This document shows positions 1 to 64,000 of a stretch of DNA of 64,000 bases, in pieces. The notes beneath the pieces are model-generated. The model was given only the letters and a program-made list of their open reading frames with translations, did not search any database and was not told the origin of the DNA. Made by a program: the position numbers and the translations under genes. Positions within the stretch are counted from its first letter, which is position 1, and the number at the start of each line of letters is the position of its first letter. Source of the DNA: Octopus vulgaris. Its lineage: Eukaryota. The DNA lies in the NCBI GenBank assembly GCA_951406725.2, contig OX597827.1:28892001-28956000 (forward strand), written 5' to 3'.

Positions 1-131
1 AGGTTCAAAGACTTCTAGTCGATAGCCCGAGGCTATTGTAGAAGTGTCACGCAATGTGACTGAATTCGGAACCATGTAATTGGTAAGCAAGCTACTTATG
101 ACACAGCCACTCCTGCACCTTGTGTTGCTGA

Positions 132-382
132 GACCCCCCTTTGGTCATGATTGACCATGGGATTGCACCTAGAAAGTTACCTTCCCAGGCACAAGTCCGG
201 GCAAGGTTGTTTATGGAAGACCAGCTGTCGCCCATGCATACCAGCCTCCCCTCTCTACGCCACCAGTGTTATCCAAGGGAAAGGCAAAGGCCGATACAGC
301 TTGGCACCTGTGACTTCACAACTCATTTCTACAGCTGAGTGAGCTGGAGCAACGTGAAATAAAGTGTCTTGCTGAAGAACAC
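132..382 (-). mobile_element. tRNA-derived SINE (family B), head truncated
   Basis: Matches the body of copies at 39805-40135 and 9850-10125 (gattgcacctagaaagttacc...ggagcaacgtgaaataaagtgtcttgct). Confidence 0.75.
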
Positions 383-654
383 AACTTTGTTTCTGTCAAC
401 TGACTGCGGTCATGCTGGAGCATCTCCTTGAGAGGTTTTAGTCGAACAGATCGAACCCTATTACTTATTTTATCGGTCTCTTTTGCTATATATATTGGTA
501 TATACTGCCTGAGTGAGCAACGAGGACCTGAACACACCAACACCGTTTGTCAAATGGCAAAGGGGGGGGGGGCAAACATAGACAAAGACACATGTGCATA
601 TATATGATATATGTGTGTGTGTACGTGTGTGTGCGCGTGTATATATATATATAT

Positions 655-775
<121 letters not shown>

Positions 776-1339
776 TGATTGATAGATAGAAATATATAGA
801 TATAGATATAAATATATTTAAAGAAACATTGGTTATAGAAAAAAGATTAAATTTGAGTCAACGACTTTATATATAACATCATACCTCAAACATTTAATCA
901 CATATAAATACCACCATGGTTCTTAAACTCATAAAAACTACATATACATAAAAACACAGATGGTAAAAAAAATTTTTTTTGAATAAAATACAAATCGAAA
1001 CGCCTATCAAAAAGGTAAATATAAACGACTAAAAATTCGTACGCTACCAAAACTAATAGACAAAGATAAATTAAATGTCCAAACGACCAAAAAAGTTTTA
1101 TCAAACGATTAAAAATATTTTTCAAACTATGTCTTTTAACTTCCCTCACACAAATACTTCCAAAAGTTCATAAATATACAGACTTCCACAAGTCAAATTC
1201 ACACAATGGCCATTTCTTTAACTTCGTGTCATTTACATTTGAGCACTTCTTTTGCAGTGCTATAAACCCTTTTGTTTCAATAAAAGAGACTAATAATAAT
1301 TCTTGTTGTGTGTATATATATATATTTACGATAAACTTT

Positions 1340-1492
1340 TCTTCAGTTTCCGTCCACCGAATCCATTTACAAGGCTTTCGTCGGCTCGAGGCTACAGTAA
1401 AATACACACATGACTTAAGTGCCACGCAGTCAGACTGAACTAAGAACCATGGAGTTGTGAACCAAGCTTCTTACCACACAGCCAAACCTGTA
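1340..1492 (-). mobile_element. tRNA-derived SINE (family A), diverged 5' part
   Basis: Reverse complement of the head and body of 38300-38750 (cttaccacacagcc, gccacgcagt, cagtttccgtc). Confidence 0.65.
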
Positions 1493-1846
1493 GAAGATTT
1501 CATTAAAAGATATCCATTTTTCACAAAGTAATGAGGAAATAAAGTCGAGGCGGGAAACATTTATATAGTTATGCCCTATTTCGTAGGAAGCAATTTGAGG
1601 GAGATTCGGTTGGTCTTTATAGCAAATGAAGTGATCATGTTGAGGTTACCTTATAAACATATTAGAAAAGAAACAACGGGGTATTCAAAATGAGAAAGGT
1701 GAGTCATCCTAGTGAAAATTTCAAATTTTAAATAATGCAAATCTGTTCATTGACCTGTGCACCAGTTCAACCGCTGTATCTATGTATTTATTCACATAGT
1801 AATCTATTCTTGGTGCAAATACACACAGGCACACACATTGAAACAC

Positions 1847-1906
<60 letters not shown>

Positions 1907-2300
1907 ACACACACATTCATGCACACGCATTCATATGCCTGCTTGAGTGTATCTACATGCATAGACGCACATATGTATATATGTATATATATATGTATGT
2001 ATATGCATGTATATATATGTATATTCGCAGATACACACAAAAATGGTGGCTTCTTTAATTCATAGATATGCATGTGGATAAGCAATGTGAATGTGCGCGT
2101 GTGTACGTATGTGTGTGTATGTTTCTGCGAGTGTGGGGTGGCGTGTGTGAGCATGTGGGTATATGTGTGTGTGTTTGTGCATGCGTAGATGTATTGGCAT
2201 ATACTGCGTGTACCTTTTTGAGAAAAGCAAGAAAAATAGGGAGAATAAGGCAGAATAGGAGAGATAAATAGAGAGAGAGACAGAGAACAGAGAGATAGAC

Positions 2301-2333
<33 letters not shown>

Positions 2334-2779
2334 CAGAGAGAGTGGTGGAGGGAGAGTACAAAGACAAAGAAAACAAGAAGTGAAATGGAGCGAGGGTGAG
2401 AGAGAGAGAGAGAGACGAAGGAAAGACGGAGTGAGTGAGAGACAGAGAGCAAAGAGTGAAGGAAAGAAAGAGAATCAATAAATGAGGTGAGGTATGAGGC
2501 TGGATAAAAGAGAAAACCGAACATCCATGCATTTCCCTTACGTTCTGAAAACGAACAAAGCCCCCCGCTCCCGCTGTAACCCTATTTTCTGTGCAACATC
2601 AAAGAGGCCGACAGTAACCAAAATTCCTCAATAACTGCCGGCACTATCAGTTGTAGCAATAGTAACAGCAATTTCTTGTTTTTACTTCAACATTTTTGTC
2701 ATCACAAAAGTTTTTTTTTACTTTATGTGCGTACATAGGCAAACATACATACCAAACACACCGACTCCATATGTATATA

Positions 2780-4400
<1,621 letters not shown>

Positions 4401-5133
4401 TTTGTATGGGTGTAGGTATGTATTTGCAGCAGAGAATGTGTTGGGGAATATGGCAGAGAGACGGAAGGACAATAAATGTGAAGGGAAATCGAGATCTGAA
4501 TATATAACAGTTTACACACACACATATTTGACATATATATATATATATGTATATCTATAATGGGTGATTCGTATACGTGAGAGGTAGATATGGTGTGTCA
4601 GATTTCTCTCTCTCCCTCTTATTTCTTTACAGTATTCTAATGTCACAACCCCGAATACATAATTATTTATCATTGTGCGTTGTGCCATTTATGTGGAGAC
4701 TTAAGGATCACTCCGTTGTTTAGGTGGGAATCTGATTACACACATACACACACACCACGCACACACACACGCAAACACACAAATACACAGACAATCACGC
4801 ACACGCACACATATATACATACACACAGATACATACGAAGAAAAAACGTAAAGCAGTAACACCTAGATTTCATATATCTATAATTTAATTGTGCTCAGAA
4901 GTTGTTTCAATGGAATAAAACAGCATGATCTTATAAATACGTAATTAACATAATTAATTAATTAATTTAAATGCGATATACTACTCATGTTATCAAGAGA
5001 AGATAATGAAAAATGGCAATCAACTTACCTTTGCTGCATCATATTAATCTATGCGAGTTTAACAATTAATAATTAATTGAGCTTTTAAATATCGTGTTTA
5101 TACACCAATTAACTACACATGTATATATGTATG

Positions 5134-5228
<95 letters not shown>

Positions 5229-5496
5229 ATATATATTATACACCAATTAACTACACATGTATATACGTATATATATATGTGCGTAACATATACGTACTTG
5301 TGTGTGTTTGAGTGTCTGCGTGTGAGTGTACGTGTGTTTGTATGTGTGTGTGTGTGCGCGTGTGTGTGTGTGTGTGTGTGGTATATTTGTTATGGATCAA
5401 TTTTCTGTTACATATATTTTAAATATTTGAAAATCATTAGAAAATTTAAATTAGAAAACAAAAAACACAGGTCGATGTTTAATACTATTACCTGCT

Positions 5497-5536
5497 ATTT
5501 CAATATTTCGAGCACAAGATATCTTCTTCAAGAAAT
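5497..5536 (-). ncRNA. Decayed minimal type I hammerhead ribozyme
   Basis: Minus strand: ATTTC-TTGAAGA-AGATATCTTGTGCTC-GAAA-TA-TT-GAAAT. Helix I ATTTC/GAAAT, palindromic AATATT, C3->T, imperfect stem II. Confidence 0.5.
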
Positions 5537-5609
5537 CTTTGGAGTTGATAGCTGATTTCTCTGCTCTGTGGGGTTGTTTCACTTTCCTGTAGTATCCAAT
5601 CAACTGCGT

Positions 5610-5785
5610 GCGGTTTAGATCGGTTATGTATTTGCAAACCGAACTTGGTGATTATAGCGGCTTCTTTTATTTTGAAGTTCCCAATATTTCGCTCTGTAGT
5701 TTCAATAAGTGTATCTATGAGTGTAAATATGTGTTTATGTTCTTTAATTTGCTTTAGATATCTCGGCTAAAGCGGTGTTGGTACC
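5610..5785 (-). pseudogene. Penelope-like GIY-YIG endonuclease C-terminal remnant
   Basis: Manual translation across frameshifts: TNTALAE..KEHKHIFTL..IETTERNIGNFKIKEAAIITK, resembling the SALAEH and KIKEAxxI motifs. Confidence 0.5.
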
Positions 5786-6094
5786 TGGTATAATCTGTAA
5801 ACATTTCATTTCGTTTTCCTCTGCCTTCTGATCAGTTTTCAATCCATCCCTGGTAGCTGGCTGCTATTTACTGACAGGCTTTAAAACAAACAGTAATAGT
5901 GGAAGTGATTTATCACTCGTTCTGTGACATGATATGGAAATTTAACATTTTCATATCCTTGTGCAAATTCATTTACACATGCACACTCACACACGCTGAA
6001 ACACACACACACACACATATACACACATTTGCCTCTAAGTTTATGTGTTCTACCTATATGTATCGATATATCTATGAATCTATCAATATGCATA

Positions 6095-6166
<72 letters not shown>

Positions 6167-6946
6167 CATACACACATTTGCATACATACATATATAGAGA
6201 AAATGAATACATGATGAGGAATAGGCGGAGCTGTAAGAACGAGGCAATGACTTTCGGTTTCCTGCATCCTGAATTCGAATTCTGCCGTAGCGTACTTGAG
6301 TGGTAGAATAAATCCGTCACCTTCTCATACACCACCTCATTGTACACATCTTGGCTGCGTTTTATAGAATCTACACTGTTGCAAGATTTCAAGCCATGTT
6401 CCATCCCTCACTAATCTCAGTCAGGAGAGATGGATTATGCCTTATCTCTTATATAATTCGTTTTGTGTTCATAAACATGTCCGGAAACTTCGCCTGAAAG
6501 GAGGCACACAATCAGACTATAAACTAGATAATTCCTTTTAAAGGAATTACTTTTCTCTAAGTGGTAGGCTAGTTGATGCTATTTTAAGAAAGCAGGTATT
6601 TGTTTTTATTTTTGTAACGTATTTTTTCACGGTGAAGTTTCCTACGGCAAAAATGTTTATGGTGAAATTTCCTGTAACAGTTCCTAAGCAGAAGCGATTC
6701 AGTAATTCAGGAATGGATTTGGTCTTACAAACCAGAAAGAACGTCTTTTTCTCAATTTTAACCCGGCTGCTCTTAATGCTGCTACTGCCAAATTGCATAA
6801 TATTATCAGATGGTGTCAAAACTGTGATGATTTTTGGTCGATGACTGATGAAAGAATGAGCGTGATCCCGTCTATTGTGTTTTTCTTTTCCCAGTTTTCG
6901 AAATGTTCCTTTGACGTCCTCCTATGCTACATTTTACAAAACACAG

Positions 6947-6980
<34 letters not shown>

Positions 6981-7636
6981 GCGCACGCACGCACGCACAC
7001 ACACACACATACACACACACACGCACGCACACACACACATGCACACAGGGCTTCCTCTGTCAAAACCTGATGACACTGTAAAAAGCATCTGCATAAAAGG
7101 CTGCGTAGTGGGATCGAAGCTAGAACCATCCCACTACTAAGTGAACTACCAACCACAGTGCAATCTATATAGAGTATTTGAGCTTTGACAAGGTAACAAG
7201 CTGCCGCTGTGATGTTTATCGGAGGGTACGGTGACCCGGTCAGTGACAAACAGATAGAAATCTAATTAATGGAATTGAAGTTAACGGGGTAGAAAGTGTG
7301 TCAGATCTATATGACAGCGAAACAAGGGCGTTGTAGTTGATTGATGACTCTTTAAGATTTATCGACAGGAGATAATGAAGATTAAAAGGAAAAACCGAGG
7401 TAAACAGGTGAATGAAATGTAACGTAAATGCTGTATCATTTCTATCGTTACCAGTTGAATCACATCAATAGCACTCAAGACTTCATCAATTTGGAATGTA
7501 TCTGCAGTAGTGGTTCTTAATATTCTTGGATTTCTTGGTGAAGGATATCAAAATATAATACTTCCATTCCTATCAACATACATACGCGTATGTGTGTGAC
7601 GTGTAAATGAGTGAGTGTGTATATATATATATATAC

Positions 7637-7767
7637 GAAGGGGAATATTCCTTGTATTGTTTGTCTTGTACTCTGTTTTTTCGTTGTTAAAAAGAGTCCG
7701 TTTCCTTGTTTGTTTTTATGTTTTCCTTTCTCGTTGTGTTCTACGTTTATTTGTGGTGTCCTGTACT

Positions 7768-7813
<46 letters not shown>

Positions 7814-8759
7814 TGTATATATACATATAGATGGAGGTATGTACATATATGTATGTATGTATGCATATGTTTTATTTGTTAAATTGTTATTATATGATTG
7901 AACGCCTCGCGTCACTTTCTTATTTCTCCAAGTAAGTTTTTATTATAATAATTATGACGCGCACTCTCAACTCTTTACTTGACCTTTCCTTCCTGCCTGT
8001 CTGTCTTCCTCTCTACCTGTCTCCCTCCTTCTTATTTTTCACCCTTTTTGGTTTCTTTTCTTCTCTCTCTCTCTCTCACTCCTCCTTCTCTCTCTCTCTC
8101 ACTCCTCCTCTCTCTGGCCGCTGCCCGGACTACCCAAACTTCCTTCTGCTCGCTGCTTTCAACAAGTCAGCATCGACTTTCTTCTGGTCTCCAGCAAGTC
8201 GATCTTCTGAATTGCGTTCCAACGAATTTTTCCACCGTCTAGGCTTAAAAAAGCCCTTATTGTTGGTTTCCTTGTCCTGCTTTTATTCTCTATGTGTACT
8301 GTATTTTTATTTATTTGTATTGCTTTTACGACCTGTTCTTGTCACTCTTTTTTTTTGTTTACCCCTCTGCAAAAGAATTTTATTTAATTCATTTTGCAGG
8401 AAGGATTGCTTTGGCTGGATCGTGTTCTGTCCTTACCTTCGAAACACGCATTGAGCCGAACCAGAGACAGCTGATGAAGGGGAATATTCCTTGTATTGTT
8501 TGTCTTGTACTCTGTTTTTTCGTTGCTAAATAGAGTCCGTTTCCTTGTTTGTTTTTATGTTTTCGTTTCTCGTTGTGTTCTACGTTTATTTGTGGTGTCC
8601 TGTACTCATATATATATATATGTATATATGCATGTATATATACATATAGATGTAGGTATGTACATATATGTATGTATGTATGCATATGTCTTATTTGTTA
8701 AATTGTTATTATATGATTGAACGCCTCGCGTCAGTTTCTTATTTCTCCAAGTAAGTTTT

Positions 8760-8766
<7 letters not shown>
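7637..8766 (+). mobile_element. Partial-tandem non-autonomous repeat (about 840-bp unit, about 300-bp direct terminal repeats), Penelope pLTR-like
   Basis: 7637-7947 is repeated at 8476-8766; flanked by (TA)n; same family in inverted form at 39325-39790. Confidence 0.7.
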
Positions 8767-8811
<45 letters not shown>

Positions 8812-8897
8812 GCGTATGTACATAGGTGTATATATGTATATATATATATACATACATACATATATGTATATATATATATTATATATATATATGTATA

Positions 8898-8933
<36 letters not shown>

Positions 8934-9267
8934 TGTATGTATGTATGTATGTATGCATAAATGTGTGTGTATGTGTGTCTGTGTTAGTCCCCCGCCATTG
9001 CTTCACAACCGATGTTGATTTGTTTATTTTCCCGTAACATAGCTGTTCGGCAAAAGAGACCGATAGAATAAGTACTACGCTTACAAAGAGTAAGTACTAG
9101 GCTTACAAAGAATGGTCGCAGACAAATGACTGAAACAATTAAAAGAATAAAAGAATAAAAGAAAGAATACGCGCACGCACACACGCACAGACACAGAGGC
9201 TGCGGTAACTGAATTGTCGTCTAAATTTCGTACAAATGAAAATAACACCGACATATCATCTTAACGC

Positions 9268-9485
9268 ATATATAGGCCTCCGTGTTGAGTCTGAGGCCGT
9301 GCGGGAAGATGAATTTAGGCATAACGTCGCCTTCACTATTGATCACTCCAAATACCATGATGTTGACTGGATCTTTGATTTTTATCACACTCGGTACATG
9401 TTTTGGAGGCACAGCAAGCCAACGGTTGTTTTGTGCGTTCACCATCTGATTCTGGAAGAAATTTTTCTCATTTGAGAAAAATCAA
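9268..9485 (-). pseudogene. Tc1/mariner-superfamily DDE transposase fragment
   Basis: FSNEKNFFQNQMVNAQNNRWLA...KDPVNIMVFGVINSEGDVMPKFIFPHGLRLNTEAY; the first catalytic FSDE motif is mutated to FSNE. Confidence 0.8.
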
Positions 9486-9849
9486 TGTGTGTTAGAAACA
9501 ATAGGTATCAGGTGTATATATATAACTCTTATAATATCCGTATACCTTCCTCGTCTATTTTTCTATCTTCGATTGTATTGCTTACATAGACGTATTCGTA
9601 TATGAAACGTCGTCTCTTACAGTGTGGCTCCGAAATCAATAGAAAATATATTGTTAAATGTTCACTTTGTATATCGGAAGAATATATCGCTGCTATGTGA
9701 GACAGATCTAACGACCATGCAGAGACTCTTTCGCTTGTTATACACTTATAACGAACGAAGGATTGGTAGAATGTTCTGCTAATAACTACCTTAGAGCCGA
9801 GCACAATAGACTCACGCATAACAGCAAGGCTGCTTCACACTTAGGCTTT

Positions 9850-10125
9850 TCTCCTCCGAGGCATATGACAGGGCAGAGTTGTTTATGGAAAACCATTAGT
9901 CACCAATGCTTACCAGTCTTACCGCTCCACGTCACTGAAAGGAAAGGCAAAGGGGCCGATACAGGTTGGCTCCGGTCACGTTGCAACTCATTTCTATAGC
10001 TGAGTACACTGGAGCAATGTGAAATGAAGTGTCTTGCTCGAGAACACGACACACAGCACCGTCCGGGAATCGAACTCACTACCTCATGACTGTGAGTACA
10101 ATGCTCTCACACCGAGCCATAACGC
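9850..10125 (-). mobile_element. tRNA-derived SINE (family B)
   Basis: Minus-strand tRNA-like head (gttcgattcccgg B box) at 10060-10125 plus the family B body. Confidence 0.75.
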
Positions 10126-10129
10126 AATG

Positions 10130-10179
<50 letters not shown>

Positions 10180-11302
10180 TGTGCGAGTGTTTGTAGGCCT
10201 TTTCTCCCCCATTAACACCTTCACAAGTCCCATGATCATCACCGCCACCAGAGTCATCACGTTCATTCCAGACATTATGTCGTATATACATGATCCAGTT
10301 CCGTCCCGTTCTCAGATTTCTGAATTTAAATTCTACCGTAGTTAGATTCACATTTCATTCTTTTGAAGTCAATCGAATAACTGTAGGAAATACCGAATCG
10401 ATTTTATCGATTCTAAAACTGTATCCAAATATTGACTTTGTGTCTAGACATAATAAGTGCAAGCAGTAGTCTTTTAATGTGTTTAATGTAACTTTGATGA
10501 AGTGATGGACGGGCAAATATCGGTTTTAATTGGTACCAAACAACTACGCCCTATTTAACATCGTTAACACTTTACCATATTTAACGGCGCTACCTAGTCC
10601 GTTTGCGATTACAGCTAAATCCAGTTTCTTTTAAACATTCGGAGCTCACCTGTGATATGTTGAAGCCACGAATTTCATGGTTACTTACGGCAGGTTCATG
10701 GGTACATTCCCTCCTTCAATTGTTTAAAAAAAACAAAAGAGAAAACGAGCCTAACGGATGTTCGTGCTACTGGCTCTGCATTGGGTCCTTGGCGAACGCA
10801 TTTAATTCTCAACACGTAATTCTAATTGTGTACCAAAGATGAAATAATCCGTCGTCATAATATCATAAAAATAGCTGCAGAGATGTCGAGTTAAAGAGTG
10901 ATTTGTTGGTTCACGTAAACACATCATAATTACACCCTCGTGACAAAACGGTAAAGACTGCCTGTGGTGGGCTAACTAGATTGGAAAATGATCTTTTAGA
11001 GAGTATCAATCATAATTATTGACGGAGTGTTTTATGCATGATTTCAATTATTTTTAATCCCACATGTACGTCCCTACAGGTGACGCTGGTAGGATAATCG
11101 GTACAGTAGCTTACAATTTATTCTGTGGATATTTAGTTTACAGAACTACACGAACTTAGAACATACCTCGACGTAGTAGAATTAGCAATTGGCTCTTCCG
11201 GCACAGATAAAAGACATACCTCCAATTACCTGGTCGATATATTCGACAACGTATCGTATTTCAAGTCGTTGTATTGACAGCATAATAATAATAATAATAA
11301 TG

Positions 11303-11378
<76 letters not shown>

Positions 11379-11571
11379 TAATAATAATGATAATCATTAA
11401 TCAGTATCCACAGGTATATATCTGCGTAAGAAAATGTAGATATCAAGAGATCGCATAAGTTGATTTACAGTAAATATATGTGGTACCTCTACTACGCAGC
11501 TAACCATATGAATGTATTGAAGGTAGGAAATTATGTAATAAATCAAAGTTAACTACACCTATTTAGATGCG

Positions 11572-11636
<65 letters not shown>

Positions 11637-11642
11637 GTATAT

Positions 11643-11695
<53 letters not shown>

Positions 11696-11846
11696 TGTAT
11701 GTATGTATGTATATATATATATATTATGTACAATTATACACATGCGTATATGTAAATGTATACATTCAAAATTAACTTATATAAGAATATATATATGCAA
11801 TATATGAGATCTGTATATGTACATGTGTGTATGCGTGTGTGTGAGC

Positions 11847-11899
<53 letters not shown>

Positions 11900-12066
11900 T
11901 ATATACACATATACAATATATTTAATATGTAACATCCGTAATATATACATACAAAGTATATGTAAATATATGAATATATATATATATTTATATTTATAAG
12001 TTCATATATATATATATATACTCATATATATATATACATATATATACATATATATGTATGTATATA

Positions 12067-12123
<57 letters not shown>

Positions 12124-12839
12124 GTATGTATATAAATGTGTGTGCGGGCGTGCATGTGTGCGTGGTGTTCATGTATGTGCCTGTTTTGCAATTAGTTAAT
12201 AGATTCGGAAAAAATATTCATTCTCCAGAGAATATATGCTCAAGCTTCATTAATTATTTTCTGTAGCGATTTCATTTCATTTCATTTCGTTTGTTCCTTT
12301 TCTTTGTTTTTCTTTTCTTTTCTTAGTCTTTTTATTTTATTTCCTTAATCTTACCTTTCAATATTCATCCTTCCCCGAAGACTATCCAATCATCTTGGTT
12401 ATGATATTTTGATATTTGCCGCTTACGTCATTGGTAGCAATTCTGAATGAATAAAGATGGCGCCGATCAAATGTCTCTTATTAAATATAACAACACGCAC
12501 CAAAAAATACAAAAAATGAAGAATACAAAAGAAAAGAATGGATCTAGTTAACAAAAGATGATATTGTTTTTGTTGTTCTTAGTGGTGATGGTGGTGGTGT
12601 AGTTACATTTTTGTGTTGTTTTTTAAAGATGAACGCAAGTTTTAATTAATGGCCTGGTCGATTATTTATCGTCACCAAGAATTGAGCGATTTATAACAGT
12701 CATATTTCATCTTTAAAACATCGTAATTGTTAAAGATGCTCAATAATTTTATTATTTATTTGACAAATTTCATAAAGAGAATGTCCCTCCTACTATTTTT
12801 TAATATTATCTCCCTTTAGATTTTTCGTTTACTATTTTA

Positions 12840-12941
<102 letters not shown>

Positions 12942-12959
12942 TTGTTATTATTATTATTG

Positions 12960-13045
<86 letters not shown>

Positions 13046-15149
13046 TAAATTTTTTCTCCGTCTTTTCGTTTTCATTCGAAAATTTTTAAAACAAAAGCGC
13101 GTAACTGCATTTTTATAAAGTTTTAGGCTTAAGATTTATTTTAATTATTCTTGAAAATACCTAAAAACAAAAGAATCTAAAAGCAAAAACCACGGATAAA
13201 GCGAAAAATATAACGACCGTTTTCCATTGACAGCATGGTATTTGGAATTGGAAATAAGAAATATTTTCTTAGGTTAAAAAATACTTTATTTTTGCGTGTG
13301 TATATTTTACCAATTTAGAACGATGTACAAATCGTGTATCATTCACAGAAAAAGATTTGAAATAGTTTGAATATGAAATTTACTTTCTTGATAGCTGGTA
13401 TTCCGCTTCATTTACGTTACTAAGGCCTTTGGAAGGCAGAAAAAAAAGAAGAAAAAAGGAAATAAAACAAGTAAATGCGTGAACTGATTTTTCATTTTGA
13501 TATAAATTTTAAACGTTTGTGAATGTAGAAAATCAATAATAGATTACCAAATGTAGTGAACACTTAAGCTAAAAGTGAACTCTCCATGGGCCCACGGTGC
13601 AATTTCGAATCCCGGTTCAAACAATATCATTTTAATTATGTCACTAATGCCCTAATAATAAACATGAATGATGGAGGAGCCAAGGGGAAGCTTCTACATG
13701 GTTTGTATAAACTGACAGAAATGGCAACGAAATCTCCCTCGAATGACGTATGAGTTAGATAAATATTAAAAAAAGATACATTAGAAGAGCTAGTCAATGC
13801 TGCTCTGGAAGTCGGAATGGTCATGGTTAGAACCCTTTTTATCATAGATCAGAGTTGACCTTGAGTTTAAAAATCACAGGGGACGTGAAAGACAGTTTTA
13901 CTCACCTTTTAACTACGAAATCATAAAGAAATCGATTAATTAGTTGTTCTTACTGCTGTTGGGTCTTCATTCAAATGTGATCGAGCAAATCTGTGTTCCA
14001 GGATATTCCTGCTTTTCGTGAATATATAAGATTGTCTTATTTAAAACGGTAGGATATGGTTCGAAGAAAATTTGGCTATTAATTCTAACAGATCGATCGG
14101 TCACATAGCGATCTGATCGTTGATTTGCCCAATTATCATGTTGCAAGACACGGGATAAGTTCTTGCTCGCTTCGGTTAGAAACATGGTTTCCTTTCCGAT
14201 TTCAAGTCGTTTTGCTTCGTTTATCTCCATACCCTTAGGCGAAATGTCACCGAATTATATTGTCATAGATGTTTCAAAGAAGAGGTGGATTGACACGATT
14301 GGAACGTCTTGCATCCATCAGTCAATTTGTTTGATGAAAAGAGATAAACCAGGTAAGTTATTTCTTTCAAAAAATACTCTCAAAGTACAAAGAGTTTTAA
14401 AAATATATCAACTCTGATCAAAGTCTTTCATCCTATTCCTGACCATACACTTTCAAGAATCTATGTGATTATATTAACTGAAGAGTTCTTCCATTTCGTA
14501 AGACAGGATTTTAAATCAGATGGGACAGAACGGGTACTAAACACCAGATGGCATTTCTAGCAATTCTATAATCTGCCTGCTCTTAAGTGTCGGGTTGTCA
14601 GGTAAACTCGTTCGACTTTTCTCCATTGTCATTTTTCTCAATGTTATTTGAATTAATAGGTGAAATATATTCATTTTAGTGTTTAATGGTTTTTGCAACT
14701 CTATTTTTAACTTTACAACTTTTGTTAATCATTTTTAAAATTAAAATATATCTTGTCTCTTTTCCGACAAAATATCGAGCCGAGAGAAAAAAACAAAAAC
14801 AAAAAAAAAGAAAGCCAAAGAATTTATTTAACTACAGAATAATTATAGAATTTAACAAGAATTCACAAGTATCGTTAGAAGAGAATACAAACACACTGAA
14901 ACCACTGCCAATATTCGAGCACGCAATATTTGGAACATTCAAAATACGGTTTCAGCGATATTTGGCTGTTATTTCGAACAAATTGTGCTTTCACATAGGT
15001 GGCTCTCGAATATGAACCGTTGCCTAAATGGAAAGTGAGACAGAACAAAGACATTGCTCGTTGATGGTTTAAATGTTGTAAAATATAGACGAGTGTTGTT
15101 CTTGCCAGTCAAACACTTCTGATTACCTGACATATTCTTATTAAATTTA

Positions 15150-15661
15150 CCGTAAATCCTCGAGTATAGTCCGCCCTTGTGTATAATACGCAGGGGTTTT
15201 TTAGAGGGCTGTACCTCTGAAAAACTTAAACATTGTGTATAATACACACCCCTTCTCTAACTTGAGTCAAGGAGGTCTATATATCGTCTCTGGTTTGAAA
15301 AAATGTATACGATAAGGCCCTTTATTATTATTGTATATATATAACATAATGCAAACGTGTAGCTATTTGTGCATTTTGTTTGCAGAAAATAAAGAAATAG
15401 CAGTAATAACATTTAATAAATATTGCTTACTGCAAGTTACGGATGATTCTTTTATGACTCCATTGCCTTCAGGTTTAGCTTAAGGTATTTTCGCGCCCGA
15501 CATCACAAAATGCGTCTGAATAAACATTGCCGGACAGCAAATCGAGACTCAGACATTGCTTAGAAAATAATTTTCATTTTTAACCTCGTGTATAGTACTC
15601 ACTAGGGATTTTGACCTTTATATTTGGGGGAAAAATGCGGATTATACTCGAGGATTTACGG
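15150..15661. mobile_element. MITE / non-autonomous Tc1-mariner-pogo type element, 512 bp
   Basis: 25-bp TIRs CCGTAAATCCTCGAGTATA(G/A)TCCGC with 24/25 identity; TA on both flanks. Confidence 0.9.
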
Positions 15662-17639
15662 TATATCTCTGAAAGAATTGGAATGATTGCGATGTTACGG
15701 TGATGTGTGTTTACTTGGTCATGAACGTATCGTAAGTTCAAACATGTCATTTTTTTTCTGAGGAGCTACAAAGATAATTCTGAAGAATGATCTCTAAAAC
15801 CGATCAACCATTTCTACGTTTCTTTTGACCGTAAAGGTTCGATCAACTGACCCGCTTTATAACCGCTGAGTGGAAAGTTTTGATTACATCTAAATATTTT
15901 GTAAGAGCGATTGACTGTCCGCAAACATATTGAATGACTCACTCAAAGCCCATGACATTTTCGGACCTTTGAAACTGGTATGAGGAAGAGAAGATATTAT
16001 CCTTAGAATAAAGACATGTCTCATGTGCTTACTACAGGGGAGACTCCGGCTAAAGGTAACCTGGGATATATGTTATGTTGTTATAAAGGTAACAGATACG
16101 TCTATCTTCATTTAAAGATGTTCTGCTTTAAAAACCATAAAATATGAATGGAATGATTAGATATCAAGATGTCCAGACTTCGTGCTTGTATGTGTCTATC
16201 AGAATCTACGAAGTTTCATAAAACATCTCAGAAATTACTAGAGCTGGATGAATGTCTTGAAATTCAGGTTGAAAGTATCAGATTTGAGAGGAGTAGGTGT
16301 CAGGTCTTGCAATTCACGAGAGTTCGTTGAAGGGTGTGACAATCAAGATACGTGGCTGAAGTAGCAGGAAATCAAAAGAATTAGCTCAAGATCTCGATAT
16401 TCATGTGACTTGTAAACTAACACAAAAAACAGTCTATGAACAGTTTTCATTTGATGTACCGATTAAATATAAACTGTGGGAGATTTTTTGGTTGGTAGAT
16501 AAAGGAGAGACAAATCAACATTCAAAGATTCAACGCTATCTTATGACATGACGCAACTAAATTCTTTTTAATGCCGCGTCAGATAGGTTTGCCCGTTAGA
16601 ATTTCTCACAAATTCTCGATGACACATTCTCATATATCCAACAATCACTTACCCGCTAACTCCTACTCGCCCCCTTTACTTAATAAATAGATGAATCAAT
16701 CAGTCACTCAATTCTTTAATTATATATTGTATATAAGCCGTAGCAAAATGAAAGCTCATGATAAACCGAAACTGAAATGAGATTTCATGGTTGAATTCCA
16801 TTTGAATTCACTTAATTACTGATGTCATTAGGAAAGTAATAAACATCACAACATATGCTCTTCTCTTTAAATTTAGGGCTTTTATGCCCGATCAGATTTA
16901 CGTTCTTTATGTAGCGAATACCTATAAAGCTTAGTGGCATTCATGTTACCTTGATATGCCATTAAAGCTATTTTACTTCATTTATCGTAATGTGTTGCGA
17001 AGTCATGAAATTCAGAAAAGCTCTATCTATAAATCTGAGGCTAAGTCACCTGATTTACGTTAGATTATTACAGAAATTTATCAGGTTAAAACTAACCATT
17101 TAATAATTCGACATCGCCCTCTGCAGGAATAAGAGTTAAAATGCAGTGAATATCGCAGCGATCTTGATAAAAGTGGGGAAAAACTACAACATCCAACTTC
17201 AAAAGGGAATGAGCCTGCGTGCCATCTGTTGACAAGAACCTTAATTAACCAAAGCCTGGTATCTCGTTTTCTTCAGTGGGTAAGAGATGTCAAGCAGTCG
17301 TCTCAGGTCACAGGAATTTCAGCCATGATTGAAACGTATTGCAACTGTTTGGGTTAACCCATGTGCAGTATAAACCCTATTTTTAGGAAACAAAAATGAA
17401 AAGAAATGTATGTCCGTTACATCCATTACTACATTCCTCCTGCAATTTTCCTTTATTTTGCTCTAGAAATCAATCAGTTCTAATCATATGAGGGCAATGG
17501 AAGAAATTCTGAGTTTTCTTTTAAAATCCGCCGTAGAAGAATATCAACATGCGATGCATTCGGTACCTGTCAATGATGAGTGGAATGTTCGATAAGCTTT
17601 TATACATATTGTCGAATAAACCAATTACAATCATACCTG

Positions 17640-17997
17640 TTTTTTAACCACATGGCACTGATTTCAGTCCTGCCGCGTGACACCTTGGGCAAATGTCTTC
17701 TACTATAGCCTCGAACCGACCAAAGCATTGTGAGTAGATTTTGTAGACGGAAACTGAAAGAAGCCCATCATGTGTTTGTGTGTGTGTATTTTTGTACCTG
17801 TTTTTGTCCTCCACCTACATTTGACGACCGGTCTTGGTATGTTTACGGCCACGTAACCTAGCGGCTCGGCAAAAGAGACCAATAGAATAAGTACTAGGCT
17901 TTAAAAAAAATTACTGAGGTCGATCCATTCGACTAAAGATTCTTCCAGGTGGTGCCCCAGCATGGCCGCAGTCCAATGACTGAAACAGGTGAAAGGA
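17640..17997 (+). mobile_element. SINE family A, 5' truncated
   Basis: accttgggcaaatgtcttctactatagcc...gacggaaactgaaagaagccc...cagcatggccgcagtc. Confidence 0.8.
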
Positions 17998-18339
17998 AAT
18001 AATTACACAAGATGAATAAAAAAACAGTCTTTTCAAATTTTGTCTGAAATCCTGTAATTTTAGGAAAAAAGATAAATTGATTGCATCGTCTCCGCTCCTT
18101 GGCTGGAACTTATTTTATTGACACCGAAATGATGAAAGGTAAATCAGATTTTAGCAGAAGTTGAGCACGGACCGTAAAACAGCCGTAAGTCATGCGTCTA
18201 AGCATTTTTGCCAGTGTGCAAAACATTCTGCCAACTCACCAACTCACCATTTTACCATCTGACCAGGTAGTAATTCTTTCTACCATAGGTAGAAATTTTC
18301 AGGGTAGGTGCTTGTTGATTACGTTCCGGGCAATTTTTC

Positions 18340-18691
18340 CTACATCCTATTTGTCGCACAAATCGACCCAAGGACTTATTCTTTGTAGGCCTAGTATTTA
18401 TTCTATCGGTCACTTTTGCCGAACAGCTAGATAACGGGGACGTATCCACACCAGCTTCGGTTGTTAAGCGATGGTGGAGAGAGAAACAGATATACAAACA
18501 GTCACACAGACACACACAAACTTGGGCAAGTGTCTTCTGCTATAGCCTCGGGCCGACCAAAGTTTGTTAGTGGAATTGGTCGGCCCGAGGCTGTAGCAGA
18601 AGGCCCTTGCCCAAGGTGCCACGCAGTGGGACTTACCCCGGATACATATGGTTGGTAAGCAAGCTACTTACCACACAGCCAGTCCTGCGCC
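18340..18691 (-). mobile_element. SINE family A, rearranged
   Basis: Reverse-complement head at 18580-18691 and 3' part at 18340-18500, with an internal inverted piece. Confidence 0.7.
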
Positions 18692-18727
18692 TCATATATT
18701 TTTTGTTGAAATTTCTATATACACAAA

Positions 18728-19067
18728 GATGCGGGTGTCTCAGTGTGGTAAGAAGCTTCCTTACAAACCACATGGTTCTGGGTTCAGTTCTACTGTGTGA
18801 TACCTTGGGCAAGTGTCTTTTAAAATAGCATCTGGCCCACCAAAATCTTATGAGTGAATTTAGTATGCGGAAACTGAATAAAGCTCCTCATACATGTACA
18901 TACATATATATATGTATATGTATGTATATATAATGTATGTATGTATGTATGTAGGTATATGTATATGTATGTATGTATGTATGTAGGTATATGTATATGT
19001 ATGTATGTATATATATATATATACACATACAAACACACACGTTTGTATATATATATATATTTATATG

Positions 19068-19132
<65 letters not shown>

Positions 19133-19345
19133 GTGTGTGTTTGTGTGTGTGTCTGTGTCTGATAGTCACCTACTACCACTTGACAACCGGTGTTGCTGTG
19201 TTTACGTCCTAGTAACTTAGCTGTTCGTCAAAAGGGTGAATGGAATAAATTCCAAGCTTAGAACAAAAGTACTGGGATCATTTCATTCGATTAAAAGTCC
19301 CTCAAGGCCAAAATCTAACGCCCGAAACAAGAGACAAAAGAGAAA
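18728..19345 (+). mobile_element. SINE family A with expanded internal microsatellite
   Basis: Head gtgtggtaagaagcttccttacaaaccacatggttc; 3' part cttgacaaccggtgttg. Confidence 0.7.
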
Positions 19346-19411
19346 AGATATTTTTATATCCCGAAAGTTGCTTCAATTTGGAGTCATTGTTACATATATT
19401 TGTGTGCGTGC

Positions 19412-19466
<55 letters not shown>

Positions 19467-19483
19467 CGTGTGTGTGTGTGTGT

Positions 19484-19869
19484 AAGCACAATGGTCCAGT
19501 GGTTAGGGCAGCGGACTCGCTGTCGTAGGACCGTGGTTTCGATTCTCAGACTGGACATTGTAAGTGTTTATTGAGCGAAAACATCTAAAGCTCCACAAAT
19601 CTCCGGCAGATGGTGGTGGTGGTGGACCCTGGTGTACTCTTTCACCACAACTTCCCCTCACTCTTTCTTCTTGTTTCTGTTGTACCTGTCTGTATTTTAA
19701 AGGGCCAGCGTCATCACACACTGTGCCACGCTGAATCACCCACGAGAACTACGTTAAGGGTACACGTGTCTGTGGAGTACTCAGCCACTTGCACGTTAAT
19801 TTCACTAGCTCGCTGTTCCGTTGATCTGATCAACTGGAATTCTCGTCGTCGTAACCAATGGAGTGTCAC

Positions 19870-19870
<1 letters not shown>
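19484..19870 (+). mobile_element. tRNA-derived SINE (family C)
   Basis: A box tggtccagtggttaggg and B box gtttcgattc; body shared with 24520-24782 and 62600-62770. Confidence 0.75.
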
Positions 19871-19955
<85 letters not shown>

Positions 19956-21222
19956 CATATAATTAAGGGCTAAAGAGGGTTATTCTAAAGCCAATACACT
20001 AATTTATCCACTTATAATCCGCTTGCTACAGGAGAATTGAAACTGAAAACGGGCAACTAACCTTTAGAAAATTTAAATTTCGTTATCTCTATATTGAATC
20101 AATTTCGCAATTAATCTTTTAAAAAGATATATTCTTTCTTCAGTAGAGCTTTCGATGGGATATAAATAAAATACTCACGTATGATCATGGAAAAAGCACA
20201 AGCTAAAAACATAACTACACTTGAGTACATCATTTATATCTAAAAATAAAAATTCTTTGGTCAGCCTCAGAAACAACGTCTTGACCTTTCGCCGCTACAA
20301 ATTGTAATGGTTACCTGTCCTCCCGTAGCAAGCAGCGAGTTTACTACTAACAATATAGGATGAAGTCCCTTTCTCTACAGAAAAGGAATCCATCAGGAAG
20401 CGTGGGCAGTATATTTAAAAAAACCGTTACGGTTGAAGTATAAACATCATATAATTAAGGGCTAAAGAGGGTTATTCTAAAGCCAATACACTGATTTATC
20501 CACTTATAATCCGCTTGCTACAGGAGAATTGAAACTGAAAACGGGCAACTAACCTTTAGAAAATTTAAATTTCGTTATCTCTATATTGAATCAATTTCGC
20601 AATTAATCTTATAAAAAGATATATTCTTTCTTCAGTAGAGCTTTCGATGGGATATAAATAAAATACTCACGTATGATCATGGAAAAAGAACAAGCTAAAA
20701 ACATAACTACACTTGAGTACACTTGAGTAGCAAGCAGCGATGCTACGGGAGGACCGGTAACCATTACAATTTGTAGCGGCGAAAGGTCAAGACGTTGTTT
20801 CTGAGGCTGACCAAAGAATTTTTATTTTTAGATATAAATGATGTACTCAAGTGTAGTTATGTTTTTAGCTTGTGCTTTTTCCATGATCATACGTGAGTAT
20901 TTTATTTATATCCCATCGAAAGCTCTACTGAAGAAAGAATATATCTTTTTATAAGATTAATTGCGAAATTGATTCAATATAGAGATAACGAAATTTAAAT
21001 TTTTTAAAGGTTAGTTGCCCGTTTTCAGTTTCAATTCTCCTGTAGCAAGCGGATTATAAGTGGATAAATCAGTGTATTGGCTTTAGAATAACCCTCTTTA
21101 GCCCTTAATTATATGATGTTTATACTTCAACCGTAACGGGTTTTTTTAAATATACTGCCCACGCTTCCTGATGGATTCCTTTTCTGTAGAGAAAGGGACT
21201 TCATCCTATATTGTTAGTAGTA
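19956..21222. repeat. 492-bp unit array: about 1.55 direct copies followed by about 1 inverted copy
   Basis: 19956 repeats at 20448 (period 492); 20741-21222 is the reverse complement; copies nearly identical; (TA)n on both flanks. Confidence 0.92.
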
Positions 21223-23049
21223 TATATATATAAATGTTGTTCCTGAAAACTATATTTCTTTAAACAATGTAATTTATTTCGGAGACCGTTCCTGAATAAT
21301 GTACTGAAAGGCGAAGGTAAAGAATGCGCTCACCCATGGTTTAGGGCTAGTGTTAGAGTTTAGAGTTAGAGTTAGGGTTACGCCGAAAACGGTTGATATG
21401 CGTATTATTTACCCCCGCTGACATTCTAAAATATCTAGTAACAGACTCTCTCCCTGAAATAATACCCACATTAAAAATTAGTTCTTCAAGCAGCCTTGAG
21501 AAACACCGAAAATTCTCGAAGGAAACTTTGGAACGTCTGAACGCAATGAGCAACGAATAAAAATTCCAGTTTCAAAATTTTGGTACAAGGCCGAGGATTT
21601 TAAATGGCAGAGGGTAGTCAATTACATTGTCCTCAATATTTGACTGGTACTTAGGTTACCGACCTCGGAAGAACGAAAAGCAAATCTGACACTGATAGGA
21701 TTTTTAACTCAGTAAGTAGAGCGCCAAGACAATTAAAAGCCTAAAACTTATTTCGACGAGTTAATGATTCTGCCATCAAGCCGCTTGACATTCCATAATA
21801 ATAATAATTTCTTAAATGCGATAAAGGCACACATTTTTATCGTTTCGATATCGATAAAATAAAGTAGATATACCAATTAAATCATTTGTACATCTCTTCA
21901 CAAATTTATGGCTTTGTATCTCGCTTAGAAATCATTGTAGCTAACAGCAATAAATTGTTGTTGTTGTTGTTGTTGTCATCGTTGTTGCTGTGTCTATATT
22001 CGAACTTATCTATGCATTAGATTAAAAAGATTTAATTATCCTGGTTGTCGATGTCGTTTAGCCACTGCAGAACTATAATTATATGCGTTCTCTGTCGTGG
22101 CCATCTCGTCTTCCCCCACTTTTTTTTAGGGACGGTGTTAATCCATTATTACATTACCTAATGGGATTTTCCTATTTTAAGTCGATAGGTGGGATATGAA
22201 TGATATGAGAAACATCTGTCTGTCTGTCTGCCTGACTGACCGATTTGCTGCTATTTCTAGCAGTTCAAACATCTCAGCAAAAAGCAACTCTGTTGACATA
22301 TCTGTACTTTCTATCGAACTTTAGATAGGACTCTTCTCAAAGAACATAATAAAATCAAAATTTATCAATTAGTTTGTGATGTTAAAATCGAGTTAATGTG
22401 TATTTAATGTTCCTTATTCATTTAGTATCTTTCTGTAAGATATCATTTCAGCGCCAGCTGTAACCATAGAGAACGTGAGTTATAACCATAGGAAAATGGA
22501 ACAAAATAATATCAATGTATATAACTCATATATTATTTATCTACAGTAATACAAATAGACTTTCAATTTATAAAATATGCTTCCAGACATACATACACAT
22601 ACTGAACAAGTTGGTTATCATGCTGTTTAGCTATTTCCAATAATAGTTTCTTGTTATTTCCTTCAATGTACATAATGTCTGTTCATAATCTTTAATCACA
22701 ATATCAGGTCATTTAGTAAATGTCTCCGTTTCAGTAAGCAACATTATATACTTAAAGATGTTTTCATTCTTTCACCACATTCTATATACTAACCTATCTT
22801 ATCTCTCTCTCCCTCTCTCTCTATCTCTCTATCTCTCTTTCTCTCTTTCTCCCTCTACTTTCATATATGTGTGGGTAGGGAGTTCAGTTGTAATAGAAAC
22901 AATTTTGCAATAATCTGATGTGTTACTCTATACTTTTGTAGAGCAGAAATTCATTTTCTTAAAAAAGAATGGCTCAGCAAACCGAAACTTCGAAGCTACT
23001 GTCAAAAGCAATCTTAATACAGTTCTATATTGAAGAGATGAGGAATTAT

Positions 23050-23277
23050 TTGCATTATTTACATTATTTACATTTGACGGATATTTGTCCTCATCTTTGT
23101 TGTTAACACAACATTTCGACTGATAGACTCTCCAGCCTTAGGAATGAGAACCCAGGTTCGAAATTTCCCCAAGACACCTCATGAAGGCTGGAGGGTATAT
23201 CAGCCGAAACGTTGTGCTAACAACAAACACGATGAGGATAAATATCGTCTAATGTAAATAATGTAAATAATGTAAAA
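23050..23277. mobile_element. Inverted pLTR-like repeat with mutated HHR (23173-23218, +)
   Basis: GACAC-CTCATGA-A-GGCTG(...)CAGCC-GAAAC-GTT-GTGC with G5->C. Arms 23053-23139 and 23185-23275. Same family as 59828-60180. Confidence 0.75.
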
Positions 23278-23289
23278 AACCTTCGTTTG

Positions 23290-23380
<91 letters not shown>

Positions 23381-23488
23381 TAATAATAATAACAACAACA
23401 ATTATATATATATATATATATTGTGACCGCGTGTGTACCGTTGGCGATTTTTTTCTCTGTCTTCCCTTCTCTGGATCTTTCCTTCTAT

Positions 23489-23523
23489 GTTTCCGACGAA
23501 GAGCTCCGCTCGAAACGTTTAAC
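23489..23523 (+). ncRNA. Minimal type I hammerhead (U4C core)
   Basis: GTTT-CCGACGA-A-GAGC(TCC)GCTC-GAAAC-GTT-TAAC; palindromic AACGTT stem III; one mismatch in helix I. Confidence 0.6.
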
Positions 23524-23530
23524 CCTCCTT

Positions 23531-23730
23531 CTTTCCTTCCTTCCTGAGCGTCCAATAATACTATATTTGTTCCACGCCCTCGCGTTGTTGTGTTTTTTTG
23601 TGCTTTCATGTTTGGATTAACTATATATATAGTTAATCCAAACATGAAAACACGAAGAGAAAACACAACAACGCGAGGACGTGGAACAAATATAGTATTA
23701 TTGGACGCTCAGGAAGGAAGGAAGGAAAGA
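23531..23730. repeat. About 95-bp-arm palindrome centred on (TA)n: two tail-to-tail copies of one repeat family
   Basis: cttcctgagcgtccaataatac...ggattaac TATATATATA gttaatcc...gtattattggacgctcaggaag; same family at 44169-44352 (-). Confidence 0.85.
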
Positions 23731-24010
23731 AGGACAAGCACACATACGTGTGGCTGTGTGGTAAGTAGCTTGCTTACCAGCCACATGGTTCCGGGTTCAG
23801 TCCCACTGCATGGCACGTTGGGCATGTCTTCTACTATATATGTATTTTTATATTCTTTTACTTGTTTCAGTCATTTGACTGTGGCCATGGTGGAGCACTG
23901 CCGAACATATCAACCCCAGGATTTAATCTTTGTAAACTTAGTACTTATTCTATCGATCTATTTTACCGTAAACACAACAGCATCGGTTGCCCAGCGATGC
24001 TGAGGGAAAA

Positions 24011-24074
<64 letters not shown>

Positions 24075-24262
24075 CGACGTTCACAGAAGTGAGTTGCGAC
24101 GTCGTCACTGGTCCCAAGCTGCATTGAACTTTGCTTTCTCTCGGAAAACATCGGTGGCGTGGGGAGGGGAGACTGGCATGCATGAACGACTGCTGGTCCG
24201 GACTTGTGCCTCGGAGGATAACTTTCTAGGTGCAATCTCGTGGTTATTCATGACCGAGAGTT
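24075..24262 (+). mobile_element. SINE family B, 3' part
   Basis: Reverse complement of the 39805-40010 body. Confidence 0.7.
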
Positions 24263-24329
24263 TCACCCACTCACCCATATATATATATATATGATAATGA
24301 ATGATTATATATATATAAATATATATATA

Positions 24330-24470
24330 TTGGGCTGGTGCATAATTATTGCAGCTTTTTTTCAACAAATTTTATTCAACAATGACATCATTAAATGATT
24401 ATTTCGGAGCATATTCACCATCTATTTCAATTACTGCTTCCCATTTGCCTGGCAGGCGGTCAAACCATCA
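24330..24470 (-). mobile_element. mariner 3' end (transposase C-terminus and TIR)
   Basis: Minus strand reads DRLPGKWEAVIEIDGEYAPK*; TIR ttgggctggtgcataattattgc preceded by TA. Confidence 0.8.
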
Positions 24471-24519
24471 TTTAATGGATGCATACATTTATATATGTTA
24501 TATATATATATATATGTGG

Positions 24520-24782
24520 AGGCGCAATGGCCCAGTGGTTAGGATCGCGGTTTCGATTTCCAGACCGGGCGTTGTGAGTGTTTATTGAGCGAAAACACCT
24601 AAAGCTCCACGATGCTCCGGCAGAGGGTGGTGGCGATTGCTGCTGTACTCTTTCGCCACAACTTTCTCTCACTCTTTCTTCTGTTGGCCTGCTCGCGTAG
24701 CCAGCGGGGTGGCGTCATTTGAAGGCTAAAAAGCAATGCGAAGCGCATTGTGACCATCTGATAGCCTCGTCGGTCACGGTGA
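24520..24782 (+). mobile_element. SINE family C
   Basis: ggcgcaatggcccagtggttagg...gtttcgatttcc head; body shared with 19484-19870. Confidence 0.75.
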
Positions 24783-24825
24783 TACATACACATATACACA
24801 CACACACACATATATCTATAAATAC

Positions 24826-24893
<68 letters not shown>

Positions 24894-25590
24894 ATTTATA
24901 TATATATATATTTAATAATATTGAGATTATTGTATACAGTGTTATACTTATAAATTAAGGATATAATTATTAAAATCATTATCAGTGGCCAGCGAATAAA
25001 AAAACACTCTATCGGTAAAATTGTTTTTTAATTATATGATTACAAAAATGTAATTATAATTAAGGCCGCTGGAATGCCAGTATCATGCATTGAAGTCATC
25101 TTCATCAGAATACAGCTTAGATGGTCAATTCGTGTATGAGTGATATCAGAATTTCGAAGCAACTTTTCTTTACCCAATTCCCAAAAGGAGAACAGTTTGA
25201 AACCTACACTGATGCCTCAAAGTCTAACTAAAAGATAATCTGAAGCGATGCAACACTCCTTTTTTTCCTGGTGCCAGTCCTGCCTCTCCTCAGTTCAAAG
25301 ATTTGTGCTAGCATGAAGTCACGCTGGCAAAACGCTACACCTCTAAATGGAAAGCTAACTCGTCAGTGTGGTTCTGGGGCACGAAGCAAGGAGGTCATGA
25401 CGCCCACTCAAAAAGACACTTAATAAATGATCCACAACTATTCGAGTGAATTGTGCCATCAACTTGTTTCATTTGCCAAAAGAACACCAAGGGGCCTCAA
25501 GAGACACATTCGCGCCGACAGAACATGGTTATCGCTATTTATTCTACTGAACAGTCATTTGTCGTTCACGACAAGACAATCTTTTTTCTC

Positions 25591-25707
<117 letters not shown>

Positions 25708-25769
25708 ATATGGACGTACAGGACGTCACCAACGGTGCAAACAACATGCAATACGTAAACAACGAGAAG

Positions 25770-25950
25770 AAATATGCTTTAATATTATTACTAGCTGCAA
25801 AACCATCACAAAAAGACTGCTACTCAGAGTTGCACGCTTCCTGTTCGTCGAACAGTGACGAACAGGGGCGTGAAACTCTGACTAGCAATTTTTTGTGATA
25901 TTTTTGTGATTTCTTTTTTTTTGGCAGCTTTAGTAATAATAAAACATATA
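25770..25950. mobile_element. Inverted repeat with two decayed HHR-like motifs
   Basis: Arms around 25852; consensus xxGACGA-AC..GT-GAAAC-TCTGA-GTA-GCA; each copy has core mutations. Confidence 0.5.
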
Positions 25951-26454
25951 TACATATATACATACAAACACACACACACATATATACATACATACATATA
26001 TATATATATATATGGGAGAGAGAGAGAAATATACATACATACACGAATAAACACATACACACATAAACATATAAACATACATGCATATATAGAAGCGATG
26101 ATTTGCCGGTCGGTGGGTGACATAGGGTCACACTAGATAATGTAGTGGTCGGAATGAAATGGGACGGGTTGTTGAATATAAGAAAATTTTCTTCAATTTT
26201 GCGACAGGTTCCATTTTGAATGCGCAGAATATATTTCTATTCCTTTTCTTCACGTAGCATTCCTCACACAAGCACACTTACACACACGCACGCACACATA
26301 CACACACACGCACACACAAAAAAGAACTCACTCACTCATTCATACACACTCTTTTATTTTCTTTAAATATCAGTATACAAATTTCGTTTTAGGAACGTAT
26401 CAATATGAACGCTAACAACGCTGGGAATAGAAGAGGAGGGTGAAAAAAGAAAGG

Positions 26455-26704
26455 GAGAAATAAAGATGATGATGATGAGGAGGAGGATGACAAGGACGCC
26501 GACAACGACGATAACAACAACGACGACGACGAGGATGATGATGATAATGGTGATGGTGCTGCTGCTGTTGTTGCTTCTGCTGTTGCAGCTGTGGCGGCTA
26601 AAGGTGATGACGATGATGGCGAGGAGGAGGAGGAGGAGAGGGTGACAACGACGACGATAATGATGATGATGGTAATGGTGATGCTGATGATGATGAATAT
26701 GGCA

Positions 26705-26741
<37 letters not shown>

Positions 26742-27050
26742 CGACGATGATAATGCTGTTACAGCTACTGTTGCTGCTGCTGCCGTTACTGCTACTACTG
26801 CTAATGATGATGATGACGATAATAATAATGGTGCTGGTGACGAAGAAGAAGAAGAAGAAGAAGAAGAGAAAGAAGAGAAAGAAGAGAAAGAAGAAGAAGA
26901 AGGAGAAGAAGAAGAAGAAGAAGAAGAAGTAGAAGGAGGAGGAGGAGAAGAAGGAGGAGAAGAAGAAGAAGAAGAAGAAGAAGAAGAAGAAGAAGAAGAA
27001 GAAGAAGAAGAAGAAGATAAAGAAGAAGAACAACAACAACAACAACAACA
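26455..27050. repeat. Compound trinucleotide repeats (GAT/GAC/GAA/CAA)
   Basis: Directly visible. Confidence 0.95.
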
Positions 27051-27793
27051 ATTTTTTATAGAAAGATCGATATTTGATCGATTTCCACGATGAAGAACAA
27101 CATCAATTAGAGACATAACCTATTGCATTTTTATTTCACAATTTCCTTTCTTTTAACAATTTTTAATTTTCTTGAAATTTTCATCTTTCATTTTTCGTTA
27201 ACCGACATTTCCCAAAATCCCTAGTGATTTCAAAAATGGCCGTGTACGTAGCTTATTTCATTATATTTCAATGTTCGATAATTTAATGGTTTCCAATACA
27301 TTTTTCGTCCTCAATGATTCTTCAGAATATATATCCTTTTCCCGTACGTCCACGTTGATATTTGCCTTATCATCGATTGTCCCTGATCTCCCTTCCCCTC
27401 TTTCTCTATCCCTATTTCCATCTCCTTCTCCCACTCTCTCCCCTATCTCCCTCCCACCTCCACCCTCCTCTCTCTTTTATATGTAGTTATATATTTATGT
27501 GTGTCTATAAATATATATATATATATATATACATAAATGTATATGTGTATTTGTCTATGTATGCATGTATGCATGTATGCTTGTGTCTGTTTACACACAC
27601 ACAAGCACACACACATATATAATGTATATAGTGTAAAGACAAGAGCTACTAATAGTTTCTTCCTGTGAAGACATGTGTTTAGGCAGGTTTTTATTACACG
27701 CTTTGTATCTACAAGCAATCTTCACGCTACTTGATATCCATCTCTTGCTAAATGGTGTGTTTTTGGTTGAGCTTACCTTAACGGAACAGTAAG

Positions 27794-27835
<42 letters not shown>

Positions 27836-27839
<4 letters not shown>

Positions 27840-28050
27840 GAAAGAAGGTCTGAAAATGCAATTTTAAAGACGTTTATTCACTTGAACGGTTTCACTCTCT
27901 TAAGAAAAAGATTGTCAAAAGTAAAATGTTAAGCTATGTATGAGCTAAAGTTTTACATTTTACATTTGAGAATCTTTTACTTAAGAAAGTGAAACCGGTT
28001 AAATGAATAAACATCTTCAAAATTGCATTTTCAAATATTTTTTCATATAT
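27836..28050. mobile_element. Inverted repeat carrying two U3-A8 variant hammerheads (27877-27925 -, 27959-28007 +)
   Basis: Cores TTGACAA and TTGAGAA; stem II; GAAAC-CG-(G/T)TY; helix I TTTACTT/AAGTGAA. Confidence 0.6.
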
Positions 28051-28087
28051 ATTTCCACTCGTGTGGTACCTTAAAACTCTACTTTGT

Positions 28088-28171
<84 letters not shown>

Positions 28172-28204
28172 AGAACCTTTTGAGTAATGAGATAAAAAAA
28201 ACAA

Positions 28205-28510
28205 GGGTGGGTATATATTAGAACATTTATAGGTAGAAGGTCTTACAGCTGTTTCCAGGATATTTATTAATTATATCCCTTCATCGGAGACGGTGTGAGA
28301 GGAAGGTTAAGTCATAGTTAGTTTAGATGTGATATAAAATAGAGAGTGAGGTGGTGGAAAGAAAACTCTCTATTTTATATCACATCTAAACTAACTATGA
28401 CTTAATCATCTTCTCTAACCGTCTCCGATGAAGGGATATAATAAAAAATTATCCTGGAAACAGCTGTAAGACCTTATATCTATAAATGTTCTAATATCTA
28501 CACAGCTTTG
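28205..28510. mobile_element. Inverted repeat carrying two U4C hammerheads (28240-28291 -, 28421-28472 +)
   Basis: GTCT-CCGATGA-A-GGGATA(loop)TATCCT-G-GAAAC-AGCT-GTA-AGAC on both arms. Confidence 0.75.
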
Positions 28511-28513
28511 GGT

Positions 28514-28640
28514 TTTCCAATACATTTTTCGTCCTCAATGATTCTTCAGAATATATATCCTTTTCCCGTACGTCCACGTTGATATTTGCCTTATCATCGA
28601 TTGTCCCTGATCTCCCTTCCCCTCTTTCTCTATCCCTATT
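28514..28640 (+). repeat. 127-bp duplication of 27290-27416
   Basis: Identical by eye: tttccaatacatttttcgtcc...ctctatccctatt. Confidence 0.9.
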
Positions 28641-28788
28641 CAAAGGGAACCTCCACTTGCCTATCTATCTGTGAATACCTGTCAATACCGTGTATTTCTT
28701 CCGTAATGAGATATCATTACGGAAGAAATACACGGTATTGACAGGTATTCACAGATAGATAGGCAAGTGGAGGTTCCCTTTGAATAGG
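28635..28788. repeat. Perfect palindrome, 75-bp arms, 4-nt loop (GATA)
   Basis: 28635-28709 is the reverse complement of 28714-28788. Confidence 0.92.
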
Positions 28789-28898
28789 TCCGCTAAAGAC
28801 ATGTAAACCCTGCAAAACAAAGGCATGGCCTGTTACAAATTGTGCACACATAAAGGTTGCTGGGATTCATGTCTCCTTAATCGTAGCATCTTTATGTG

Positions 28899-28973
<75 letters not shown>

Positions 28974-29056
28974 TCTGTTACTCTTTTACTTGTTTCAGTC
29001 ATTTGACTGCGGCTATGCTGGAGCACCGCAGTAAACAATGTAGACCAGCAACCGGA

Positions 29057-29109
29057 TGCCGAAACTCGGGATCAGACTAGGGACCTTTTGATCTTCAAAT
29101 TAACGCTCT
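29057..29109 (-). pseudogene. tRNA-Phe(GAA) pseudogene, 3' two-thirds
   Basis: AGAGCGTTAATTTGAAGATCAAAAGGTCCCTAGTCTGATCCCGAGTTTCGGCA versus metazoan tRNA-Phe AGAGCGTTAGACTGAAGATCTAAAGGTCCCTGGTTCGATCCCGGGTTTCGGCA. Confidence 0.85.
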
Positions 29110-29129
29110 GATAAATATTTCTACATCGT

Positions 29130-30260
29130 TTCTCTGCGGCAGGATGCTCGAGTGACAAATCGCCGCGTCTGGATGGTCTGCCCTACGAGTTTTATAATTG
29201 TATGCCAGACTTGTTTTGAGACGTCTTGACAGCGGTGTACTGCAACTAGCAGCAAAACGAGAGCATATCCGGTTTTGTGAGTCAAGGAGCCGTAGCGCTG
29301 CTGAAGAAAGATCCAAACAAGTGGGATATTATAGATAACATTAGGCCCATCACACTGCTCAATGCAGACTTGAAAATTTTGGCCAAGGTTATAGCTAAGA
29401 GGTTGGCGCTTGTCATCGAGAAACTGGTTGACAAGGCGCAAACGGGCGTCGTGCCGGGCCGCAGCATCCATGTCAACCTCCATCTGAAGCGCTACATCAT
29501 AGACAGGGTAGTTAAGGAACCTGGCATAGGTGGGGCCCTGATCAATTTGGATCAATCGAAAGCTTTCGATAGGGTAGACCACTGATACTTGAAGGCTGTC
29601 CTCAGAGCGGCTGGTTTCGGTCCCGTCTTCCGCAGCTGGATAGCTGCTTTGTATAGAGGTATCCATTCGGTAATTCGCGTAAATGGACATCTCTCGAGAA
29701 GTTTCGACACTGCACGTTCGGTCCGTCAGGGATGCCCCATCTCGTCGCTTCTATACGTATTGACTCTCGAGCCAATACGTATGGTCACTCTCGCCCGGCA
29801 ATGGGCCGAGAGGAAACTGTCCCTAAAAGGTCGACGGAGGTGGCGAACACGTACATCGCGTCCGTCGTCTACTACCGCCTGACCGTCGTGCCTTGTCCTG
29901 ACCCTACCATCACCAAACTAGATCGCATTCTCTTTCGCTTCCTGTGGAAGGGATGCGTCTCAATGGTCAGGCGATCCATTTGCTGTCAACACCCGCTGAA
30001 ATGAGGGCTGGGCATACCGTGGTTGATGATGCGCAGACACCCGCTGAGACTGCGACATTTCCGGCTCTACGTAGACGACGGTGACAGGTGTGGTCAATGC
30101 TTGTCAGGCAGGCTTTCCCGCAGTTCGTCTCCATGACCGAACTGCAGTTGTGGATCAAAAAGAGGCCGAGGAAGGACGAATGGCATAGCGAGTGTCGCGT
30201 TCCTCCCAAGCAACTATGCCGTCCCGGGTCGCCCTTGAGCGACTTCAACACTACCAAATC
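29130..30260 (+). mobile_element. L1/Tx1-clade LINE, RT fragment (stops, internal deletion)
   Basis: KSPRLDGLPYEFY, NIRPITLLNADLKILAK, LDQSKAFDRVDH, RSVRQGCPISSLLYVL; the YADD region is deleted. Confidence 0.9.
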
Positions 30261-30370
30261 ATTCTTCAAACCTCAATACTTACTCGCTCACTACTTTCTC
30301 CAATCTCTCTTCCTCTGTCTTCTATTACCCTCTCTCTCTTTCTCTCTCACACGCTCTCCGTCTCTATCGT

Positions 30371-30422
<52 letters not shown>

Positions 30423-30543
30423 TCACTGCCTCTCTATCTACCCTGATCTATATTTGTCTTAGACATTATTCCTTTTAGTTATATATTAGCTAACCTTTAA
30501 GAATAATTTTTGTTCTTCCCGCCACTGAATTTATTTATTATCA

Positions 30544-30607
<64 letters not shown>

Positions 30608-30824
30608 GTCTATCTATCTATCTACCTATATATCTATCTAGCTAACTAGCTAACTCAGAAATTCTCTACATATTATATATCTTATATACATATATCTTAC
30701 TTATACATATATATCTTAACCGATCCACCTATCTATGTATCTATCTATTGATATATATATAGACAGATAGACAGGCAGATGGATAGATAGACAGAGAGAC
30801 AGATAGACAGGCAGACAGACAGAC

Positions 30825-30875
<51 letters not shown>

Positions 30876-30913
30876 AAAACAGACAGACTGGCAGAGGCAC
30901 AACAGACAGACAG

Positions 30914-30944
<31 letters not shown>

Positions 30945-31033
30945 GATAGATAGATAGACAGACAGACATACATACAGACAGATAGATAGATAGATAGATA
31001 GATAGATAAATAGATAGACAGATAGATAGATTT

Positions 31034-31085
<52 letters not shown>

Positions 31086-31143
31086 TTAGTGAAGGGAATA
31101 ATCCGTAACAAGATAATTCATTTATCCATTTCAATAAAAAAAT

Positions 31144-31180
<37 letters not shown>

Positions 31181-31348
31181 CATAAGGGACTAAAGCCATC
31201 TGAATATGGCTAGGGACAGGGCAGGGTGGTGGGGGTGTTACTGTTGCATTTAGCCCCAGGCGAACATCGACGTCACCAGAAAGGCTCGACACCGTCACGC
31301 TGCCCTTAACCTGCAAAGGGAGGTAATTCCCCGATGAAGCGGAAACCA

Positions 31349-31394
31349 CACACGGACCATGGTTTCAAGGTGTATTGCCTATCATCGGCGTGTG
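31349..31394 (-). ncRNA. Type I hammerhead ribozyme, inverted block (also 31709-31754)
   Basis: Exact reverse complement of 32098-32143. Confidence 0.8.
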
Positions 31395-32097
31395 GTAGGC
31401 CTCCGCTTCCTCGACGAATTCTCACTCTGCAGGATTTTCTTATATAGATTTTCAAGCAAAATACATTTGCTGATTTCGAAAATCTGTTCGAAAGCAATAA
31501 TAATTCTCTAAAAGGGATATAGACAGTAACTGCTCGATAACATAAGGGACTAAAGCCATCTGAATATGGCTAGGGACAGGGCAGGGTGGTGGGGGTGTTA
31601 CTGTTGCATTTAGCCCCAGGCGAACATCGACGTCACCAGAAAGGCTCGACACCGTCACGGTGCCCTTAACCTGCAAAGGGAGGTAATTCCCCGATGAAGC
31701 GGAAACCACACACGGACCATGGTTTCAAGGTGTATTGCCTATCATCGGCGTGTGGTAGGCCTCCGCTTCCTCGACGAATTCTCACTCTGCAGGATTTTCT
31801 TATATAGATTTTCAAGCAAAATACATTTGCTGATTTCGAAAATCTGTTCGAAAGCAATAATAATTCTCTCGCCTGGGGCTAAATGCAACAGTAACACCCC
31901 CACCACCCTGCCCTGTCCCTAGCCATATTCAGATGGCTTTAGTCCCTTATGTTATCGAGCAGTTACTGTCTATATCCCTTTTAGAGAATTATTATTGCTT
32001 TCGAACAGATTTTCGAAATCAGCAAATGTATTTTGCTTGAAAATCTATATAAGAAAATCCTGCAGAGTGAGAATTCGTCGAGGAAGCGGAGGCCTAC

Positions 32098-32143
32098 CAC
32101 ACGCCGATGATAGGCAATACACCTTGAAACCATGGTCCGTGTG
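32098..32143 (+). ncRNA. Type I hammerhead ribozyme (repeated at +360, +720, +1080, +1440)
   Basis: CACACG-CCGATGA-TAGG(CAATACA)CCTT-GAAAC-CATG-GTC^CGTGTG; predicted cleavage after 32137; helix I extends over 32079-32160. Confidence 0.8.
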
Positions 32144-33797
32144 TGGTTTCCGCTTCATCGGGGAATTACCTCCCTTTGCAGGTTAAGGGCACCGTGACGG
32201 TGTCGAGCCTTTCTGGTGACGTCGATGTTCGCCTGGGGCTAAATGCAACAGTAACACCCCCACCACCCTGCCCTGTCCCTAGCCATATTCAGATGGCTTT
32301 AGTCCCTTATGTTATCGAGCAGTTACTGTCTATATCCCTTTTAGAGAATTATTATTGCTTTCGAACAGATTTTCGAAATCAGCAAATGTATTTTGCTTGA
32401 AAATCTATATAAGAAAATCCTGCAGAGTGAGAATTCGTCGAGGAAGCGGAGGCCTACCACACGCCGATGATAGGCAATACACCTTGAAACCATGGTCCGT
32501 GTGTGGTTTCCGCTTCATCGGGGAATTACCTCCCTTTGCAGGTTAAGGGCACCGTGACGGTGTCGAGCCTTTCTGGTGACGTCGATGTTCGCCTGGGGCT
32601 AAATGCAACAGTAACACCCCCACCAACCTGCCCTGTCCCTAGCCATATTCAGATGGCTTTAGTCCCTTATGTTATCGAGCAGTTACTGTCTATATCCCTT
32701 TTAGAGAATTATTATTGCTTTCGAACAGATTTTCGAAATCAGCAAATGTATTTTGCTTGAAAATCTATATAAGAAAATCCTGCAGAGTGAGAATTCGTCG
32801 AGGAAGCGGAGGCCTACCACACGCCGATGATAGGCAATACACCTTGAAACCATGGTCCGTGTGTGGTTTCCGCTTCATCGGGGAATTACCTCCCTTTGCA
32901 GGTTAAGGGCACCGTGACGGTGTCGAGCCTTTCTGGTGACGTCGATGTTCGCCTGGGGCTAAATGCAACAGTAACACCCCCACCACCCTGCCCTGTCCCT
33001 AGCCATATTCAGATGGCTTTAGTCCCTTATGTTATCGAGCAGTTACTGTCTATATCCCTTTTAGAGAATTATTATTGCTTTCGAACAGATTTTCGAAATC
33101 AGCAAATGTATTTTGCTTGAAAATCTATATAAGAAAATCCTGCAGAGTGAGAATTCGTCGAGGAAGCGGAGGCCTACCACACGCCGATGATAGGCAATAC
33201 ACCTTGAAACCATGGTCCGTGTGTGGTTTCCGCTTCATCGGGGAATTACCTCCCTTTGCAGGTTAAGGGCACCGTGACGGTGTCGAGCCTTTCTGGTGAC
33301 GTCGATGTTCGCCTGGGGCTAAATGCAACAGTAACACCCCCACCAACCTGCCCTGTCCCTAGCCATATTCAGATGGCTTTAGTCCCTTATGTTATCGAGC
33401 AGTTACTGTCTATATCCCTTTTAGAGAATTATTATTGCTTTCGAACAGATTTTCGAAATCAGCAAATGTATTTTGCTTGAAAATCTATATAAGAAAATCC
33501 TGCAGAGTGAGAATTCGTCGAGGAAGCGGAGGCCTACCACACGCCGATGATAGGCAATACACCTTGAAACCATGGTCCGTGTGTGGTTTCCGCTTCATCG
33601 GGGAATTACCTCCCTTTGCAGGTTAAGGGCACCGTGACGGTGTCGAGCCTTTCTGGTGACGTCGATGTTCGCCTGGGGCTAAATGCAACAGTAACACCCC
33701 CACCACCCTGCCCTGTCCCTAGCCATATTCAGATGGCTTTAGTCCCTTATGTTATCGAGCAGTTACTGTCTATATCCCTTTTAGAGAATTATTATTG

Positions 33798-33842
<45 letters not shown>

Positions 33843-34214
33843 AATATATATACATATATACATTACATACATGCATATACTCACATAATTATGCATTAAA
33901 CCACACACTTATTCACATACACACACATTCATAAATACACATGCATACACACACCGACACACATAAATATATATTTTTATATAGTTACATATATACAGCT
34001 ATGACTGTGTGTTCGTGTGTATGCAACTATTTGTATGTGCGTCTGTTTGCGTGCATGCCTTTCCTTTATCTCAAGCTGTCTTCCTCAGTAATTTACCCGT
34101 TTCCCACAATCCTTTTCTTCCCAATGTTCCAACCACCGCCACCACCCACTCACATCTCACATCTCTCGTTAACTGTTCCAATTTCTATTATGTTTCGTTT
34201 ATACGTATTTCGAT

Positions 34215-34257
34215 TCCATTATTATTATTGTTATTAATATTATCATTATTATTATTA

Positions 34258-34334
<77 letters not shown>

Positions 34335-34628
34335 ATTATTATTATTATTAACATTATTGTTGTTATTATCATTATTATTTTCATTATTTATCATCTTTGG
34401 CTCTTATTGCTATTGTTGCGAATTTGTTCTTTTCGTTTTTAGTGCATTTTCAATTTTAAGCCAAAATAATATTTTACTTCTTATCTTCACATTCCCTTCC
34501 CCTAACTCATATCTTCTGCGTCTTCTTTTTATTCATTCTCTTCTTCTTCTTCTTCTTCTTCTTCTTCTTCTTCTTCTTCTTCTTCTTCTTCTTCTTCTTC
34601 TTCTTCTTCTTTTTCTTCTTTTTCTTCT

Positions 34629-34660
<32 letters not shown>

Positions 34661-34860
34661 TTCTTTTTCTTCTCTTCTTCTTCTTCTTCTTCTTCTTCTT
34701 CTTCTTTTTCTTCTCTTCTTCTTCTTCTTCTTCTTTTTCTTCTTCTTCTTCTTCTTATTATTATTATTCTTATTCTTATTATTATTATTGTTATTCTTAT
34801 TGTTGTTCTTCTTTTTGTTGTTGTTGTGTTGTTGTTGTGGTGGTTGTTGTATTTTTATTA
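34215..34860. repeat. (TTA)n and (TTC)n microsatellites
   Basis: Directly visible; explains the poly-L ORF 34009-34863. Confidence 0.95.
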
Positions 34861-34889
34861 TAACATTCACACACACACACGCACACACA

Positions 34890-34925
<36 letters not shown>

Positions 34926-35403
34926 TATTTATATATATATATATTACTTCTTACTAATCAAGAGTATTTTTCGGTACATCGCAGAACTTTGTTCCACTTC
35001 CTCAAGACAACCGGTCCGCCTCCTCACCTCGCCACTGCGACCACTATCACTACAACAACAACCACAGCTATCACAACTAGAAGTAGAACAACAATAAAAA
35101 ATGTCACCATCGTCTCCACCACCACCGCAACCATTATTATACGTACTTAACGCTTCCCCCTCCCCTCAAATTTACTAGTGAATCTACCGCTCCCATTTAA
35201 AATTGTGAGGTTTCTCCAGTGTTGTTAGCTCTACCACCACTTCTAATATATCTCCCGCCGCCACCTACATAACTCTTCCACACTACTATTACTACTATTA
35301 ATAATAATAATAATAATAAAAGAAGAAGAACGACAACTACAATAGCAAAAACAACAATAATAATATTAATAATAATAATAACAATCATAATAACAACAAC
35401 AAC

Positions 35404-35485
<82 letters not shown>

Positions 35486-35939
35486 TTGATAATGATAATA
35501 ATAATAATGATGATGATTTCATTTATTTGCCACCAGGGCGAAGGATAAGGGGGGCTCATGATATTACTTACACCATCACCCGCGCTTTCACTTGTTTATC
35601 ATACTCTCTTATTACTCTACAGGTCTGCAGGTTTCTTTTGATTTTGCTTTTGCACTTTTGTTATTTCGATTTCATATTTCGGCATCACTAATGTTTTTTA
35701 TTATTTCATTCTATGTCCTTTTTTTTTGCTTTGTTTTATTTCGAAAATCATTACATTTGTTTATTTATTTATCTTCCTTACTTAATTATTCTATGTTCGC
35801 TTGTCACGAAACTGCTGAGTTTGGAATCATTCGCGCACATATATGTTCTATTTCCATTAGAGAAACAAGTCACTAATGCAAACACACAATACAAAACATT
35901 TCGAATATATATATACACATACACACAAATACATTGCAC

Positions 35940-36036
<97 letters not shown>

Positions 36037-36083
36037 CACAACACAGACACACACACATATATACATATATAGATATATGTATG

Positions 36084-36154
<71 letters not shown>

Positions 36155-36257
36155 ATGAGGCTCTTATTCTCAATCCAAAGACGAAGACTAGTCATCGAAA
36201 ACAGAACTCAAAACATTTTACACTGCAAAATACAATTTTTATTTACATTTTCAGCAT

Positions 36258-36306
<49 letters not shown>

Positions 36307-36380
36307 TATATATGTTGATATATATACTCATATATGCATATACAGCTTCATAGATATATATATGTGATGTATCGATGCAT

Positions 36381-36449
<69 letters not shown>

Positions 36450-36565
36450 TACTTGTACACATTTATTATTTTTTTTTAGGGGAATACTTTCTTTCTATCA
36501 TTTTCAATATTTCTAAAATCTAAACATTCTATTTTCTTGTTATTTCATTTATTTAGCTATTAGCC

Positions 36566-36575
36566 TTGCATCATT

Positions 36576-36613
<38 letters not shown>

Positions 36614-36651
36614 TATTGTTATTATTATTATCATTATTATTATTATTATTA

Positions 36652-36736
<85 letters not shown>

Positions 36737-37606
36737 TATTGTTTCTGTACCTTTTGCTTTACTTTCATTCTTTAATATTTTATTTTCTTTTCCTAATTTT
36801 AATCTTCGTTTTAGATTTTTTTCCTCTTCCTTTCATTCTACCTTCAAGCCTTCCATAGTTTTGCAAATTTTTCACTTTCTCTCCAGCATCTTTCATCTAC
36901 CTACCATTCGCAACAAGTAAATCATCTACTTAAAACGAAAAAGAATATATGAGCAGATCCTCTCTATATTCTATTTTATTAAAATATCCCCCACCACTGC
37001 ACAACCGCCCCCCCGCCCCATGCTCGAGTTTTCAGTTCTCTACTTTTCCTTTCATCATTTCCCTGCGTTTGAAATATTATTATAACTATCATCATCATCG
37101 TCATCATTAGCACCACCATCATCAGCATCAGGAGCATCGTTTTCATCATTATCGTCATCATCCCCTTCATCTTCATCATCCTCATCGTCGTGGTCATCAT
37201 CATCGTCGTCATCATCGACATCAGCGCCACCACCACCATTACCGCCATTACCACCTCCACCACCACCATCTTTATCATCGTCATCGTCATCATCAGCATC
37301 ATTGTTGTCATTTTTGTTATTGTTCTTGTAATTATTGTTGTTGAATATTAGTGGCAACTGAAATATTATTATTATTAATTTCACTATTATTGTTGTTGCT
37401 ATTATTATTATTATATTCATTATTGTTATTAATATTCGTATTAGTATTATTAGTACTATCGTTATATTTTATTATGACTTATGAACATTATCATTATTAA
37501 CATTTTTACTATAATTTCTATTACGATTGCTATTACTATTATTATTATTGTTGTTGTTGTTGTTGTTATTATTATCATCATCATTATTATTATGATTATT
37601 GTTATT

Positions 37607-37650
<44 letters not shown>

Positions 37651-37815
37651 TATTATTAGTATTATTAGTATATTTGTTATTATTGAAGTTCATCACCATC
37701 ATTCACCATCAATATACTCCCCGTCCTCCCCATCCTTTTCCTCATTATTATTATTATTATTAATATTATTACTACTACAACAACTAATACTGCTACTATA
37801 TTTGTTGTTGTTGCT
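36566..37815. repeat. Compound trinucleotide low-complexity region
   Basis: CAT/TAT/CAC runs. Confidence 0.9.
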
Positions 37816-38299
37816 TTTGATTGTTTGCTTATATAAATTCTTTCTTCCTGAACCCTTCCCCCCACCACCAGCCATCTACCTGTAGACTCCTCCAAATATT
37901 CAGCAATACATAATTTGGATGCTACTTTACATCATCCAAAACTATTACATTCGTTCTCAATGAACTCTCTAGTGCAGGAGTGGCAAATGTATCAGAAATA
38001 TTAAAGCTGTTACGTTACATCACATTTTATATAATGATTATTGTTCCCATTCTGTCAGAAATGACGACTATTGCAGTGAGAGGGAGATCTCATGCTCTTA
38101 GAGATTCTTATTTCAAATATAATGGTATACTGAAAATTTATTCCGACATTTATCAGGTTATCAGAGGTTCACGTATTTAACGGTTCTCCTTCGTCTTTCG
38201 ATTAGTCTCTAGTCATATTAGAACGGTTGACTGAAAGTGCAATTTTGACGAACTGGTCATATTTGTATCAGATAAAGTACATATATACAGAAATATGTA

Positions 38300-38465
38300 G
38301 GCGTAGGAGTGGCTGTGTGGTAAGTAACTTGCTTACGAACCACATGGTTCCGGGTTCAGTTCCACTGCGTGGCACCTTGAGCAAGTGTCTTCTACTATAG
38401 CTTCGGGCTGATCAAAGTATTGTGATTGGATTTGGCAGACGGAAACTGAAAAGAAGCCCGTCGTA

Positions 38466-38533
<68 letters not shown>

Positions 38534-38750
38534 TGTGTGTGTGTTTCTGTCTTTGTCCCCACAACATCGCTTGACAGCCGATGCTGGTATGTTTACGTCT
38601 CCGTAACTTGTTGGCTCGGCAATAGAGACTATTAGAATAAGTACTAGGCTTACAAAGAATAAGTTCTGGGGTTGATTTGCTCGACTAAAGGTGGTGCTCC
38701 AGCATGGCCACAGTCAAATGACTGAAACAAATAAAAGAGTAAAGAGAGTA
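38300..38750 (+). mobile_element. Full-length tRNA-derived SINE (family A)
   Basis: A box tggctgtgtggtaag, B box gggttcagttcc, internal (TA)n/(TG)n, A-rich tail. Confidence 0.88.
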
Positions 38751-39237
38751 TATATACATATATATATGTATAAATGTATATATGTGTGTGTGTGTGTATG
38801 TTTATGTGCGCATGTATATATATGAATATGTATATATATATATATATATATGCATATGTGTGTGAGCGCGTACATATATATTGTTGCTTTCTTAAGGGAT
38901 ACACAAAATAACCCTCAGAACTGAAGCTGACACACCTAAATAGAGACATGTGATGAAGCAGTTTTACATGTCTGACTGAATTGTGAACAATAATGCAACC
39001 TCAAATTTAATCAAGAAAATGTCTTCCATCATACAGTTCCATCACAATCTACCCTACAACATAATTATAATTCAACAGTGCTCCATCATAAAATGAAGTG
39101 TATCCGAGTCAAGACTTTGAAATCCATAATATGCTTGTTGAAATATAATAAATTTGTACTCTACAATAAGCCTTCACTTTAATGTAAAATACTTTATAAC
39201 TCAATATTAAATATAATATATGATTTTGAAAATAATT

Positions 39238-39307
<70 letters not shown>

Positions 39308-39324
39308 GAGAGAGAGAGAGATAA

Positions 39325-39790
39325 AACTTGGAAGTGGATGCGTGGCGTTCATTCATATAATAACAAAATAATAAATAAAACATATGCCTATATACATACA
39401 TATATGTACGTACCTACATCTATATGTATATATTCATGCATATATGGGTACAGGATACAAAAAAAAAAAACATCGAACACAATGAGAAACGAAAGCATAA
39501 AAACAAAACCAAAGAAACGGACATTTTTTTAAACAACGAAAAACAGAGTACAAGACATAAAACATAAGGAAAATTCCCCTTCTTCAGCCGCCTCTGCTTC
39601 GTCTACTCCGTGTTTCGAAGGTAAAGGTGAGACACGACTGGTTTGTTTTCATGTTTTCGTTTCTCATTGTGTTCGACGTTTTTCTGGTGTCCTGTACCCA
39701 TATATGCATGTATATATACATATAGATGTAGGTACGTACATATATGTATGTATATATGCATATGTTTTATTTATTATTTTGTTATATATA
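39325..39790. mobile_element. Inverted arrangement of the 7637-8766 family
   Basis: 39325-39640 is a minus copy and 39645-39790 a plus copy of the terminal repeat. Confidence 0.75.
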
Positions 39791-39804
39791 TATATATATA
39801 CGGA

Positions 39805-40135
39805 GATCCCCTTCGGTCACGAATGCCCATGCGATTGCACCTAGAAAGTTACCCTCCGAGGCACAAGTCCGAGCAAGTTTGTTTATGGAAGACCAGCAGT
39901 CGCCCATGCATACCAGTCTCCTTTCTCCATGCCAGAAGTGTTATCCAAGGGAAAGGCAACAGGGCCAATACAGCTTGGCACCAGTGAAGTCACAACGTAT
40001 TTCTACAGTTGAGTAAACTGGAGCAACGGGAAATAAAGTGTCTTGCTGAAGAACACAACACGCAGCCCGATCCGGGATTCGAAATCACAACCAAACCGTC
40101 GTAACCTCGACGCTCTAACCATTGAGCCATGCCCC
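39805..40135 (-). mobile_element. Full-length SINE family B
   Basis: Minus head ggggcatggctcaatggttagagcg...ttcgaatcccgg (A and B boxes). Confidence 0.85.
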
Positions 40136-40155
40136 TTCACACACACACACACACT

Positions 40156-40221
<66 letters not shown>

Positions 40222-40482
40222 TCTGGCTTAGTGGTTTGGCTTTGATTCCCAGACAGGGCGTTGTGTTCTTGAGCCAAGCATTTCATTTCACGTTGCTCTG
40301 CCATCATTCCGTTATCTGACATGTGACATACGGTGAACCTGTACAGATAACGTTCATGCGATGAGTAGAGTGAACTTATGTGTACCAAAATATTTTATCA
40401 CTATAAGCAAATCATCCGTGTGGTTGTTCGGCAAGAAATTGCCGGACACTCATACGTCGTCTAATGGTGGGAGAGTCCATCA
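40222..40482 (+). mobile_element. SINE related to family B/C heads
   Basis: tggcttagtggtt...tttgattccc head followed by gttgtgttcttgagccaagcatttcatttcacgttgctc. Confidence 0.6.
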
Positions 40483-40603
40483 TAGTAAATGTGTGTATAT
40501 ATATATGTGTGCGTATCTAATTATGTGTGTTTGAATGAGCATGTATGTACATGTGCATGTACATATGTGTTTCGTTATGTGCGTGTAAGTATATATATAT
40601 ATA

Positions 40604-40990
40604 GGCGCAGGGGTGGCTGTGTGGTAAGTAGCTTGCTAACCAACCACATGGTTCCGGGTTCAGTCCCACTGCGTGGCATCTTGGGCAAGTGTCTTCTGCT
40701 ATAACCCCGGGCCGACCAATGCCTTGTGAGTGGATTTGGTAGACGGAAACTGAAAGAAGCCTGTCGTATATATGTATATATATATATGTGTTTGTGTGTA
40801 TGTGTTTGTGTGTCTGTGTTTGTCCCCTTAGCATTGCTTGACAACCGATGCTGGTGTCTTTACGTCCCCGTCACGTAGCGGTTCGGCAAAAGAGACCGAT
40901 AGAATAAGTACTGGGCTTACAAAGAATAAGTCCCAGGATCGATTTGCTCAACTAAAGGCGGTGCTCCAGCATGGCCGCAGTCAAGTAAAA
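40604..40990 (+). mobile_element. Full-length SINE family A
   Basis: High identity to 38300-38750. Confidence 0.88.
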
Positions 40991-42041
40991 AAATATATGG
41001 GTGTGTGTGTGTGTGTGTTAGAAGACGTGTAGCTTTGTAAATATGAATTTGTGTTTTTGTGTAAGCTTACATTTAAAATCTATCTTCGCTACTTAAATAC
41101 ATAAGAGAGTTTACATATACTTGTAATATTATAACTAACCATTCTTATTACGGTTTCAGATGCACTTCGAGAATCTTCGAATAAACTCTCGTAAGCATGT
41201 TACTAACTGCTATTTTGGAATGCTACACTTCAATTTTACTAAGTCCACCTGTGTGTCTTTGAAGCCGTTTAAGCTTATAGCCTGTTGCGTTGTGTCATTT
41301 TACAGATATCTGAAACGTATACATCATAAATTAAACTGCACTGGAGACTTCCAGATCCGCTCCGTGGCAAATCAAAGATCTGATATCTGAAAATATCACT
41401 TGCTGTGTCATAAGAAAGAACATTTAAAGATATATACTTCCCGAACTTAGCTCGCTCATTTCTTGATTTTATCCTCTATGTTTCATATTATATATCGCCT
41501 CTTTATCTCACTTATTTCTCCCTTTGAGCGCGCTTGTGTGTGTGTGTGTGTACTTGTTAATACGTCTGTTACACATATACGTTGTAATGGTGTGTAAAAT
41601 TACAAGGAATAGATTTACTTAATATGAGGATATGCGCCGGTTTCAGTTTTTTTGCTTACATACATATACATACGTATACATACATACATACATACATGCA
41701 TGCATGCGTATACATACATACATACATGCATGCATACATACATACATACATACATACATACTTAAATACATGCATGCATACATACATACATACATACATA
41801 CATACATACATACATACATACATACATACATACATACGTACGTACATACATACGTACATATATATGTATATCGGATAGATACGCAAATATTTCAAAATTG
41901 GATGGAATACTTTTCCTTGATATACACAGAGACCCACGGGCGCTAACACACACATAAATATATACACATATGTACATACATGCATGCATATATATATGGA
42001 TAGATAGATACATATATACAGACACATGTATATATATATGA

Positions 42042-42081
<40 letters not shown>

Positions 42082-42561
42082 ATATGTATATATATATACA
42101 TGCATACATACATACACACACAGACACATACAAATCAAAATAAAGAACGGAAGAAGTACACATCTTTAATTCATAGTTGATAACAGATGTGATGCAGACA
42201 CGTGTTTCTGTCATGCAAAGGTTTTAGGTTCCTTAGATCCGATGCTGTTCTACAATCTATCGATTCACTTATATCGATCTTAGTACTGTAGATCCAAAGA
42301 TATACGAGAGCATACCTTTTTCAGGGAGTTCACTCCAAGGGAAATTGAAGAGAGCTCAAAAGAATGTGCAATTGTAATTCTTTGATCTACACATTTTCTT
42401 GTCTTTCCCACTGGTCGATATATTTAACCAAGTTCGGATTACAACAGAGGGCTTACAAAATACCTGGCCGGATTCTGAAATGCTTATTACTTTGTGGTGT
42501 TTGTATGTATATATGTGCGTGAGTGTGTGTGTGTCTGTGCCTGCATAAGTATATGTGTGTG

Positions 42562-42652
<91 letters not shown>

Positions 42653-42693
42653 CATACACACATAGATATATATATATATGTATATATACATAC

Positions 42694-42751
<58 letters not shown>

Positions 42752-42756
<5 letters not shown>

Positions 42757-42876
42757 TATAAAGGAGCTTCTACAGGACTAGAACTGTTTCATTCAAGAGA
42801 AATCATCAGGAAGCTTCCTGATGATTTCTCTTGAATGAAACAGTTCTAGTCCTGTAGAAGCTCCTTCTATATAATA
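42752..42876. repeat. Near-perfect palindrome (about 62-bp arms, no loop) with an HHR core on each arm
   Basis: Centre AAG|CTT at 42813/42814; CTGATGA-TTTC(TCTT)GAAT-GAAAC-A-GTT at 42818-42845. Confidence 0.85.
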
Positions 42877-42953
42877 AATTAATTTTACTCTGCTATGTAT
42901 TGAGTACCTTATTTACTGTGGTTAACCCCGAATCAACCCGGGACCTACATATA

Positions 42954-43157
<204 letters not shown>

Positions 43158-43604
43158 ATATATATGCATACATACAAACACACACACAGTATATAGACAT
43201 ATATAATGCATGATCGGCCAGAATATCGGTTGTTCTTATACATCGCTTATACACCCCCACCCCCAATATTCCTTGTTTTATCTGAAGGCTACTGCGTCGC
43301 AGAATTATCCTTTTACAGCTGAGTTGTCTGAAGCAATAGGAAATCAAGTGTTTTGCTCAAGAACGCAACGTGCAGCCGTTGTGGCTATCAAAACCACGAC
43401 CTCGTGAGGGCAACACTCTTAATCACGAGGCCACGCGCCTTCACACACACGCAAACACACACATAAACACACACACACACACACACACACTTATGTATAT
43501 TCCTCCTTTGTTAGCTTATTGAGATAGTTCTCTTGTCAGCTTTGACTCTTATTTCTAGCAATACCGGTACCGTCTGACACTTTAGTGACGTTTATATATA
43601 TATA

Positions 43605-43704
43605 CTTATTCTCTCGGTCTCTTTTCCCGACCCGCTATGTTACGGGCACGTAAATACACCAGCATCGGTTGTCAAGCGATGTTGGATGGACAAACACAGA
43701 CACA

Positions 43705-43748
<44 letters not shown>

Positions 43749-43930
43749 TACACACTCATATATATACATATATACGACGGGCTTCTTTCAGTTTCCGTCT
43801 GCCAAATCCACGCACAAGGCTTTGGTCGGCTCGAGGCTATAGTAGAAGACACTTGCCCAAGGTGCCACGCAGTAGGACTGAAACCAAGACTATATGGCTG
43901 GTAAGCAAGCTATTTACCACAGAACCACTC
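43605..43930 (-). mobile_element. SINE family A
   Basis: Reverse complement of the family A consensus. Confidence 0.8.
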
Positions 43931-44110
43931 CTATATATATACTTTCATTTTTTTATTCTCTTACTTTTATCAGTCATTTGAATGCGGTCATGCTGGAGCA
44001 CCGCCTCAAGTCGAACAAATCGACCCCAGGACATATTCTATCGGACTTTTGTGTGGAACCGCTAAGTTTCGGGAACAAACACAGGCACAAACATACTCGC
44101 ACACGCACAC

Positions 44111-44167
<57 letters not shown>

Positions 44168-44499
44168 CTTAATCCAAACATGAAAACACAAAGAGAAAAC
44201 ACAACGCAAAAACGTGGACCAAGTATAGTGTTATTGGACGCTCAGGAAGGAAAGAAAGAACGAAGATATAACGTTTCGAGCGGAGACTTTGTCAGAAACA
44301 TAGGAAAAGGAAAGATCCAAGGAAGGGAAGACGGAGGAAAAAATCGCCAACGATATATATATGGAGATGTACTCGCATAGCAAGTAATTTGATCTGAGAT
44401 CGTGTGCTGAAACGAAAACAATTGCAGCGTGGAAGGTGTTTATAAGCCATTTAAGAAACACACAAAAGCCGTTCGATTCACTTCAACATTTAAGTTTAA

Positions 44500-44549
44500 T
44501 TTGTCAAAATATTTTCGTCGCTAAAATCCGCGACCTGTTCACTGACAAA
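44500..44549 (-). ncRNA. Type I hammerhead with swapped G3-C8 core
   Basis: TTTGTCA-GTGAACA-G-GTCGC(GGATTTTA)GCGAC-GAAA-ATAT-TT-TGACAAA. Confidence 0.7.
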
Positions 44550-45564
44550 AATCCGTGCTGCATCTGAGAAAGTAACAGTTAGTTCGTCATATATATGTAC
44601 GTATGTATGTGTGTATGTATGCATACATGTGTGTATGTATGTACGTATGCATGTACGTACATACGCCTGTGTATGCATGTATGCATGTATGTATGTATGT
44701 ATGTATGTATGTAGGTATGTATGTATGTATGTATGTATGTATGTATGTATGTATATATGTATGTGTGTGTATATGCACGCACATACACTCTATAAACATA
44801 AAGCTATAAACCTGTAGCGATGGATGGATGTAGAGTGATCACTCATCACAATGCTATCAAATTTCAACTTCCTCCGGCCGAAGCTTGGAAGTGATTTACG
44901 ACGCTTACTCCCAAAACTATACCCTAAAACCTATTATCAGATCTTTATCTCTATATCACAGAACTTTTGTTTTACTATTGTGCGTATGTATGTATGTATG
45001 TATGTATGTGCGTATGTATGTATGTATGTATGTATGTATGTATGTATGTATGTATGTATGTATGTGTGTATGTATGTGTGTATGTACATACGTACGCATG
45101 TGCGTATGTATGTATACGCGCACGTATGCATGTGCCCATGTATGTGTGTGCGTACATGTACGTGCGTATGTACGTGTGTATGCCCATACGTAGGTATGTA
45201 TATATGTTTGTACTCATGTGCTACGTATGTATGTGAGTGTCTAGGAGAATGGGCAGACGTGTCTGTGAGAGTGTGTACATGTGTATGTGTATGTGAACGT
45301 ATGTCCGTGTACTGGCATGTGTCCGTCCAAGTTGTGTACATGACTGTTACTTTGTTGAAAATTGTATACATATTCACATATATGTTTGTTTAGACGCACA
45401 CACATATATATATATGTGTGGGTGTATGTTTGTTCCTCTCATCATCGTCTAACCGTGAATGGATACAACGCCTAAGTGCAACTGTACGTATCAAACAACG
45501 TACGCTCATACCGTTATATATAACTGCACATACGCATTGCAACCTGTATGTAAGGACTACAGGT

Positions 45565-45625
<61 letters not shown>

Positions 45626-45627
45626 GG

Positions 45628-47435
45628 TTATAGAATAGCCCTTCTGAATGGGATCTGGATGTTACTCCATTCGGACTTTCGGTTGAGAGTAGGTTTGTAT
45701 TCTTGTATACAAACAGCTTCTGTGACCTGTCTCAACATTGCATCGGTGGGATGTGTTGATAGGATGTTCAACTTAAGTTTCCCTAAGGATTCCTTGTGGC
45801 AGTCTACAGCATGTTGGTAGAAGATGGAGTTTGGCTTCCTTTCAATGTAGTTGTCCAGGTGTTCTTTGAACCTATCATTGATGCTTCTAGAAGTCTCACC
45901 TATGTATGACTCTGGGTTAGTCGCGCAAGCTCCCTCCTGGCACTTAATCTGGTATACAGTGCCCTTGGTTTTACAATTTACATGTGGATTTGTCGAACAT
46001 ACTGCACAATTACTTTGACAGGTGATTCTATCAAATGGATATGATCTGCATAATGCCGATTTGATAGTCCTACCTGTCTTTTCTACAACTTTAATTTTTA
46101 GGCCCGTAGTGCGCAGGATTTTCTTGAATGCCTTACTTAGCTCGTTCTTAGGTGTGGTGTCAACGAACATCACTCCGTGAAATCTCCTGTTATCGTACCA
46201 AGTAACGTTTCTCATCTTTTTGTTGGTGTCCCTCTCTAACCTATTCCAGAACTTGTTGCGGTATAGGGGGCATATACCGTTTTCGTCGTTCCTTAGAATG
46301 CGTTCGAATCTAGCTTTCGCTCCTTTGTACACCCTGACTCTATCGTCTTGTGTGTATCCGGAGCGTTGCATTCGGAATATGTAGTGCTGGATGTGTTGTT
46401 GTCGTTCTTGCGGTTGGCATAGTGGTGATACATTCCTCATTACTCTAACTAAGTCTGCTACTAGGATGTTGAGTTTGGCAGTATCCGACATAGCTGAGTC
46501 ACTACGGATTACTAGTGGATTAGCCATCGGTTTCTGATAGTGTGAGTGGAGTATACAGGGTTTAATGGTTCTATTCACCATAGCATCTTCCATCCATAGC
46601 TCAGTATCTAGAACGGGTAATCGTTTACTGGGGTGTTTAGAGGGGTAGTCTATGGTAAGTTTTATACTGCTGTGGATAGAGTCAGCTATGTGTTGTATAG
46701 ATGTCATCACCTGTTCTTCACTTGGTAGAGGGCCCATAACTGTGTCTGTATTATATTTCACAACAAGGTTAATGTCGTCGACGTAACGAGAGTACATAGC
46801 CAAGTGGATGTTACGGTTTGCTAGGTACTGTTTAAAACGCTTGTCCCACCATACCATGAAGAGGTTTGCAACGTCACCGGCGATCCCCACTCCAATAGCA
46901 CCGCCTTTCGTTTGCTTATACAGTTTGTTGTCAAAATTTAAGAATATGTGTTTTTAGCGTAAACCTCAGGCTGACACCGATAGCATGTGCGATGGTGGTT
47001 CTAATATCGTGTGCACTTGAAGGTGGGTAGTCCGGCTTTGTCCATCCCTGCCAGCGCTCACAGTGAGTCTTCCTGTAAGCTGAGGTAATGGTAGGTGGTC
47101 TACCGCGTTTGTTACGGGTGGGACAAGCATATAGAAGGTTATTGCGCGACAGGTATTCATTGGTACACGTCAGGGCCAGGAAGAGCCCTAGTTCATATAC
47201 ATCCACATTCTTAAATATCATACCACTCTCACTAACTATTTCTATACATTTATCGACAGCAAAGTCTACATCGATGGAGGGGTATAGTGATACCACATCC
47301 ATGCTACCCACGATGTGGTTCTTGAGGTCACACGTGTTGTTGCATTCGCGGATCCTGCTAAGGAGGTCCTCAGTACTGTCACATACATCCGCAGATAGTT
47401 CTATTAACGGTCGTAGGAATTGTGAGTGAAAATTG
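45628..47435 (-). mobile_element. Penelope-like retroelement, 5'-truncated, RT + GIY-YIG, one frameshift near 46935
   Basis: GSMDVVSLYPSI, YKQTKGGAIG..DVANLFM, YSRYVDD, LPVLD; then CAVC..NC..KGTVYQIKC..YIGETSRSINDRFKEH..RQVTEA..PTLN. Confidence 0.95.
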
Positions 47436-47437
47436 TG

Positions 47438-47510
<73 letters not shown>

Positions 47511-47519
47511 CATATATAT

Positions 47520-47703
47520 ACGACGAGCTTCTTCTGGTTTCCGTCTACCAAATCCACTCACAAGGCTTTGGTCGGTCCGAGGCTACAGCAGAAGGTGTCG
47601 AAGGTGCCACGCAGTGGAACTGAATCCAGAACCATGTTGATGGCAATCAAGCTTCTTACCACACAGCCACTCCTACGGTTCACCAAAGAGCCACTTCTGC
47701 GCC
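47520..47703 (-). mobile_element. SINE family A, 5' part
   Basis: cttaccacacagccactcct...gccacgcagtggaactgaatcc. Confidence 0.75.
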
Positions 47704-48193
47704 TATACATACATATATATATATATACACCACCTTTTTCAATGTCAGTAGACCCCCTTCGCAGTTGTAATAATTCCATTTCTCTTGGAGGCCGTTCTAA
47801 AACATTTGTTCCTTGGCTATTCTTGTAAAATATCGTGGAACTTAATATTGGTCCCGCTTAATTTTTCTGAACGCTTCGTGATACTGCCAGCATGGAAGCG
47901 TTCGATTATTGCAAAATACACAGTGAGAGGGTAATCCAAATAAATATGAACTCTATAATTTTCTTCCTTCTTATCATCATCACCATCACCATCTTCCACT
48001 TCTTCTTCGTTTTCTTCTTCTTCTTCTTCTTCTTCTTCTTCTTCTTCTTCTTCTTCTTCTTCTTCTTCTTCTTCTTCTTCTTCTTCTTCTTCTACTTCTT
48101 CTTCTTCTTCTTCTCCTCCTTCTACTTCTTTCACTCTATTCTCATATATATATATATACGTGTATATATGTGCTTATGTTCATATTTATATAC

Positions 48194-48271
<78 letters not shown>

Positions 48272-49021
48272 GTGTGTGTAAAGTATTAATATTGTTGATA
48301 TACGTCAATCTAAAGGCAGTGCATTATGCAGACCTGTCGGAGGCCGACCAAATATTTTAAAATTAGATTAATGCAGCTGAAATATTACAAAACTTTCTTT
48401 CCACTGTTTCTCACATTATATTTCTGATTTCAAAAATTATGTTCGAAACAATGCATGAGTAGATAATTGCTCCACTCTAGAAGACAACACAGAAATTTCA
48501 TACCCCAAACAACACGGTACCCTATCCAACACATTACCCCACATCACTGAACCAGCAGGTGTATTCTGTACATTATATCTTCCGTTATTATGGCTCCCAT
48601 CACTCGTTCTAATTCAGGAATGGATTGTATATTCATCAACCCAATCAAAAAATAATTGCGTTGTCATTTACAAATGTTAACTTCCAGGATTTATAGAACT
48701 GAAGACATTCAGGTAATAGTTTTGGTGCCCACATCTAGAAACTATAGTCGGTCTCTGATTGAATGTTTTTTTTTTTTTGTTTTCATCTTGATATTTTTTT
48801 CTTCTTTTTTTTTCTGGGAGTGACAAAGAACATAAAGCATTCTCGTGCACTTTGTTATTTTATTCTATATCTTTGCAAACCAATTCCTCAATTCCTCGCT
48901 GGAAATTATTTGTATGTAAAAAAGTATTCGTATACACACATACATGCAAAAGTACATACATACAGACAAATACAAAAACAAACAGATAGACATACACACA
49001 CACGCATATATATATATACAC

Positions 49022-49066
<45 letters not shown>

Positions 49067-49067
49067 A

Positions 49068-49111
<44 letters not shown>

Positions 49112-49145
49112 GTGTATATATATTCATGTATATATATATATATAA

Positions 49146-49179
<34 letters not shown>

Positions 49180-49458
49180 TCATGTATGTATGCATGTATA
49201 TATGTATGCTTATAGAAACATGTATATGTGCATGTGCATATATATGTACGTATATATATATACCCACATATATGTGTATGTATATGTATATATATATATA
49301 TATATATACATACATACATACATATGTATATGCGTATATATGTATATATGTATGTATATATATATATACATACATATATATGTATATGCGTATATATGTA
49401 TATATATATATATACATACATATATATGTATATGCGTATATATGTATATATACATATA

Positions 49459-49489
<31 letters not shown>

Positions 49490-50830
49490 ATGTATGTATG
49501 TATGTATGTATGTATGTATGTATGTATGTATGTATGTACGTGTGCATGTATGAAAATAAAGAATAGAAGTGAACAGTTAAAATAATAAATCGGAGAAGCA
49601 ATGATGTCACCTGCTTATCTCAGCAAAAGGAAAGGCAATTCTAATAAGTCTCTTATGGTGATGGTTATAACAGCATGACATTTTCATATAATTAGCTCCA
49701 CGACAAATCTTCCTCTCTTATATTCTTGATGTATGCTGTTTGTTGTTGTATCCTTGCTATGTCCACCCCCCACCGTTTTTTTAGACAACTTGTAGTCTAT
49801 GTTTCAGTTGTTATTGCCTTAGTAACAGTTGTTGTTGTTGCTTTTGCTGTTGGTTGTTGTTGTTGTTGTGCTGTATCCTTTCATCCAACAAAGTTGGTGA
49901 AAGACAGTGTCAAAGGAACCAATTTGACGCATGCCTTCTTAGCATTTTGTTGAGCTTTCTCTCCCCTGCCGTTTTATATCTTACAAGATCCTATTTTCAT
50001 TCATTCGTTAATTCTATTTGTTTCTTTGTTGTTTTTCTTGCTTTTTATTTTTATTTTCGTTATAGCCAATCTTATTCCCTAAAGTAAAGTGACACCGATC
50101 GCTAACTACACAAAATCATTACAGTGAAAGGACAAACAATAAAAAAGAAAGGAAGAAAGAAACCTCGAACCAACTACAAAACAAAATAGAAAAGAATTAA
50201 GAAGGAATACGCAACACGCAACCTGAAGTTTGTCCTTGTTAAAGTCAAGATGACATTACTAGAAATTACGATGAACTGTTCAAATAATAACATAAAAGAG
50301 GCATATAAATAAATTCCGCATAACAATATTATGTGAAATATGTCAGAAGAGAATCCTTAAAAACGGATTTGTTTGACTCTCTTCCACTTTTGTTATAATT
50401 GTATTGTTACTTTAACGAAATATGACGAAACCAAAATTTCAAAATCCAATATTTATTTAATGGTGCTCCTCTCAGAATATTTTAAATACTTCATTTATTT
50501 TCTATTGTGTTTTCTGCATGCTAATTGATTGGTGGTTCATATATCTTGTCGTCGTACAAACTAGGCAGATGACTGTCGTATCAAATATATTTCCACAGAG
50601 AATCTCACGTAAGAAAAACAACGACAACAATAACGGCAAGAAAGCCACCGCAACGACGACGACGACGACAAAGAAATTGATTGTAAGATAATGGAAGCAA
50701 TCGGAATCAGGTGTTATTAACGTATCTAAGATTCACCATAGTCATTTCGTTTTTAAAACTTCACAGCTTTCGTATCATCATGGAATCCATAATAGTTAGA
50801 TGTTCCTTGTCACGTGCTACTCTCAATCAT

Positions 50831-50916
<86 letters not shown>

Positions 50917-50933
50917 CACATATGTATTATTAA

Positions 50934-50975
<42 letters not shown>

Positions 50976-52550
50976 CATTATTATTAACATCATTCAGTAG
51001 TCTTATTTTTATCACGTGCTTTCACTGCACTACCGAGCGCAGCTCTGTGTGCCTTGGTTATGTGCTGTGGTTTGCTGTGATGCTCTGATGGTTACTGTAT
51101 TGAAAGTATTTTACGTAGGATGTGTGCGGTGCCTAATAGTGCTATTTTCTATTTCGTTATTGGGAGATCGACAAAAAAGTACTCACTTAAGTGAGAGATA
51201 AATATCAATTAATACACCCACAATTTAAATGCAAGCTACTATGTTTCATGCACTCATAGTACAATAGTCGGACAAGCTTGTATTGTGTGCTGTATACTAT
51301 CATGCAATCTTCTATGGATGTTCTCAGATTATATACAATGAAAAATGAGAAAGTGAGGGAAAAAAGTTTAACAAAAAGAAAATGAGAAAAAAATACTGAG
51401 CAGAGAGACAAGTTGTGTCCCTTTGATCCGTTAGATGGAAATTAAGAATGGTTAGTGTGATTCATTCACTGGGAAGTATTGAAGTTTATAGACTGCTTGC
51501 CTGATCTCAAAAGGATGGTGTTATGCGTTTCGATGATAGAAATCTATCTAGATGCATGTATTTAGCGAAAATCTCAGATCTAGAATTCAGCCGGTCGGTG
51601 GAATTCTTGGATTGAAAAAGGATATGATTTCTTTCGGTTATACAAATACTGCATTACCTTTACCCATAAACCAGTTTTGGACCTGAAAGTCAATAATGCC
51701 CCAGACAACATAAAGTGAAGCATCGTAAAAGGAACCACACCATACGATGATCATGTTGATGTGTCCATCTGTGATTCTCATAAAGGCAGACGTCTGTATG
51801 TTTGAGAAGTTCGCTTAATAACCTCCTCGTTCGGGTTTTAGGCCCCCTGCAGGGCAATTCGAGAAGGACCTTTCTACTGATCAGTACTGTGTCAGTGGAT
51901 ATGAGAGATGAAAGTGCGAGAAAACCTTCACAATTATGAGTGTGTATATGTGTGCATGTGTGAGTGAATGTTAGCGCTTGAGAATAAAATACAACGTTAG
52001 AAAAAATATAAAACTTAGAAATATGAGTTGATTTGTTTCAACATACAATTCGAGGGATTGTCCCAGAATGACCGGAGTTTGGTACTTATTCCATTAATGA
52101 AGCAAGTAAAAGAATATACTCGAATCTAAGCATTCCCCATGGAAAAAGAGCTGTCACCGTAGCAATAAGAAATGTTAGGTTTATTCCTATATTTTGGTTA
52201 GTTTTCACAAATCGATAACTGCAAATTTACTGTAGTGTTTGATACACGTAAAGGTGTACACATACTCACAAGCATATTCTTATATGAAGGTAGAGTGTTA
52301 AGTATAATTACAAGGTGAGAAGAAAACCACGTTTTTTATCTGGAAAGTAGCAAAAGACAGAAAATTGATACATAATTACTATTATTGTTATTATTAATAT
52401 TCTCCATAATTTATGTCTATCGTTGTAATGTACCCCTCACCAGTTGCCCTGGTGGCAAATAAAACAAATCATGATCCTCATGATGATGATAATCCTCATC
52501 GTCATGATAATCAACATCATCATCATCGTTATTATTATTATTATTATTAT

Positions 52551-55500
52551 TTTATGTTTGACTTTTGCTTTATGTTTGTACAAGTTGGCTCCAAATCTCA
52601 CCCAGAGACCTCAAGAGACAACAGGTTGGAAGTTCACGTTGTTGTTATGCCTAGTGTGCCATATATTTGGGGGGTTTTTTGGTGTTGTACTAGTGAATGT
52701 CTAATTGATAAATTTAAAAAAAAGTTTGTTTAAACCTTGAGATTACATAGAGAGTATTTTGCGTAGGATATGAGCAGTTCCCATGAGCATTATCTTTTGA
52801 ATTTCTGCCATTTTGGGGTTTCCTGGTATCTGAGTTAGGTAGCAATCAGCCCCTTTCGCTATCATGCCCAGGGCACTTATGACAACAGGTATTGTTTTAG
52901 TCTTCAGGTTCACATTTTGCTGATTTCTATTTCAAGATCTTTATATTTGCTCAGTTTTTGGTAGGTCTTAACAGATACGTTTATATCGATTGGGACAGTC
53001 ATATCAATGAGGAGGCATGTTCTTTGTCTGAAGTCTTTCAATATGATGTCTGGCCTGTTTGCATCTATCTTTCTGTCAGTTTGAATGGTGAAGTTCCAGA
53101 GGAATGAGATGTGGTCATTTTCAAGCACTGGAGGGGTATTGTGTTCCCACCAGTTTTTTTCATGGGGCAAATCCAGGTTTTTGCAAATTACACAGTGAAT
53201 ATATTGTGCAGCTCTATCATTCCTGTTGAGGTACTCTGTAGGGGCTAGAAGGCTGCACTTGGAGACAACATGATCAATGGTTTCATTTTGTTGTTGACAT
53301 ACACGACATGTTGGGCTACTGCCGTTCTTTAATATGTTGGCCTGGTAGTTTCTTGTTGGTAGGCATTGATCTTGAGCTGCTATGATAAACCCTTCTGTTT
53401 CAGATTTTAAGCCAGAGGCCATCAGCCATTGATGGTTCAGGGCTTTGTCAATATCTGCATTATTCGCTCTCTTTGGGTATTTGCCATAGAGAGGTTTTTC
53501 TTGCCATTTATTATTCAGAATATCTAAGGCCGCAGTTTTGGCACGGGTTTTCATGCGCTTAGCTTTTTCTGTGCTTGTCTCTTGTATGAATATCTCTAAT
53601 TCCAAAATTTGTTGTATTCGGAATTTACTTAGATATTCCTTTGCCTGTTTTGTTACTGAGTATGATGATTTCTTGCTTTCATGTTTTGAGACAAGTTTTA
53701 ACATCCAGTCCTCAGACTTTTTCATGTAGGTGTCTAGGCCAATTGTAGCAATCTTCATTGTTATTGCCAGTTGTAAAAGACCACGGCCTCCCTCTTTTCT
53801 TGGCAGATAAAGTCGTTCTGTATCTGCCATAGGGTGGTGCATTCTATGCATTGTCAACAGTTTTCGTATTTTTCTGTCAAGCATAAATATTTCAGTAATT
53901 GGCCAGTTAACGATATTGAAACTGTAAGTTACGACTGGTATGGCTAATGCATTGATCGCTACGATCCTGTTTCTTGCATTCAGCTCTGTCTTGAGTATTG
54001 CTCTCACTCTTCCATAACATTCTCTCCTGATCCTTTCCTTCATCTCTGAATGCCTTATTCCGTGCTCTTCAATTACCCATAGGTACCTGTAGCTCTCCGC
54101 TGGGTCTAGTTCTTTTATGACATTCTGCTGGTCAATGTTAACGTTAGATGTTTCTGTCATTTTTCCTTTGATAAAGGTAGCTTTTGCACATTTATCGAGG
54201 CCAAATTGCATTCTGATGTCGTCACTGAATTGTTTGACTATCGCTAGTAAGCCCTTGAGTCGTTGGTCATTTTTTTGCAAAAAGCTTTAAATCATCCATG
54301 TAAATGAGATGATTTATATTTTTATCAAACATTCTATACCCGTACTGCACGTCATTGAGCAGTTTTGAGAGAGGTATTAAGGCTAAACAAAAGAGGAGTG
54401 GTGACAGTGAATCACCCTCGAAAATGCCACATGAAACTTTTTCATCACCATCATTTAGGGTTTCATTGTCACTGTTCAAAGTTAGTGTGGTTCTCCATGA
54501 TCTCATACTTACAGTCAAAAGGTTTCGCAGAGTAGGTGCTATCTAATACATTTCCAGGCATTTCTTAATCCAGCTATGTGGTAGGCTATCAAAAGCCTTT
54601 TTATAGTCTATCCAGGCTATTGATAAGTTTTTGTGTCGTTTGTGACAATCTTCTAAAATCATCTTATTGATGAGTAGTTGATCATTACAACCGTAGGATC
54701 CACGTTTACATCCTTTCTGTTCATTAGGGAATATGCTGCTGTCTGTTAAAAAAACTATAAGTATATTCCGTCAGGACAGATGTTAGCGTTTTATACATAG
54801 TTGTTAAGCAGGTTATGGGTCTATAGTTTTTGGGTTCATTTTTGTCTTCACTTTTTAGAAGCAGGAATGTTAACCCATTAACTAGCCAAGGAGGCATTCT
54901 ACTAGGGTGTTGTAAAACATCATTGTACAGTTCTGTTAGCAGTTCATGGCTCTCTGGGAAGGCATTCAGCCAGAAGTTAGGAATTTTATCCTTTCCTGGA
55001 GACTTCCATTTGCTTCACCTCCTGAAAGCAGATCTTATATCTTCTACCTTGACACCCTCCCACTTTCGCTCTTCTAAGGAGTCCAGTTCTGTAGATATTC
55101 TATCAATCCAGGGGGCCTTTTCGCTGTGTGTTTTTTCTTCTGCCCAAATTTTATTCCAAAATCCCTGCACTTCTTCTTTTGATGGTACAGACCTTACAGT
55201 AACTGCTGTTTTTCCTATCTTCCTGTAAAAATTTTTGGGGTTATTTTTGAACATGTTGTCCTTGAAAAATCTAACACGCTTTTAATACCTCGCTATGCGG
55301 GCAGCTTTGGCAGATGCCTTTTGTTTGATGGTTTCTATGGTGGCATCAATATCAAGTATAGTTTTCATATATCTTTTCATTAATTTTGGGGTTTTTGTAG
55401 GTCTGGTAGTCTTGTGAACCTTAAGATTTTTCAAATATTCAATGTCAGACCTAAATAGTTTAATTTGTTGTTGCAAACGCTCTTGCCAAGAAGGCTTTTT

Positions 55501-56636
55501 GTGGGAATGTTGCCGTTTTCTAATCTTTACACCACATAGGATCGTTGAGATTTTCGCGGATGCATAGTATAGGTGGTTGAGATTTGTGATATCAACATCA
55601 TTAGCTGAAATTATATCCTTAAGTGCAAGCCGGACTTTTCCAATTATTTTCATGTTTTGGTTAGAGTTGCGGATTTTAGGGAGTTCATCGCGTTCATCCA
55701 TGCTGGTTTCTTTAATTTTCAGCCATTCAATCATGATTTGATTTTTTAGCTCATGGGTCAATATTTGTGTGACTTTCTTTATCTATTTGATGTTCATCTC
55801 TCTTAGTGTTTATGATTGGTTCAGGGAGTATTTCACTTTGCCTATCACTTATACTAACTCTTTCAATCCTTACTTCATTTATTCCAGCCCTGGGCTGGTC
55901 GATAATTATTTCCTCTGTATTATCTTCTCTAGCTGCAGCTTCGTTCATTTTATCCGATATTGCTTGTCTAATTTGATCAATCTCTACTTCAGTCAGTATT
56001 TTTTTTTTATGTTTCTTCTAACGTTGGCAAGTTTGTTACTGTCTATGTAGGGTCTTGTTTCAGGGTGTTTCTGTCTCCAGTTTAAGTATGTTTGTGCAGT
56101 GTTAGATTTATCTGTGGGGAAATATATGGCATGGTAGAAGGCCTCAAGAACTTCTTTATTATCTTCCCTAGACCATTTTTCCTTCTTTTGCTTTTGATTA
56201 TTTGGTGATGAGCATGGATGGCCATCTGTTGGAATATTCCGGTTGTGGGGTACGTCCAGCTCCTGTGTGTTGGGAAGATTTGATCCAGTAGCTGACTTTT
56301 CAATCAGAATTTGGTTCAATTTTCGGGTACGTGGTCTTTTGTAATCCGCGCGATGACCATTGCGGTTTGTAGTTTGCTTTGTTGACATTGACGCATGACG
56401 AGCTTCCACTCTTACATTAGGAGATGGATCTGTCAGTTTAGGGTTCTCTACACGTAAGCATTGCTCGTAGCGCAGCTTCTTAAGGCTAGCAGATCTGTAT
56501 TCGTCTGTATTTTTTTTGTTGATAGTTTTATCTCCGAACATATGTTTTTTTCCTTTTTCCTTTCCTTCTCTTCCTTTTTTCTTCTCTCTTTTTTCTTTCT
56601 CCTTCCTTCTTTCCCCTTCCTCTTTTAAACTTATAA

Positions 56637-56637
<1 letters not shown>
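52551..56637 (-). mobile_element. R4/Dong-like non-LTR retrotransposon (RT + restriction-like endonuclease), near full length, disrupted
   Basis: N-terminal KWSREDNKEVLEAFY; GIFEGDSLSPLLF; HLIYMDDLKLF; CRVC..ETIDHVVSKC; RPDII..LIDMTVP..KLSKY; (TAA)n on both sides. Confidence 0.92.
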
Positions 56638-56695
<58 letters not shown>

Positions 56696-56722
56696 CATTA
56701 TTATTATTATTATTATTATTAT

Positions 56723-59515
56723 TGAATGCATCAAAGTGACACAGGGGTAAAATATACGAAGCCCAGTATACCCATCATCACTACCCGTCTGATGAGGGTA
56801 CACCCGGCACATGCATCACAACAATATCTGCGCGACATGTTGATCTCATATCAGGATTAACATTGCAGGTGAGGCCCAGTTGCAATTTTCGTCAAGTCGA
56901 GTAGCTCACCCTGCTCAAAAGGTCCCTGAATAAGGCTTGTTTTCATTATTTCACTGGTATTCCAGTTAAGCACATTGAAGCTATAAAGAACAACTGATAC
57001 TGCTAAGGAATTTATGGCTAACACCTTATTATATGCATTCAGCTCAGACTTCAGGACTGCTCGAACTCTTCTATAACATTCCTTCCTAACCTTCTCTTTC
57101 ATGCTTGCATGCTGGGTACCAGAGCCTTCATTTATTTCTAGGTATTTATAGGTTTGTTCCTGCTCAAGTTCCTTTATTACTGTTTCGACATCTAATTCGA
57201 TTGAACCTTCTTAAAAGTGGCTTTGGCACACTTTTCAAGGTCAAACTCCATCCCGATATTGTCACTGAATCCTTTCATGGTATGTAATAATCCTTCAAGC
57301 TCTTCATCATCTTTGCCGTATAGCTTTAAATCATCCATATAAAATAGATGGCTTATTTTTCTGTTGTCAATTTTGTAGCCATATCCTGTTCTATTCAGTT
57401 CACTTGAGAGTGGTATTAGTGCTATGCAGAAAATTAGTGGTGAAAGTGTGTCAACTTGAAAAATTCCACAGTTAATGCTAATGTTGTTTGAGCGCAATAC
57501 TCCATTAGAATGATATAATTGGAGCTTCGTGTTCCATAGTGACATATTATACTTTAAAAAATCTGAAATCACAGGAGAAATTTTGAAAATGTCCAGCGAT
57601 TTCAAAATCCACGAATGCGGTATGCTGACAAAGGCTTTTTGATAATCAATCCATGAAGAGCTGAGATTTCTGCGCTTGTTATGGCAGTTCTCAAGAATCA
57701 TGCGATTAATTAGGAGCTGATCTTTGCATCCGTATGAGCCTCGTCTGCATCCTTTTTGTTCAGTGGGAAAGAGGTTATTCTCTTCCATAAACGTATGTTT
57801 TCTCTACTAGAATAGGTGTCAAAATCTTATAGGTAGTAGATAAACATGTTACAGGCCGGTAGTTTTTTGGTTCTTTCGTTTTGTATTTTGGGGGAGGAGG
57901 TAAGTAATACCATTTGCCATCCAATGGGGTGTTTTTTTCGGATCTTTCATAATACTATTAAATAGTATTACTAACATTATGTTTGCGGACGAGAGTGATG
58001 AGAGCTAGAAATTTGGTACTCTATCAATACCAGGGGATTTCCACTTATGGGCCTTCTTAGGTCGACGATTGAGATGTCTTCCCATACCTGTTCTTGTAGA
58101 CTTTTATAGTCATCTTGGGTGCGTTTGATCCACACTGCATTTTCATTGTATGGTTTCTCATCACTCCAGATCCCCTTCCAAAAGTTTTCAACTTCTTCCA
58201 TTAGGGGTGGATTTTCAATGGTTATTTTTTTTCTTTCTCTATTTCCCTGTAAAATGATTTGGCATTGGATTTGAACATCTTATTTTGTTTGTAGAATTTG
58301 ATTCTTTTCTCAAATCTGCGGATTCTCTGAGCTTTTGCTTGAACTTTTTGTTTAAGTGCTTCTTTCGCTGACATTAGTTCTTCTCTTGTTGAGTGTCCAT
58401 ATTTTCTCACAATCTTCCTGCATTTTCTTGATCTTACATCATTTTCAGAGATTAGCTCAGTTAATATTGATATCTCCCTTCGCAATGATTCAATTTCAGT
58501 TTCAATTCTACTCCTCCAGTTTGATTTTCTTTTCGAATTTGGTATTTTTGGCTTTTTTGGGTGTTAAACAGCGTCTTTCGATTACCTTAGCGACAGAGTA
58601 AATAATTTCATTGAATTTATTAACATCGGGTTTTAGTTGGTGTATGATTTCTTGTGTAACGCAGTTGCCAATTTTTATTTGTGTTTTATGTTGGTGTGCA
58701 TTTGAGAGTTTATGGAGTGGTTCCCTATCATTCATAGTTGTATGGCCTACAACTGCAATCTCATTCAGAACTTCTTGCTTCATTTCAATTATAGATTTTC
58801 TGTGTTGTTTAACAAACATGTAGTCTTCAAATTCTGCTTCGACATCATTTTCCAGGCTGTTTTTTCCAGGGTCATTATATTTTCCTTTTCCTTCAGGATC
58901 TTGAGTCGTTTCGGCAGATGGTCGCCTTTCAGTCAATGCTTGTGGCCCAGCATTCCTCTCCTCAGCTTAGTTATTTCTTTCCTGACTTACATTTAGGTCA
59001 TTCTCTGCCACTTTTCTAATAGAGGTTAATTCTGCATCTGTGAGTCTAGTATTTCTGAAGATATCTCTTCTAACATTTGCTAATTTGTTTTCATCCAGGT
59101 TTGGTCTGCTAGCTCCAAATTCTGTAGGAGTTTGCGGTGTGTTTCTCTCGGGTTGGCCTACTTAATGCAAAGTAATAAGCATATATTACTTCTTTATATT
59201 CTTCCCGGTTCCATTTAGTTCTTTTACTTTTTTGATTTTCTGGTCGTTGTGGTGGTGAACTTTGGGGGCTTAATTTGGGACAAATCCCGATTAAGTGACC
59301 TTCCAGGTTCGTATTCGGGGAAGATAGTCTGCCATTTGGAAATTTTTCGCCATCAGGCTGGCAGCCTCCTAGCGGGCGCGCTTCCTGTATAACCATTGGA
59401 CAAGCGATTCAGTGTACTGTTAGAAATTTTCTTTTCAAGTAAAGTTAAATTATTATTAAGTTTTCATTAAAAAAAACCCCCACTAATCTTCACACAGGGG
59501 CCTCATTTATAATCA
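56723..59515 (-). mobile_element. Second R4/Dong-like element, different family, internally deleted
   Basis: KWNREEYKEVIYAYY; EQKGCRRGSYGCKDQL; WIDYQKAF; HLFYMDDLKLY. Coding similarity breaks near 56937 and joins a presumed 3' UTR (56723-56935) ending in (TAA)n. Confidence 0.88.
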
Positions 59516-59563
59516 TTAGCAGCAGCAGCCCCATAGTTGTAGCAGCAGCAATATCATCGTCAG

Positions 59564-59659
<96 letters not shown>

Positions 59660-59677
59660 TATTATTATTATTATTAC

Positions 59678-59729
<52 letters not shown>

Positions 59730-59769
59730 GTTATTATTATTATTATTATCATTATCATCATCATCATCA

Positions 59770-59804
<35 letters not shown>

Positions 59805-59827
59805 GTTGTTGTTGTTATTTATATTAT

Positions 59828-60180
59828 ATACATTTGACGGATATTTGTCCTCAACTTGTTTGTTGCTAACACAACGTTTCAGCTCGTATGCCCTCTTGGC
59901 TTGGGGGGTGTTTTTTCCAACGGTTGTAATGGATCCTCTCACGAACGAGGGCATGTTCTGCGCTTTCCACTACTCTTCTAACTTTATATGAGTTCACTGG
60001 TGTCATTATATTCAAGCCAGATAGTATTAGCTTTGAGTCTCTACATCTACGCAGGATGTCTTGGGGACACCTGATGAAGGCTGGAGGGTATATCAGCCGA
60101 AACGTTGTGTTAGCAACAAACAAGATGAGGACAAATATCAATCATATCTAAATGATGTAAATAATGTACATAATTTTTCA
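59828..60180. mobile_element. Penelope pLTR-like inverted repeat with canonical HHR (60066-60111, +)
   Basis: GACAC-CTGATGA-A-GGCTG(GAGGGTATAT)CAGCC-GAAAC-GTT-GTGTT; left arm 59828-59895 is inverted. Confidence 0.8.
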
Positions 60181-60234
60181 TCTCTTAAATATAGAACTAG
60201 ATTATTATTATTATTAAATTATTATTATTATTAA

Positions 60235-60440
60235 AGCGGTGAGCTGGGTGAATCGTTAGCAAGCTAGACGAAATGCTTAGCGGGATTCCGCCCGTCGCTA
60301 CGTTCTGTGTTTAAATTCCGCCGAGGTCAACTTTGCCTTTCATCCTTTCGGGGTCGAAAAAATAAGTACCAGTGAAACACTGGGGTCGAAGTAATTGACT
60401 CATGCCCTTTCCCCAAATTTCTGGCCTTGTACCTTTCGGT
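60235..60440 (+). mobile_element. SINE-like repeat (family D)
   Basis: gcggtgagctgggtgaatcgttagc...aaattccgccgaggtcaactttgcctttcatcc; diverged minus copies near 18040-18245 and 21570-21790. Confidence 0.6.
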
Positions 60441-60509
60441 ACGGTAGCTCGGAAAACTCATTCTCATCGTTCAGATCAGAATAGAACTCCTGAATTTGTT
60501 GGTGAGATC

Positions 60510-61155
60510 CAGGCATTGTAAAGCGGGCGGATGAAAAAATTAATAAGATTTTTTTAAAAATAAGGGTTAATTGTAAATCGATTTCTAGCTTAGCGTTATG
60601 AAAACATCCTGCCGTTATTAGTACAATATGCCAAAGCGTATAGATGCAAATACCCATACGAACAACATGTCTGCACGACCATATACATACATTTAAATGT
60701 ATACGCTGAGAAAAATCTAATTCTTTTCTCGTCCAAAGTTACCTAGTATTATCGGTTGTGTTATTATATACTTTCAGGGATAAAACCACTTTAATGATTT
60801 CATCATGCTGACCACTTGATAAAACCATTAAAACGATTTTATACTTAATTTTTTTAAATAAATATTTTTTTCTCCTTATCAAATTGCATTCGCTGCGAGA
60901 TTATTTTGATAAAAAAAAACACGTGGTTGAGATGAGAAAAAAATAGATCGTTTACTAGTGTGTACATGTAATGTATATATATGGGCGTGTGGATAGGTTG
61001 TGGGTGTGAGTAAATATTTTCATCTATACTCTTCGGCATATTTTACTAATGACAGCAGGCTGTTTTCATAACGCTAAGCTAGGAATCGATTTACAATTAA
61101 CCCTTATTTTCAAAAAGTTTCATTCATTTTTTTTCGTCTTCCCGCGTACAACCTG
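60510..61155. mobile_element. Foldback/MITE-like element with long imperfect TIRs
   Basis: 60555-60650 is the reverse complement of about 61015-61112; similarity extends inward and out to CAGG...CCTG ends. Confidence 0.75.
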
Positions 61156-61374
61156 TTCTAAAGGAGTATAGATGTGGATTTTAGAGCTATTTGGCATCTA
61201 TTTTTAGCATGTTTATGGCGCTTATCCGCACCCTTCAATATAATTATTTTACATAATTATAAATTAGTATAAAATGTTACCTCTAAGGTCGTGAGTTTAA
61301 TATCTGGCGATGCAGTGCATCCTTCACGCTGGCCACTTGATAAAATCATCAAAGTAATTTTATCCTGAATTTTA

Positions 61375-61438
<64 letters not shown>

Positions 61439-62827
61439 AATGCATGTATGTATATGTATATGCGGCTTTGATGGAAGCAACAAGAGAAATACAGCCCATT
61501 ACATAAGATTATATGCATCTCATTTAATTGTTAAGTTACTACATCCGAATGTTTCGTGCATTTCACTACGCACGAAACTTTCCTCCCTTGAGTTTCTTAC
61601 GTAACTTTACAGTTAAACAATATATATATATACTTACACACTCACACAGACACACACACACACATACTTGCTCACATACATATATATATATATAGATACA
61701 CGTATGTACGTATCTAGCATGTAGCATTATGAAATATACTCTTGTAACGTATTGCTGGAAGTCATGCTGTGATGTTAATTACATTAGATAATCAGAAACA
61801 AAAGACCATTCATTTGAATGTGTGATAGGAAATGGAAAGAACAAGCCGTGATAAGTGAGGTGAGGAGAGAACAGAAGATGACTTGACAGGTCTGCGTTCA
61901 CGGCTAAATTATTAAGTATATCTGTAAATGAGAATAGCTGGATTAGCAGAGAATATGTTTATCAAGCACGTTAAGGGAATTAACAGATGTGAATGCCAGT
62001 TTAGATTGAGAGCGGATGATAGATGAGCGGTCGATCGTTGAATATAATAAGTAAATATTGAAAGTATGGTGAATTCACAGAGTAAAATTTTATGTAAATT
62101 GTTGTGAGGCTATTATTGCGGTTGCTGTAGTTATTTTAGCCCCAGTTCAACACTAATTTAGAGAAACACCGCTTTTCCCTATGTACAAAGTACCCCAGTG
62201 ACCCAGACCACATTATAAACGTGTACTTTTCAGGACAGTGGAGTACAATTTATATATAGCTGTTATTTCTAGCAAGCGTCGTTCCCTACTCCAAGGGCTT
62301 GTGTTAATGTGAATTATATCAACAAAAACCATTGTTTTAGTATGTGTTGGCGCTAAACAGTGACGTGTATAGATACGAATTCCTTCGATTAGCAGCGTCT
62401 GCCTTTATGGTCTCTGCTGCGGAAGAGGAAATAACCACTCCGAAATGCATACATCCAACATCCTAGTTAGATAGCGCTGTGAACTGACTCGGTATGTTTA
62501 CACTTGTCTACAGCGTGAAATTTTCTCCATTACAAAAAACAGTGAATAGCAGACGAAATACCGCTAAGCATTTCACCCTGCTGCTAACGTTTCTGCCCGC
62601 TCGCTGCCTTTGCAAAGCGCCAGTCTTGTCACACTCTGTGTCATGCTGAATCTCCTTGAGAACTACGTTTAGTGTACGTGTGTCTGTGGAGTGCTCAGCC
62701 TCGTTCACGTTAATTTCACGCGCAAGATGCTGTGGATCAACTGGAAATCTTATTGAAACCGACGGAGTACCAATTACTGCGTATGATTTTTATTCCTTCA
62801 CTCCTGGAAATAAGATCGGACAATTGC

Positions 62828-62868
62828 CGTGCTGATGATGGCTATGAAGCCAGAAACAACCGTATACG
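62828..62868 (+). ncRNA. Canonical-core type I hammerhead ribozyme
   Basis: CGTG-CTGATGA-TGGCT(ATGA)AGCCA-GAAAC(AACC)GTA^TACG. Confidence 0.75.
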
Positions 62869-63324
62869 ACTAGCCTATTTTCTTCAGACAATAACCTGTA
62901 TTAGTCCTTAATGGTATGTCAACTTAGAAACAACCTGATTCTTTAAGATTACCTTTCCTTTTCATATGGAACTATTCTCAATCGCCATTTGGCGGTTGAA
63001 ACACATCCAAAGGAGGCTGAGAGAAATCTAATAAATCAGCAATTTATGTTGTATGGCATTTGATATACCTGTATTTGACTATTTTCTTCATTTGCATGCG
63101 ACTGATTACCCAGAGTTCTCTGAACTCAAACGGCAACACAGAATCTCCGATGCTTTTCGAATCTTATTTATTTCTCATCTATGTTTGCCGAATTGCTATG
63201 TTACCCTGTTTACTCAAAAGCACTTCATTTTAAGAGTAAACACACAACACACATACACACACATATGCGTTTGATAAATACCATGTAGGAAACTCTAGGC
63301 ACCTGAGTCACCTCTGTAACTTAA

Positions 63325-63386
63325 CACATGCACATACATATACAAACATACATATATATACTCACATACATACATACATACATGCA

Positions 63387-63420
<34 letters not shown>

Positions 63421-63995
63421 CATACATGCATACGTACGTACGTACATGCACACATACATACATACATACATACATACATACATACATACATACATACATA
63501 CATACATACATACATACATACATACATACATGTAAAACTTTCCAGTAGTTTATCATTTAAGTATATAAGAGCATGTCTAGATATGCAAGTATATGTATGA
63601 GAAGACACATAAAACAAAACATACAAATCTGAACGTGCACTGATTCCAAATACTGCATATATACACACATATATACAAAAGTACTCTGATGATGTTGAAA
63701 TTCCAATGAAGGAGCCTTGGATCTAAGTTAGAAACCGGCTCTTTCTGTATTGGCAAGAAATCTTGAAATATAACTGAATAATAGTATACATACATACATA
63801 CATACATACATACATACATACATACATACATACATACATACATGCATGCATGCATACATACATACATACATACATACATACATACATACATACATACATA
63901 CATACATACATACATACATGCATACATACATACATACATACATACATACATACATACATACATACATACATACATACATACATACATACATACTT
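63325..63995. repeat. (CATA)n microsatellites
   Basis: Directly visible. Confidence 0.95.
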
Positions 63996-64000
63996 AAATA

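Follow-up and report, generated by a model that had tools for sequence, protein, structure and literature searches.

Most metazoan type I hammerheads are described as carrying a 6-bp helix I and a helix III of 1-2 bp with a palindromic loop, and as acting as dimers; they are also thought to spare monomer circles, and a scheme in which multimers cleave while monomer circles stay stable is thus the standard model for these ribozymes, as the available text of PMC4209133 presents it. The minimal hammerheads (min-HHRs) of Penelope-like elements (PLEs), treated in the same source, act as dimers and have a helix III region that is palindromic; their helix I is short and its loop 1 ill-defined, helix II is long, an extra base stands at 9-10.1, and 10.1-11.1 is a G-C pair. 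In the axolotl, HHR_Amex2 (Cervera and de la Pena 2020, PMC7229834) has a U·U and a 2-bp helix III, and its monomer reached 22% cleavage in 1 h and its dimer much more. U10.1·U11.1 is a natural and the best-tolerated mismatch, and a viroid hammerhead with U4C (Ambros and Flores 1998, cited in PMC3088659) showed considerably less activity in vitro, yet still supported infection (PMC3088659). Furthermore, when a type III hammerhead was scanned for pairwise mutations, activity was low in mutants of the CUGA turn (PMC9901934), and eight of nine Xenopus retrozyme dimers gave no cleavage in vitro (10.64898/2026.07.22.740005). Our literature search, limited in coverage, returned neither a family-wide C4 retrozyme nor a description of the lineage studied here, and the available portions of PMC3907566 and PMC7151607 hold nothing on C4 or U3·G8.

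The hammerhead at 32079..32160 of the window, by which we mean the whole 64,000-nucleotide stretch of Octopus vulgaris DNA under analysis, can be set against each of these systems as far as the sources describe them. With the canonical metazoan double hammerheads (PMC4209133, PMC3088659, PMC6466107) it shares a 6-bp helix I, the loop 1/loop II arrangement and a short helix III with a palindrome, whereas its stem II consists of 3 bp plus a U·U, and C replaces U4. With HHR_Amex2 (PMC7229834) it shares the type I fold, tandem repeats of about 350 bp, the U·U at the base of helix II and a helix III of 2 bp plus tetraloop; HHR_Amex2 has a weak monomer, an efficient dimer and RNA circles to its name, whereas the motif here is known from its sequence, carries C4 in its core in addition, and comes with a graded series of relatives. 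The viroid hammerhead likewise has C at position 4, with an activity that is reduced yet biologically sufficient, but it is a single variant lacking the U·U (PMC3088659), whereas C4 is here a fixed trait of an expanding genomic family that also has the U·U. As for the min-HHRs (PMC4209133), the palindromic helix III region and, as a prediction, the dimer action are held in common, but there is no short helix I without a defined loop 1, no long helix II, no extra base at 9/10.1 and no G10.1-C11.1; the motif, which had been called minimal on a sequence-only reading, is a full-size type I hammerhead. That reading also took the architecture to be unusual, although a helix I of 6 bp, a short helix III with a palindrome and dimer action are ordinary for metazoan type I hammerheads (PMC4209133) and the U·U is known in the axolotl (PMC7229834).

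Each feature, i.e. the dimer-type helix III, the U·U with dimer-enhanced cleavage and U4C, has a precedent in the sources as available to us, and neither the ribozyme nor the element is of a new kind. What is new is that the palindrome covaries, that the changes can be placed in order, and that the canonical intermediate is missing. The motif is a full-size type I hammerhead in which C4 and U·U are family-wide, and from sequence comparison and folding models we consider it somewhat probable that it works as a weakened ribozyme and cuts mainly as a double hammerhead.

Anatomy of the ribozyme and fixation of C4

The plus-strand motif at 32083-32156 forms a complete hammerhead with distal helix I, loop 1, proximal helix I, core, stem II, GAA, helix III and C17. 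Its parts are as follows (the relatives and sibling ribozymes are introduced below).

32083..32094, plus strand: 5' strand of distal helix I, 12 bp with 32145-32156; two pairs have two-sided changes across relatives
32095..32097, plus strand: loop 1, UAC opposite U 32144; U-R-C opposite U in 73/77 sibling ribozymes
32098..32103, plus strand: 5' strand of proximal helix I, 6 bp with 32138-32143; 98% of cells paired, one pair with a two-sided change
32104..32110, plus strand: core CCGAUGA; C3-G8 pair intact, C4 (32105) in place of U4
32111..32125, plus strand: stem II; mismatch U10.1 (32111)·U11.1 (32125), then 3 bp and a 7-nt loop
32126..32128, plus strand: G12 A13 A14, invariant in 20/20 relatives picked via a motif outside the ribozyme
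32129..32136, plus strand: helix III palindrome ACCAUGGU; 2 bp plus tetraloop in the monomer, an 8-bp duplex in the double hammerhead
32137..32138, plus strand: predicted cleavage site after C17 (GUC triplet; C17 = 32137), from the hammerhead consensus
32138..32156, plus strand: 3' strands of helix I, proximal 32138-32143 and distal 32145-32156
32138..32497, plus strand: predicted 360-nt monomer, running from one cut to the next and rod-like when circular (z = -4.5 for the MFE of the circle, 60 shuffles)

Three helices surround the core in the right strand order, with the ends in helix I as in type I, and C3-G8, G5, A6, A9, G12, A13, A14, A15.1-U16.1 and H17 are all in place. Core, U10.1·U11.1 and palindrome are thus as the sequence-only reading gave them, and the helix I extension across an internal loop, which it put at 10 bp, measures 12 bp in its distal part. 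Loop 1 is likely to be the partner of loop II in a tertiary contact; in all 77 sibling ribozymes loop II begins with C and ends with A. The motif departs from the strict consensus at position 4, where C is fixed, and at 10.1-11.1, where the usual pair (mostly G-C) gives way to U·U in 283/283 copies. C4 is a tolerated natural variant, which lowers the standing of the motif as a canonical hammerhead, but not as a hammerhead. CCGAUGA followed by GAAA can be read on the reverse strand too; a minus-strand hammerhead was rejected, as helix I and stem II are missing there and the relaxed descriptor does not find it, and the resemblance mirrors the self-complementarity of the unit. Just downstream of helix I, at 32155-32161 of the window, UCAUCGG is the exact complement of the CCGAUGA core, and a blocking fold through it is unfavoured in the model.

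The ribozyme is identical in all seven copies of the window (five plus, two minus). Two readings, namely that the match is due to chance or that a U4 family is represented here by a mutant copy, can be given almost no credence. The relaxed hammerhead descriptor matched none of 5000 dinucleotide shuffles of the unit on either strand and only these seven places in the 64-kb window, which, together with the fold z of -4.5, argues that the motif is not a chance match. Contigs from four of four public runs, from four studies, span the ribozyme with no alternative letter, so C4 is not an assembly error. The older relatives do have U4 in 75/77 cases, as a mutant copy would lead one to expect; however, the 20-mer beginning at C3 has 823 exact matches with C4 in the genome (assembly size 2.8 Gb) and none with U4, so the suggestion that the locus is a mutant fails, and C4 and U·U are fixed. 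C3, C4, U10.1 and U11.1 were moreover invariant in 283 of 283 full ribozyme copies from 60 loci, with the palindrome intact in 282. These loci (20 from the start of the 823-match list, 39 from the best BLAST matches and that list, and the window) were picked by C4 or by similarity, and the genome-wide counts serve as the unbiased control. Mean pairwise identity was 99.5% among 20 loci, which makes the family young. The loci L200 and L204 hold copies of the C4 family with C7 (CCGACGA), the commoner state in the sister clade, and fall outside the 823.

That strict searches would pass over the motif, as the sequence-only reading anticipated, agrees with the outcome in Rfam, which gave no match for it at gathering score, nor at E<=10. 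A genome scan with RF00163, in which 73 candidates were scored, returned six places, all unrelated to the motif. Even the CYGANGA descriptor now in use would still miss it, since that descriptor demands G10.1-C11.1 (PMC13481778, as far as its available text goes). A lone, non-tandem canonical type I hammerhead was seen at L031:1500-1546, scoring 45.5 bits to RF00163.

The retrozyme insertion

The ribozyme sits in a 360-bp tandem unit, and the insertion consists of two arms flanked by (AT)n runs.

31869..33799, plus strand: right arm, 5.4 units with five ribozymes; 44-nt tail (33756-33799) at an (AT)n run
31177..31869, minus strand: left arm, inverted and 5'-truncated, 1.9 units with two ribozymes (C3 at 31748 and 31388); terminates at an (AT)n run, 44 nt before the end that the other arm reaches

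Two head-to-head arms were found in 45 of the 60 loci, and 42 of these 45 are asymmetric, in that one arm is shorter at its end than the other by 44 nt or more. The hallmarks reported for PLEs include an inverted copy with a 5' truncation, a tail of 30-40 bp on one end and (TA)n targets (10.1101/2021.04.23.441226, as available in part), and an inverted 5'-truncated arm, a one-ended tail and a (TA)n target are all present here. The units are non-coding, lie within 150-450 bp, carry one type I hammerhead each and form dispersed arrays; the element is a non-LTR retrozyme in the sense in which PMC7229834 and 10.64898/2026.07.22.740005 define the class in their available text. Non-LTR retrozymes regarded as non-autonomous PLEs in the latter work share with it the tandem hammerhead repeats, the inverted 5'-truncated copy, the one-ended tail and the (TA)n targets, and differ from it in the tail, which is 30-40 nt as published and 44 nt here (10.64898/2026.07.22.740005; 10.1101/2021.04.23.441226).

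At seven family-wide polymorphic sites, which distinguish six haplotypes among loci, 41 of 43 loci with at least three long units have a single haplotype in both arms. One haplotype per insertion is consistent with a single template having been copied, be it a circle or a uniform multimer. On the other hand, 13 variants are common to only some units of an array and point to multi-unit templates or later duplication.

Several other repeats were recorded nearby. On the minus strand of the window, two ORF pieces at 45628-47437 resemble what we take to be a Penelope-type reverse transcriptase and a GIY-YIG nuclease; they gave no Pfam hit at E<=0.01, and as to an autonomous PLE partner, the single PLE-like ORF compared had no match in the fetched retrozyme loci. 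Broken LINE-like ORFs at 52910-58966, also on the minus strand, include a zf-RVT hit with an E of 4e-5, below the curated cut-off. At 19947-21222 the window has young repeats of about 380 bp, both direct and inverted and 98-99% identical, which are perhaps another two-armed element. Elsewhere, a 1,382-bp tandem repeat (L096:413-5940) contains a retrozyme fragment joined to other sequence, which resembles a piece of a LINE reverse transcriptase.

Older relatives, helix III covariation and the origin of C4

The young family, at 99.5% identity, is too young to reveal selection of its own. Older subfamilies, about 65-96% identical to it, were reached through a motif outside the ribozyme (1,721 matches, 45 loci fetched) and through a stem II pattern ending at 15.2, which gave 519 further matches in the older U·U clade (30 fetched). 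Neither search constrained the inside of helix III, and 77 ribozymes in 43 insertions were left after removal of overlaps. In 20 of 20 relatives (the 21 loci, picked by the motif outside the ribozyme, that have homology over the ribozyme, minus one row of non-homologous flank), U4, G5, A6, A9, G12-A14, A15.1 and U16.1 never vary, and the share of invariant columns in the rest of the unit is 39%; the lineage therefore keeps a real hammerhead, to which C4 is the exception.

The cores of the 77 siblings are UUGACGA (26), UUGAUAA (17), CUGACGA (15), UUGACAA (9), UUGAUGA (8) and CCGACGA (2), with U4 in 75/77 and U3·G8 in 34/77, and the 10.1-11.1 pair is U·U in 30, G-C in 28 and G·U in 19. An entire subfamily (L078, L084, L085, L092, L094, L096 and others) has spread with the U3·G8 wobble and G10.1·U11.1. 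Helix III is self-complementary in 73/77: the perfect palindromes are ACCGGU (25), ACUAUAGU (20), ACCUAGGU (20) and ACCAUGGU (3), 68 in total, a further five have ACCUGGGU, which pairs with G·U, and four are broken. In a set of 21 representatives picked by hand, pairing in helix III is 100% and each of the two inner pairs shows two-sided changes, which amounts to about three independent events, not 21, and predates C4. Since a lone hairpin cannot pair the central two bases, this covariation of the inner pairs suggests pairing between two units, and palindromes that were kept through two-sided changes support selection for a double-hammerhead fold, for which the short self-complementary helix III and the tandem arrangement are both at hand. 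Subfamilies with a canonical core and G10.1-C11.1 carry a 6-nt palindrome, with one pair as a monomer, whereas two clades with 8-nt palindromes have lost G10.1-C11.1 (30/31 insertions) and have U3·G8, U3-A8 or C4 in their cores. This split in core, 10.1-11.1 pair and palindrome matches that between axolotl Amex1 and Amex2.

A tree built from 200 nt outside the ribozyme (44 rows) nested the window family within UUGAYGA relatives of about 95-96% identity, with bootstraps of 98-99, and its topology was unchanged when the ribozyme was included. The sister group with the same palindrome comprises 87 copies, all U3U4 and 86 with G8 (U3·G8). The U·U and the 8-nt palindrome predate C4, and a central UA-to-AU flip came immediately ahead of it. 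Relative to these sequences, the young family changed UU to CC at positions 3-4, so that it regained the C3-G8 pair and gained C4. As regards intermediates, U3C4 occurs in none of the 87 sister copies, and canonical C3U4 (CUGA), one step from either UUGA or CCGA, was absent from the U·U clade in a genome-wide search, in which a looser C3U4 pattern covering that whole clade had 0 matches. Only two copies genome-wide combine C4 with G10.1. C4 most likely arose along with the U3-to-C3 change that restored the 3-8 pair. It is most likely tolerated rather than required for dimer action, and nothing ties C4 itself to that action.

An explanation of the U4/C4 difference by CpG decay was rejected, as the relatives are U3U4 and a C3U4 copy with this stem II does not exist. 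C4 as a structural switch was rejected as well: it allows a small competing hairpin and pairing with UCAUCGG (32155-61), but changing C4 to U shifts the ensemble energy of the circle by just 0.3 kcal/mol.

C4 also occurs in an unrelated family of minimal hammerheads with 11,888 matches, one member of which lies in the window.

23493-23519, plus strand: minimal-type hammerhead with C4 (CCGACGA) and an extra A before stem II

Among the first 100 of these matches, 75 are C3C4, 24 C3U4 and one U3U4, and T stands at position 7 in 3/100; C4 being dominant in this family too, it has spread more than once in the genome. Apart from these, the window contains an inverted pair of C4 hammerhead-like motifs at 28425 (plus) and 28287 (minus), in which stem II is long and AU-rich and the helix III region palindromic; the pair forms a third C4 family with a similar copy in L035. 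At 60071 (plus) there is a minimal-type hammerhead that has U4 and, at 9/10.1, an extra A, with a partial relative near 23173-23406.

Cleavage mode and what the series of relatives offers

In the folding model of a two-unit RNA, the palindromes pair with a probability of 0.78-0.90. The constrained double hammerhead has -170.2 kcal/mol, two single hammerheads have -154.4 and the free ensemble -175.9; the double fold thus lies 15.8 kcal/mol below two single folds, a gain that is in part the rod closed between the units, in a model that ignores tertiary contacts. The double fold also requires the exchange of an 18-bp local helix I. The natural palindrome is modelled at +2.9 kcal/mol as a hairpin and at -11.2 as a duplex, and for the monomer circle the model places the active fold 8.6 kcal/mol above the ensemble.

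It could be supposed that the monomer cleaves well enough through its loop 1/loop II contact and that the palindrome adds only a modest boost. In the text of PMC7229834 available to us, the retrozyme monomers of coral and mussel have cleavage rates of about 0.8 and 0.1 per min, the helix III of invertebrates is described as 2 bp plus tetraloop, and the monomer of Amex2 itself reached its 22%; loop 1 and loop II are, in addition, conserved in the lineage. A construction as a dimer receives comparative support from helix III, self-complementary in 73/77, and the double fold is favoured in the model, but reliance on the dimer does not follow, as invertebrate retrozyme monomers cleave. Set against efficient monomers are the inner palindrome positions, which covary though the monomer hairpin cannot pair the central two, the single helix III pair of the monomer in the subfamilies with 6-nt palindromes, and the expectation that C4 and U·U should each weaken the monomer further (PMC3088659, in the part available), and we hold such monomers to be improbable.

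The opposite possibility is that the young-family ribozyme is effectively dead, that C4 hitchhiked in a successful source copy, and that uncut multimers template the Penelope-like enzyme. C4 plus U·U may be near dead, which is a point against our best explanation, and an uncut multimer transcribed from a source array of uniform units would be equally consistent with a single haplotype in each insertion. The poor activity of CUGA-turn mutants (PMC9901934) and the eight inactive Xenopus dimers out of nine (10.64898/2026.07.22.740005), as the available text of both has it, would be in keeping with a dead ribozyme, as would the U3·G8 cores that the lineage already tolerated (34/77) and the periodic variants in some arrays. 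However, the remaining catalytic positions are all intact, the change to C4 was accompanied by a restored C3-G8, U4C supports viroid infection in vivo (PMC3088659, in part), and C4 dominates the unrelated minimal-hammerhead family (75 of the first 100 of 11,888 matches). The arm ends bear on both sides. Across the 60 loci, 3/109 5' arm ends lie within 4 nt of the predicted cut (P = 0.12); no arm starts exactly at the cut among the starts not preceded by C, nor did the one match checked genome-wide (0/1), as a dead ribozyme would have it. In contrast, five arms genome-wide (L193, L194, L195, L199 and L201) begin exactly one base past the predicted cut, where about 0.6 such arms would be expected; it was three of these that had prompted the test, however, and only 2/5 are independent of the idea. 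These are five of 11 pattern matches, the other six being point changes or small insertions, and they hint at a possible trace of a cut RNA end. On balance a dead ribozyme seems to us rather improbable.

If the weakened double hammerhead that we favour is right, the arrays would be transcribed, two units would swap helix I strands so that their palindromes join into an 8-bp helix III, and each unit would cut after C17. A host ligase would then close the 360-nt monomer, in which the lone ribozyme would be slow, so that circles persist, and a Penelope-like reverse transcriptase would copy the circles into new arrays. A further step, that the lineage was selected to keep its ribozyme weak, with C4 as a tuned brake that lets circles survive as templates, is in our judgement quite improbable; if it were true, C4 hammerheads would be a large class overlooked by strict searches.

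Descriptors that require U4 or G10.1-C11.1 undercount the hammerheads of this genome by thousands. One genome here holds a natural series of four helix III palindromes, three 10.1-11.1 states and four core states, each amplified by retrotransposition. With this series it can be tested directly whether, as has long been proposed mostly by inference, animal hammerheads cleave as dimers and thereby allow monomer circles to persist, and the series also bears on how weak a hammerhead may be and still spread.

Follow-up and report, generated by a model that had tools for sequence, protein, structure and literature searches.

The window analysed here, a 64,000-nucleotide stretch of Octopus vulgaris DNA, contains a hammerhead ribozyme motif that reads on the minus strand from 44549 to 44500. 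In minus-strand order it consists of stem I TTTGTCA, the core GTGAACA, an extra G, stem II GTCGC/GCGAC with an 8-nt loop, GAAA, ATATT, U17 and finally stem I' TGACAAA; the palindrome AAAATATTTT occupies 44506-44515. The perfect 7-bp helix I, the 5-bp stem II, the GAAA, the palindrome and the core GUGAACA claimed in an earlier note on this DNA are therefore all confirmed, on the minus strand. Two features absent from that note are the extra G after A9 and the membership of the motif in a Penelope-like retroelement. The copy of this element that carries it is 5'-truncated, 3.1 kb long and situated between TA repeats (44353-47437, minus), with the motif close to its end. Coordinates of all features are collected in Table 1.

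Table 1. Features of the hammerhead motif and its host element in the window
Feature	Position	Strand	Remarks
pLTR unit	44353..44565	minus	5' UTR with hammerhead, ATG at 44450, about 30 first ORF codons, TA-repeat end
Type I minimal hammerhead fold, G3-C8 core	44500..44549	minus	fold and descriptor
GAAA and palindromic stem III region	44506..44516	minus	
Stem II (5 bp) and 8-nt loop	44517..44534	minus	loop varies among subfamilies
Core GUGAACA plus extra G	44535..44542	minus	G3 = 44542, C8 = 44537; extra G at 44535, between A9 and G10.1
Putative capped transcription start	44565..44565	minus	A in TCAGAT, 23 nt before G3
Element 3' UTR	44566..45627	minus	TACA-repeat-rich
5'-truncated Penelope-like ORF	45628..47437	minus	RT with YVDD, CX3CX2C linker, C-terminal GIY-YIG
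TA repeat	47439-47520		

Folded as RNA, the motif reaches -14.7 kcal/mol (z -3.4), and 1 of 200 shuffles was equally good. Stems I and II, with G10.1-C11.1, are present around the core, mostly with predicted pair probabilities above 0.9. Pairing of G3·U17 is predicted with p 0.65, and a monomeric stem III is predicted to cost 5.4 kcal/mol, two predictions that speak against a fast ribozyme. From hammerhead numbering, the cut would fall after U17, between 44507 and 44506. The Watson-Crick pair 3-8 is there with U4, G5, A6 and A9 kept, and so are GAAA, A15.1-U16.1, an NUH triplet and the palindromic stem III. The literal core CUGANGA is absent; since the core reads GUGAACA instead, we file the motif as a variant rather than a canonical member. 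When positions 3 and 8 were left free in a descriptor requiring at least 7 pairs in stem I and at least 5 in stem II, 0.01 such motifs per 64-kb window were found in 100 resamplings of the window. An Rfam scan of the window gave no hit reaching the gathering score, and the 89 matches at E<=10 within 43500-45500 included no hammerhead; these matches were dismissed as microsatellite noise. The earlier expectation that canonical searches miss the motif thus holds for Rfam.

The pLTR unit is delimited by the pLTR-ORF junction in the near-full-length copy L394 and by clusters of copy ends. The ORF in the window is split between two frames by a break near 46940, and Pfam returned nothing significant for it. 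Another copy, L061, has a 1025-aa open frame with YVDD, in which Pfam found GIY-YIG with E 1.8e-5, above cut-off, and gave no RT hit; PF00078 is carried by 1 of 112 homologues. The L061 frame thus represents a single ORF with RT and C-terminal GIY-YIG. The linker CQSNCAVC precedes the endonuclease and matches CX2-5CxxC, a feature of the Neptune/Nematis type as defined in PMC8557442. Judged by this linker in the sequence, the element is an EN+ Penelope-like element of the Neptune/Nematis type. Its copies also display pLTRs, partial tandem and inverted 5'-truncated arrangements and TA-repeat targets, and the motif is located in the pLTR, as in other Penelope-like elements. Most family copies are solo pLTRs, and about 11 match most of the 5' part of the ORF. 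We rejected a non-LTR retrozyme, which would consist of tandem ORF-less repeats with a hammerhead in each, since here a single motif ends an ORF-bearing copy.

At one locus (L407), at least seven pLTR units of the motif family form a tandem array at a spacing of about 170-190 bp with the motif in each, a setting in which hammerhead dimers could form. The window has a separate array, a near-perfect 360-bp tandem repeat at 31177-33799 in two blocks apparently in opposite orientation; related sequence follows the copy in L002.

Where does the motif lie with respect to the transcript? In L394 the pLTR runs into the ORF, and the ATG lies 92 nt after G3 (window 44450). We mapped the ends of 153 family copies at loci picked by pattern. 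As many as 103 start no more than 30 nt upstream of G3 (65 of them at -26 to -17), and 10 extend beyond that distance. The 3' ends form two clusters, at +121 to +128 and at +178 to +189, within the first codons, which fits internal starts of reverse transcription as in the lizard Penelope element (PMC11167929).

A non-genomic G precedes the start in 14 of the 16 copies that begin at A(-23). Genome-wide, the letter before the 44565 start is G in 906 cases versus A in 141, and a control one base inside the start gave G 85 versus T 311 (control patterns being three letters longer). Loose contig ends also fall at 44565 in run X15. From the untemplated G we infer that transcription begins at 44565 with a cap. 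Such a start probably places the motif in the 5' UTR; the predicted cut would then lie 59 nt downstream of the inferred cap and 56 nt upstream of the ATG. Point changes within a subfamily were discarded as the source of the G, since they account for just 6 of the 906 instances, in longer copies. A splice acceptor was likewise rejected as the explanation of the 5' boundary: 40 of the 906 G-bearing copies were examined, and no upstream exon shared among them was found. Many of these 40 read TA-repeat, G, start, and for about 16 the G could have been templated by an inverted neighbour. A branch-point-like and pyrimidine-AG sequence at 44563-44585 (minus) overlaps the inferred start. Our literature search found no mention of a cap signature for Penelope elements; the untemplated G would offer a simple genomic means to map their transcription starts.

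We next consider whether G3-C8 is a property of the family. The check proposed in the earlier note, whether GTGAACA is the consensus, gave a clear result: this core is present in 39 of 41 motif copies when loci are chosen solely by the endonuclease protein. Genome-wide, a shared scaffold pattern matched 7,447 exact G3-C8 copies (control 1), 552 with G3 and non-C8 (control 5), 358 with non-G3 and C8 (control 0) and 7,164 with neither (control 18), numbers that stem from a handful of families and not from thousands of events. By eye, the first 100 of the 7,164 comprise U-A 62, C-G 23, U·G 5 and 10 mismatched. Only stem-aware patterns were informative, as a loose G3-C8 pattern showed no enrichment (505 versus 473 in the control).

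Young copies are 98-99% alike, so constancy within the family by itself says little. Among copies, the helices are kept and loop II turns over. G3 and C8 also persist in an older family, whose sequence is 66-75% identical to that of the window family over 145 nt, compared with a mean of 54% for shuffles; at this distance of about 70% identity the two differ in N7 and loop II. In contigs from four public runs with four organism labels, motif differences reaching at least 5% were confined to loop II or preserved pairing as G·U, and there were none in the core. A metagenome scan for relatives produced one weak locus only, and all relatives examined are from octopus.

Related families in the genome use C3-G8 or U3-A8, which together with G3-C8 makes three Watson-Crick pairs at 3-8; every large family examined has such a pair. 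In the P0001 family (58% protein identity), the hammerhead occupies the homologous place beside the ORF. RT/EN remnants resembling the element adjoin 3 of 30 loci with neither G3 nor C8, with 48% identity in L144. Twelve hand-picked rows, related rather than independent, have CG 5, GC 5, UA 1 and mismatch 1 at 3-8 (paired in 11); in their stem II, pairing reaches 95% and two double changes occur. By eye, stem I changes on both sides between families (UCA/UGA, CCA/UGG, CUA/UAG), and stem III has A-U versus G-C at 15.2-16.2. These comparisons, which rest on a few events, show covariation of 3 with 8 among related families.

Two of the sister families deserve separate mention. P0001 (L081-L090) is very young; its frames reach 1312 aa, and its copies include direct pLTR-ORF-pLTR arrangements. 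The U3-A8 hammerhead family (L123-L151) has thousands of copies, one of which (L144) is adjoined by a related RT/EN ORF.

All G3 families seen have U17, and C17 occurs as a family state only with C3. In the youngest P0001 subfamily, C replaces A9 together with U17, and older copies have A9 with C17; C9 in this subfamily suggests relaxed cores in the clade. A published remark, given as data not shown, holds G3-C8 to be less active with C17 than with G17 (PMC3884650). Judging from the few families available, the swap may have been possible because U17 avoids a G3-C17 trap.

Against the background of the window family, G8 was found in 165 copies, and 49 of 51 examined have a G3·G8 mismatch. About 30 of the G3·G8 copies constitute a subfamily whose members occupy separate insertion sites, evidence that the 3-8 pair was dispensable for a short burst. 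Some 27-28 G3·G8 copies, with a common loop variant, are among the matches listed on C16 (1.3-11.5 Mb, L252-L267), and those fetched from this cluster differ in their flanks. The shared loop and differing flanks imply that a mismatched lineage transposed for a while, and the clustering suggests local hopping from one master. G3·G8 is not favoured as an ancestral intermediate: C8 is already present in the older family, and identity among the G3·G8 copies is 95%. An older near-full-length copy (L400) has a 5' pLTR with G3·G8 and an A insertion. The earlier idea of a compensated variant under structural selection is partly borne out, as regards the kept helices and the 3-8 covariation, and is weakened by the spread of the G3·G8 subfamily.

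That positions 3 and 8 form a pair has been proven by engineered swaps. Minimal type I hammerheads in the pLTRs of metazoan Penelope-like elements were described by Cervera and de la Pena in 2014 (PMC4209133). The octopus motif resembles them in sitting in a pLTR, in carrying an extra nucleotide after A9, in its G10.1-C11.1 pair and short palindromic stem III, in U17, which is frequent among them, and in occurring as thousands of solo copies. The earlier note called the UUU triplet weak, but U17 is ordinary among these hammerheads (20 of 44 rows by eye in the supplement of PMC4209133). Unlike them, the octopus motif has a longer stem I (7 bp), an inserted G where their consensus has H, and, in place of C3-G8 or U3-A8, the pair G3-C8, which is absent from all 44 rows compared. 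The natural U3-A8 variant occurs in Schistosoma according to the same source. Natural 3-8 covariation in the form U3-A8 was also reported by Perreault et al. in 2011 (PMC3088659), whose filter rejected core changes in repeats. Our motif shares with those variants the 3-8 covariation in nature, but G3-C8 does not appear in the available part of that study.

The closest functional parallel is the PAc (Anolis Poseidon) hammerhead. Its engineered C3G/G8C mutant is partly active and protein-assisted (PMC11167929); the rescue by double change that the earlier note invoked is partial in this Penelope hammerhead. According to the same study, cleavage in the lizard Penelope element needed protein and left no RNA-seq ends. 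As in PAc, the hammerhead is at the pLTR-ORF junction, reverse transcription appears to start in the early ORF, and uncut RNA would be the main template. Unlike in PAc, where the swap was engineered, it is natural and fixed here; the octopus motif also lies wholly upstream of the ATG, and its element has the Neptune/Nematis-type linker. Viral type I hammerheads in 5' UTRs promote cap-independent translation and cleave in vivo (PMC13725137); the octopus motif is of the same type and likewise precedes an ORF, in a probable 5' UTR, but its cleavage is a prediction. In the literature searched, with incomplete coverage of papers on hammerhead variants, we found no natural G3-C8, only the engineered rescue, and the natural 3-8 forms encountered were C-G and U-A only.

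Taken together, the data make it probable that the swapped-core hammerhead, fixed in the pLTR of a high-copy Penelope-like element, lies in the 5' leader of the capped element mRNA and cuts only slowly. The fold, the family-wide swap, the pLTR location upstream of the ORF start and the 3-8 covariation among families are the established parts of this reading. We looked for traces of cutting among the copies, in a sample of 90 of 261 matches. No excess of 5' ends was observed at the predicted cut: 10 of 88 lie there, compared with 2-18 at neighbouring positions. Of two C3-G8 sister families used as small controls, one has 12 of 30 cut-site ends with CpG decay allowed and 5 under strict counting (30 of 32 examined), and the other 3 of 30 (30 of 158 examined). 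Given these mixed counts in C3-G8 sisters, the missing footprint does not single out the G3-C8 family.

The strongest alternative, which we consider rather unlikely though worth serious attention, is that the fold was selected as a 5'-leader structure for protein binding, template handling or translation, with negligible catalysis. The absent footprint agrees with such a role. So do the copies made through the uncut motif (the 103 of 153 starting just upstream of G3), the spread of the G3·G8 and C9 subfamilies, and the ability of the Penelope protein to insert in vitro without need for cleavage (PMC11167929). Given the mixed sister-family counts, however, the lack of footprint does not single this family out. 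Also against such a role, pairing of 3 with 8 belongs to the active conformation of the core (PMC3884650), and the pair covaries among families as three Watson-Crick versions.

It appears distinctly improbable that the hammerhead has decayed and hitchhikes with a successful element, its two changes unselected and the Watson-Crick match owed to luck. The near-identity of young copies deprives their constancy of much weight, and Naiad elements thrive without canonical hammerheads (PMC8557442), both of which would suit a relic. Nevertheless, the core is unchanged except for N7 between families about 70% identical, loop II and the flanks vary when the stems do not, and position 3-8 is Watson-Crick in each of the large families. 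Finally, a chance hairpin in repeat-rich DNA, to which the missing Rfam hit might point, is refuted by the family data, with an expectation of 0.01 per window and a position homologous to that of the canonical hammerheads of sister families.

Returning to the swapped-core hammerhead with slow cutting, we envisage the following course. Transcription would start in the pLTR, and most of the RNA would stay capped and uncut, to be translated and used as template. Reverse transcription would begin inside the first codons and pass through the uncut motif to the cap, which might account for the thousands of solo pLTRs. Cleavage is predicted to be occasional and slow, taking place as a dimer, in an RNP or with help from the protein of the element. 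Cutting after UUU would either strip off the cap together with 59 nt or release the RNA of the element from read-through transcripts. Over long spans, selection would maintain the Watson-Crick 3-8 pair and tolerate weak forms. A more specific version, which we hold to be less likely than not, is that of a natural, long-fixed and active G3-C8 hammerhead that, from within the 5' leader of a Penelope mRNA, acts as a slow timer of decapping. Were such a timer real, related elements within one genome would present a natural exchange series of C3-G8, U3-A8 and G3-C8, G3 would have arisen on a U17 background that permitted it, and CUGANGA searches would overlook entire ribozyme families.

With more than 7,000 copies, the G-C form widens the hammerhead consensus and reveals what standard searches miss. 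With the inferred cap, the predicted cut, the ATG and the reverse-transcription starts mapped, and with sister cores at hand, the role of a Penelope hammerhead becomes directly testable; for comparison, the sister families supply three core pairs plus a mismatched subfamily.

Other hammerheads are present in the window as well. A remnant with the core CTGACAA, belonging to a different abundant repeat, adjoins the element at 44268-44298 (minus), and the L029 copy of this repeat has the hammerhead core CTGACGA. Two more hammerhead folds, both with canonical C3-G8 cores, are found on the plus strand at 60066-60111 and 62828-62868.
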